The notes below the pieces were generated by a model. That model was not told where the DNA came from. It was given only the letters and a program-made list of their open reading frames with translations, and searched no databases. Both the position numbers and the translations under genes were made by a program. This document shows, piece by piece, positions 1 to 64,000 of a stretch of 64,000 nucleotides of DNA. The stretch comes from Sminthopsis crassicaudata (taxonomy: Eukaryota), in assembly GCF_048593235.1 (NCBI RefSeq), contig NC_133618.1, positions 271,275,882 through 271,339,881 of the forward strand, in the 5' to 3' direction. Position 1 is the stretch's first letter. The number at the start of each line of letters is the position of its first letter.

Positions 1-1330
1 ATGTGCGAAACTGTTTTCTGTACAACTCTCTATGGTGTCTAGCATATACTACATACAGTTAAACACTCCCTTTCATCAATTCTTTTGGCAACATTATGAA
101 AGAGTATTACAAATTTGCAGTCTGCATTGTAGGGCAAGACGCCTGCATTATTCTGGACAATGAATCGTTCTTCCTGTCACAAAAATAAAAATGAGGTTCT
201 TGAAGAGGATAGTGAGATTGCTTATATCAGTTTTTACTGAAAAGTCCTGTTTTCCTTTTCTGCTAGTAAGTCACATTTGCTAATGAAATGCTCATTTTAA
301 TTTTATGTACAGGTGGCTTCGGAGCCTTGAAAGTGAAACATTGGACTTCAGCTTTATAGGGCATTTTATATCTATCCATAGCTGAATGATAGTTCCTTCT
401 CTTTAATATTATGTAACATAGAATAGAAACTTACTTCTATACTTTCTATTGAGTGCAGGCATTTAATATGAGCTTGTATACAAAGCATTGTTTTAGATTC
501 TGAAAGAAATAAAGGTTGATGAATATAATACATACTATTATGGAAGATAAGAAATGTAGGTAAATAATTTAATTGCAAAGTGGAACTTAGATATATAAGA
601 AAAGTAGAGGGGAAAGATTATGAGATTTCTGAATGGGAGACATTTCTAGATGAGAAGATTGGATAAAAACTACATGAAGTAAATGATACTTCAAAATGAA
701 TAGGATTTTAGCAGGTAGAGATTAAGGGAGAATAAGATTCTATACTTAGGACACCCAGAAAGCATAGAATATGTGTTATTTGACTGAAGAGTAGACTTTA
801 GGAGGAGATGATAAGAGCTAAAGTTGGAAAATTAGATTGCTGCCAAGTGATGTGATGCTTTGAATACCACTATGATCAGATTTTTAGCTACATATGAAGT
901 AAGAGCAAGTTATAATTATGAATTATTTATTAGATAACTGTAATGCACTGAATTCTTTGCAAAACATAAAGTTGCATCCTGTTGAATTATTTATCAACTG
1001 AAAACAGCGATGAGGTATATTTTAGAGGTTATACAAGAGTGAAGATAATTATATCATTTCTGGGAGGAGCCTATGCTTATTAACTAGGTTGATTTTTGAA
1101 AGCATTACCTATAGAAAAAGAAAAATTAAGTTTTCTTCTTACACCAAATTTTCATTAAAGATCTTTTATAGTATAGGAGTAATAAATGTCTAGTTTGTTT
1201 CAGGAACCATTTGCAATCTATTTTCATTGACCAGAAACGAGAACAGTATAGGAAGAAAAGTTAGCGGAAACCACTTTCTTCTCCTTTTATGTTTTCTTTA
1301 CCTTTCAGTTTTATCCATTCTGCCACCTAT

Positions 1331-1361
<31 letters not shown>

Positions 1362-3149
1362 CCTAACTGCATCATTGCTATGTTTTTCTTTCCTGTTCTG
1401 CATTTCTATAATCTGAGAAAAAGTATTTGCCTGTTCTTCAGGGGAAGATAACCTTTCTTTGAAGTAAGGTTGAGAGTAGAACATAGAACTGAAGATTACA
1501 GAAAAATTAATTTTAACCTATTGTCCTTTAAGGATTTTTGCTGATGAAGCTAAGGCTAGGGATAAAGACAGTGTCATACATATGACTCAGAATATAGTTT
1601 GTAAAAATTGACCAGAGCTGCCTATATAAAGTATAATGCAGAAATGGAAATAAGCCTTTCTAGAAATCAATATTGTAACAGCCTGTTAAGTTACATCATA
1701 AAAATTCAAGCAAATAAGTGATTAACAAAATAAGTGATGATCTAAAAAGATTAAAGGGTTTAATGTGATTTTTGGAAACTGGAATTCTTGATTGGGAACT
1801 GTCAGTATGAAAAGCTTATTTTCATGTGGCATGTATCATTGCAGACTGTTGTTCCCAACTGTAAGTGACAGTGTGCCAGAGAGAAAAATTTCTTCTACAG
1901 ACAGCCTTTGTTCAACTTGACCTCATTTCAGAGAAGTCTTTAGAAGTTATATGCCCCAGTCTTCTCTTTCCCATCTTCTATCACAGTAAGAATTTCCCTA
2001 CCTAAAAAAAGTTTCTAAGTCTCTTCTCCAATTTTTTAACAGTTAATTCTCTAATATTAGCAGCTACCAGCTTTTATTTTTTTCTGCTTTTAATGAATCC
2101 TCATTAGATATACTTTTTCTTTGTCTTACAGGTTCTTTAAAAGAAAAAAAAAAGATATTTCATTTGCATCATTCTGTAGGTATCTCTGGATTTCATTTTG
2201 GGGAAATCTTAATAAATTAGTAACAAATCATTGATTCAGCTTTCAGGCTCAGTTTCATCCTCTTTCCATTTCATTGAATGACCCAGAATAAGTCCTTTTC
2301 AATGTCTTTATTTCCCCATGTGTACAATGAAGATAATACATTTTTACTTGCTTACATCATCAAGCTGTTGTGGGAATTAATGAGGTCATGTCTTTGAAAT
2401 GGAATTTCTCAGGGGTATAGTACCGAGCAGACAAGTAACAATTAACAGTTAATAATCATTTTATAACTCAGTGTTTTTGTACTTTAACTAGATACCAATG
2501 TCATTCTCATTTATTTGTGAATAAATAGGCTGGCTGAACCATTTCTTGTAAATTGCTAATTTTGCACACGGGTTTGACTACGATTCTTTGCATAACACCT
2601 ACTGATAGCACAAAGTGAAATATGAAATGTAATGTTTTTCAGTATAAAGTCCTATGTCTTCTTAAGACTTTCATTAGTTTCCTATGTAAAAGTAGAATTG
2701 CATTATACCACTGAAAATTGATGACAATCATTTTTATTTTCTCTTATTCTCAGTAGTTATGGTTTAGATATTTCTTCTTTTAGTCTTTGTTTGCAAGTGC
2801 TTATGTTGTTTGTATTTAATATGTATTCATATTTCATATGTAGCTGAATGTAAAAGCTGGAAGTTTCAGTTTGAGAATCAGAATCAGACAAAAGAAATTA
2901 CACGCTGTCAGGAACCACAGAAAACAGTAGCAAATTGCATCTTGCAGAAGGGATTTAGTCTCTTCTGCCTGTAGGAATGTTTCACAGTGTAGAAGAAAAA
3001 TAAAGGAAACCAGCTCTTGTAGGCTTTGAATTAGCCCCAGAAAGCTCTTGCTAATGAAACAGGCTTGCTATCCAGAAGTGATCGGTCATTTCAGCTACTG
3101 GGTTGTCAGCATCCCAAAGGTTGCCAAGAACCTTCACCTAGCCCGCTCC

Positions 3150-3180
<31 letters not shown>

Positions 3181-3310
3181 TAATCTCACTAGTGTTTCTT
3201 GAGGGATTTGCACATTTCCTCATGGGGCTTCTATAATTATCAGGGATTTTTCCCTCTAGACTTTTATAGCAGGTTTCAGTGGAGAGATTTGTAATAGTCT
3301 AAAAATCAGA

Positions 3311-3525
3311 TAGAGGCAATTAGGGGTTACAGTGGGTAGAGCACTGGGCCTGGAGTTAGGAAGACCTGACTTTAGATCTGACCTTAGACTCTTGCTAGCT
3401 GTGTGTGACCCTGCTCAAATCACTTAACCCTGTTTGCCTTAATTGTATGGAGAAGGAAATGGGGACCAACACAAGAAAAGCCTAAATGGGTTATAAAGAT
3501 TCAGACATGACTCAATAAAGACCAA
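3311..3525 (+). mobile_element. MAR1-type CORE-SINE with RTE-like tail
   Basis: tRNA-like head (gtgggtagagcactgggcctggagttagga), CORE (tgtgtgaccctg..tcacttaacc), tail ggagaaggaaatgg...catgactcaa. Confidence 0.6.
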
Positions 3526-3802
3526 ATTGGGGGCTAGTAAGATTAACTAACTAATTAGGATCATAGTCATAGTTTTGTCACTTACAAGTCCAAATCTCCC
3601 TTTCAAACCTCTTAGACTCAAAATCCCTTTTCTGGTCTCTGCTTGCCCTATATCTGTAATGCTTCTGTCACTAACAAAAAGAAAAACAAGGAGGATTTTT
3701 GTCCTGAAGCAGTTCACACAGTGCCTAGCAAATAGTAGACACTTAAGTTTTTGTTGGTTTTCTTATTTTATAGTAGCAGAAAGCTGGGAACAAATCACAT
3801 GG

Positions 3803-4204
3803 TGCAAAATTCTGTAGTCTCTCAATTATAATCCTTCTCTGGGAGGAGGTTTCTTTTCTGTTTAACGTTTTCTCTGTGAGCAGGTTTCTTGGGAGGGTTC
3901 TGGAGCCTCCAGCCAGAATGAAGGTAGAATCTCGAATCCTCTTCTTCCTCTCCAAAAGTGGGATTGCTGGACTTGTGAATGCATGGAATATCTTTCTCCT
4001 TGACCCAATCCAGAACTGACTCCTCAGACTCAACATTCTTCTTTTTATCCTCCCAGAGAATGGGCTTGTGGGTACTCCCAGGGGCTTGTGGAAACCCCTT
4101 ACTGACCAATGAACTTGCTCTTTTTTAAAGGTGTGGACTAAAACTGTGAACCCTGAGCTAGAGAATTATTAAGTACCAACTTAGCACCCAGTAAGAACCT
4201 AACA
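3803..4204 (-). mobile_element. Probable ERV solo LTR
   Basis: TG...CA termini; flanks ACATGG / TCATGG (6-bp TSD, one mismatch); starts TGTTAGG on the minus strand. Confidence 0.5.
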
Positions 4205-4972
4205 TCATGGCCTTTTACTGGGGAATGAATAAATGGGTTGTGGGTCAAAATATTACTGTGTAAATAATGGATATGATAAATGCAGAGAAGCTCAAGGAGA
4301 CTTAAATGAAATCACATAAAGTGAAGTAAATAAAACCAGGGAAACAATATATTACCATAACATTGAAGAATAGCAGTTAAGCCTGGCTTCTAGAGAAGGT
4401 CCACCCCATCTATTGCACAGGCCAGGACAAGGAATGGAGTGGGACAGGGTGTGAATGCACACACTGTTAGCTTTTCTCAGTATGCTGGTTTTTCTGAACT
4501 TTTCTTTGTTATGAGGGGTAATTTACTGGAAGGAAAAAGGATCCATTGGGAAATGTAAGGAATATTTTTTTTTAAGTTATCAGTAAGATTTAAAAAAAAA
4601 ATTATTAATCTGGGAAGCATTTTTACTTCCAGGGAACTGGTGCATTCCCAGGTGCTTATTAAATTTCTTTAATTCTTTTTTTCTGCCTTTTTACAGTAAT
4701 TAATGAGCCTGTCTAATGAAATTTATTAAGTGCTAATCATGTACCAGATACTGTGCTAGGTATTGGGACACAAAATCAGAAGTGAGAAGAGCACATTTGG
4801 GAGGCCATTGGGAGATAGGAATAAAGTAAAAAAACTAAAAAAGAAATCACTCTTGCTCTCAAGGAGTAAACAAGAAATTTATATTAGAATGTAGGAAAGT
4901 AAATACAGATTATATAAGGATGACATTGTTAGGTGATATGTATGTGCAAAATACTTTTATACAATTACTCCA

Positions 4973-5419
4973 TGTTATGGGCCAGAACTTGAAACAAGGT
5001 GCTAAGTCATTGGAATTGATAGAGACAGTGATTATGTACTTAGTACTTATTAGAGTTCACACCTTTAAGAGAGCATATCAAAGGAGGAGCTCCTACAAGC
5101 CCACTCTTGGAAGCAGAGTCAGATTCATTCCAACTTCCACCTTTGCGCTGACTGGAGGCTTTGGATTCAGAGGGAGCTAGAGGCAGAAGCTGGAAGAGAC
5201 AAAGGACTACCAGCAAGAGCTCTCAGAACCAAGGAGAGAGATAGGCCTCTAAGAAAGCTAACCGAGCTATTTTGAAGGAGACAATAAAGGATCTGGACTT
5301 TAACTCCTGGCTGCATTTGAGGTGATTATTGAACTGAGCTGAAACTAAGGCAGCCTCTAGAAGCCCTCCGAGAAATCTGCTCCCAGAGAACTTTATATTT
5401 TAGAGAAGAGAACATGACA
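4973..5419 (+). mobile_element. ERV solo LTR (6-bp TSD class)
   Basis: TGTTA...TGACA termini, AATAAA at 5283-5288, flanks ACTCCA / ACTCTA. Confidence 0.75.
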
Positions 5420-5734
5420 ACTCTAGTAGACAAATCTGGTGCAAATTTATATTCTCAAGTTCAGTTTAATAGTTTCAGACAGCTTTTTCTCAAAACACTT
5501 AGCATTTTTGCAGGAAGAATAAGGTAGGGTAAAATCTACAAGTCTAAAGAGGGGAATAAGGAAAAAGTGAGTCTGGATTTTATTATAGGTAAGTTTCCAG
5601 GAAGACTTGATATTGTTTCCAGAGGTGTATAATTGCTGTAGCTGAGTTGGGGTGAAGTAGGTAAGGACTTGTTTGAGTACAAGCACTTTTTTAAGATAAT
5701 ACATTCACAGGTTCTAAACATGATGGGTTTTTTT

Positions 5735-6070
5735 TTTGATCTTTTATTTTTATAATAATTACCTTTATTTCAAATTATATTCCCCAAATCAGTGAACCGT
5801 TCCTTGTAACAAAATAAGAAAGAAGGAATAAAAGCAGTTCAGCAAAGCCAGGCCACACATCTACCAAATATCCAAATGTGGCAGTGTAGACCATGTTACA
5901 TACCCATAATCCCTCACCCCAGTCTCTTCAAAGAAGAGAGGGAGGTGCATTTTGAGTCTCAAGTTTGGGTCTTTTCATTTACATTTTTGTCCTTGTGTAA
6001 ATACTTTACTGGTTCTTTGTTTTGTGTACATTTATGTCAGTCTTTCCATAAATTTACTGTAAGTATGTTT
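5735..6070 (-). mobile_element. Old L1 3' end fragment
   Basis: T-rich tail followed by a marsupial L1 3'UTR-like antisense sequence; boundaries approximate. Confidence 0.45.
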
Positions 6071-9000
6071 TAAGTTTTCAGCCTTGTATTCAGAAAGATG
6101 GACTCAAGACTTGGCTAATATTTTTGTATGTCAATGTGTTCAGGATCTATTGTCTTAATTAATCAAAGTTAATGAACAGAAATATGAATAGAATTCTGTT
6201 TATTGAACTTTGTGTAACTGACCTGCTACTTTGTCTTTAATTGTGTCACATTTAAATCACCTTAAAGGTAGTTTCCAATGTTATGCATGAGATAAAGAAA
6301 TGTTGTTGCCAAGAGGAAGACATAAAATAAATTAGTATGTGTTTCGTAGATTCAGGAATTAAATAAGGGGTTGTTTATATCTTTATAGAAGAGTTACCAC
6401 ATTTTTTTTTCTCAGACTTTGTTAAGAATATGATATTCTCATTATTTTCTGATTTGCAGCTGACCCAGAGTAGAATCTTAGGCTCTTGGTGGTATTTTCA
6501 TTCAAACCTCCACCTAATGCAGGTGTTTTCTATCATCCTTTCTTTGTAGCCAAGCTTGGTCATTATAATTTTACAGCATTCAATTTTGTTTGCTTTGTTC
6601 TTACCATTTAGATTGATGTGATTATCCATATTGTTTTGCCAGTAATTGTTTTCTATAATTCATGCATGAAGGGGATACTTGTTGAAAGTATGAAATGGAA
6701 GTGGGCAGACTTTCATCAATACATTCTATAGCATACTGGTATTATTTTTAAACCCATCTAATTGATAGAAATATGCACAGAAAGGAATTTCATCGCTTAT
6801 TTTTTATCAACATTTTAAAAGCATTGAATTTGGTAAAAAAGCCCAACCTTAAAAACTACCTACCAACAAGTTTTCTCTTATGCATTTGTAAAGATTGTAT
6901 GATTATAGATCCAAAGCTTAAAGACACCTTGTGGTCAAATTTGCTTCCATCCTCCCTTCATTTTGCAGACAAGATTTGAATTTGGAGAAATTATGATTTG
7001 TCCAGGGAAACACAAGTAGTAATTGACTGAGATAGGAATTAAATGGAAGTTCTCTGCTCTAAATACAGTACTCTTTGTATTATACCATGCTGTTTTCATC
7101 AATTTTATAAATTCCTTGAAAGATATAATAGTGTTATTAGGTGATCCTCATTATGAATATTAAACCAGATATAAAACAGGAAGATAATGTACTCTTCCAA
7201 AGTGTTTTTCACTGTCATGGAGGACATTTTATAACAGAGGGTAGATTGTCTGTAGATATCAAAGTTTTTATAACAAATAACATTGTTATGATTAGAACTT
7301 TAAAATGTTGAACAGTCTTAAATTATAAAAATAAGAGAATTTTACATTTGAGAAATTATTATTGCTATGTCTATAAATGTATGGATATTTTCTATAAGTG
7401 CTTAGCTGCTTTTTCAGAAGAAACACTTTATGCTTACTATTTTGCCAGCATTTCATTCTTCTGACTGAAAATTTTAAACCATGTGACATAGATAGATAGA
7501 TTGACAGACATAGACATATATATGTTTTTGGTTAGAGAAATAAACCTTTTCAGTGAAATAAGCTCAAGCAGAAATAACTATCCTAATCCTACTTTTCTTT
7601 TGTGTTTTTAGATCCTTCACTGCTTTCTCAGGTGATCCTGCTTTTTTTTTTATTTAACTGAAGTCCTTGGTCTTGACATTTGGATATATCTCCTCTCTAC
7701 TTTAACTCCATGAACCAGAATGGAAAAGATACCTTCACGTCATGTTCCACTTCTCAAATCCAGCACATTTAGCTTTGTTAGGTGGTTTCCACCAGGAAAA
7801 AAGAAGTAATTGATGTTTAAAATTCAGCAGCTGTTTACTTAGATGAAAGAAGGGATTTTTTCCCCCCCATATAGAAGCATAATATTTAGATTAGTGCCAG
7901 GTCCTTAGATGATGATATTTGTGAGTTCGTTGCCTAAGAAATCAAAATGTCTGCAGAGGCTGCTTGTATCCTGTTTGAATTAGTATAGAATTACATGTAT
8001 ACATAATTAGAACAGGATATCTTTTATTTCAGTATGGAAAGTACATTTTAGAAACTAAAAATAATGTATCTGAATCCTAATTAATTCCATCACATAGATT
8101 TCTTAATCCAGAACAAAGGGCCAGCTTTGTAGATACCCATGTGACATGGTAAGTAAAGCAGCTATATAGTATACTGGATTTTTTTTTTTTTTTTTTTTTA
8201 ACGTACATGAAGAAAACATGTTATTTTAACAAATATATTTCTGGAAGAGTATGCCCACATTTATCAGTGAGAAGAAAGATTTCTTCCTAAGAAACAAAGC
8301 CTGGCTGCATTGCCTGTTCCCTAGGTAACATTTGACTTCATACCATTAAGATGTTTTTTTCCATTTTCACAAAAAAGGATCAGATTGTTCACAAGCATAC
8401 TCCATGAATGCGTTCCTGGATCTGTTGGGGAAAACAGATTTCATTGACTTTTGATTAAACAAAGAACAAAAAATTTTGATCTTACCAAGAATTAAGGCTG
8501 TCTTATGGATACTTGATTTGCTGATACTTTTCTTCTTTGTGGAGTTTTATGGGACATTCTGGAGTTTGGGTTTTCATCCTGCTGTTGCCAAGAGTGAACT
8601 GGAACAAGTAGTCTGCCTCTGTATACTTATAACACCAGATCAAATTTGTAGTTGGCTATGAATATAGCAGAATGGAAAAAGAGTGGGAGTAGGAAAGAAT
8701 TTTCCCATGTATCTTCACCTTGAAAGACAAAAAGCATAAATACTTTTCGTAGCTCCATTTGCATGCCATCCTATATTATCATCTTTTTCAGTGTCAATGG
8801 GAACATAATCCTTTAAATCAGATGACTCTGAGAGATTTCCATGAGTGAAACTGAAGCATCTCACAGGAAGATGGGCCGCAGAATAATATTCATCAACCTT
8901 GGCTTGAAACAGAGTAAAATTAGGTCTTGGAAGAATTTTAGGGATTCATTCCCATTTGCACCCTCCCCTCCAAAAAAAAAATCCACAAAGTAGTTTTATA

Positions 9001-10144
9001 CTTAGATCAAGCACTGCAATGTGGCATAACTTGTGTTTTCCTCTGAAAAAGAAAAAGAAAAAAAAAAAAAAAAAACAATGCTTCCCTTGGCAACTGAAAT
9101 CCTTCCTTGCACCTGAGAAGTCCAAAGCAGAGTTTGGGATGAGGCGTTACTAGTTCAAGAGAAGATCGTTCTCTTTTATTTGTTACATGACTAGAGAAAT
9201 CAATCATGAAACTTTCTAGATAGTAAGACTATATGTTACATCTTTGAGTCTCTGGTAATGTGCCCATCCAGAACCTTGGTATGATGCTAAAAGTAAAGAC
9301 CCTAGATTCAGGATTGGGTCTGCACAAGTGGAAGTTTGTAAAGATGAGAATTGTCAAAATGGAATATTGATCTTTAATGAATTACTATATCTTAGCCAAT
9401 GGGAATTGAAATCTAAATCAAAATATCTTTTAGGAGAAATATATCTTTTGGGATACTCTGAATAGGTAGTCATGCCTTTTGAAAGTTCTATGTTTGCAGT
9501 ACTTAAAAATCTTTCAGTTCAGTCGGGCATACCTCCCAGTCATTTGTTTAATTTTTTTATTCGTTACTACTCTGTAAAGGTAAAGGCCAGTGTTACTGGG
9601 GAAACTCCTTACTAAAGGAGTAAACATTGGTGCCACCAAGATGTTGAGAAAGACTGTAAATCTCGGTTCTCTGCCATTCCCTTTAATGTCTTAGTATTGG
9701 TAGCCTTTCTGGCAAGATCTGCTGGCAGGCAGCAGGGCCATCCTATTCTCTTTACATCTTGTCAAACTTGCAACAGATCTATTCTGGCCCATTGGTGCTT
9801 TGGCATCAGACCTACTTCTTTAGATTCCTTAGAGTATCCTAGATCCATAACCAGTAACTTAACTGTTTAGTGTTTCCCTTAAATATATGCCTGCCTTATT
9901 TACAACTGTCAAAAAGTCTTGTTACAACTAAAATCTGTTTCGTGATTGGTTGTTTCAGCCTTATATTCCCTCTTAAGACACCTTTTGTATTTTTTTTTTC
10001 TGTCTTTCTATAATGTCCTTCTCCTAGATGTGGTTTTAGGCAGTGCTGTCTATGACCTATTGCTATACTCTCAATTTTTCCAGTCCTCCTTGTTGAGTGG
10101 AAATTTTCTTTTTTGAAAAGTTAAAACAAATAAACAAGGGACAT

Positions 10145-10152
10145 GTGCAATA
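10145..10152 (+). promoter_or_regulatory. miR-25/32/92/363/367 family 8mer site GTGCAATA
   Basis: Exact match to seed AUUGCAC plus A1, ~95 nt upstream of the miR-7 site. Confidence 0.7.
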
Positions 10153-10245
10153 ATTACATATATATATGTGCATATATATATATGTATGTATATACATATA
10201 TTTTTTTAATACTTGTGGACAAAATAATGTTACAAGTTGTTTGAG

Positions 10246-10271
10246 AACAACAAAATCACCAATGTCTTCCA
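10246..10271 (+). promoter_or_regulatory. Extended miR-7 complementary site (TDMD-trigger architecture)
   Basis: AACAACAAAATCAC-CAAT-GTCTTCCA pairs miR-7-5p (UGGAAGACUAGUGAUUUUGUUGUU) at nt 2-8 with A opposite nt 1, and at nt 11-24; nt 9-10 unpaired. Confidence 0.97.
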
Positions 10272-13200
10272 TTTTGATAATATGTATAGTTTCATAAGCA
10301 TTAATGCTTTGTAGGAAAATGTAGTGCCATGTTAGGGGCCAGTGCATGAGCCTAGTAGTAATTTTAAAATTAAAAGTGATGAATTCTTTATATTAATAAC
10401 CAGTAGTATAAAAAAATGGAAAATGTAAAAATTTCCCTTTTTGTGTAAAAGTTCTGAACCTGTATCTTCTCCCTGGGGGGGAAGTGACAGACTAAAAGGA
10501 CTAGTTCAGAAATAGAATTATTCTGGGTTGGAGGCCTTGAATATGTGTGGGGATGTTTCAGCTTCACATAGTATTACATATTCTAAACCTGATATAACTG
10601 TGACTGTCCAATTTATATCACAAACTTAAACTCTGGATGACACCTCCATTTCCCCCACAACGTAGTGATCCTGGCTTATGCTTCTTGTGTGAGATTGTTC
10701 TTCCTATGTCCCTGTATGTTTTCTAGCTTAATCCTGTTTGATTTCTGTATTTAGACATTCTCTGTATCCAGGGACCACAGTACAATTTATATATCTTAAT
10801 TGGGTACTCTTTTATCTGCCTCACATGAGATGCTCTGTCAACTCAAGGGTAGCATGTAGACTTTCACATTTCCTATCTGCACATCACTGTCTCTGGGTTG
10901 TGCAGAGAAATCTTTGTAAATATTAGAATCAAAATATTTGTTTTAGGTTGTCCTCACTTTTCAAATACATTTTATTATTTTTAATGTGGTCTTCTTGCTA
11001 CTTCTCTTGCTTGATTTGCATTTTGAAAATTGGACGGGTAGTCCGTTAGAAGCTTAATAGGTTTCCTTGTAGTGCTTATGTTTGCAGTATGCAGTTTAAG
11101 GATATAACTTTCAAACTTGTACATGTCCTCTTTTTCCTACCTTTCCAGAAGAAGTAGATAATTTTGCCACTCATAGGCTAGTTCATCTTTCTCTGGTAAA
11201 GCAATTCCTGTCTGTAAATGACTTCTTTGAGAAATTGGAGGTGATTTTCTTGAAATTATTGGAGTCCAATTTCCTCAAATAGTGATTAGAATCCCAAAAC
11301 CTCAAATAATCCAGGTTTTATAAAATATGACTCTACAGATATGTGATAAGTGTACAACACTGCATGAGAAAACAACTTTGAGTATGTAGGCCCCTTTGTA
11401 GCAGTTCTCTAGGGACAAGATTCAGGTTCTCTTAGTCTAGACTCAAATAGTTATACCTTTGATTCAAATAGTATAGTGCTTAGGAGAATCAGTTTAAAAA
11501 AAAAATACCTCTGAAACTGCAATGCAAAATAGCACAGTATGCAGGGGGAATGCCCCTGATGCAAACAAAGCCATAAAATAATTTAATAATTTTAAAAGAA
11601 TAACATTTTAGTAGCAATAACTATTTTGCATGTAATAGTAACTAACTTGAATTAGCAAACCTGTAAAGTAAGTTACCACTCAAGTTTGTGGTGTGTGGTG
11701 CTCAGTCCTTGACAGAGCTGCATGAAAGAAAACATGTTTTAGGTAGATGACATCTATAAAAGATGTGTGTGCGCGCATGTCTATGTACACACTAGAGAGG
11801 TTTCATTATGTGAGACTGAAAGCTCCATTTGTTTCCCCAGATAGTGAGCTTTTTCTGGGAAATAAATTGGAGTCTCACCAGCGCATTCCAAGTAGCTTTT
11901 CTACTTGAGACTTTACTTTGAGGATAACTCCTCCATGATAGATTTTTTTTTTCTTCTTTGATTTCTTTAATTCATTTTCTTTTCTAGGATTAAGAAAAGA
12001 ACTTAAATTTGGTATTTGCATTTTCTATATTTGTGGTTAAGAAAGCTCTTAGTGTTACAATTGTGAGAAAGGCTTTATGTTTGTGAATTTGTTTTTCTTT
12101 GTTTTTAACCATATTTTTAATGGAGGAGTGGCCAGAGCCTCTGGCAGCTTGTCCTCTAATACAGAAAACCGTTCCACCTCCCAGCACACCATCCTAGTTC
12201 AGGAGCCAAGGTAGAGTAGTGAGACTAAGTAAATTTTTCTATTGTTTCATACCATCTGTCTATATGGACAATTCACCCTGGCCATTTAGCTCCTAAAAAA
12301 TAACTACATTTCTATATAAGCTAGTTATAAGTCCCTTGGTTCACGATGCTTAATTATATGCCTATATGTGAACCTGGGGAGGGGAGAGGGAAGGCAAGAA
12401 AGTCATGCCTCTTGAACATGATATTCTTTGGTGATTCCCCAAAGGTAAGACGACAACTAAATGTAACCAACATGTCTCAGCCACCAGAGGAATGCACCCC
12501 CTTGGCTTCCTCTTGCTCTTTAGTGTGCCCCACGGTGTTACACATTGGAATAAGCAAGCGATTTTCAGATATCTGGCTTGGTCACAGATGTACATTTGTG
12601 CTAGATAAAGGACTTTATAGAACAGCCACATTAATTATGTATCTAAATGCTGTAATTAACCAGATGCATCCAATGTAAGGATGGTATCCAGATAAGCTCA
12701 TTCATTTAAGGGTGTAAGCATCACCCTTGTGTGGAGATATCACATTAATGAGTGAGCTCTAGTTAAATATGAAGTGTGATCATACAGTATTCCAGGCACT
12801 ATGCAAAATTGGATGAGGTCTTTGCCCTTGAGGAGTTTACATTCTCTTGGTGCTGCTGGTAAAGGCAAATAACTTCCTTTGTTTAGAATATGCTGGGCTG
12901 TTAAAATAAACTTGGCCTAAAAGATTGCTTGTTAAAATTGTTTCTAGAAGCAGAGGGCTACACCAAATTTTAAGGCATTGAAAATTTAACTAGTTTATAT
13001 TGTACTAGCTATGCTATTAATCTTTTCAGAATGTATGTGGAATAGGAGGATAAGGAGTACTATATAAGTAATTTCTTTCAGCATTAGTAAAAGAAACCAC
13101 TTTACTGAATAGGTTCTCCACAACATACTACCTTTGTCCTTTTGTGGTATTATACCCATCACAAAGTTGGCCAGGAAAATCCCTAACAAATATAAAGTTT

Positions 13201-13343
13201 TATATTTACTTTTCTTATTATTTCTGCTGCCGTATCATTTCCACCTTTAAGGGAATGGATTTGTATCCCAGTCTCCCTTGTACCAGTGTGAAATGATCCT
13301 GAATTTTTTTTGTTGGTAATTTTGTAATTCCATTCAGAAGCAT

Positions 13344-13496
13344 CATAGGGATAGACATGTAGAGAACTTGATTGATACCGTCATTTTCTCTTCCCAAAGG
13401 TTTCCCAGTTTTCTCCCTTTCAGTTACAGTATTTGAAAGAAAATTAATTGCATGAATCTCAGCTAAATCCTATGATGCCTCTGAATCAAGAAGTTT
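13344..13496 (+). repeat. Dispersed ~150 bp duplication, copy 1
   Basis: catagggatagacatgtagagaa...ctctgaatcaagaagttt; copy 2 at 15018-15163. Confidence 0.95.
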
Positions 13497-15017
13497 TGTT
13501 TTGCATGTTTATCAGACATGGGTCTGATTGAAGGACCCAAATGCATGATGACCATAAAAGCAACAGTGTGCACAAAAGCCCATAATCCCAGTAGAGCTAG
13601 AATTCTAATATGCATGATTTAAAATGCCTAGTGTCATATAATTACTAGAAAACTGATATATGCATTTATATATAACAAAGCAATAGTAACTATTAATAGC
13701 TTAAATTTACTGCTTGAAAACTCAGTTCTTGTGTGGTTTGCTTCCCATCAATAAAGAGAGGGTAGAGAATAAACAGGGATAGCAGCATGACACTCCAGCT
13801 GTTTAGAAGAGGGTTTATATTAGCCCCCAAAGCATGTTTTTAAAAATAACAGGACAAAGAAGAAGCATGTGGTGTTGATGAATGAATTTCTTAGTTGTCT
13901 CAATCAAAAAGGTGCAGAGTTTCAGGAGTGAGTGGGTGGCCCAACTGTAGTATGGAAAGTAATAACTGGGTCTATTTAAAAAAAGGCAAAAGTGGCCTGA
14001 GTGTAGGCCCAGTAAAACTAGTACTTTGAAGGTGAATGATATCAATAAGCACAGTGCACATATTTCAGGTGTTCAGTAGCTTTTTAATACAATATTTTTA
14101 GGTAATTTTAGCCACTTACAGACAACTGTACTGAATTGTACTGGTGTCAATTAGCAATAATAATGGCTCCCTGCAACAAAGGATATTGTTCCATTTTGCA
14201 GGAATTGACCTGAAAATATTGTTACATCTTTGTTTAGTTGTTATATTGATATATTTTTGAATTTATGTAACTTGAAATAGGTTTTTAGAGCCAAAGATAC
14301 AAAATTATTTAACCCTAATGGTCAGTTAGATTCCATAAGGAATTCTTGCCCCTCAAGATGAATTTATATGCATCCTTATTTCATTAAATAGATTTACTAT
14401 TAACTTCCTCATTTAGGGAGAAAAAAAGCAAATGCTCTTCAATTCACTGCAACACTTCTGGTTGGGGACTAAAGATTCTTGTGGAGCTTTTGGAGTAACT
14501 TGAGATTACCAGAAGCATGTGTGATTATAGCAAACAAGAACTAATACAGTACAAAGAAGTGATAATAAGCTGCTTCCCGCAAAGGTTTTCCTTAAGTTAA
14601 TATAACCTCACTTTAATTGTTGTACAGCTTATCTTGGTACTGTTGGAAAAACTCCATCTTCCAAGGTAAAGGATAAAAATAACCTTCAAATAATCCAGAG
14701 TTGAACCACTTAGTTCATACTTAGCAAGTTTGTTCCCAACACACTTGGAAAGATAAGCTTTACTAAGCCTCTTTAGTAGAACATTTGTGAAACCAACTAG
14801 GGAAATTAAATGTTAATTATTTTTGGTTTAAGACTATATTAACCATCAAGCTTCATTCATCAACTCCTCTAAAAGGGAGTTGTAAATACTGGTACATGCA
14901 ACTCCTTTTATCTTAAAAAACATCAAGAAACTCAAACTTTCAGAATTATTCTTTAAAAGCAAAAACTCACAGTAAGCCTTCCTTCTAAAGATATTTTTCC
15001 CTTGAAAATAAAGGTGC

Positions 15018-15163
15018 CATAGGGATAGACATGTAGAGAATTTGATTAATACCTTCATTTTCTCTTCCCAAAGGTTTCCCAGTTTTCTCCTTTCAGTTAC
15101 AGTATTTCAAAGAAAATCATGAATCTCAGCTAAATGCTATGATGCCTCTGAATCCAGAAGTTT
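15018..15163 (+). repeat. Dispersed ~150 bp duplication, copy 2
   Basis: Six substitutions plus 1-bp and 6-bp indels relative to copy 1. Confidence 0.95.
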
Positions 15164-16049
15164 AGTAAATAGTACTCTTTTTAACAATGAGGTGATTCAG
15201 ACCAGTTCCAATTGCTGCACCATTGTTGAGATGTTAGGTTGTTTTGTTTTTTTCATCATGGGGTGAACTGGAATAGGATATGATAAATTTTTGTAATTGT
15301 ATTATTTTTGAATCTGCTTTTAAATTGTATTGTAAAATAAAACAATTTGACATTAAATTAGGAAGACCCAATACTCACTTATATTCTATGTATTGTATTG
15401 ACTTTCTTTAGTGCAGGAAAGATTGTTTACTTACTGTATGCACATGCAGCACTGTAATCTCTGTTCCATTGCACAGTTATACTTTACAAGGTATATTGTT
15501 AGAATTTCTCGTTGTATATACCTGAAATTTTGCAGACCGCAGCTTGCTGTTATATCTATGCATCTTTGGGATTTTGAAGAAGAGATTTTATTCTTTTGAT
15601 GGTATGAGAAACTTTTTTAAACCATACGTTGGAAATTCTGCAACTCTGTATAAAACTTTTGGGGTTTGTTTTTAGTTTTTAGCAATAAAGCAGCATGAGC
15701 TGAGAATGCACTGAAACTTGACTCTGTCTAAAATTTCTTAAAAAGAGTGAATATTCTGCGGTAATTCTACAAATGATTGTGAAAATGAGTTGGAAGCCTT
15801 AGGAAATGGAAAATCAAAAAAAACTTTCTAAGGAACAAAATAATTCAAAGAATGGAATATATTTACACACAGATCTTATCTCTCCCTTCTCCCATGTCTC
15901 TCTCTTTAAATTTCCCCATTACTGTCAAGGATTTCAATATCCTAGTTACCAAAGCTTATCCATCTCTGGCCAACTTGCTGTACCTCATATTTCCAATCTG
16001 TTGGGGTTTTTTGTTTGTTTTTCATGTTACCAATTTTATTTTTTGTATT

Positions 16050-16990
16050 TCATTTTATGGATTATTTCTTGGTCACTGTTAGGAAAAGTACATATCAAAA
16101 TCAGTATTACCACAAGCAAGACAAGTCATTTCTATTTGCCTCAATTTTTTTCATTTATAAAATATATGCATGGGGAATTTTTCAACATTGACCTTTGCAA
16201 AACTTAATCTGTTCCAAATTTTCCCTACTTTCCCCCACCTTTTCCCCTAGATGGTAGGTAGTCCAAAACATGTTAAATATGTTAAAAATACATGTTAAAT
16301 CCAATATATGTATATATATTTATACAGTTATCTTACTGCACAAGAAAAATCAGATCTAGAAAAAAAAAAAGGAAAATGCAACCAAACATCAACAGAAAGT
16401 ATGAAAATTCTATGTTGTGACCCACACTCAGTTCCCACAGGCCTCTCTCTGGGTGTAGATGGCGCTCTTCATCACTGAACAAGTAGAACTGGTTTGAATC
16501 ATCTCATTGTTGAAGAGAGCCTAGTCCATCAGAATTGGTCGTCATATAGTCTTGTTGCCACCTGGTTCTGTTCATTTCACTTCGCAGCAATCTGTTGTCG
16601 AAACTAGGTACAACCAGCTACACCCAGCGAAAGAACTCTGGGAGATGACTACGAACCACTACATAGAATTCCTAATCCCTCTATTTTTGTCCGTCTGCAT
16701 TTTGGATTTCCTTCACAGATTAACTGTACAGTATTTCAAAGTCTGATTCTTTTTGCACAGCAAAACAACTGTTGGGATATGTATACATATATTGTATTTA
16801 ATTTATACTTTAACATATTTAACATGTTTTGGTCAACCTGCCATCTTGGGGCAGGGGGAGGGGAAGGAGGGGAAAAATTAGAACAAAAGGTTTGGCAGTT
16901 GTCAATGTAAAATTACCCATGCATATATCTGGTAAATAAAAACTATTAAAAATAAAATAAAACAAAAACAAATAATCTTTGCATAAAAAA
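16050..16990. mobile_element. Two L1 3' ends in opposite orientation (about 16050-16585 minus, 16586-16990 plus)
   Basis: Typical marsupial L1 3'UTR blocks; G-rich stretch and AATAAA/A-tail at ~16935-16990. Confidence 0.7.
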
Positions 16991-18689
16991 GAAAAAGAAA
17001 CTACTTGGTAGAACCCTAGAGTTCTCTCTCTAGACTCAGGAAATCTCAAATTCAAATATGACCTCAGATACTAATTATGTAAGTTCCTCTGTCTTGATTT
17101 CCTTTTCTGTAAAAGATTGGGATAAAAGCATTATCCTACAGGGGGTTTGTGAAGATTGAGCTAATGTTTGTAAAACTCTTCTTATAATACCTGATATACT
17201 AAATTTCTATAAATGCCTAATCACTTCTCTTACTGAATATGCTTATTTCTAATTTCACAACATCTGTACGTCCCATTTCTACTCATAGCCACTAGATTGG
17301 TTTATCCCTTTCTCATCCTTGGACTAATATAATAGCTTTCTGGTCAGTCCTTTTCAAGTCTTTCCCTGCTCTAGTCCATCACCTGCTCAGATGCCAAAAT
17401 AATTTTTCTAAAGTACAGGTCTAACTCACTCCCTACCCAATCAGTTCCAATGGTTCCCTGACACCACCACGATCAAATACATCATGCTGTTAAACTTTTA
17501 AAGCCTTTCATAACCTTTTTTTTTTAATCTTCTTTATTCTCTAGTCCACCTATTCTGACTTTGTTGCTATTCATTGAACATGATACTCCTTCCCTCTTGA
17601 CAGCCTGTCCCCCATGCCAAGAATGCTTTTTCTTCTTATTTCTATTATCTGTGTCCCCTGACTTCTGTCAAGACTAAGCTGAAAACCCACCTTCCACAGA
17701 AAGCTTTTCTTGGTTCCCTTTGTTCCCCTTGTCCCTCCTACCATGGCTAGAACCTTTCCTCAGATTTCCTTCCATTTGCATTGTACATAACTTACATGTA
17801 CATTGCATATTGTCCCTACCATTACAATGTAAGCTTGAAGACAGGGACCATGTTTTAGCCATTCTCTGTAACCAAAAGTGCCTGGAGTACATTAGGTACT
17901 TAAGAAACACTTGTTGACTGACTTGATAATACCACCTTTATGACTAGCTCACCTTCACATAGTATTGTAAACCTAATTAAGCACTTTCTTCACAACAACC
18001 CTATAACGTAAATAATAGTCATTGCCTCCACTTTATGGCTAAAGGAACAGAGAAGCTAGTTAGACTTTTGATTTCAAGGTCTATGCTCATTTCGCAATGA
18101 GGCATGACACTTGGGAATATAAAAAGTATATTTTAATGAAACAGCAGTTGATATTGGAAAAATAAAATAGGAATATAATTGTAGGAGTAAAGGGGCATTA
18201 TGAACAAATCATTTAAAGTATTCAGGTAGGAAGCAAAGGGAAGAATGAAGGTTAGTATGGGCAAGGATCTCATCTATTATCAATCAATCAGTTTTTCTAG
18301 GAAAGAAGGACCAAGAATTCCATATTAAGGATGTGGTTGAAGAGTTTCTCTGTGGTATGGTTGAGATTAAGGGGTCATGCAATTTTGATTTGGGATGGAG
18401 GAAGGAAGAAAGGAGGAAACCCATTGCCTCCCAAGGCAGCCCATTTCACCCCAGGACTGAATTTTTTTTTTCTTTTATCAACTGCTTCTCTGCAAGCCTA
18501 TTCCTCTCAATTCTGTCCTGTGCCAAAGAATAAATTTAATTTCTTCTACAAGATAACTTGTGTCTCTGCTAAGTCTTGTTTCTCTAGGCTATAGAACCCT
18601 AATTTCTTCAGCCAATCCTCACATAGCATCTCAAGATTCTTTCCTATGATGGTAGCCCTTCCCTAGATATCACAATTCACTAGTGTATT

Positions 18690-20080
18690 TCTCCAAACCA
18701 AACACAATCATAACATGGATAATTTTGATTGCATTAAATTAAGAAAGTTTTGAACAAAACAAATGCAGCCATTAAATAAATTAGAAAGGAAAGCAGTAAA
18801 TGGGGTAAAAGTTTATAAAATTTCTCTGATAAAGGTCTCAAATTTTAAATATATATGGAACTGAACCAAATTTATAAAAATAAGACACAGTCCAAATTAA
18901 TAAAAGGTCAAATAGGCAATTTCAGAAGAAATCAAAGATCTCAATTTTCACAATGCTCTAGAGAAATGCACATTAAAATAATTCTGAGGCATCACCTTAC
19001 AACTATCAGATTAGCTAACATAACAGAAAAAAAATGACAAATGCTGGAAGGGATTTTTCCACAAAAATAGGTAATACTGTTGCACTGTTGGAGCTATAAA
19101 CTGGTCCAATCATTCTCAAGATCAATTTGGAACTATTACACTCAAAAGGTGATAAAACTGCATATCTTTGACCCAGCAATACTTTTTTTTTAAAATAATA
19201 ACTTTTTATTTTCAAAACACACACAAAGATAATTTTCAACATTCATTCTAAGTTTTTCTCCCTTCTCCCCACTCCCCTCACCTAAACAGCCTGTAATCCA
19301 ATATAGATTAAACATGTACAATTCTTCTAAACATATTTCCACATTTATCATGTTCAACAATACTTCTTCAAGGAGTATGAGTCATGGAAGGTAAAGAAAA
19401 AGATAAAGGACCAATATGTACAAAAATATTATAGCTCCTGTGTGATAGAAAAGAATTAGTAACTGAGAGGGTGCCTATCAATTAGGAAATAGTTGAACAA
19501 GTTTGGGTATATGTATGTGATAGAATATTATTGTGCTAAAAGAAATGAAGTAAATGGTTTCAGAAAAACCTGGGAAGATTTAAATGAGCTGATTCAAAGT
19601 GAACAGAACTAGAACATTGTACACAGTTACAGCAATATTTGAACAAATCAACAATATATGAACTTTGAAAAACTGATCAATTATCTTGTTCAAAACAGCC
19701 AAGTCCACCATAGTTGATCATCACATAATCTTGTTGTTGTGCAGTGTTCTCTTGGTTCTGCTCACTTCACTCAGCATCAATTCATCTAAGTCCAGGCTTT
19801 TCTAAAATCACCTGCTCATTTCTTACAGAACAATAATATCACATTATATTCATGTATCATAACTTATTGAGCCATTTCCCAAATGATGGGTATCCATTTA
19901 GTTTCCAGTTCCTTGCCACTACAAAAAGAGCTGCTATAAATATTTTTGCATATGTGGGTCCTTGTCACTTTATGATCTCTTTGTGTTATAGACCTAGTAG
20001 AGACATAAGAGACGCTGCTGGATCAAAAGGAGCATATACACCCTTTATAGCCTTTGGACATAGTTCCAAATTTCTCTCCA
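18690..20080. mobile_element. L1 cluster: sense ORF2 C-terminus/3'UTR with nested and adjacent antisense L1 tails
   Basis: HIKIILRHHLTTIRLA-like ORF2 end; antisense tail at ~19180-19345 flanked by CAATACTT repeats. Confidence 0.7.
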
Positions 20081-20864
20081 AAGCTGTCTCCCACCTTATT
20101 AAGTGAGCTCCTTGATAACAGGAACTATTTTGCCATTCTTTTCACATGTTTCTTGGCACACATACAGCACTTAATAAATGTTTGTTGACTGGTAAAAATA
20201 TACCAGAAATTCCTTTGTAAGAACAAATACACAAAACATCACAATTTTCTCCAAGTTCTTTTTAATAACTTACTATTTTTTAAAATAAGTACAAGATTCA
20301 TAGGTAGGAAAAAAGAAAAAAGAAAATCTGTAATAATATAGAATGTCAAGATCTCAGCAATATTTATATAAACAAATACTTTGTACAGGTTCAAAATTAA
20401 AATAATATTCTGTTTACTTTCAATATTTCAAAACAAAAGACACATTTGGAAGACAATCATGTATCTTAAGTTTGGGGCACATACAGCCCACTATAATTAC
20501 TAGTAACCTTTGAAGTTATAGTCATTAAATATTTTCTTTAAAAAAAAAAAAAAAAAGACTATACTAAAAGTTTTTTTTTTAAGACTACTAAAACAACTTT
20601 TTAAAAAAGACTACTGACATTTATATAAGCTGAAAAAAATTTTTTTAAACATAACTGAATTCTGAAGCACTGCAAAATGGACAACATTGAAGGGAAGTCT
20701 CAATAAGCTTACTTGGTAAGAAATGTTCTGAAAGACAAATTACTTTATGAAACTTGAATCTTGAGATATATATTCTTGGTCTTTAAAGCTTTCCACTTCC
20801 ATCTTTACTTTTCATCAGTCATAACTTACCAATACATCTGGTTAACCAGAAGAGAAAGAAAGAT

Positions 20865-20870
20865 TTTATT
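20865..20870 (-). terminator. Candidate OIP5 polyadenylation signal AATAAA
   Basis: First AATAAA on the minus strand, ~130 nt after the stop codon. Confidence 0.55.
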
Positions 20871-20999
20871 TGGAGAATGTGCTTTTTTATGTCCCAGAAA
20901 TCAACCAAAGTTAAGACAGGATACACAGACATTAAATACTTCCTGTGATCACAAGTACAGGATGAGCCTACTCTTAAAGGTTTGTTTCTGATTCAAATG

Positions 21000-21098
21000 T
21001 TATTCCAGCTCTACATCCAATGGTCCATGGATGATCCTCTTCAGCTCCTGAATTATTTTTGTTAAGTGAGAGTCCATCATCATAATCTTCTCTTTCAG
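21000..21098 (-). CDS. OIP5: OIP5 coding exon 5 (LKEKIMMMDSHLTKIIQELKRIIHGPLDVELE*)
   Basis: Acceptor gtgttccctag; LKEKI helix start; TAA at 21002-21000. Confidence 0.93.
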   Translation of the reverse strand: MKEKIMMMDSHLTKIIQELKRIIHGPLDVELE

Positions 21099-24000
21099 CT
21101 AGGGAACACACAGCATGTATTAAGCTACAAAATATATTAAGTGACAAAAGAGCATCTTTACATTTAAACTAGATCATTAGCAAGTGACCTTTCACTCTTT
21201 CAAGACTTAAATTATATATTAGATCCATTTCTGGAACCATGGAAACCACATCAAATTTTATTCTATTAGGCTTTTTTTTTTTAAACTATAAATTTGAAAA
21301 CCACCAGAAAACCAAGAAACACTCAAGAAGGATTAAAAAAAAAAAAAAAAAAAAATTAAAGAAAATACCCAGACTAATTCTGGAATAATTTAAGATCAGT
21401 AAAGAACAAAGACAACAATATAATGATACAATCTTATTTTCATCTTATCCTTCCAAATGAATCTTTTCTCTATATCATTTCATCTTAACCTATTTATTAT
21501 GCACTCCTATCATTATTTACAGTGCAATAATATTTCATTTTATGAATATATCAGTTTACTTAACCATTTAATATCGATTAGATTTTTGGGTTTTTTTGGC
21601 TGAGGCAATTAGAATTAAGTGGCTTGCCCAGGATCACACAGCTAGGAAGTGTTAAGTGTCTAAGGTCACATTTGAACTCAGTCCCCTTTAGGGGTGGGGC
21701 TCTATCCACTTCACCACCTAACCACCCCAGTTACTACTATTTTTCAAAATCATCAAAACCTTTATGTCTCTTAATGTCTAAAAGCTATTTCATTGTTTAA
21801 TATATTTATCAGAAGAAATATCAAATTAAGTCTATAGTAATCAACATAACTTTCTCAAAAGTCCTAAAGGATTTCCAAATTTAGACAGTACCTATTTCCA
21901 GGTAGGTAACATATATATTTTTTAGACATGTATAATATAGATAAGCAGAGTCTTGGCTAATTCAGAACAGAGGGCTTAAAATTTATAAACTCATGGTTCT
22001 TTGATTTCAGAAATAAGAGACTTTTGCTGAGCTTTAAAAAAAAGAGGGGGGACACAATGGAGTTTTATTGGACTGTTTGCTGAAATAAAAATTTCTAGGT
22101 TTGTCAGATTAAACCCAAATACCAATAAAAGTTCAAAAATGTATGCCAAAGTTAAATATAAAAGATTGTGGGTTATCAGTGGAGATATATCTATCAAAAA
22201 TTTGGGGCTTCAGGAAGCCGGAGGTTTCGGGGTATTCTAAGGACTGGGAGCTAAGTACCTAATCCATATTCAGCTCCTGATCTTGGAAGAGGCTACAGAG
22301 CAGGAAACAAGTATTCACTGTAGTTCCTAGGATTACAAACATTGGTCATCATGACTACAGAGCTCTCAAAATTGTAAGAAATCGGGCTAGTGGCAATAGA
22401 GGAGAGCGTGTGCCCTGTGGAACTCCCATCTATCAGAAATGTTTCAAGGTGTACCAGAAATGCTGAGACTTACAGTTCTTAGAATTCAGAGACTACAATC
22501 TAAGTGTTGGCTCAGTTCAAAATGTACTGTCTAAGTGTGTCTCATTCTGAGCTTAAAATATCACAGTTCAACCCAAAGAATCCAAGCACCCCATCTTTAT
22601 TTATTGGGCCTTCTACAACTCATCTCCCTACTGCTCACCTCACAACATTTCATCACCCTGGGCATACTTCTGGGTTTCTCATAGCTCCTTTTATTTTTTA
22701 ATTTCATTTTTTTCAATTATCCAGGGTCTACTTCTCACAGCCACTTGTGGACTATGCCTCCAAGCACCCCATCTTTATTTATTGGGCCTTCTACAACTCA
22801 TCTCCCTACTGCTCACCTCACAACATTTCATCACCCTGGGCATACTTCTGGGTTTCTCATAGCTCCTTTTATTTTTTAATTTCATTTTTTTCAATTATCC
22901 AGGGTCTACTTCTCACAGCCACTTGTGGACTATGCCTCTGGCACCATCATGCAGCAACTGCTCTGTGATTCACTGCCTTCATTTGGCTCACAGTCCAAAT
23001 CCTGGTCTCCACATCATTTCTCTTTTTTTCTCAAGGAAATCAATACCTGGCTCACCAACTTCCTTTTCATCTCAATAAGATACTCAGAGGGCTTCAGTAA
23101 ACATGTTTGTGTCTCCTTAAATGCCCTGGGCTCCCTATTTCACCCCCACTCCCATGTCACCCACAGGGATTTCATTATCACCTATTACTAGAGTTATCTC
23201 CAAAATCTTGAATTCTGCCTTTCTTCTCTCTGACCATAACTTCTTATCCCTTCAATCTAACCCCTCCTCTTTTTTATCCTCACTGTGACTTCAAGTCATC
23301 CTTCTCCTGCTCTACAAGTTCCTGCTAAAGTCTTACGTTTTCCCCCAAAATATATTTTTGATTGACAACTTCAAGAATATATCATTGACTACATTGACTA
23401 CAAATCTTAATGGCCTCCTCCCAGTCTCATTTCTCTTGATACCTCTCCAATGTTTGATGCTTTGTTACCACATCTCTTATTGAATACTCTTTCCTACCTT
23501 GGCTTTTGTGACACTTCTCTCCTTGTTTTTGAATTATAATCTATCTCCTGTGTACAGAGAGTGTTTTCCATAGGTGTTTGAAGCCCTGCATTAATTTCTC
23601 ACTAGTCCCACAGCATCAACTGCTTATTAAAGAACTCCATTTGAATTTCCCATCAGCATCTAAAACTCAACATGTCCAAAATAGAGCTTATTTTTTCCCC
23701 TCAATGTATCCCTCTTCCTCTAAATTTCCCTGTTCACCACCCTCTCCCAGCCATCCTTTCTTCTTTACTCCTCCACAGCCAATCATCTGTCATGTGTTTC
23801 TTCTATAACCACATTCTCTCTTGCATCTATCATTTTCTTCTTATTCATACAGCTTATGAACGAGTTCAGGCCCTTATTCCTTCCAATAAAATGACATAAA
23901 TGGTGTCCCTGCTAATAATCTTTCCCCTCTCCAATCCACCCTTCATAAGGTTGTCAAATCAATATTCTCAAAATAAAGGTCTTGCCCATGTTCTTCCTTT

Positions 24001-27000
24001 ACTAAAACTTCAGTTTCTTCAAAAACAAAATATACGCTCCTCAACCAAGAACATGAAGCCCACCTCCCTCCAAAACTAGGCTTGCCCTAATTTTTCAAAC
24101 ATTTCATTGTACTCCCTCCCCCCCATACATTCTCTGATCTGGCCAAGCTAGTCTCCTAGGTAAAATATGTAGATTGTTGATTGTTTTATTTTTGATTTTG
24201 CATGCCCTGCTCCAGAAACATAATTAGTACTTTAATGTTTTAAAAATTCAATTTTTCCACCTGAAATCCATTTCTATTAGTGCAAATCATCAAGGGGATT
24301 CTATTTAAAAGAAAAACACACAATACAAGGAAAGTTTACCTTTGAAATTTGTTCATTTAGATGCTTAGTGGGAAATTCCAACTCAGATGCATTTATTACA
24401 GATTTAGTTTTTAAAACGTAGCTGTAAGAACACAGACATGTCATTAGTATTACTTTCCATTACTTAACAGAGTAGATATATTACAATAACACTACCTACA
24501 AAAACAATTTCTGTGGAGCAAATCCTACATTATTACTGACTATAAAAAAGAGAAGAGAGAAGGGGCTAAGAAACTTGAGATCACATGAAGATAAATTTCT
24601 GTTATGTAATAGATAATAGAATAGTGAAATCCAGATGGGAAATAGCAGGTGGCAGAAATGGAAAGGCAATCAGGTATGGATAATCCCTGGGAACTTCTGA
24701 AAAGAAACCCAAGCCCAATTTGTGGCACCAGGTAAGTGGTCAGTCTTGTTGTTTACTATCAACTCCCAGGCCCTCCCCTCATTCTTGGTCTTTACAGTTT
24801 TCCCTCAATGAAGGTATTCCAAATCCTAAAATTTGCAGTGTCTACTAATACTAGGTAAGTGAAGACTGATTTGGGTATCCTTGTTCCCAAATCCCTAGTA
24901 TGGTTAGTGGGGAGATCTATTTCTGGCATCTCTGAAAGCTATTTCCAATAGAAATACTGGTGATTAGGTTGTACAATACAATAAATTCAGTACCATAATG
25001 ATTCAAACATATTATGGCCTAAATAGGGTGAGGTGGAAACCTCTTCACTATAACACTATGGAAAAATGTCTTTGTGGTTTCAAACAGTTCACTAAGATAG
25101 AAACTTATGTATAAATTGACCTAAGCTTGAACAAAAATTACAAAGCATCTTCCTTTAGTGAGAAGCAGTGTCTTATAGAAAAGCCCTGTTTTGAGAAGAG
25201 GCCTGGATTCCATCATAGACTTTATACCAATTTGCTATATGACCTCTACAAGTCATTTAAACTCTCTGAGATTCAGTTTCTTGAAAAGAACAATATCTAC
25301 TGCAATACCTACTATGGAATTTTTAAGAGGAAGATGTTTTGTAAACCATAAAAATGCAAGTTCAGAAGCTGTCAGATTTAAAGCTAGAAAGAATCCTAGA
25401 ACATTTAAAATAACCCTTTCACTTTACAATCAAACTTGCCTAATTCTGGTTTTTCAATTTAGCTTTTGTTTGTCTCTAAAAATTATAAATGATTATAAAC
25501 TGTAACTGAAGCAATGTATTAATGACAACATACCTACTCAGTTAGTAGTTTTATGAGAAATTATAATTAATTTTAAATGATACTAATGAAGATATGTAAT
25601 ATAAAATATTACATAAGAGAATATAAAGCAGTAGTAATATAAAATCATTAGCAATACTTAATAATTACTTTGTAGCCCTATCCAGTCAGGGTGCTAAATA
25701 AAAGACAGTAAACACTGAGGCACAATGCATCCTCTACATAAAGGCTAGTAAAAACATGAGGATGTATTGACATTGGGTTTGTTTTTTGTTTTTTTGCAAT
25801 GGCTGTCGAGGGGAAGAAGGAAGGGAAGAGTGGTTTTTAATATTTCCTTCCTCATATTACTACTGCCTGTATTTTACTTATTTATTTTGCTGAGTTTCTC
25901 CATCTCACTAAGAGTGGGGTTGAAGTTTTGACCTGCTCTGTTTCTGACCAGCATTGGTTCATCCCTACTTTTAGAGGCTTTTTATTGATGGTGGACATCC
26001 CACTGTTAGCCCTCCTTCAGAGGACCAGCCTCAGAACCTCAAGCTCTAGTGGCAATTATAAATATGTCCTATCATACACTGCTTATGTTTGGCATTTTGA
26101 TAGCTTGTACAATGACCTGGGGAGCTATTTAGTTCTATAAAAATCAGTCCAGTTATTGGTATTGCCCATATTCTATGAGACAACATGGTTCAGATGAATA
26201 AAGTTCTCGCCTTGGAATCAAGAGATGTGGATTTAAATCCTGCCTCAGACTAATTTTATGACTGGGGCAAATCATCTAAGTGGTCAGTCTCAGTTTCTTC
26301 ATCTATAAAATGATCACAATAATACTTGTATTATGTACCTCAAAAATTCATTCTGAAAAAAAGTACTTTGCAAACTTTAAAATACTGAAGTATTTTAACT
26401 GTAACTGTAACTGAAGTGTTACAGAAGCTTCAGTATATCTTATTTTATTAAAACAGAAAGTCAATTCTAATACTCTTATGCCATAGCTGGAGATGATTTT
26501 CTTTTTCTAGACAGGAGACATGCGAATTTTAGAGATTCAAAAGACTTTTTAAAAAAGCCCATCTGACCCAGCCCTGCCAATTTAAAAAGAAACTCAAGAG
26601 ATCCACAGAAGGACTTGCAAAGAAAGGGCCACAGCCCTAATACTTAGGGGAAGAACCAGGATTAAAATCTACTTCTTCTGACTCTCAATTCAGAACTCAT
26701 TAAATGCTTCATTTAATTCTAAATAGAAATTTCATAGTGGCAGAAACGAGAAATTGATAACCAAGTTTCCAGACTATAATACTACCAGATTTTATTATCT
26801 TGAATCCCTTAACGGAAAAATAGAAATCCCATGTTTTTTAATGGATACAAAATAGGATACCACTAAAGAATGGACAGAACAACAACAACAACAAAAAAAT
26901 CTAAAATTTTCTTCTGATTCAATACTTTAGAGCAGTGGTCCTCAAACTTTTTAAATAGGGGGCCAGTTCACTGTCCCTTAGACTGTTGGAGGGCTGCACT

Positions 27001-30000
27001 GTAGTAAAAACAAAAACTCACCCTCTGTCTCCGTCCCTTAGCCCATTTGCTATAACCCAGCAGCCATATAAACATCCTCAACATCCTCAGCAAGCTGCAT
27101 CTGGCCCTCGGGGCCGTAGTTTCAGAACCCCTACTTTAGATCCTAGCTAATACGTTCAAATAGAAACTAACTATGGTGAAAAAAATTCAATGGCTTCTTT
27201 AAAAATAATGATAGCTAACATTTACATAGTACTTTATGATTTACAAAGCACTTCATGTCTTTCACTTCTTTGCACTATTAAACATAACAAAATCTCTTCT
27301 GAATATATTTGTTAAGGAAAGAATTTAGAAATTATTCTGATTGTTTAAATGACCAAGATTTCCTGAATAATTATATTCAGTACTACTCGTCATACTAACA
27401 CCTAGTCCCTGTTCTTAATATTATTCCTACAACAAATCACCCTGATCTCCTGAATATTTTCATATATTTAATAAAGATTAAATTTTACTTACCATACCAT
27501 GCTGTCCTTAAAAAGGCAGAAGAGACCTTTCAAGTCAGAAAAAGTAGCATATGTAGAATAAAGTCTGAAGCCTATAGAAAGCCCACAAGAATGACAAAAT
27601 AAAGGGTTGTAGGTACTGAAAAACAACAAGAAAGATTAGACAAATTGTAGCACAAAAGTTAATCAGTCTCCAGAAGCTACCCAGTTTCCATCGTTCCCTT
27701 CTACCATATACTTCTAGAACAATATTCAAATCACCTTGGTCACTGCTCCTGAACTTCCCTAAGAGTCTACTTGCCATCCTTAAAGTTTTCCAAAGCAAAA
27801 TTTCTCTCTTTTGGCCATCATTTCTTAATATGTGTTCTCTTACTCATTCAAATATAAATTTCAGAAAGCAGGGACTATTTTTGCTATTATGCTTAGCACA
27901 TAATAAGCAAGGAATAGGTGCTTTTTCATTCATTCATCACTATAAAAAACCAGTCAGTCACTAGGCGTTAATAAATTAAGCACAACTTTGTGCCAGGCAT
28001 TGTGTTAAGTGTTAAGGATACAAAGAAAAAAAAGACATTCCCTTCCTACTAGGAGCTCATAATTCTAACAAGGGGGATACATGCAAACAATTTATTCTGA
28101 AAAACAAAACAGGATGAATTGGAAGTAATCAACAGAGGAAAGTCATTGGCATTAAGAGGGGTCAGGAAAGACTTCCAGTAAAAAGTGCTGGAGCTTAAAG
28201 GAAGTCAGGGAAGTCAGGCGGTAGAGAGGTAGAGAGCAGAACAGAAATAATTCCAAATAAGTGGGACAGATAGTTCAAAGATATAGCATCTTTTGGAGGA
28301 ACAGCAAGGAAGCCATATCATCTGGGAAGAGGGCTGTAAGGTAAAAGAAGGCTGAAAAGTTAGGAGACAATTGAGTTATTAAAGGCTATTAATACCGAAG
28401 GATTTACAGTTAATAATGGGGTGATAGGGAGACACTGGAGTTGAGTGGGTGGTAATAAATAGGGTGGTAACATGGTTAGGAAGACCAATTTAATAGGATA
28501 GTTTGGACTGGGGAGTAACTTGAGGCAAGGAGCCCAATTGGAATATTACAACAATAGTTCTGGCATAAGGTGATCCAAAGCCATAGCAGGAAGTATCATA
28601 AGAGAAAAGAGAAACTATTAGGAGAGATGTTAGAAAGTCAAATTCAATAAGATTTGACAACAAACTGGATATGGGAGAGTGAGAGGAAGTGAAAAGCTTG
28701 GTTGGAAAGAATTGTTTAGGAGCCTGAGTGACTAAGAGGATAGTGGTACCCTCAACATTAATAGGGAAATTCAAGGATGGGAAGGATTGAAGGGAAAAGA
28801 TGAATTCAATTTTAAATATGTTGAGTTTAAGATGTCTACCGGATATCCATTTCAAGATGTCCAATGGGTACCTATTAGAGATATTGGACTGAAGATCCAA
28901 AGAAAGGATGTGACTAAATAAATAAATTTAAGAACCAGCAAAATAGAAATAACTAAATCCATAATCTAATCAAATGGTAAAACTAAAACAAACAAAAAAA
29001 CCACTATGAATACTGACTACAAACATCAATCACAAGTGTATTTTAAATTTTTTTTAATCATCATTGAATGTTTTACATGATAGCACATGTATAAACCAGA
29101 TCAAACTGCTTACTTTCTTTGGAAAGGGAAGAAAGAGGGAGAAAAATTTGAACTCAAAATATTGTAAAAAATGGATGCTAAAAATTTTCTTTTAGCGTAT
29201 CTGGGGGAAAATAATAAAATGCTATTATATGAAAAAAATTTAAATAATCATTGGAAATATAAGAAATTATACAGTAACATCAAATACATAAAAGATTTAA
29301 GATCACAAATATTACATGATAAACCTGCTATCATGTGAATTTCTAATAGAAGGAGAAAAAATGAAACCAAATGTCTCCTGATATTGCCAACAGTCTCTTT
29401 CTAGCAGAACTTGGATAATTATAATGAAAATCAACTTTATTTGAATATACTGATAATAATATAGACCAGTAGCATTCAAGACACTCTATAATTTGGCTCT
29501 AAATCATCTTTCAAGTAATATTCCACTCTACTTCCCTTTATACATTCAGCCTAAGTGGACTTAATACGCAGTCTCAGAAACCAATTTGATTCAACAAACA
29601 TTTACGGAACATTTACTATGATCTAGAGATGTAAAACAAAGCAAGCAATTTCTCTGCTCAAATTTAAAATTCTGCTGCATCAAGCAGGTGATAAGTGATT
29701 CCTGCCCAGTCTTCTGATTTGAAGATTTCCAAGAAAGGGAAAACCACCAGATTCTGAGGCAAATGTGGACAGTTTCAATTGTTGGAAAATCATCTCTTAT
29801 CTTAAGTCCGCCTCTGAATTTCTACCTATTGTTTCCACTTCTCCAAAAGAATTATAATTCTTCCATACAACAGCTCTACAAGTCCTAACAACTGTCTTCA
29901 TAAAACCCAAAGTCTTTTGTTCTTTAGGCTAATAGCTCATGGCATAACCTCTGTTCTTTTCAGCCACCTCTGGATATACTTCCAACTTATTTATGTCTTT

Positions 30001-33000
30001 CCTAAAAATGTAAGGACTGGACACAGTCTCTCAAAGATAGTCTGACTACCTGTGCTCTAGGCTTCTCTTAAGGCAACAAAAAGATTTCTAGTCATACATC
30101 TCTGGGGCTAATTTTTGTTTCTCAAATGTAAAACTTCAATCTCAGTTCATCTTATTTATTGGCCTTCAGTCTAATGTATGGATCCTGAATCTGTCATCCA
30201 ATGCAATAGTAATCATTCTAAGCTTTGTGGCATTGACAAATTTAACTACTACAAGTTCCAGGTAAACTCTGATGATCCAGAGTATCCCTTATCAGAGAGC
30301 TCCTCACAGACAAAGTTTAAAAAACAAAGGGGGAGACGGAAGGAGAAAAAAAGGTGGAAAGAGAAGAATATATAAAATGGCACAAAGATTATATAAAATG
30401 TGAAAAAAAATGGGGGAAAATCAATTCTTTTGTTCCAATACATCTAAATATCTTTCATTATAGTTTTATCAAATCAGAAACCACAAACACATTTCAAACA
30501 GTTAGTACCTACCTGCCCAGGAGACCACCTTCAATGCCAATCAGTAAGGACTTATCCAAAATGACATTATTTGTAAGTCCTAGAAAGAGAAACACTAATA
30601 AGAATCTGACTCTCTAGTAGTAATAATTAGATTTCTTCATTTAGTACCTTCTAGCCTGGTTCATCTTTCTCAATAAAACAATAATTATAAAGCTCCATAA
30701 GATGCAAGGTATGGTATATTAGGCCTGGAGATACAAAGAAAAAAAAGGTTCAGGGGGCATATATTCTAATGGAACACAACACATACATAGAGAGAAGTTA
30801 AAAACAAGATAAGCTGAGAAAAGTAACAACACTGTTTATCAAGGAAAGATTCAGAGAAGATGGGTCCTAAACTAACTTGGAAGTTAAAAGCTCTGGGCAG
30901 ACCAAGCTAAGGGTTGAGGATATTCCAGGTAGGGAGAAGGTGCCACGTGAAGGTGAAGAAATGGAAAGTTAAATATGTGAGGAATCTTCACTTTGGTTGG
31001 AATGTAAAGAAATAAGTCTGGAAAGATAGGTTGAAACCAGGGTGTAGCAAGGGAAATGAAAAAGCTGAAGACTTTGCATTTTATCCTAGAGACAATATTG
31101 AGCAAAGGAGTCAGACCTGTATCTAAAGAACACATTGAGTTGGAAGAGTTTAGATGGAAACTATTAGGAAACTTTTGTAAAGAGAAGTGTGTGGGAAAAG
31201 ATTTGAATTAGGATGTCGACTATGAGAAAAGAAAGCAGAGAGAGATGGCAAAGAGGGCGTAGAATGGCTTGGCTCATTAGCTGGGGTGGCAGGGAACAGT
31301 GAGAGAGAAACAGAATCAAGAACTAATCCTAGGGCATACTTTGACATTTTAAGAGAGAACTGGAGAAGAGTGGGAAGTTCCATGTTGAACATATTAGGTC
31401 TGGGGTACCAGATAGCATCTAGGCAATCTCCAGCACGCAGCTGGCCATGCTTGGCTATGACTTCAGGGAGCAGGAGTACTAATGGGCCTCTGGAATATAC
31501 AGACAAGTAGAAAGGACCATCAAAGAACAGAACACAGAGAGGTAAGAGAACAGGGCACAAAACACCACCAGGGAGAACCATATATGGCAAGCCAGAGAAG
31601 GGTCTTGAAATGAAATAAGGAATAGTCTGATTAAAGGTTAAAGAAAAGCAGAGAGAATACCCTAGAAATCAGCAGAGACCCCTCTCCCCCCCACATCTTT
31701 TTCTCTTCCCTCTTTCTCCCTCCATTCGTCTCTTTTCCTTCCTTCATCTTTCTCTCCCCCTTTCTCTTCTCTCTCCCCTCCCCCCCTTCTCTCTCTTCAC
31801 ACTACGGATTTGAAAGTCACATTTCGAAAACATCCTAGATTTATTTTTGCTTTTTCTTTGTATTACCCACGGAATAGCACAGTGCCTGGCAGATAACAAT
31901 ATAATCAATATTTGTTGAGTGGCTGCCAACTCCCACCTATTTGTATGGTGGAACAAGATCATTTTGAGGGTTGAGCAACTAGAAATCCATAACCCACAAC
32001 CCAGAGAGCTTTGGGAAGTCTGCTTGAAGACTCCCAGGTAAACAACCGTGTACAGGACTGGAAAGAAATCCAAACCCTCCATTTTACAAAGGAAGCAAGG
32101 GAAGCTCCAAAAGTGAGGTGCGCAAAGACACAAGAGAAGAAAATGACAGAGGAGGAGAATCTGAGACCCTGAGACCTCTCAGGCTTACGCTGACAAGCTT
32201 AATCAGCACTGATTTCACTGGACTGTCAGGAGAAACAAACGAGATAATACGTGTAAACTGCTTTGCACTTTGAAGCGCTAAGTAAAGGCTAGTTATTTAT
32301 TTTAGGTTTAACCCACTATTATATGGAGCTGGCCCCAGGCCCTAATATTCGTCTGCCCGTAGATCGCTCGGCCTGGGACTGACCCCCCATTCCAGAACTC
32401 CCTCCCCGGCCAGGGCTTCCCCTTGTGAGAGGTTGTCTTCCAGTCATTAAGTATTGCACTAAGCGCCTATTATGTGCCAACCACTGTGCCAAACCCGCTC
32501 CTGTGTGCCGGCGCGGTATCCGCGGTCACCCCGCGCAGCGCCGGCCCCAGGACATCGCGCTCCTCATTCATGCATGGGTTCTTTCGTTCCTTCATCCATT
32601 CACCCCTCGTTCCACAGGGCTGGGGGAGGGGCCGCGCCGCACTCACTGCTGAAGACGAGGATACTCAGGAGACGCGTCTCCTCCCCGCACAGATGCACCG
32701 AGTCTCCCAGCACGGCGGAGCAGCCCACACACTGGAACACCACCAGGTTCTCCAAAAGCCCCGAGTCCCCGGACGCCGGGGGGGCCGCGGGATCCGGAAG
32801 GGCCGAGGGCCCCGGCACGGCCTCGTCTCCGCGGAGTCCTCGGGGACCCAGAGGGCAAGACCTCTTGGCCGCCTGCGTCTCCCACTCCATGGAGGCGAAG
32901 GAGGTATCCTCGCCCACCGATGGCTCGCTGATCTGCCGGCACTCACTAACGGCCTGCGCCTCCAATTCCTCGAAAATCAAGCTGAGCGACTTCTTCCCGG

Positions 33001-33121
33001 ACCTCCGAGGAGCTACGGCCACAGCCCCCTCCTTTTCTTCTTCCTCCTCCTCTTCTTCCGCCTTGTCTTCGGCCTTGACCTCGGCGCGCGGACCCCGCTT
33101 CCGACGCGAAGATCTCCTCAT
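21000..33121 (-). CDS. OIP5: OIP5 / Mis18-beta, complete CDS join(complement 32647-33121, 30513-30579, 27493-27615, 24340-24421, 21000-21098); 846 nt, 281 aa
   Basis: Five GT-AG exons splice in frame (475+67+123+82+99 nt). Peptide carries SMEWETQ, VFQCVGCSAVLGDS, YNPLFCHSCG (paired CxxC of the Yippee/Mis18 domain), CYVLKTK..VINASE and LKEKI, matching recalled human OIP5. Head-to-head with NUSAP1 as in human. Confidence 0.96.
21590..21730 (-). mobile_element. WSINE1-like SINE (diverged)
   Basis: ttaagtggcttgcccaggatcacacagctaggaagtgttaagtgtc antisense signature. Confidence 0.7.
22581..22938. repeat. Perfect 178-bp tandem duplication
   Basis: 22581-22758 is identical to 22759-22936, with TC microhomology at the junction. 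Confidence 0.97.
23050..24130 (+). mobile_element. L2-like remnants
   Basis: Pyrimidine-rich decayed L2 ORF/3' motifs (ctcaacatgtccaaaa, tttcccctctccaatcca); boundaries approximate. Confidence 0.5.
24340..24421 (-). CDS. OIP5: OIP5 coding exon 4 (YVLKTKSVINASELEFPTKHLNEQISK)
   Basis: Acceptor gtgttcttacag, donor AAG|gtaaac, 82 nt. Confidence 0.95.
26175..26390 (+). mobile_element. MIR-like SINE
   Basis: ttaaatcctgcctcag...ggggcaaatc...ctcagtttcttcatctataaaatga core. Confidence 0.6.
26933..27133 (+). mobile_element. Non-autonomous hAT (OposCharlie1/OC1-like) element
   Basis: TIRs CAGTGGTCCTCAAAC ... GTTTCAGAACCCCTA; 8-bp TSD CTTTAGAG / CTTTAGAT. Confidence 0.8.
27493..27615 (-). CDS. OIP5: OIP5 coding exon 3 (TYNPLFCHSCGLSIGFRLYSTYATFSDLKGLFCLFKDSMV-C)
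   Basis: Acceptor ttgtttttcag, donor TG|gtaagt, 123 nt; contains the second CxxC. Confidence 0.96.
27960..28900 (-). mobile_element. L2-like remnants
   Basis: Antisense L2 3' end (aattaagcac..gtgccaggcattgtgttaag) and purine-rich ORF remnant (ttgagtttaagatgtc). Confidence 0.5.
30513..30579 (-). CDS. OIP5: OIP5 coding exon 2 (R-LTNNVILDKSLLIGIEGGLLG-S)
   Basis: Acceptor tctctttctag, donor AG|gtaggt, 67 nt; matches human RVTNNVVLEAPFLVGIEGSLKGS. Confidence 0.95.
32647..33121 (-). CDS. OIP5: OIP5 coding exon 1 (MRRSSRRKRG...SILVFS, phase 1)
   Basis: ATG in gccATGA context at 33121-33119; donor A|GTGAGT after 32647; contains SMEWETQ and CVGC. The start codon choice is inferred. Confidence 0.88.
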
Positions 33122-33497
33122 GGCCGGACCCGGCGCGAGCCGAACCACAAATGCGGATGACCCCCGCGGACGCGGAGGGGAGGGGGCAGTCAATGACGTA
33201 GGGGGGTAGAAGGAAAGAGCATGGGCCTGAAGAAACAAGCCCCAAGCGAGCCGAGCCAATCGCGCTCTCGGGGGGGCGGGGCGAAATCGAGGTCGGCGCT
33301 GCTACTGGCCGAACACGGGGTCTCCGCTCCCCTCACCACTCTCAGCCAATGAGAAGGTGGCATCCCTCAATTTAAACCGTCCGCATAAGTCACAAATAAC
33401 GTTTCCGGGGGCGGCGCGGGAGTTTTGAACTGTAGCTGTCTCGGCTGTTAGACCTCGGGCATCCTGGTAGCGGGAGAGAAGCGGCGGTGAGAGCGGT
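33122..33497. promoter_or_regulatory. Bidirectional OIP5/NUSAP1 cell-cycle promoter (CCAAT boxes, GC box, ETS motif, CDE/CHR elements)
   Basis: CCAAT at 33256-33260 and 33346-33350; GGGGCGGGGC near 33272-33281; TTCCGG at 33403; CGCGG-4nt-TTTGAA at 33415-33429; TTTAAA at 33371-33376. Confidence 0.85.
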
Positions 33498-33590
33498 ATG
33501 GCCTTCCCTCTGGCTGTGGAGTTGGACTCTTTCAAGTACTGCGAGCTGCAGAGCTTGGCCAAGAGCTTGGGCCTCCGCGCCAACCTGCGG
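33498..33590 (+). CDS. NUSAP1: NUSAP1 exon 1 ([31 protein letters not shown])
   Basis: ATG at 33498, donor CGG|gtacga, 93 nt. Confidence 0.95.
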
Positions 33591-35553
33591 GTACGAGGGG
33601 CCGGGCCGCTGCAGGGCTCGGCCAGGGTCGGCGGGTCGGGGCAGATAAGGGCAGGCGGTACTCGAGTGATCTCTAAAACGGATCCTTCCGGCTTCAGTTA
33701 GCTGGGGGGCTGGTTGTGAAATACTTCTTGTGCGTATTTACAGTACAGCTTCATACTCGTTCAATCAGTAACCATTTATCCAATGTCACTACTGTGTGCC
33801 GCGCTGTGCTGAGCGCTGGAAATCAGGCCAACCCGACAGATCAGGCCTGGTGTACTGATGAGCTGATTGTCCAGGCTTTAGAAAGTAGTGGAGAAAAAAA
33901 TGACAAAGATGCTAATTAAAACTTTTCCATGGGTGTATCAAATGTTTGGGGTTTTTTGGAGAAGCAGTTGGACGCTTAGACCCTGAGCTTTCTGCTGGAC
34001 ATGACAGTAGTCTGTCCTCGGAGCTCTGTCTGAGCAGGGAGGTATTCCTGCTTGGGTAGATGAGCTTTTGTGCTCTTGGCAGCCCCAGAACCTGGCATTC
34101 AGTGCTTACTTTATAAGTGTTTATAGACGTGCACACCAGGGTTGTGCAGCTAGAGCTCGTCAGAGTGAGTGTGCAAGGCCACGCAGGGAGTAAGGTGGCA
34201 TTCGAACCCATATTCTTCTATCATCCAGCGCCGCCTTCCAGCCTTACAACCTTGGGAGCTCCTGAAGCCCTTCCTCTAGCTTTGTCCAGCGAAAGGAGGC
34301 CGAGAAGGGGTGGCTGCCAAAGGAGGCTTTTGGGGCAGAGGCCGAGCTAGGGGGATTACAAGAAGTGGTGTGTGATTGGCATGGAACGCTGTTGTGCTGT
34401 AAACAATGACAAGTGGATGGTTTCAGAAAACCTGAGCAGCTTTAAAGTGAAGTGAACAGAGCTAGGAGGACATTGTACACAAGAATAACATTATAAGATG
34501 AACAACTGTGAATGACTTAGCTATTCAGAGCAACACAATGATCCAAGACAATTCTGAAGGACTTATGATGAAAAAAGCTATCCACTTCTAGAGAAAGAAC
34601 TGATGGAGTCTGAGCACTGATCAAAACATACTTTTTAACTTTATTTTTATTGGGGGCAGGAAGGGTCCAGGATCTGTTTTCTTTTTCAATGTGGCTAATG
34701 TGGAAATATGTTTTGCAAGACTTCAAAGATATAATCTATATCAAATTGCCTTCATAAGAAAGGGAGGGGAGGGAAAATGGCATAGAACCTTCCATTTGTT
34801 CCTTGGTGCAGATCTTAAATAGAAAATTAATTGTCTAATGTTTTCTTTCAGATGGCATGCTAGTGATCACTTAATTTCCCCAGATTCCTATAATAGTATA
34901 AACTGATGAATAATTTTTTCTCTTCTCTTTGGGAGGGAAAACCTCTTATAAGAATTATACACAATCAAGCAAAAGAGATTTTTGCATTGACTATGTCCAA
35001 AAAATTTGATTCATTCTATACCCTCTGACCCAGTGGTCCTCAAATTTTTTAAATAGAATACCAGTTCACTGTCCCTCAGATGGTGGGAGGGCCGGACTAT
35101 AGTAAAAACAAAACCTCGGGGGCAGCTAGGTGGCGCAGTGGATAGAGCACCAGCCCTGAATTCAGGAGAACCCGAGTTCAAATCTGGTCTCAGACACTTA
35201 ACACTTCCTGGCTGTGTGACCCTGGGCAAGTCACTTAACCCCCGGCCTCAGAAGAAAGGGGAAAAAAAAAAACCTCACACTCTGACTCCGCCCCTCAGCC
35301 CATTTGCCATAACCTTCGGGCAGTATAAATGTCCTCAGGGGGCCATAGTGTGAGAATCCCTGCCCTGTCACTCTCTATCAGGAGGCAACTAATATATTTT
35401 GTCATAAATCTTATTCAATTGTAATTGGCCCTTGGATTGAACAAAGTTCTTAAGTCTCGAAGTTTTTGTCTTTACAACATAATGTATAAATTTTTCTCCT
35501 ATGCTCATTTCTTTCTTAATACAAGTTTTTCAGATTTCTCTAAATAATCTCCA

Positions 35554-35613
<60 letters not shown>

Positions 35614-38600
35614 TATTTATTTATTTATTTATATTTATAAAAAATATATATACTTACATACATAATTTGTTCAGCCATTCCATAATTGATGAACATTACC
35701 TTAGTTTTCTGCTCTTTGCCACCACAAAAACAGCAACTATTTTTTTTTTCCTTTTCCTCTCTTAATGATCTCTTTGGGGTATAGGCCTACTGGTAGTATC
35801 AATAGGTCAAATGATACAGATGGTTTTGTAACTTTGCTAAACAGATGAATTAACCATCATTTTTCAGAATTTCAACTGCCAAAAGTGTGTGTGAAGTTAC
35901 TGTTCTTAACTTCCATTCTAGTTAAGGAAATCGAACATGCTTATTAGTACATTAGTATTTCTATCATAAAGATCCATAGGATGTGGAGCCAGAAGGGACC
36001 TTGAGGATCACTTAGTTCAAGAACACTTTCATTTTACAAATGAGAAAACTTGGCTCAGAGAATTAAAAGTATCTTGCCAAAATCACATAGATAGTAAATA
36101 GCATAATTTTTGCATCCAGACTGCAAAATGTGTTGTTGTTTTTTTTGTTTTTTTACCTATACTGCATTGTATTTTGAGAAGCGAGTCTCTAAATTCGTGC
36201 TCAAGTCATATAAAGTTTAGTTTTCTGGAAATTATTTAGGCTATCTCTCACTTAGAAAGTCTGCACTTGATGGTGAGAGTTAGGGTCAAGGAAAGGGGTA
36301 ACTACGGTGAGGTTTGCAAGAATTATATTTCTTCATTTGATTTCAGCTGTAATTATGAATTCTTTAACTTAAATTCTTTATTTTAACTTAAATTTAAATT
36401 AACTTAAATTCTTTAATTTAATTAATTCTTTAATAGGGAGACAAACTTTTAAAATCATTGAAAGAACACTTTCAACATGAACTCAAGAAAGAAAATGAAA
36501 ATCAGGTAAGTAAGCACAGTTTGTCATTAAGCAAAAAATTGACTTCAGTAATTGTTCATAATTGAAGTTGACTTAAAATCTTCTGATGCATATTGTGGAG
36601 ACCACTGTTAGAAGCAGAATTAGTTTCTATGGATAATTAACTAAAAAAGTGACTTATTTGGATTAGTAAAGTTGCTTTCTAGCTACTGTCTGACTGTTGA
36701 ACATAGTACCTTAGAGGACAAAGTAGAAAATTTAATGAAATTGCTGATTGCCAGACTCTGTCCCATTGTCCAAAGATCAGAGTTTTCAACAGTCAGAAAT
36801 TTAGATGGTACCAGATGGATCACTGAATACCTCAGTAAAGTATGAGGAAATATAGTCAAAAGGAAGGGAAATTGAAAGTACTTAAGACATTGTAATAGTG
36901 ATTATATATAAATATGATATGAAAATTCAGTATTATTATTCTTCACAAGCCTTTCTGTTCCCTTCATGGTCTTAAGTAGATCTGTGTCTCTGTCCCTAAC
37001 CTTTTAAAAGTCTGGTTTCCTGTTGTTGAATCCTTCATTAGTTATTCCAAACCAGTAAGCATTTATTTTTGTTTTCAAAGCATTTGGGGTTATGGCCTGC
37101 CTAGAGTCATCCAGCTAGAAAGTATTAAGTATCTGTGTCTGAATTTGACTAGGGCAAGTATTCTATCCTTTGCGTCGTGTAGCTGCTCCTAGTGAGCATT
37201 TATTAAGAACCAGTGATGTGTAAGACACTGTAGAAGATGCTGGAGAAACAAAGCCAAAACTCTCACCCTCAAGGAATTTACCTTCTATTGGGGTGGGTTG
37301 GGGTACACTATAACATATAAATACTTTTAAAATATGCATTATTTGAATGGAAAGAGAGCATCAGGGAACTAAGAATGGACTTTCCATAGAAAGTGGTAAA
37401 TGAACAGAGGAAGCTAGAGCTTCTGAGGGACAGAAGTGATGGAGATCATCCATTCCAGGAATGAGAAAAGGCCAGTGGAAATTTGTAGAGGTGAGAGAGA
37501 AGGCCAAGTCCAGGCCAGTTAGGCAACTTTGGTTGAAATATAAAATGTATAGAGGAGAATAATGTGAATTTAGTTTAAAAAAAAAAAAAAAAAAGTAAGC
37601 TGGAACAAGATAGTAAAGGGCTTTAAAGAACAAACCAAGTTTATATTCTTTTCTAGTGGCAAAAGTGAGACACTGAAGATTCGTGAGCAGGAGAATGACC
37701 TGATTAGACTTGGATTAAAAATTTTTTTAATTTTTATTTTTTTAACAATAGCTTTATATTTTCAAAATATATGCAGATAATTTTCAACATTCATCCCTGC
37801 AAAACCTTGTGTTCCAAATTTTTCTCTCTCCCTTCTTCCTATCCTTTCCCCTAGATAGCAAATAATCCAATATACATTAAACATGTGCAGTTCTTGGGTT
37901 TTAAGATTTTTGTGATAGCTCTATGGAAAATGAAGGGGAAAGATGAAAATTAGGAGACTTGAATCCAATTGCAAAACTGTTGGCAATAATTGAGCTGATA
38001 TACAGCAACAAATACCCAACTAGGAATAATAATGTGATAAAAATAATAATTTATGAATGTGCTTTACAACTACATTGTATTACTTGCTCTCTAAGGGAAT
38101 GGTGGGAGGAAGGGAGAAACTTTTGGAACACAAGGTTTTGTTGAAGTGAATGATGAAAATTATCTTTGCATGTATTTTTAAAAATAAAAAGTTATAAAAA
38201 ATTCAATTGCTTCTTATATATAAGCAATTGACAAAATTGGTGCATTATATTTTAATCTTATCCATTCGTTATATCACTTATGCCAGTTTAAACTAGCCCC
38301 ACTATTATTGAATAAAAACAGTTTGAATAATAGTTAAATGCAATATTTGAAGGGGAAAATCAGACAAGACCTATGATACCTAATACATACTATCACAAGA
38401 ATGTCTGAGGCACTAAGCTGCCAGGGTCACCCAGGTGAGGATGTGGCAGAGTCAGAATCAGGATCCTACTTTTCTATCTATCTCCTGGACTTCATCTAGA
38501 TGAGATAATGTATTTACATTTCTATGGCACTTTATGATTAACATAGCATTTTATCTCATTGGATGATCCCAACCATCCTGTCAAGTGGCAGTTGAAAATA

Positions 38601-41600
38601 TCATGATCCCAAGTTTATAAAAGCCCAGAACTTGTCCAAGATCACACAGGTAGTAAGGGCTAGAGCAGCAGGGATTTGAATTGAGGATTTCTGCTGCTCT
38701 TTCTGTTCTATCTTCCTTCTCAGCCTTAGCTCATCACTTCTTAATATTCAGATCCAACTGAACCTGAAAAGACACCTATTGCACCCCTCTCATTTTAGAG
38801 ATGAGGAAAGAAGCTCTTAGGAAGTAAGGAGCAGAATCATAGCCAAACCCAGGTCCTCTTATTCAGATCTAATGCACTTTGGAAAAGTATGCTTTATTTC
38901 AAGGACCTGTTATTTTAACAGTATGGAGTACAACCCCTACTGATGGAAAAATCCTCTATAATTTAGGAGATGGCATTTAAAAATTGCTGTCTGCTGCCAT
39001 ACCCACCTTAATTCTCCCTGCAAAAATCACTACAGCCAGGCTAGTGATTTTAGTTCTAAAATCAGATAAGATAGTTCTCCAACAGTAGTTCCTCTCTGGA
39101 CCCACATGCCTTAATCTTGAAGTTTCCAATCTAATACTTAAAAGAATTTGAACTGTGCTAGTATAACCTTCAAAAACCCAAGGTCATCCATGACAAGGCA
39201 TTAGAGTAGAATAAAAATGCCCTAATTTTCTTCCCTTAGACATAATCTTCATTTAACAGGTTTTTCAAATATTGCCTTTACACATAAGTATGTTTTGTAT
39301 TTCATTTAGAATATAGTTTTTCATATGTAGAGTAGTTTCTCACCAAGTATTTTCCTGTATGTGATAGATTTGTTCCTCTTTTTTACAGAATGGCAAAAGT
39401 AATATCTCTCCTTCCTCTCATGAGGACATAGAAATGCTTAATGACAATGAAGAAAAATCTGATCAGGAAACTACCCCTGTTTCTGTCACTTCACCCCTGG
39501 GAAGAGGCAAAGCAACTCCAGAAAGCAGTGGCTCCAAGGTGAGAGTGTGGAAACCCAGGCTAGATGAACCCTGTGAAAAGGGGCAATGTGAGGAGCAGCT
39601 AGGTGGCGCAGTGGATAGAGCACCAGCTCCTGAAGTCAGAAGGACCTGAGTTCAAATCTGGTCTCAGACACTTAGCACTTCCTAGCTGTGTGACCTTGGG
39701 CAAGTCACTTAACCCCAATTGCCTCAGAAAAGAAAAAGGGGGGGAGTGTGAGTGACTAAATTTGTTGCTGCATTCTGAGGATATTAATTAGGACTTAATA
39801 TTACTGCAACTATCTAAGGAAAATATAAGATAAACTAGAAATAACTGCTGGGTTCAATGCTGGGAAAAATCTATGGTGGTGAGTTTTCTATTTGTTCCAG
39901 GCTTCATCAAGTTATCCTAAGTAAAAGAGATACCTAGGAGGTACAGAGATTTCATTTTAAGCATGACCCATACAATGCATGTGTTGAGAGGTCGTTCTAT
40001 GTGGGATATATTCAGACTTTTATGTCTGAGATATGTTCTAGAAAGGAGACTCTTTTTTTCGTGATAGTGTAGATATATAATGTAGAGAAATAGAAGTATA
40101 AACCTAAAACTTTTTTTTATTTTTACAATTTGATTCTGAAGGATTCTCCATCTGACCTCTCCATCTGACTTCATTAATCTTTGTGGACAGTGAGCCATTG
40201 TTCTCTGGAGTTTTCCCCTCATATTCTCAAGTAGCTTGATAAAGAATTCTTCATTTTATCCTTTTTTTTTTTTTTTTTTTTTTTTAAGATGTCATTTCCC
40301 CAAGACTTACTATTCTTAACTTAATATACTTTTAATCTAGATGTGCTCAGGCTCTACTTGTCTAGATCAGGTTCCCAATCTTACAGGTATTCCAAAGGAA
40401 TCCTATATTCAAATTTTCCTCAATGGTAGACAAAAAAGTATCTCCCAATTGCACATTACTTTATGATGCTATTGACATTGCAGCTAAAGAGTTAGCACTA
40501 TTCTGTCTTTCTCCCTACTGTCTTTAAAAATAGACGAGTGAAAATTCTTTCCTTCTATCTCTACTTAATTTTTTGTTTCCCTTACTTTGGTAACCCCTTT
40601 ATGGATTAATGGAGTCTTTGAATTTGTAGCAGGATCATTCAGAGATGACAGAAAGTGATCATACTGGGTCTTCCAGAGAAAAAAAATACCAAAAGGAGAA
40701 TCTCTTAGCCATTGTAGAGGTCACAAAGCCATCCAAAGAAAACCAAAAGAAAAAGCAGACAATTTACTCAGAAGAAAATGAAATGGAAGGTATGTAAAGT
40801 AGCTAAAGAATAGAAAACCAAAAAAAAAAAAAAATTTAAAAAAAAATCCAACAATATTAACCATGAGTTGGAGTTCCACAAAGTTTAAGTAAAATAGAGA
40901 ACCTATTCTTCTGCTTTCTTTTCTTTGGAGGCAGGCTTAAAAGTATAGAAACTAGGAAAATAAGCATCTCCCTCCTCCCAGGAATCTGTGTGGCTAAATC
41001 CATCAGATTGAGAAATTGCATGAAATGAAATTTGTTTTTATGATCTGAGAATAAGTTTCATTAAGCCTTTTTAACTAATATTTCTCTCTGAATTAGGTGA
41101 TACACAAGATGGTTTGTCCAAACCTAAGAAAAGGAAAACAATATTTACAACTCCAAGTAAGTTTTTAAATAATTGTTAAGACACAGCCCTAAGTCAGATG
41201 CAAAGAAAATGCATAAGGAACTACTTGAATGCTTCTCTCTTTGATATTTATATTGCTTCATAAATAATGAATTAGAATAGCAAAGGCTCTCCAAGTTAAA
41301 TTGTGATGCATAAAAATGCTTTCTATCCAAACCAAGATATTTTGGTGAGCAGTGAAAAGGGTAAAGAATAGATAATATAATACAAGAAAATCTACAAGGT
41401 AGGACTATTCTCCCCTATCTTAGCCTGCCTAGAGTTACCAAAAACTTACTATGCTTGGGAAAACTTGCGTAAAGACCATAATGAAATTTGCACATCTCTG
41501 ATAATGTTCATCAACAATCATTACTAAGTGCCTCCTTATGTGCCAGATACTGGACTAAGTGCAGGGGGCCGAAATTAAAGATAAATGAAGCAATCTCTGC

Positions 41601-44600
41601 CATTAAAGAGCTTGTATTCTAGTAGGGAAGACAGGTACTTATATAAGAATACGTGAAATGAATATGAGATAGTTTGGGGAAAGGAGAAAGGGAGAACCCT
41701 AGGAGCAGAGAGGGAAAAGTAGAAGATGTCACTTGATCAGAATCTTGAAAGAAGTCAGAGTTGACAAAAGAAAGGGTAAGTAGAAGGACAGACTGTAACT
41801 GAATGATCTGGTCTTCATGACTAAATTTTCTTTCTTTTTTTAAATTATATATTATATATTATAAAAATTATAAAATTAATTATAAAAATAAATTATTAAT
41901 TATCAATAAATTATTGGTTTATTTAATTAATTTCTTATTAATCTATTAGTCGATATTTATTAAATTATTAATTAATAGATTATTAATTATAAAAATATTA
42001 CATATTTTAAAATTATAGCTTTTTATTTACAAGATATATGCATGGATAATTTTTCAGCATTGACAATTGCAAAACCTTTTGTTCCAATTTTTCCCCTCCT
42101 TTCCCCCACCCTTTCCCCCAGATGGCAGATTTGCCAATACATGTTAGATTTATGTTAAAGTATAACTTAAATACAATGTATGCATACATGTCCATACAGT
42201 TATTTTGCTGTACAAATATTCCATAATATTCAGATACCACAATTTATTCAGCCATTCTCCAATTGATGGGCATCCACTCAGTTTCCAGTTTCTGGCCACT
42301 ACAAGAGGGCTGCCATAAACATTCTTTCACATACAGGTCCCTTTCCCTTCTTTAACATCTCTTTGGGAAAAAAGCTGAGTAGTAACACTGCTGGATCAAA
42401 GGGTATACACAGTTTGATAACTTTTTGAGCATAGTTCCAAATCGCTCTCCAGAATGGCTGGATGTATTCACAATTCCACCAACAATGTATCAGTGCATGA
42501 CTAAATTTTCATATTTTGTTGGGGTAATATTCTAGATTTTAAGAAGATTCATGAAGCTCATTTTAAGGAAATGGAATCTATTGACAAATATATTGATCGA
42601 AAAAAGAAACGTATGGAAGTCCTTAACAACTCAGTGAAAGAATTAAAGGTATGAGATCTAAACTGCATCCTTGATTGATTTGGCCTTTTATTTTTTAAAA
42701 ATGAAATAAAGTTATAGGAAAAGCTAATTGTTAATTATTTACTGAAGATAGCTTTAATTTTACACCGCTACTATTAAGTTCAAGGAACTATATCATATAT
42801 GTCATCATTAGGCTGACTTTTAAATAATAATTTACATATAAGAATTTCCACTCTCTGAAAGATCATCACCTACTCAGAATCTTACAGTAGCATAAAGGAA
42901 CATAGGGTATAAATGTCTTCAGTGATGTGAACCTCAGTGACTTGATATATAAACCCCCCCAAACATGTAAGATTTTTATCCCATTTACAAATGAATGGCT
43001 GACAAATCTAGCCCCTTGCAAAGTTAGCTTACCTCTAGCCCAAATAAATCCCAATTCCAAAGTAATTCTACCAACACTTGTATTTATCTAACCCACTTGT
43101 GACTGAAATATCCTGAGGTTGCTAGAGAGCCTTTCATTCCCTTTGTCAACCTTATTATCAAATTGCATTGGCCCCTGCTATCTCTGGGTCACCCCCAAAA
43201 AAGACTGTAATGGTCTGCTTTCCTAAGATTCACTTTGACCCTATCTGCTTGATGTTGTGCTTCAAGATTCTTGTCATTTACAAATTGCAATTTTTTCGGG
43301 GCTCTGACTCTTGCAAATTGACAGAATCTATGTTTAATGAGATCAGTGCTTGTGAGTATTTTTAGGGAAATCTATTACCTTTTTTGTTCAAGAAATCAGT
43401 GTCTGACTATGACACTCTCCTGTATCTCCTCATTGCCAACACAATAAAATACAAATTGCTCATTTGGCATTTAAAGTCCTTCCCTGTCTAGCTCCAAGAG
43501 TCATTTTTATAGTCTGCATACATATTACTTCCTCCCTGGGGCTCTAGCTAAACTTGCCTTTCATATTTTTGTAAAAAACATTCCATTTTCCTATATGTCC
43601 CCCAAAACTAAGATGTTTTTTCTCACCTCTACCTTACAGAACCTCCTAGTTCACTTTGAAACAGCTTAAATGTTACCTCTGTCATGAGACTTTTTCTGAT
43701 TACTCTCATGTTACTCCATACCAAATCACTTTTGTATTTATTATCTATATCCTATATATATCTGTCTGGGAATATATTTCATTCTTCAATCACTATATTC
43801 CACTAGATTGTAAATTCCTTAAAAGCAGATACTACCTCCCTTTTGTATCATGGGGCAGTACTGAACATAGTAGGTACTTTAATAAGTGCTTATTGATTGA
43901 TTGGAAAGAGCCCATTATTTTTTGTTTCTTGTTTGTGTTTCCTTTCTAAATCAATTCCCTTGTCATGACCCAAGGGATCCATTTCTTCCCTACCCACATT
44001 CACCAAAATTCTTTGGCTCTCTTTCTTTCTCTGTCTTATTAAATACACTCTTTCCTTTGATTTTAGTGTCTATTGACAAGTACAAATAATGAGATATACA
44101 TGTACAAAAAAAAAAAAAAAAAAAAAAACCAACACAAAAGAATGAAAATTATTACTCCTCTGGAATAAACTATTATTTACCAACTCTTGTAGATAAAAAA
44201 CACCTACAAATTGATCTCTTTTGAAGGCTCCATGTGTGTATTGTGTAATGTGAATGTTTGTCTCTAATTGTTTTAGCTGTCCCAAGATACAGGTATGACT
44301 TGACTGCAAACAAAGAGGATGGAAACAGCGTGTAGTGTCCCCTCTCTTTAGGGCCGAGCCTTCTTTCATTGCCATCTACCAGGATGTTAAAACATTGTGG
44401 CTTTTGAAGTCAGCGATAGAATTCTTTTTTTCTTTCTAATATGTCATTTAGGACAATTATCACCCAACAAATTTCATAATTACTATAACATCATGGATAA
44501 ATTTTCTTTTTTCTCCCATGAGCCTGAGAAACTGGAAACTGGAATTGTTTGGAGCTTTTTGTTCCAACCATTTGTGGGAAACATCATATATAAACTATAA

Positions 44601-47600
44601 AATGTATTCTGGAATCAAATATGAATTACCATTATAATTTTCCTACTTTTTTGTTGTAGACTTTATTTTCAAAATACGTTATGATAACTTTTGTCTTTTT
44701 ATCACAGTAATTTCAATCGTTATTCCCCAACTAAATATGCTCCCATGCCCCTACAAAAAAGTTATGCAAAAAACATATAAAACAGTAACCATGTTTTATA
44801 AGATATGATAATGTTCTTGTACTCCTCAACCATTCTGCTATGAGATATGTTTCAGTCTATTCCATGGGACCATATGGTCCCATGGTTTTTCAGTTTCTGA
44901 AAGTTTGACTTCCTTTGATCATCTTTACATCTATATATTTAGTGTTATTGAATGTGTGCTTTTGTCCATATAGAAACTATAAAATGGCTCTTTACTTTAA
45001 AATGACTTCTATTTACTTTCACCAGCACTTTTTTTTTTTAGTAGGCTTTTGCCTATACAATATATAAGTCCCTGGGACAGAATTACATATAAATTAATAC
45101 AAGGTAATTATTTGTTATTACTATAGGAGCTTTAGCCATAGTGTTCTTCCTTCAGATGATTTTATCAGAAGAGTTAAGTTATTGTTAATACAAGTAGCTA
45201 CTTAATACTCTTTTAAAAAGCAGGGCCATTAGAAAGCTGCTCAAATCAAACTTAAAATATAACTGGAATTGACAGAAAAGTGATCTTACTAAGAGTAACA
45301 AAAAACTGGATTTTTGAAAATGGAAATAAGAATTTCTTAAAATGTATTCTGTAAACAGATGCATTTTATAATATAGATGTGTCATAAGTCTAATTCTGTT
45401 CAGTCTATGATAAAGGGTAACTTTACTTTAGATTTTGGCATTGTTTTATAACATTAGACTGCTTCAATGCAATTCTCTACTTCCTCTTTTAAATCTGAAT
45501 CTGAATTTTGCCACCTTTCCAACAGACTGCCAATTTCGTTGGTCTTCTTTGTGCCACCAAATAAGATTACATTTCTTTTGTGATGTAGTTGAGACTAATA
45601 AAATGCAATACTCAAATTTTTCTTTCTCTTTTGACAGATATTAGCTAAAAATGCTAACCTAACTGGATCTCCCTACACTAATTCCAAGGTGAGCCTTTGA
45701 ACATTTTTGTAAATAATTTAGGAATGTATATGTAGGAATTTCATTCCACATTATCAATATATTCTAGTCTTCTTGTCTTTAGCCACTAAGTGCCTAGTAC
45801 AATATCTGACACACAGAGGTGCTTGAAAACTTTTTAATCTCAATTATGTTTGTTTTCTATCATCTTTAATAGCAGTTCTCAAATAGATTAACATGCATTT
45901 CTCTAAGAAATCTCGTAGGTGTTCCTCTTTGGAGTATTCTCTTCAAGATTCTTCCATTCCATTTGTATCCTATATATTGACCAGTAATTAAAGAATCTGT
46001 GGCTACCATTTGTACTTGTGTTGTGTTCCAAATCACTATAGCAACATACCTATTGATGCAGTTCCTGAAATGCTAGAGTCCTTTGACCTTTTGTGGGGAC
46101 AGGATGACAATGAGATTATTTTAGAAGCTTTCTCTTTATACTAAAGAAATAAACTTTGCCAGTAAAAAATGACTTTTAGTGGACCTAAGTCATTGAAAAC
46201 CACTATGTTAAAAATATGACAATTCTTTTTGTTTCTTCTTTAAGAAAAATTCATCTAACATGAGAATAATAAGCCCAGTTCCTCAGAGAGGCAGGCCCTC
46301 TTCTACCTGCACTCCCATCAGTCCACGACGCTCACTTCGTACATCTCTTGGGACTGCAAATCGAAGTATCTTGAGTCAGAAACTGTTCAAGCCATCCACC
46401 CTCTCAACTAACAAAATGAATGTCAGGTAAAACAGAGTCCCTGAATTGAACCAGTAGGCAATATTCAGAAGCTCTTTTAATCCTAGTTAAAGGTTCAAAT
46501 AATCAAAAATACAATTATATTACTTACTTGGTGCTGATGTCTTTGGATGCTCTAAACAAAATTTCCAAGATATTTTTCTTTCCATTTAAACCAAAAGCTC
46601 CTAATTCTCAGAATAAGGTAATTTTCTTTGATCCGTGATAGTGAGCAGTCTATAAGCTAAAAATGTAGCCATAACATCACAATCATAACTATACTATATT
46701 CCCTCGTCCTTTGATTCTTCCATCTCCTTGGGAAATTCTGGTATTTGAACAATGATATCTGACCAAGAAGTAATATTTTTAATTAGTGGTAGTCCCTTAC
46801 CATGAAAATTCCTTTTTTTTTTTTTTTTAATCTTTTTTTAATTTTTAAAACATATACAGAGATAGTTTTCAACATTCAGTATTGCAAAAATCAGTGTTTC
46901 AATTTTCTTTCTGCCTCTCTTTCCCCCACCCCCTCTGCTAGATGGCAAGTAATTCAATAGATGTTAAACATGTAAAATTATTCTATACATATTTTCACAT
47001 TTATCATGCTGCACAAGAAAAATTAGATCAAAAAAAAAAATGAAAAAGAAAAGAAATGCAAGGAAACAACAGCAAAAAGTGAAAATACTATATTGTGATC
47101 CACACTTAGTCTCCAAAGTCCTCGCTCTGATGCAGATAGCTCTCTCCATAACAATTCTATTAGAAATGGCCTGAATCACCTCACCATTGTAAAGAGCCAC
47201 ATCAGAACTAATTGTTGTGTACAATGTTTTCTCGGTTCTATTCACTTCACTTAACATCAGTTCATGCAAGTCTCTCCAGACCTTTCTGAAATCACCCTGT
47301 TGATTGTTTCTTATAGAACAATAATATTATATAACATTCAGATACCATAATTTATTCAGCCATTCTCCAACTGATGGGCATGTATTCAGTTTCCACTTCC
47401 TTGTCACTACAAAAAAACAAACAAACAAAAAAACCTGCTACAATTTTTGCACATGTGCTTACTTTTTCTTTTATGATCTCTTCGGGGGAAAAACCCAGGA
47501 GAGACACTGCTGGATCAAAGAGTGTGCACAATTTGATAACCCTTTGGGTATACTACCATGAAAATTCCTAATATCTATGGGACTTTGAGTAAATTAATTC

Positions 47601-50600
47601 ATTTCTCTCTTCATTTTCATCTTCTATAAAATGAAATCATCCTAGATTATCTCCTGTTGCGTATTTTTATAAAATCTCCTTGAATAGATTGAATTGGCAG
47701 CTAGCTAGATAGCCTAAATGGTTCCTTCCCCTTCTAGCACATTGTATTAGCATTAGAAAGTCAGGAATTCTGAGTTCAAATTCTCTCTCTGCCACTTATT
47801 AGCCTTGTACATTTGGGCAAGTCACTCAACTTCCCTGAAATTCAGTTTCATCATTTGTAAAATGGGAATTATAATCTTTGAACTCTCTATCTCATAGGAC
47901 CCTTGAGGAAAAATTCTTTTGTAAATCTCAAATACTACATAGAATTGGGTCAAAAGGGTTAATTATTCTCCTGCTTGTACTAGACTAGCCTTAGGGATCT
48001 GGACTGTCCTAGAAACATCTGGCTCTTACAGAGATAAAAATTTTAAAAATTACTTTTCTCTAAGACCCAGTCTGGAATCAATAATACTTATAAGTAGCAT
48101 TTATATTGTACTTTAAAATTTGTGAAACACTTTACAAATATCTTGGAAGGAATGGGGTGCTACTGTTATTCCCATTTAACAGATAAGGAAACTGAGGAAG
48201 GCAGAGACTAAAGTGACTTGGCCAAGGTCACACATCTAGTGCCCAAGGCCATATTTAAACTCACATCTTTCTGATTCCAAGCCCAGCACTTCTATCTATT
48301 GTGTTATCTGGACAAAAAAATGTGAAGGTATTAAGAAGAAAAAATATATATAACATAAGAGGATTGAACTAGATGATCTTCAGCTGTCAAATTCTATTTC
48401 TTAGTGTATTTGTATTGAATTATCTTCTCCAATACCTTCTACTATTTTGATGTGAACCCCAAACTAGCTTATTTCCAGTAATTGCTTAAAATAAAAAGTC
48501 CATCCTGTGCCTTTATTAACTTTGATCAAATCAATTTCCCAGACTGTCCTTAATCAGCTCTAATTCAACTTCCATTGTCTCAGTGATGGAAGGCCAAAAT
48601 TATCAGATCATCTTCTCTGAGACTAAGTTGACATCTTTATTTTTTTTTTGATTGATAAGAGCTTTTTATTTTCAAAATTAGATGCAAACATAGTTTTTAA
48701 CATTCATCTTTGCAAAACCTTGTGTTCCAGATTTTTCTCCATCCCTTCCCCCATCTCTCTCTCCTAGACATTAAATAATACAATCCTAAGCTAAACATGT
48801 ACAATTCTTCTAAATATATTTCCACAATTATCATGCTGCACAAGAAAAAATGAAAAAAAAATGAGAAGAAACAAAAAGCAAACAGAAACAAAAAAGGTGA
48901 AAATGCTATGTTGTAATCCACACTCAATCCCCACATTCCTCTCTGGATGCAGATGGCTCTCTTCATCACAAGTGTATTGGAATTGGCCTGAATCATTTCA
49001 TTGCTGAAAAGAGCCAAGATCTTCATAATTGATCATCACATAAACTTGTTGCTGCTGTGTACAATGTTCTCTTGGTTCCACTCAATTTACTTAGTATCAG
49101 TTCATGTAAGTCTTTCCAGAATGGTTGGATCATTTAATAACTCTACCAATAATGTATAATGTCCCAGTTTTCCCACATCCCTTCCAACATTTATTATCTT
49201 TTTTGTTATCCTTAATCTATCTGAGAAGTATGAAGTGATATCTCAGAGCTGTCTTAATTTGAATTTCTCTGATTATTAGTAGAGTATTTTTTCATGTAAC
49301 TAGAAATGGCTTTAATTTCTTCATCTGAAAATTGTCTGTTCATATCCTATATTGGGGAATGGCATGTATTCTTATAAATTTGTGTCTATTCTCTTTATAT
49401 TTTTGAAATGAGGCCTTTATCAATGGAAATAAAAATCTTTCCTCAGTTTTCTATTTCCCTTCTAATCTTGACTGCATTGGTTTTTCAACATTCATTTTGT
49501 CCACAATTTTTTTCTCCCCTTTCCCCAAGACAGCAATCTGATATAGATTATACCCATATATATACTTCCCCCCCTCTATACACACATATATATACACACA
49601 TACACATATACATATACCCATACATACAATCTGATTACTCATAAATTGATATTGACTCCTATTGATTTAAGGTTTTGTGGGTTTTTCCCCTCTCTCTCCC
49701 AAACTAATGATATATAAATACATTAAAGGAGATTTTTTTTTTTATTCATCTTGAGCCTTTCTTGAAAACTACAAAAAAGGCTGCTACAAACATTTTTGCA
49801 CATGTGGGTAGAGTTAGCATCTTTAAAGACAGTCTCAACAACCTTTAAGACAAACTTGATGGGAACTTAGCTTTTGCAGACTATTTACATCCTTATTACT
49901 CCCTAGATCTTGCTCCCTCATTCCTCTGCCTCCCCTGTCCTATAAAAAGTCTGTTCGCGCAAATGCAAATTGTTCATTCATTTATGACTCTGTCTTGTAT
50001 TTGCTTGAGCCCAGGTTTGATACACGTAGTAAAATAGTAAAATCTCTAAAATCCATTACCTATGATGGATGTCTGACTTGATTTCTTCAGGTCTATTGAA
50101 TTGTAACTGAATCTCTACTATATTATTATTACATAATATTCTTTTATAATTATGCTCTCCCAAATCTATTTCTCATTACCACTCCTGGTACTTTTATACC
50201 ACTTCAATTTTTACCAAAATTCAAGAGATTATAGTAAAATAAATGTCTGTTTTCAGACTTGTAACAAATTTTCGACCTTCTCCCCCAAGAAGAAAAATTA
50301 GAAAAGTGAGAGAAGAGTTTGAGTGCATGAGAAAGTTCTTTTGAAATAGTTTAATATTGTCTTCTCTCCTTCACTGCTTGGTGAAACTCTTAATAACATT
50401 GTATTCCACTGTATCATTCTGTTAAGGTTCTCAGAGACTACTAAAGATAATGAGCATAAACGCTCACTGACCAAGACCCCTGCCAGAAAATCTCCATATA
50501 TGTCCATGCTTGACACCCAGCCACAATGTGAGACTGTCCTGGTGAAGAATAAGGAAAAGGAAGCCACTCAAGTTAAGGGTGAACATATTTCAGGTAATGT

Positions 50601-53600
50601 TTGCTTTATGTTATCTTGTCTTTCTCCTCTAACAAAATATTGCAAGTCTTCATCTTTAAGCCAATTGGTTTCCTGTATTTTTTACATATATTTGTGTCCC
50701 TAAAGTTTCTCACAACAGGCATAATCAGTAGTTACATTCACAAAGCAAATAATTCGTCAAAAATTAATCTATTCCCATTACGGAAAATGCCAGATGCTCC
50801 CAATTATTGAATCAACCTTGCTTTCTAGATTCTAGAAGTATGGCCAAAATATTGAGCCAGCACCCATCTGGGGCTGTATCGAACATTCACATTCTTTTTT
50901 TTTCCCTCCCAATTACATGTAAAAAAAAAAATTTATCATTTATTTTTTCAAATTTTGAATTCCAAATTCTTTCCTTCCCTTCCCCCCATTAAGAAGTTAA
51001 GCAATTAAAAAAAAAAAGTTAAGCAATTTGATAAGAATTTATATATTACATATTCACATCTTAGAAGAAATACTACTGCTAATCCTAATAGGCAGTCCTT
51101 GAACGGCAAGATGTACATAGTGTCCCATAGTGGCAGCTGCTCATAGAATAAAATCTGGGCCTTGAATTGTATTCAGAAGTAGACTCTACAAAGTAGAGTT
51201 TAGCTTGAGCTGACTGCTTCCAAAATCCCCTTCTGCAAGACAGTAACTATGGTCCTCTTTAATTACAACTTCTGGCTGCAAAGTATAATATACAGCAGTA
51301 GTCTGAAGGCTGCAAAGTCTCCATGCAGAAAAAGACAACAGAGCAAAGGGTAATTCAGCAGAGGCTTTCTTTACAACTCAGGCCTTGAGAGCCTAGATAG
51401 TCATGACATGTGGTTCAGTGGCAATTTCAAAAGAATGCAAAGTGTTAAAAGTATAAATTCAGACTTCTATCTCATAAACATCTCCCCTTTTCCTTATCTT
51501 AGACCAGTAGACAAATTATATTTTGTTTTAAAGGACCAAAATACCTTGGTTTCTGGTAGTGTAGCCAATCAGGAAGATTCCAGTTTGTAATATACACAGG
51601 CAAGTCAGTTAACCTTTTATGCCCCAGCATGAATCTGTAAGCTCATGGCAGGTACCTGTCCAGTTGAAAGTGTCTCCTCACAAGTGGTTCCCCATAGCCC
51701 TGAAATCACAAATCTGGCTCAAAAAAGAAACAAGCCAGGTGTGTTCAAGCTTCAAGACCATCAAGGAAGTTGAAAGAATGATCTCTGCTATCAGCGTATG
51801 CATGTCAATTCACAGAGAGCAAACTGAGAAAGCTTAAAGGGAAGCAAGTGACCTAAGGCCAGATGAGACCAATATAACAAAAATCACCACCTAACTCAAT
51901 TTACTTATTTGGTGCCATACCAAACTACTAAAGGGTTACTTTATAGAACTAGGGAAAAAAATAACAAAATTCATCTGGAGGAACAAAAGTTGAAAAACCC
52001 TCAAGGGAAGAAGTAGAAGGAAGGGGGCTGAACAGTACCAGAGTTCTAATTATACTACAAATAATAATTATGAGAACTATTTGATATGATATATTTAAAA
52101 AAAAAAAAAAAAAAAAGTAAAAACCTGGATAAGTATATGGTACACTAGAGCAAACAAATAGCTACTTCATATTCACTAAATCCAAAGACCCAACTATTGA
52201 AATAAGGACTCACTTCACAACAAAAACTTAATTTTTACATAGCTATTTTCTCGTTTTCTTAAGTTTTTATTGTTTAGACTAATATCTCACATCAAATAAA
52301 GTAAATTATGAAAGTATACTTGATTTAGATATAAACAGTTACATCATAAACAGGCACACATAAGGAAGTTCATATAAAAACTATGGATAGAGACAAATTC
52401 TTGACCAAATAATAATCTTATCAAAAAAAATTACAAAATGTTTTAAAAGGTACAACAAAAAAATAAGACCTACTGGCTAATTATTTTCTATCACAATTTT
52501 TCCTTAATTCCATTTTTTTTTTTTTTTATCAAGTTTAGACTACTTAAATGCCTTCTCAAGATAAGATACTATTACTTTGAAACATGTAAGGCTCTGGAGT
52601 GATTTATGTATTATTTATACTAATTTTCTTTTGTTGTGCTTTTTAGTTGTTACCCCATTCAAGTTTACAGCTGAAGCAACACAGACTCCAGTCAGTAATA
52701 AGAAACCAGTATTTGATCTCAAAGCAAGTCTTTCTCGTCCACTTCGCTATGAGCCTCACAAAGGTATGTGATGCTTTTGTATAGGACATCCAAAGAATAT
52801 ACTCCTTAAGCAGTTCTACCATCCTGAAGATTCAAAAATTTTATCTAAAAATGAGAAAGCTATCAGCCAGTTTAGTGTGGTTGTAATTTGATTAATGGTT
52901 GACTAACTACAGCTATCCTAAGAAATGTCATCTCATTTTTTTTTTCTTTTTGATTTTGAAAGAGGAGGGAAAATGTTCCTTTTGCTGAAGTTGTATTCCC
53001 TTTAAGAAACTGTATTTCTTTTTGATTTGTGATCCCTTTCGGAGTCTCAGCCCCTCCTGGGGAAGGCATATTCCCCCAGATAAGTTATCTTTTGGGGATG
53101 CCAGAGTCTTTGATTCAATTAGAAATCCTGATCAAAAAGCATCCCTTTGTTAATTCCAATAGAAGATCTGGGCTGGAAACTGATAAACATTTAAACTTGG
53201 GAACCTGAGTCCTGAAGTCTCAAGACTCCTTAAAAAGGGGCAACTGGACTCAACTTCTTCAGAGGGCCAAGCATTTTGCTAGGATCCTGCCCGCTTAGAA
53301 GGCATTCTCTTCTTCTCAGCACAAGAATCCATTTCCCCATAGGACTCTGCCACTAGAGAAGTCACTCTCTTAGCAAAATGGTTTCTATTCAACAATAAAT
53401 TTTCCTTTTGCCTATCAATAATTCGGGATAAGTGAATTCTTTCACTTTAAACCTGTGGCTGACCAGAGGGGGGGTGGATATTAACAAATCTCATCAATTT
53501 GATTTTTCTTGTGTAGCAATTATGCATAATTATATCAGCATGTATACATATTTTGGATTACTTGCTATGGGGGAGGGGGGTAATTGGAACACAAAGTTTT

Positions 53601-56600
53601 GCAAGAGTTAATGTTAAAAAATTATCCATGCATTATCTTTTGAAAATTCAAAAGCTTTAATAATTAAAAAAAAAAAAAAGAAAGAAATGTCATTATACAT
53701 TTGTCTAATTTAAATTTAAATTTAATTTAGAATTTAAATTTAAATTTAATTTAGAATTTAAATTTAAAACTAGTACCTATTTTTGCCAGTTGTTGAAGAA
53801 TTGCCTGGAAGGAAAATTAACAGGAATAGGACTGATTTACTTTTTTTTCTCTTCTAGCTAATGGTTGCTAAATTGGTAGATCAGAACAAGTAGTTATAGA
53901 TTGCCTCTATTTTATCTAGTATTTGTCAAAGCATCTCATGCTATTCTTGTGGAAAAGCTGTGGACTATAGGTAGAATACAATATGCCTGGGCTCCAGAAA
54001 GGTCAAGGAGCAATGGAGATCTGTGTTTGGCCTTAGGCTATTTTAACAATATTAAAAAACTTATATTCATAATCAAAGGATTACTGGGTCAAAAGGTTAA
54101 GAATATTTTTTGTAGTTTAATTTAATATTTTGAATTCTATCAGTAGTAAATGAACATACTTGTTTTGCCACAACCATGCTAATACTAAGTTTCATTGCAT
54201 TTTAATTATTGTCACCAATTTGATAGGTGTAAGGTTGGTAACTTAAAATTATTTTGGATTTACAGGCAAGTACTATTTCCAAGTGGTTATTAATCAACAT
54301 ATTGCATCTTTTGAAATTTCTCTTCCTATTTTTTGACTATTTTGACTATTTAGTGTTGTCACTAACACTTATATTTTAGAAGTCTTAATTTATGATAGTA
54401 TTTATGAGCAAATGTCATTTATATATGACCATAAATATTTTTTTCTAATCTGTTTTTAAAATAACTTTCAAGGTTTAGGGTTTGGGGTTTTTTTTATTTA
54501 ATTTCAGTATTCATGTTGTCCCCTGAATTTCTATTTGTCAAATCAAAAATTGGTCTCCTTCCACAGTTTTGAGATAAATTTTATTCTCTTTTCTCCCATC
54601 TTTTCAGAGTTGTGTATGTTTGTACTTCACCTATTTAGAATTCACAAGGTTGTACATATAGATCCAAATTTCTTTTCTGTCAAACTGACAGAAATGCCAT
54701 TACTTGCAACATTTAAATAGTTAAAGGTGATAAGGTCTAGATTTAGGGAACCAAAATGAGATTAGGGTTTCTGGTGGTCAGGGAATTAAATGATAAGGTC
54801 TAGTGGCAGGTTTGGGGTTCAGGGAACCAAATGGAGAGGTTTGGCTCCCCTGTACCCCCTTGGGATTCAGCACAAGGATAGGGAGTTTTGGGGACTCTCT
54901 TCTGGTGGCGCAGAGGTTCTCTGTAAAAAAATTTACAGACCCTAAAACCTAGATTAATAAAAAGAGGTTTATTATAGAGATTGGGAAGTGAGGTTAGAAA
55001 TCCTGACAGAGAGGCATAAAGTGTGGTTAGGGAAATGGGTAAGGATAGGGAGAGGATGGCACTGGAAAGAGTATTCTAGTGGACAGAGGCTCCTTGGCAT
55101 TCCAAGCATGGAGCTGGCATGTTTGGAACTTCTGCAAAGAGAGGGTTTTAGTTTGGCTTTTTTATATTGACTGCCTTAGGGGCTGGGACCGCTCAAGTTG
55201 GCTACAAATTGGGGGTTGCTCTAGATGGGGCTAAGTACAGTTTGAGTTTAATTGAATGGAAGATCTACATTTGAATAGAGTTGGAATTTTCTAGCTCAAG
55301 ACTCAACCAGCCCTGCCTAGGTAAACCACTTTATCTGATTCCCTGGGGTAATCTCTCATTGAGGTAGGGTTGTAGAAGATTTTCTCCTTCAAGCATTTTT
55401 TAGACTTTCAAGGTCCCCTCTTCAAAGGTTTTACTATATTTTTAGAAACTATCTGCTAAAATAGAGTAATTTGGATTTTGCTCTTAAGGTTGTAAACTGA
55501 AAAAGTTATCTCCCTGTGAGAGGTAATTATTGTATATTTAGATTATTAATTACAAAACTAGTTGAAATAATTAACCATCTTAGCAAAGTGCACAAGATAA
55601 AATAAACTCACATGACTTATCGGCATTTCTATATATAATCAACAAAACCCAGCAGGAAAAGATAGAAAGAAAAATTCCATTTAAAATAACTGTAGACAAT
55701 ATCAATGGGAAATTTACCTGCTAGAAAAAGAAGTACTTCTTAGCATTTTTATGTTGCTATTAACTGAGGTGTTAAAATGGCTTCTTTGTACTTTGCAAAA
55801 ATAATGAGCACTTAAAATTAAATTCTTTATGAAATTTGTGATTGTGAACATGAAAACCATTTGACCTAAGTTTTTTTTTTTTACCTTTGACTTCCAAAAA
55901 CCTCCTAAGAAATATATTGAAAATTTGGTGTCACAAATAATAACATGAAAATGACCACATGTAAGAGGCTTTAAATCTCTTTTTTCTCTTATGTAGGGAG
56001 ACTAAAGCCATGGGGGCAATCTAAAGAAAATATTGCTCTGAATGAGACAAATAGAATTGACTTCCACAAGAAAACTTATAAACAGCCACATCTCCAAATC
56101 AGGTCAGTATATAATTATTATTACTGTTTAGTTTTGAACTTTTCTATGAAGGTATTTCCAATAGTATTCCTGTGTTAAATATTTTATTCAAGCACTGCTT
56201 TTTAACTGTTTAGTCTAGGGATGACAAAGGGACTCTTATCCATCTCGACTCCTTTGACTTTCTCTTGAAGCCCATGGGCCCCTTCTCAGAATAGTGTTTT
56301 TAAGTGATGGAGATGTTAACTTTCAGTTAAAGGCTAGTAAAAATGAAGGTGATGTAATTTTTTTTCCCATTAAAGTTCACAGAACATCTCTTCTCCCATA
56401 GGAAATCTGTTCATGGAGCCCAAATTAAGGAAATCTCAATAGTTGTATGCTTTCATTAGATGAAATGCTGTCATTGTCATTTCATTCTTATTTGGTTTAT
56501 TCATCGTTTGGGCACTAACTATTCTAATATAAAAGGGGTGGTACTATTGCTGCAAGATACCTCGTTGCTGCCTAATTTCAAATAAGTGATTGTCTTTATC

Positions 56601-56699
56601 CCCAGAGAAGAGCAACGGAGGAAACTTGAGCAGAAAAGGAAAGAGAAGAAAGACGATGTCCTTGGAACACGAAGGGGACTTGTCATGCTTGGAGACTGA
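33498..56699 (+). CDS. NUSAP1: NUSAP1, complete CDS join(33498-33590, 36437-36505, 39389-39538, 40630-40789, 41097-41156, 42536-42648, 45638-45688, 46245-46426, 50427-50593, 52647-52763, 55997-56102, 56606-56699); 1362 nt, 453 aa
   Basis: Exons splice in frame with GT-AG. N-terminal SAP-like [86 protein letters not shown] and KPWGQSKEN all match recalled human NUSAP1. Confidence 0.96.
34365..34775 (+). mobile_element. L1 3' end
   Basis: agtgaagtgaacagagctaggaggacattgtacac...caacacaatgatccaagacaattc block and G-rich tail. Confidence 0.75.
35031..35362 (+). mobile_element. Second OC1-like hAT element, interrupted by a SINE
   Basis: Same 5' end and internal sequence as 26933-27133; 3' TIR GTGTGAGAATCCCTG. 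Confidence 0.78.
35118..35268 (+). mobile_element. WSINE1-type SINE
   Basis: gggcagctaggtggcgcagtggatagagcacc head, A-rich tail, AAAACCTC TSD. Confidence 0.9.
35556..35612. repeat. (CA)n-(TA)n microsatellite
   Basis: Uninterrupted CA run followed by TA. Confidence 0.95.
36437..36505 (+). CDS. NUSAP1: NUSAP1 exon 2 ([23 protein letters not shown])
   Basis: taatag| acceptor, CAG|gtaagt donor, 69 nt. Confidence 0.94.
39389..39538 (+). CDS. NUSAP1: NUSAP1 exon 3 (NGKSNISP...ESSGSK)
   Basis: ttttacag| acceptor, AAG|gtgaga donor, 150 nt, open in phase 0. Confidence 0.88.
39593..39736 (+). mobile_element. WSINE1-type SINE, ~55 nt downstream of the NUSAP1 exon 3 donor
   Basis: Near-consensus head and core; imperfect AAAAGGGG..GTGTGAG flanking repeat. 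Confidence 0.9.
40630..40789 (+). CDS. NUSAP1: NUSAP1 exon 4 (QDHSEMTES...NEME-G), NAGNAG acceptor
   Basis: tagCAG|GAT tandem acceptor; QDHSE matches human QNHSE; G|gtatgt donor. Confidence 0.88.
41097..41156 (+). CDS. NUSAP1: NUSAP1 exon 5 ([20 protein letters not shown])
   Basis: ctctctgaattag| acceptor, A|gtaagt donor, 60 nt; matches human SKPGKNKRTAITTP. Confidence 0.9.
41831..42495 (-). mobile_element. 5'-truncated L1 with 15-bp TSD and AT-expanded tail
   Basis: CATGACTAAATTTTC at 41816-41830 and 42496-42510; antisense L1 3'UTR between them. Confidence 0.88.
42536..42648 (+). CDS. NUSAP1: NUSAP1 exon 6 ([37 protein letters not shown])
   Basis: ttctag| acceptor, AAG|gtatga donor, 113 nt; highly conserved peptide. 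Confidence 0.96.
45638..45688 (+). CDS. NUSAP1: Candidate additional in-frame NUSAP1 exon ([17 protein letters not shown])
   Basis: Long pyrimidine tract ttttctttctcttttgacag|, AAG|gtgagc donor, 51 nt, phase 0-0, no stop. No counterpart in the human protein as recalled. Confidence 0.62.
46245..46426 (+). CDS. NUSAP1: NUSAP1 exon ([30 protein letters not shown]...KMNV-R)
   Basis: tttgtttcttctttaag| acceptor, AG|gtaaaa donor, 182 nt; matches human TPVPPRGRLSVASTPISQRRS. Confidence 0.93.
46810..47560 (-). mobile_element. L1 3' fragment
   Basis: Poly-T followed by antisense L1 3'UTR/ORF2-end motifs. Confidence 0.75.
48640..49810 (-). mobile_element. L1 fragment(s)
   Basis: Antisense L1 3'UTR and ORF2 C-terminal motifs with internal deletions. 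Confidence 0.7.
50427..50593 (+). CDS. NUSAP1: NUSAP1 exon ([23 protein letters not shown]...EHIS-V)
   Basis: ctgttaag| acceptor, G|gtaatg donor, 167 nt. Confidence 0.95.
52647..52763 (+). CDS. NUSAP1: NUSAP1 exon ([39 protein letters not shown])
   Basis: gctttttag| acceptor, G|gtatgt donor, 117 nt; near-identical to human. Confidence 0.97.
52975..53486 (+). mobile_element. LTR-like element
   Basis: LTR-like composition, AATAAA at ~53395, ends ..TTAACA; no TSD found and the 5' boundary is uncertain. Confidence 0.4.
53707..53768. repeat. 24-bp AT-rich tandem repeat (AATTTAAATTTAAATTTAATTTAG, ~2.6 copies)
   Basis: Read directly from the sequence. Confidence 0.9.
54720..55425 (-). mobile_element. 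LTR-like element
   Basis: Internal direct repeats (tgataaggtctag, cagggaaccaaa) and minus-strand AATAAA near 54967; boundaries uncertain. Confidence 0.4.
55997..56102 (+). CDS. NUSAP1: NUSAP1 exon ([35 protein letters not shown]), contains the KEN box
   Basis: tctcttatgtag| acceptor, AG|gtcagt donor, 106 nt. Confidence 0.96.
56606..56699 (+). CDS. NUSAP1: NUSAP1 last coding exon ([30 protein letters not shown])
   Basis: ctttatccccag| acceptor, TGA at 56697-56699; matches the human C-terminus. Confidence 0.96.
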
Positions 56700-56939
56700 G
56701 TCTGCCCAGTGCTCTGCCGACAGTCTTCATCAGGAATCTTTATGCTTCTGTAAATATTTCTCTATTTGTTTTGTCCTTGTACATTTCCCCCAGCCTGTCC
56801 TCATGCTTTCCTTGCCCTACTCCTCCCAGAGGCTGCTCCTCCCCATCATGGAGATACTGATACTATCAGCTCACAAAGGTCTCCTTTACAAACTCTGGCA
56901 GACTGTCTAAAATGGCTTTTCCTTGGCTCCTTTTTATTT

Positions 56940-57528
56940 AATAAAGTACAGCTCTTAATCCATAAACCCAATTTTTTGTCAGTATCCTCTTCCAGTCCTT
57001 AGATCTCCAGCAATCTAGACATAACTTTTTTCATATTTTAAAAGATGAGAGAAAAGGAGAAGGTAGAATAGAAGACGCCTCTATAAACTTCTAGAGAACT
57101 TACTAACTAAAAATATTGTTCTCTACCTGAGTAAGCATCAATATAAAAAAGTCAAGCTTCCATATTTTCTTAGACTTTTCCTTGGTTAACTGTTCTCTAT
57201 AAATACATATTCGTTGTAATTTGTTAGTAGATGCCATAGTTCACATTTATGCCCTAAATGCTTTCAAGACTAAAGCAAAGGAATCATGCTTAGAAGAGTC
57301 TTCAATTCTCATATTATTTATAGTTAGTTTTCCAAGATTGTTGTGCTCTGTGCTCTAATCTCTTATTCAAAATATATAAAAGACTGCAGATGTATAGAAT
57401 TATAGCCATATCTATTGACTTTCAGAATTTTATATTTGGCACAGTATCTGTCAGATTAAAATACTGTACTTCAGCTAATCTACTCAATGTTTTCTACTGC
57501 TTTGTAAAATTTTTATAAATAAAATAAA
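56940..57528 (+). terminator. Candidate NUSAP1 poly(A) signals (AATAAA at 56940-56945 and 57518-57528)
   Basis: Canonical hexamers in the 3' UTR; the distal pair is followed by U-rich sequence. Confidence 0.55.
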
Positions 57529-57730
57529 AACTGAAAATTCAATTTTTTCTCAGCTATGGTCAGTTTTATGCTTTTGATAGTAATAAAACTTGGTACCCCA
57601 AAGGGAAAAGAGTAGCAAACAGGAGGAGATGATCAGAGGAAGAAAGCTAGTAGGAACCAAGACACTGTAAAAAGCTTAAGGCAAAGTAACTGAAGGAATA
57701 TAGAACCTTGTTTAGAGGAAAAGGGGTGGG

Positions 57731-57871
57731 GGCAGCTAGGTAGCACAGTGGATAGAGCCCCAGCCCTGAATTCAGGAGGACCTGAGTTCAAATCTGGTCT
57801 CCGACACTTAACACTTCCTGGCTGTGTGACCCTGGGCAAGTCACTTAACCCTCAAGGGGAAAAAAAAAAAA
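57731..57871 (+). mobile_element. WSINE1-type SINE with 17-bp TSD
   Basis: AGAGGAAAAGGGGTGGG at 57714-57730 and 57872-57888. Confidence 0.92.
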
Positions 57872-57899
57872 AGAGGAAAAGGGGTGGGTAGTGGGTAAT

Positions 57900-58469
57900 C
57901 CTAATTTGGAAAAAAAAAAAAAAAACCTAATATTAGAGATAGATGGAGAAAAATGTAATAATATAAAAATGAATGACAGACTGAAACAAACCCTACAATC
58001 TGTTGCTAACAATAAACAACATTTAAAAAAACAAAGATATAAATGAAATAAAACTGAAGGGATAGGAAAAAATTACTATGCATCAAAATAGTAACAAAAT
58101 TCATTTGGAAAAAACAAAAAGAATATCAAGGGAAATGATTAAAAGTAGAATGGATGATACATATATTCTGACCTAACTATACTATTACTAAGCCATGAAT
58201 GCCAGGAGATTTAAAAATATAAATAGAATTTCTCAGGACAAAAAAAAATTGGAAATTGAGGGGATGCCCATCAATTGGGGAATGACTCAATAAAATGTGG
58301 TTTGATGAAATATTGTTCTATGGGGAATAATCAGCAGGATGCTCTCAAAAAAAAACCCTAGAAAGTACTCCATGAACTTAAGCCAAGTGAAATGTAGTGT
58401 ATACAAAGTAATAGCAATTTCTGGGATAACTGAGCTGTAAATGACTTTGCTATTCTCAACAGTACAATG
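57900..58469 (+). mobile_element. Decayed L1 (ORF2 remnants and 3'UTR), integration target of the ERV
   Basis: ggaaattgaggggatgcccatcaattgggg...ctattctcaacagtacaatg, homologous to the L1 at 34365-34775. Confidence 0.7.
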
Positions 58470-58798
58470 TGTGAAGGGCTGAAACTCTTTGAGTCAATGT
58501 ACTGAGGTCGGACAATCGAGCACTTGAGGCTAATTATTAATTGGACAATACTCTATAAGAATATGTTTGTAAAATAGCCCTTCCCACTATCCTGTGCTGG
58601 CCCAATCATTTGGTGTATACAGAGAATTGTGGGAGGGACTAGGGGGTGGAGTGAGACTAGCCAGAGACATTTCCGCAAGACAAAGAGAGAGATGCAGAGG
58701 TGAGTCCACTCTACCTCTAAAGACCAAGAATAAAGACTTTTGCTTATTCTGACTCCAGCTGATTCTAAGGTATCCAGGATGCTAAGGCGGTCACCACA
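58470..58798 (+). mobile_element. 5' LTR of betaretrovirus-like ERV
   Basis: TGTGAAGGG...CACCACA termini, AATAAA at ~58729, followed directly by the PBS. Confidence 0.88.
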
Positions 58799-58800
58799 TT

Positions 58801-58818
58801 TGGTGCCCAAGGCAGGTC
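58801..58818 (+). promoter_or_regulatory. Primer binding site, tRNA-Lys-like (TGGTGCCCAAGGCAGGTC)
   Basis: 2 nt after the LTR CA; TGGYGCCCAA is the Lys-type PBS start typical of ERVK/betaretroviruses; 3' half degenerate. Confidence 0.75.
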
Positions 58819-58937
58819 CAAGGACCCTAATTTCACTGAAGAAACCCTTGGGGACCAGGAAATAGGGTGAGTATTTTAATAGACAAACAGGGAACTTACT
58901 TTGTTAAGGGCTAAACTAGTAACCTTTTCTAGCCAAA

Positions 58938-60917
58938 ATGGGGCAAATATTAGGAAAAGATTTTCCCACACCCCCAATCCCACCCCTAAGGAGATCTACA
59001 GGAAGCATACTCAGACTGATAAAGAGAGAAGGTTTAATTATGACTTAGGAGCAGATTGATGGATTCGTGGATACATTAGAACGGACGTCCCCTTGGTTCT
59101 TCAGTGAAGAAGATATAGGGGCAGATAATTAGAAAGTAGTAGGAGATCAACTGTGTGAATATTATAATGATAATGGTTCTGATTCAATTTCCAAAGAAAC
59201 ATTCTATACATACAACATAATACAATTGTCCTTAAAGAATCCTGCAAGTTATAGAAAAATGAAAAATCTTAAAAACAGCCAGATGAGGAAGTGTGAGGAA
59301 AAAGAGAAAGACAATGAATGGATTAATAGCAATATCGGGCATGTGGAGTTAAGTGAGGATGAAGGGCGCAGTGAAGGGCATGGTGATTCTCCCTCTGACC
59401 AGGCAGCTGGTCAGAACTGGAACTGGTTCTTGACCCGCCCCTATCAACTTCACCTTCCGGGATGGAGGGAGGAGGAATAGTGGGAGGGACAGTAATACCA
59501 CCAGCACTTCCCTCCCCCCCCCCCAGCAATCACCCCCTTCTATGAATAAATTGCAAAAGGCACTACTTAAAGCCACAGAAGGGCAGGATTTAGATGATTT
59601 GAAAATAGGAATGTATCCTGTAATTCAACAGTTTAACTCTTCAAGTCAAAAAGTAGAAGATACACTCTGTAAAGGGCTAGAACTGAGCAATGCACTTGGA
59701 TAATGAAGCACGTGAGACTAATTGCCAATTGGACAGTTCCCTATTAACTTGTTTGAAGGTTGACCCTCCCCAGTTGTTCTGTGCTGACTTGATTGGTGGG
59801 ACAAAGAGGGAGGAGTGACGTGTGTGGGAGGAGGAGGAGGAGGAAGAAGAGGAAGTGAGACCCAGAAGCTGACTCAGTCTCTCCTGGCATTTGAGGGAGG
59901 AAGGTGTGTGTGTGAGGTAGGTAGGCCTAACCCCCTGACCTTGACTGTAAAAGATCAAGAATAAAGATGTTTAGTGATCCTGACTCCAGCTCATTTCTGG
60001 GAAGACAGAGTTCCAGCAACACTCCTTTTGATATAGAAATCCTCAAGGATCTGAAAAGGGCTTGCTCTCTTTATGGGGCTACATCAGCTTATGTTAAGAT
60101 GTTATAACCAAATTTGGCTTATAAAGTCTTGACGCCTAGTGACTGGAAATCCATTGCAAGGGTGTGCTTAGAACCTGGACAAAAGTTGTTGTGGCTTTCT
60201 GAATATAGTGAGCTCTGTAGGATACAAGCCCAACAAAATAGTCATAGTGGAGTTAATCCTCCAATCACCTGTGACCAACTAACAGGTGTAGGTTCTTATG
60301 CAGAAATTTCAGTACAGATTAATTACCCCATAGCAGCCATGAGCAAATTACTGTTGCTGCTATCAAAGCATGGGCTTTTCTACTTGGTAAAAATGACAAG
60401 GGGGAGGCCTTCACAAAAATTGCACAAGGGCCAAGTGAACCCTTTTGCTGATTTTGTGGGATGTTTGCAGGCAGCTGTCATATGGACTAATGGTGAAAAT
60501 GCAGTAATAGACATTAAGATAAGGCAACTTGCTAAAGGAAATGCTAATGAGGTTTGTAGAAGAATTATACTAAGACTACTCAAGGATGCTCCTTTAGAGG
60601 AGATCATAAGATGCTGTGCCACAGTGGGCACAAATACCTTTTATAGCGAGGCTATGATGCAGACTTCCCAAGATCCCAATATGGGAAGACAGGCTCCTTT
60701 TTGGCAAGGGACTTCCAGAGACAATTTTCAATGCTTTCAATGTGGTAAAGTAGGGCATCTGAAAACTCAATGTTGGCACAGAGACAGAGTGAGAAAACAG
60801 GCTGGGAGAACAAGACCCAATACTCCATGTCCAAAATGCAACAGAGGCTTCCATTGGGCATCAAGATGTAGACTGATTCAGGGAAACGGGACGAGGCAAA
60901 AAACACTTGGAACATGA
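58938..60917 (+). pseudogene. gag: ERV gag (defective; stops, frameshifts, solo LTR inserted)
   Basis: MGQ start, SPWFF..KVVG matrix motif, capsid YTPFDIEILKDLKRACSLYG, two zinc knuckles CFQCGKVGHLKTQC and CPKCNRGFHWASRC. Confidence 0.92.
59668..60018 (+). mobile_element. Solo LTR nested in gag, 6-bp TSD ACACTC
   Basis: TGTAAAGGGCT...CCAGCA flanked by ACACTC at 59662-59667 and 60019-60024; related to the 5' LTR. Confidence 0.92.
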
Positions 60918-61647
60918 TAGCAGCCAATGCTACACCCAGAGAGTACCTAGAAGTCCAGTTCCCAGACATGACCAATCAGCCAGAAAGCCATCTGATGGGA
61001 GAAAGGGATTACAATTGGGACAACTGAGATACCCCTTAGAGAGGTGAAATGTTCCTCTCCAGCCTATAGATCCCTTGACTCCAGGCACAGTAGGCTTGAC
61101 CATTTCACCTCCTGAGAGTATTTACAAAACAATGTCCATCTATACATTGATGTGGGAAACTGGGGAATGTGCAGATAATATCCCAGTCACTCATACAGGT
61201 AGACAACGTGTGACTTATCAATCAGGAGAAGTAGTAGCATTAGGTTTACCGATATAGACTCCTAATAAGCAATTTGGTGATAGTCGCCCAGATTCTGACT
61301 CCAAGCAGCAAAATCCAGGAATATACTGGACAGCAGCTGTGACAGCTGACCAACCTATGCTCACTATCTATATAAATGGCATACCATTAGAAGGACACTG
61401 GTGCAGATTGTACAGTCATTAGAGGTGCCAATGGCCCAGTCACTGGCCAAAGATTAAGGCAGACACCTATATGTCTGGCATAGGAGGATCAATAGCAGCT
61501 GAAGTTAGTGCTGTCCCTTTCAGATGGATTTTTGAAGGTGAAACAGGAGTTTTTCTCCTTTTATAGTTGAAAAAAATCCCCATCAATCTGTGGGGAAGAG
61601 ACATTTTACAACAATTAGGGTTAAAAATGAGTACTTCGGTTCTTTAG
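60881..61647 (+). pseudogene. pro: ERV pro (degenerate dUTPase-like segment plus aspartyl protease)
   Basis: PGIYW, DTGAD active site, WPSHWP, GIGG flap and [12 protein letters not shown] across frameshifts; the dUTPase call is weak. Confidence 0.85.
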
Positions 61648-63321
61648 GCAGGGGTGCTGTTGAAGTGCAAACACTTTTACCAGTTTCTATCCAATGGAAA
61701 ACTGATACACCAGTGTGGATAGGACAGTGGCTCTTAGGTAGTGATAAAATTCAGGCCTTATTATATATAGTACAGGAGCAACTTGACCAAGGACACTTAC
61801 AACCTTCTCTAACTCCTTGGAATTCCCCAGTATTTGTTGTAACAAAGAAATCTGGAAAATGGAGGATGTTGACTGATTTAAGAAAGGTAAATGAACAGAT
61901 GGAAACTATGGGAACTCTTCAGCCTGGACTTTCATCCCCTACTCAATTGCCTAGAGAATGGCCTCTGTGGGTTTTAGACATTAAGGATTTTTTCTATTCT
62001 ATCCCTATGGATAAGGAGTATATGAAAAGATTTGCATTTTCTGTGCCCAGCATTAACTTAGCTGAGCCTTATAAAAGATACAAATGGACAATTTTGCCAC
62101 AGGGAATGAAAAACAGCCCTACTATGTGTCAAATGTATGTTGCTGCTGCTCTTACTCCAGTAAGAAAAGCATTTCCAAAAGTAATGTTATTCCATTACAT
62201 GGATGACATATTGGGATAACCCTGAGAAGCAAATGTTAGAAGCATGTCTACAAAAGGCCAAGGAAACACTAAGGAACTACAAATTGCACATAACTCCAGG
62301 AAAAATTCAGAGACATGTTCCTTTTCAATATTTAGGATATGAAATATACACTTAAGGTGTTTACAGTACAAAAACTTTCCTTAAGAACAGAGAAGCTAAA
62401 CACCCTAAATGACTTTCAGAAATTAATAGGAGATATCTAATGGATGTGTCCAGTGTTAGGCTTGACTACGTATCAATTACAACCATTATATGACATTTTT
62501 TTTTTTTTTTGGAGGCTGGGGTTAAGTGACTTGCCCAGGGTCACACAGCTAGGAAGTGTTAAGTGTTGGAGACCAGATTTGAACTTGGGTCCTCCTGAAT
62601 TCAAGGCTGGTGCTCTATCCACTGCACCACCTAGCTGCTCCCTCATTATATGACATCTTAAGGGGAGACAGTGCTTTAACTTCACCACGATAGCTTACAA
62701 AAGAAGCTCAAGAGGCTTTGAAAGAAGTTGAACTGGCTTTGTCCAATGTGGTTGAAAGAGTCAATCAAAAATCCTTGGAAATATCAGTTTTTACTACATA
62801 AGAGGCACCCACAGCAGTCCTTCATCAGGGAGACCGTGATAGAGTGGGTGAACCTCCAGCACAACCAGAAGAAAGCCTTACTCCTTACCCAGTGCTTGTG
62901 GCTTGTGTATTTTATTAAAGGCCATTAAGCAGTACAATTATCTGGAATAAGACCTGACAAGATATACACCTTTTATACTAATGCACAAAGTAATGTGTAC
63001 TGTGAAACCATCCCAGAGTGGCAAATTTTATTAGCCATAGCTCCAAATTTTACACACGGGTCTCCATTAAAGATAATCAGACTATTACATAATTGGCGAT
63101 GGGTTCCTGAAGAAAAGGTTTCTAAAATTTCTCTTAAAGGACCAACTATCTTTACAGATGCATCCAAACATAATATTTGCACTGTATACTCTCGTGACTT
63201 AACTATAAAGAGAGTAGTCAGAACTCCTTTTCAGTCCACTCAGCAGAATGAATTGTATGTAATCATTCTAGCTCTTACTTATTATCTAGGAGATATAAAT
63301 ATAATATCTGATTCGGCCTAT
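61645..63321 (+). pseudogene. pol: ERV pol (RT plus RNase H, defective; integrase not present in the window)
   Basis: [44 protein letters not shown]; RNase H IFTDAS..QQNEL..NIISDSAY. Confidence 0.95.
62497..62643 (-). mobile_element. WSINE1-type SINE inserted in pol, 13-bp TSD
   Basis: CATTATATGACAT at 62484-62496 and 62644-62656; removing the insertion restores QLQPLYDILRGDSALTSPR. Confidence 0.93.
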
Positions 63322-64000
63322 TCCAGGCCTCTCAAAAATCATCCTGCTGGTTGTTTCTTACAGAACAATAATATTCCATAACATTCATATACCTTAATTT
63401 ACCCAACCATTCTCCAATTGATGGGCATCCATTCAGTTTCCAGTTTCTAGTCACTACAAAAAGGACTACCACAAACATTTTGGCACACACAGGTCTCTTT
63501 CCCTTCTTTAGTATTCTTTGGGATATAAGCCCAGTAGTAGCGCTGCTGGATCAAAAGGTATGCATAATTTGATAACTTTTTGGGCATAATTCCAGATTGC
63601 TCTCAAGAATGGTTGGATTCGTTCACAACTCCAACAATACATCAGTGTCCCAGTTTTCCCTCATCTCCTCCAACATTCATCATTATTTTTTCCTGTCATC
63701 TTAGCCAATCTGACAGGTGTGTAGTGGTATCTCAGAGTTGTCTTAATTTGCAATTCTCTGATCAATAGTGATTTGGAACACTCTTTCATATGAGTGGAAA
63801 TAGTTTCAATTTCATCATCTGAAAATTGTTCATATCCTTTGACCATTTATCAATTGGAGAATGGCTTGATTTCTTATAGAGTCAGTTCTCTATATATTTT
63901 TAAAATGAGGCCTTTATCAAAACCTTTAACTGTAAAAATATTTTCCCAGTTTGTTACTTCCCTTCTAATCTTGTTTGCATTAGTTTTGTTTGTACAAAAG
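63322..64000 (-). mobile_element. L1 (3'UTR/ORF2 C-terminus), runs off the window
   Basis: Low-divergence antisense L1 sequence matching the blocks at 42240-42495 and 47270-47560. Confidence 0.88.

Follow-up and report, generated by a model that had tools for sequence, protein, structure and literature searches.

The fat-tailed dunnart Sminthopsis crassicaudata very probably carries, on the + strand at 10246-10271 of the window (i.e. the whole 64-kb stretch of DNA that was analysed, free of any N), the orthologue of the miR-7 trigger located in the terminal exon of Cyrano (OIP5-AS1), with a mechanism that we assign by homology with mouse and human. The original prediction had read this stretch as marsupial DNA (it belongs to S. 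crassicaudata) harbouring an intact Cyrano trigger, and synteny, ordered sequence elements, homology of the conserved core and pairing architecture all agree with it. The site itself is a 26-mer, AACAACAAAATCACCAATGTCTTCCA (i.e. AACAACAAAATCAC-CAAT-GTCTTCCA), which was recovered as an exact string at the predicted position and strand, and which remains the only copy in the window when up to three mismatches are allowed.

When the site was folded against the 24-nt miR-7-5p, RNAduplex returned eight pairs (miR-7 nt 1-8), a 2x4 internal loop and 14 pairs (nt 11-24), the same architecture of 8mer, loop and 3' helix that had been predicted. Along the + strand of the target, the predicted duplex comprises 14 contiguous Watson-Crick pairs to the 3' region of miR-7 (nt 11-24) at 10246-10259, the CAAT loop (four target nucleotides left unpaired opposite miR-7 nt 9-10) at 10260-10263 and the 8mer seed match GTCTTCCA (nt 2-8 plus an A opposite nt 1, also recovered by the motif scan) at 10264-10271. 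In combining a seed match, a central internal loop and extensive 3' pairing, the site displays the pairing of triggers for target-directed miRNA degradation (TDMD). The energy of the duplex (-28.6 kcal/mol, as compared to -36.7 for a perfect complement) sets it apart from the remainder of the window, in which the next-best locus reached -20.3 and the mean was -8.5 (sd 2.5; 25,584 tiles, both strands). The miR-7 sequence employed in these predictions agrees with the fly 23-mer (PMC7142546) and is contained in a tetrapod precursor (L012), the dunnart's own miR-7 being taken as identical; we infer that it is so from the identity of miR-7 between fly and tetrapod and from a target site that two marsupials share unaltered. 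The 3' helix amounts to 13 pairs when the 23-nt miR-7 isoform is used, and the seed match is predicted to be locally accessible to an average degree (54th percentile). Further miR-7 8mer seed matches, devoid of 3' pairing, occur at 40668-40675 (+), 32435-32442 (+) and 20447-20454 (-); the best duplex near 40641 has an energy of -20.2 kcal/mol, and the three are consistent with background.

For 22 specified bases and a 4-nt loop, the number of matches expected by chance in 2x64 kb (given the base composition of the window) is 1.9e-8, rising to 1.7e-7 when loops of 0-8 nt are admitted, and none of 100 dinucleotide shuffles of the window gave a match to the 26-mer, in keeping with the earlier contention that so many specified bases could hardly have come together by accident. 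It is thus extremely improbable that the site represents a chance match or, in another version of this reading, a mir-7 gene or decayed mir-7 copy seen from its antisense strand. Such explanations do apply elsewhere: a metagenome scan for both halves of the miR-7 site (gap 0-8 nt) yielded 62 loci; in 59 of these the gap is 2 nt and the match is a mir-7 gene of contaminating animal DNA read on its antisense strand (three of them Rfam-confirmed), and a further match (L047, discussed below) looks like a chance recurrence of 22/22 bases. Besides the low expectation in the window (~2e-8), what speaks against extending them to the dunnart is that its gap measures 4 nt, not 2, and that its flanks are orthologous to Cyrano. 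A mir-7 precursor (RF00053) at the site was rejected on the basis of its fold, the region forming no hairpin and neither of its strands surpassing shuffled sequence (z 0.13 and -0.74, as compared to -7.0 for the true precursor L012, which scores 92.7 bits to Rfam RF00053), and an Rfam scan of the 64-kb window yielded no family at gathering score, hence no mir-7 gene and no curated Cyrano model.

The metagenome loci furnished several observations of their own. Three mir-7 precursor loci (L012, L028 and L058; metagenome Ga0181612) come from the same sample as L027, a tetrapod Cyrano orthologue used below for comparison, and the three mir-7 paralogues of the L027 host encode the exact 24-mer. In L012 the mir-7 gene is found downstream of KH3 exons of HNRNPK, the host gene of mir-7-1; the three loci represent host tetrapod DNA within a metagenome assembly. 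At L047 (8453-8478; Ga0207084_1011) the arrangement is AACAACAAAATCAC-TCAG-GTCTTCCA; as a Cyrano-like site this locus was rejected, since its flanks show no homology to those of Cyrano and the match falls within a 322-aa ORF of a gene-dense, prokaryote-like contig, with a tRNA and a 2141-aa ORF as neighbours. Most likely it is a 22/22 coincidence, given the size of the metagenome collection. Another contig of metagenome origin, 2.2 kb long (L041, 1536-1557), has both halves of the miR-7 complement directly adjoining, with no central bases (AACAACAAAATCACGTCTTCCA).

The genomic neighbourhood is the one that typifies Cyrano: the site lies downstream of OIP5 on the opposite strand, and OIP5 is arranged head-to-head with NUSAP1. 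The coding sequence of OIP5 (Mis18-beta) was mapped by tblastn to five exons on the - strand (33121-32648, 30577-30515, 27626-27495, 24420-24337 and 21098-21003, with approximate junctions; stop 21002-21000), which show 100% identity to the 281-aa S. crassicaudata Mis18-beta P0001; for the first exon (- strand), the identity to Mis18-beta is 82% in Antechinus, 78% in the Tasmanian devil and lower in other marsupials. The first coding exon of NUSAP1 was placed from its ORF sequence at 33498-33590 (+, end approximate), and a CpG island separates the two genes at 32-34 kb (GC 0.58, CpG o/e 0.79). A NUSAP gene (PF16006) is called at the equivalent position in 7/7 of the marsupial loci fetched. Pfam scored OIP5 exon 1 alone at 21 bits, below threshold, and neither this exon nor NUSAP1 exon 1 had a match among PDB sequences; a protein-database search established the identity instead. 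The distance from the OIP5 stop to the miR-7 site is 10,729 nt, with OIP5 and the site on opposite strands (tail-to-tail); the predicted placement (about 10.7 kb past the OIP5 stop and antisense to it, in a locus syntenic with OIP5/NUSAP1) is hence recovered, with both genes mapped in the window. In the brushtail possum (L064), a called gene at 1-36398 (-) with a 211-aa Tim17-family product spans the entire OIP5/Cyrano locus on the Cyrano strand, and has the look of a gene model produced by a long intron or by read-through.

The site is accompanied by further sequence elements of Cyrano. The LncLOOM study (PMC7798263) treats Cyrano from 18 vertebrates and describes nine ordered elements kept in all but shark, the opossum standing at layer 8 with the longest exonic Cyrano sequence (10,155 nt). 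The published order is AUGGCG (5' end), UGUGCAAUA (miR-25/92), the two miR-7 halves, UGUAUAG, WGCAUGA, CUAUGCA and GCAAUAAA (the poly(A) signal, PAS), and one conserved-core element carries no name in the text that served for matching. Measured against this list, 8/9 elements are counted on the dunnart + strand in the published order (starts 10144, 10246, 10264, 10283, 10343, 15556 and 15682). Besides the two miR-7 halves, these include the miR-25/92 seed match TGTGCAATA (element 2; 10144-10152, +), which is the sole + strand copy in the window and invariant in the sugar glider (L068) and L027, and two motifs supported by both the motif scan and the three-way alignment, namely the Pumilio recognition element TGTATAG (element 6; 10283-10289, +) and the Rbfox motif TGCATGA (10343-10349, +). 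Towards the 3' end they include the miR-153 seed match CTATGCA (element 8; 15556-15562, +) and the combined poly(A) signal and miR-137 site GCAATAAA (element 9; 15682-15689, +), the latter being the sole copy in the window on both strands and each of the two being unchanged in 8/8 marsupials. Directly after GCAATAAA stands GCAGCATG (15690-15698), also invariant in eight marsupials, which presents an Rbfox-type GCAUG at the cleavage region.

The spacing of the elements points in the same direction as their order. PMC7798263 places the miR-25/92 match ~60 nt before the miR-7 site, the Rbfox motif ~55 nt after the Pumilio element and the miR-153 match ~100 nt before the PAS; in the dunnart the Pumilio-Rbfox spacing is 54 nt, and that between the miR-153 match and the PAS is about 120 nt (126 nt start to start), in rough agreement. 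The miR-25/92-miR-7 spacing is 93 nt in the dunnart and 62 nt in the sugar glider, the former being wide because an imperfect AT-rich microsatellite (10157-10201, detected by TRF), 31 nt longer than that of the glider, stretches the gap. Each of the accessory elements fell in its place in at most 0.45% of 2000 dinucleotide shuffles, and all four did so together in 0/2000.

The conservation of the region was assessed in the OIP5 loci of seven other marsupials, fetched with 10 kb of flank, which reached the miR-7 site only in the sugar glider and ended short of it in the Tasmanian devil, Antechinus, brushtail possum, koala, monito del monte and tammar (in the tammar by 165 nt). The glider carries an identical 26-mer with all neighbouring elements present, and L027 carries it as well, the CAAT loop included; in the three-way alignment the letters of the loop are the same in dunnart, glider and L027. 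While dunnart and glider share 75% identity over 6.8 kb, they share 96% in 10209-10408 (the most conserved 200 nt) and 100% in the 60-nt windows across 10209-10288. L027 matches the window with 85.7% identity over 238 nt (10164-10399) and 80.6% over 227 nt (11445-11670). The conserved core of Cyrano, described as a 67-nt element that extends to ~300 nt in tetrapods, is thereby recognizable around the miR-7 site, as a block delimited by identity to L027 and the glider at 10128-10410 (+) and split by the AT-rich microsatellite. A second deeply conserved block (11409-11808, +; seen with the glider, L027 and the seven-species alignment) is 88-91% identical to the glider, fully so at 11689-11748, and contains GCATG motifs. 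The dasyurids (devil and Antechinus) are 84-90% identical everywhere, i.e. too close to reveal constraint. The alignments show the miR-7 site to be under strong purifying selection.

Conservation of this kind could also be produced by a DNA-level element (e.g. an enhancer) or by a - strand transcript or ORF, the complementarity to miR-7 then being without RNA function. We consider this very improbable: the ORF that lends it support (94 aa, 10063-10347, - strand), although it overlaps the site, has no Pfam match, and its frame is broken by the 31-nt length difference in the sugar glider and by single-base gaps in L027. Moreover, the accessory RNA motifs are confined to the + strand, where a conserved poly(A) signal closes the series, and the orthologous sequence of mouse and human is a proven cytoplasmic RNA. 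The site region had been described as ORF-less, which holds in the sense that its ORFs show neither Pfam matches nor frames that are conserved. Under the Cyrano reading, which we prefer, we infer from the strand-specific motifs and the conserved PAS that the + strand is transcribed over the site; the PAS, the Rbfox motifs enriched on the + strand alone and the lack of any conserved or Pfam-matching ORF also favour, indirectly, a spliced, polyadenylated and non-coding RNA.

The ordered chain of motifs and the enrichment of Rbfox motifs suggest a Cyrano terminal exon that would extend at minimum over 10128-15710 (+), and whose 5' boundary may be near 6 kb. The stretch from 6.2 to 15.7 kb contains ten copies of WGCATGA on the + strand and one on the - strand (expected 1.4-1.75; ten are reached in 0/500 shuffles), and the + strand count agrees with the enrichment of 9.8 Rbfox motifs per Cyrano stated in PMC7798263. 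Four of these motifs are clustered in 340 nt (13449-13790, +), and the one at 13449 sits in a segment duplicated to 15018-15166. This duplication (~150 nt, 91% identical, copied from 13344-13499) falls within the inferred terminal exon, where the miR-153 site and the PAS follow a short way downstream, and is specific to the dunnart lineage, since it is absent at this position in Antechinus, devil, glider and other marsupials. A scan for the acceptor of the terminal exon produced 12 candidates (0.3-7.6 kb), none of them decisive. Neither a CpG island nor an upstream AUGGCG was found in 1-10 kb of the window, so that exons 1-2, with the promoter, would lie beyond its left edge. The inferred 3' end of Cyrano (~15.71 kb) stops ~5.3 kb short of the OIP5 stop, and for this reason the main Cyrano and OIP5 isoforms probably do not overlap in the dunnart, despite the name OIP5-AS1; on the - strand, AATAAA signals come closest at 20865 and 19205.

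By analogy with the mouse and human systems, we propose that transcription of Cyrano would start at a promoter upstream of the window, run along the + strand and end at GCAAUAAA near 15.7 kb, and that miR-7 loaded in AGO would bind the site through its seed and its entire 3' half. The 2x4 internal loop would block slicing, bend the duplex and draw the miRNA's 3' end from the PAZ pocket; the ZSWIM8-CUL3 ligase would read this bent conformation together with the RNA that flanks it for ~25 nt to either side and would polyubiquitylate AGO, upon which AGO would be degraded, the freed miR-7 destroyed and Cyrano re-used. The individual steps have precedents: in mouse, miR-7 is destroyed with multiple turnover under the direction of the Cyrano site, on which the decay depends; a short loop over miR-7 nt 9-10 should prevent slicing; the polyubiquitylation of AGO2-miR-7-CYRANO by ZSWIM8-CUL3 has been reconstituted and the ligase seen by cryo-EM clamping it. 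Recognition by ZSWIM8 was found to need a bent duplex, a vacated PAZ pocket and ~25 nt of sequence-independent flanking RNA per side, and an altered length of the trigger loop weakens ZSWIM8 binding. The dunnart site offers such flanks on the condition that the region is transcribed, since the conserved block extends for over 100 nt to either side of it and the inferred 3' end is over 5 kb away. As the 4-nt loop is kept and the site lies deep in the inferred exon, all the sequence-level attributes required of a trigger are in place, and ZSWIM8-dependent decay of miR-7 would by analogy be expected in the dunnart.

A rise of the miRNA upon loss of the site or of ZSWIM8 has been shown for the Cyrano of mouse and human only, and Cyrano-like sites retargeted to other miRNAs inhibit largely without ZSWIM8 in 293T cells, on account of which the architecture of the site is by itself no proof of ZSWIM8-dependent decay. 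The same behaviour of retargeted sites lends some support to a reading, improbable in our judgement, in which the locus is a true Cyrano orthologue but acts in marsupials only as a high-affinity miR-7 target or sponge, or in which Cyrano is too scarce in relation to miR-7 for decay with multiple turnover to be of consequence. The selective context also differs, as outside placentals the network lacks its circRNA arm. Against this weigh the 26/26 positions (loop and 3' half included) that are identical in dunnart, glider and L027 over a background of 75%, an extent of identity that targeting through the seed alone would not need, as well as the importance of loop length for ZSWIM8 binding and the reported conservation of the site from fish to human, by which it is older than Cdr1as. 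We therefore retain the reading of the site as a degradation trigger.

Among known systems, the dunnart locus resembles Cyrano/OIP5-AS1 (in mouse Oip5os1 or 1700020I14Rik) in its synteny, in the 8mer, 2x4 loop and full 3' pairing, and in the ordered miR-25/92, PRE (Pumilio), Rbfox, miR-153 and PAS elements, and differs from it only in lineage detail, e.g. the internal duplication at 15018-15166. The opossum (Monodelphis), a marsupial like the dunnart but of a different order, is reported in PMC7798263 to possess elements 1-9 with both miR-7 halves; it was compared through this published description and not base by base. Other ZSWIM8-dependent TDMD triggers (NREP/libra for miR-29, Serpine1 for miR-30, HSUR1 for miR-27 and the viral m169 and UL144-145) likewise join a seed match to extensive 3' pairing across a central mismatch or loop, with decay of the miRNA rather than repression of the target as the outcome, but they address other miRNAs from unrelated host transcripts, and Cyrano is reported to be far more efficient than they are, with multiple turnover. 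Cdr1as/ciRS-7 binds the same miR-7 and belongs to the same placental brain network as Cyrano, yet it is circular, has many seed-type sites without 3' pairing, and stabilises miR-7 rather than destroying it.

Cdr1as is reported to be exclusive to placental mammals, and miR-671 has diverged in marsupials. The circuit envisaged in the original prediction is accordingly upheld with respect to the trigger, whose site is intact, and does not carry over to marsupials with respect to the relief of Cdr1as, which had been cited for mouse; with Cdr1as restricted to placentals, the output of the marsupial trigger would fall on ordinary miR-7 targets. We think it likely that the marsupial Cyrano trigger represents an ancestral two-part circuit, in which the lncRNA destroys miR-7 in the absence of a circRNA buffer. 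The microsatellite and the 150-nt duplication might modulate the efficiency of the trigger, although nothing suggests that they do so. The prediction had further placed prior knowledge of the system in eutherians and of the site in fish, which is correct as far as it goes, but retention in marsupials is not new either, the opossum being among the 18 species of PMC7798263. The dunnart site is, in other words, already known in kind, both its conservation from fish to human (opossum included) and the ZSWIM8-CUL3 mechanism having been published. The present analysis extends the list of species in which the Cyrano trigger is intact by the dunnart and the sugar glider, with no new biology, and indicates that a mechanistically understood regulatory RNA element is recoverable from raw sequence alone. 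If the two-part circuit is real, the dunnart, being a laboratory marsupial, could reveal which selective advantage the decay of miR-7 through Cyrano conferred before the placental network came into being.
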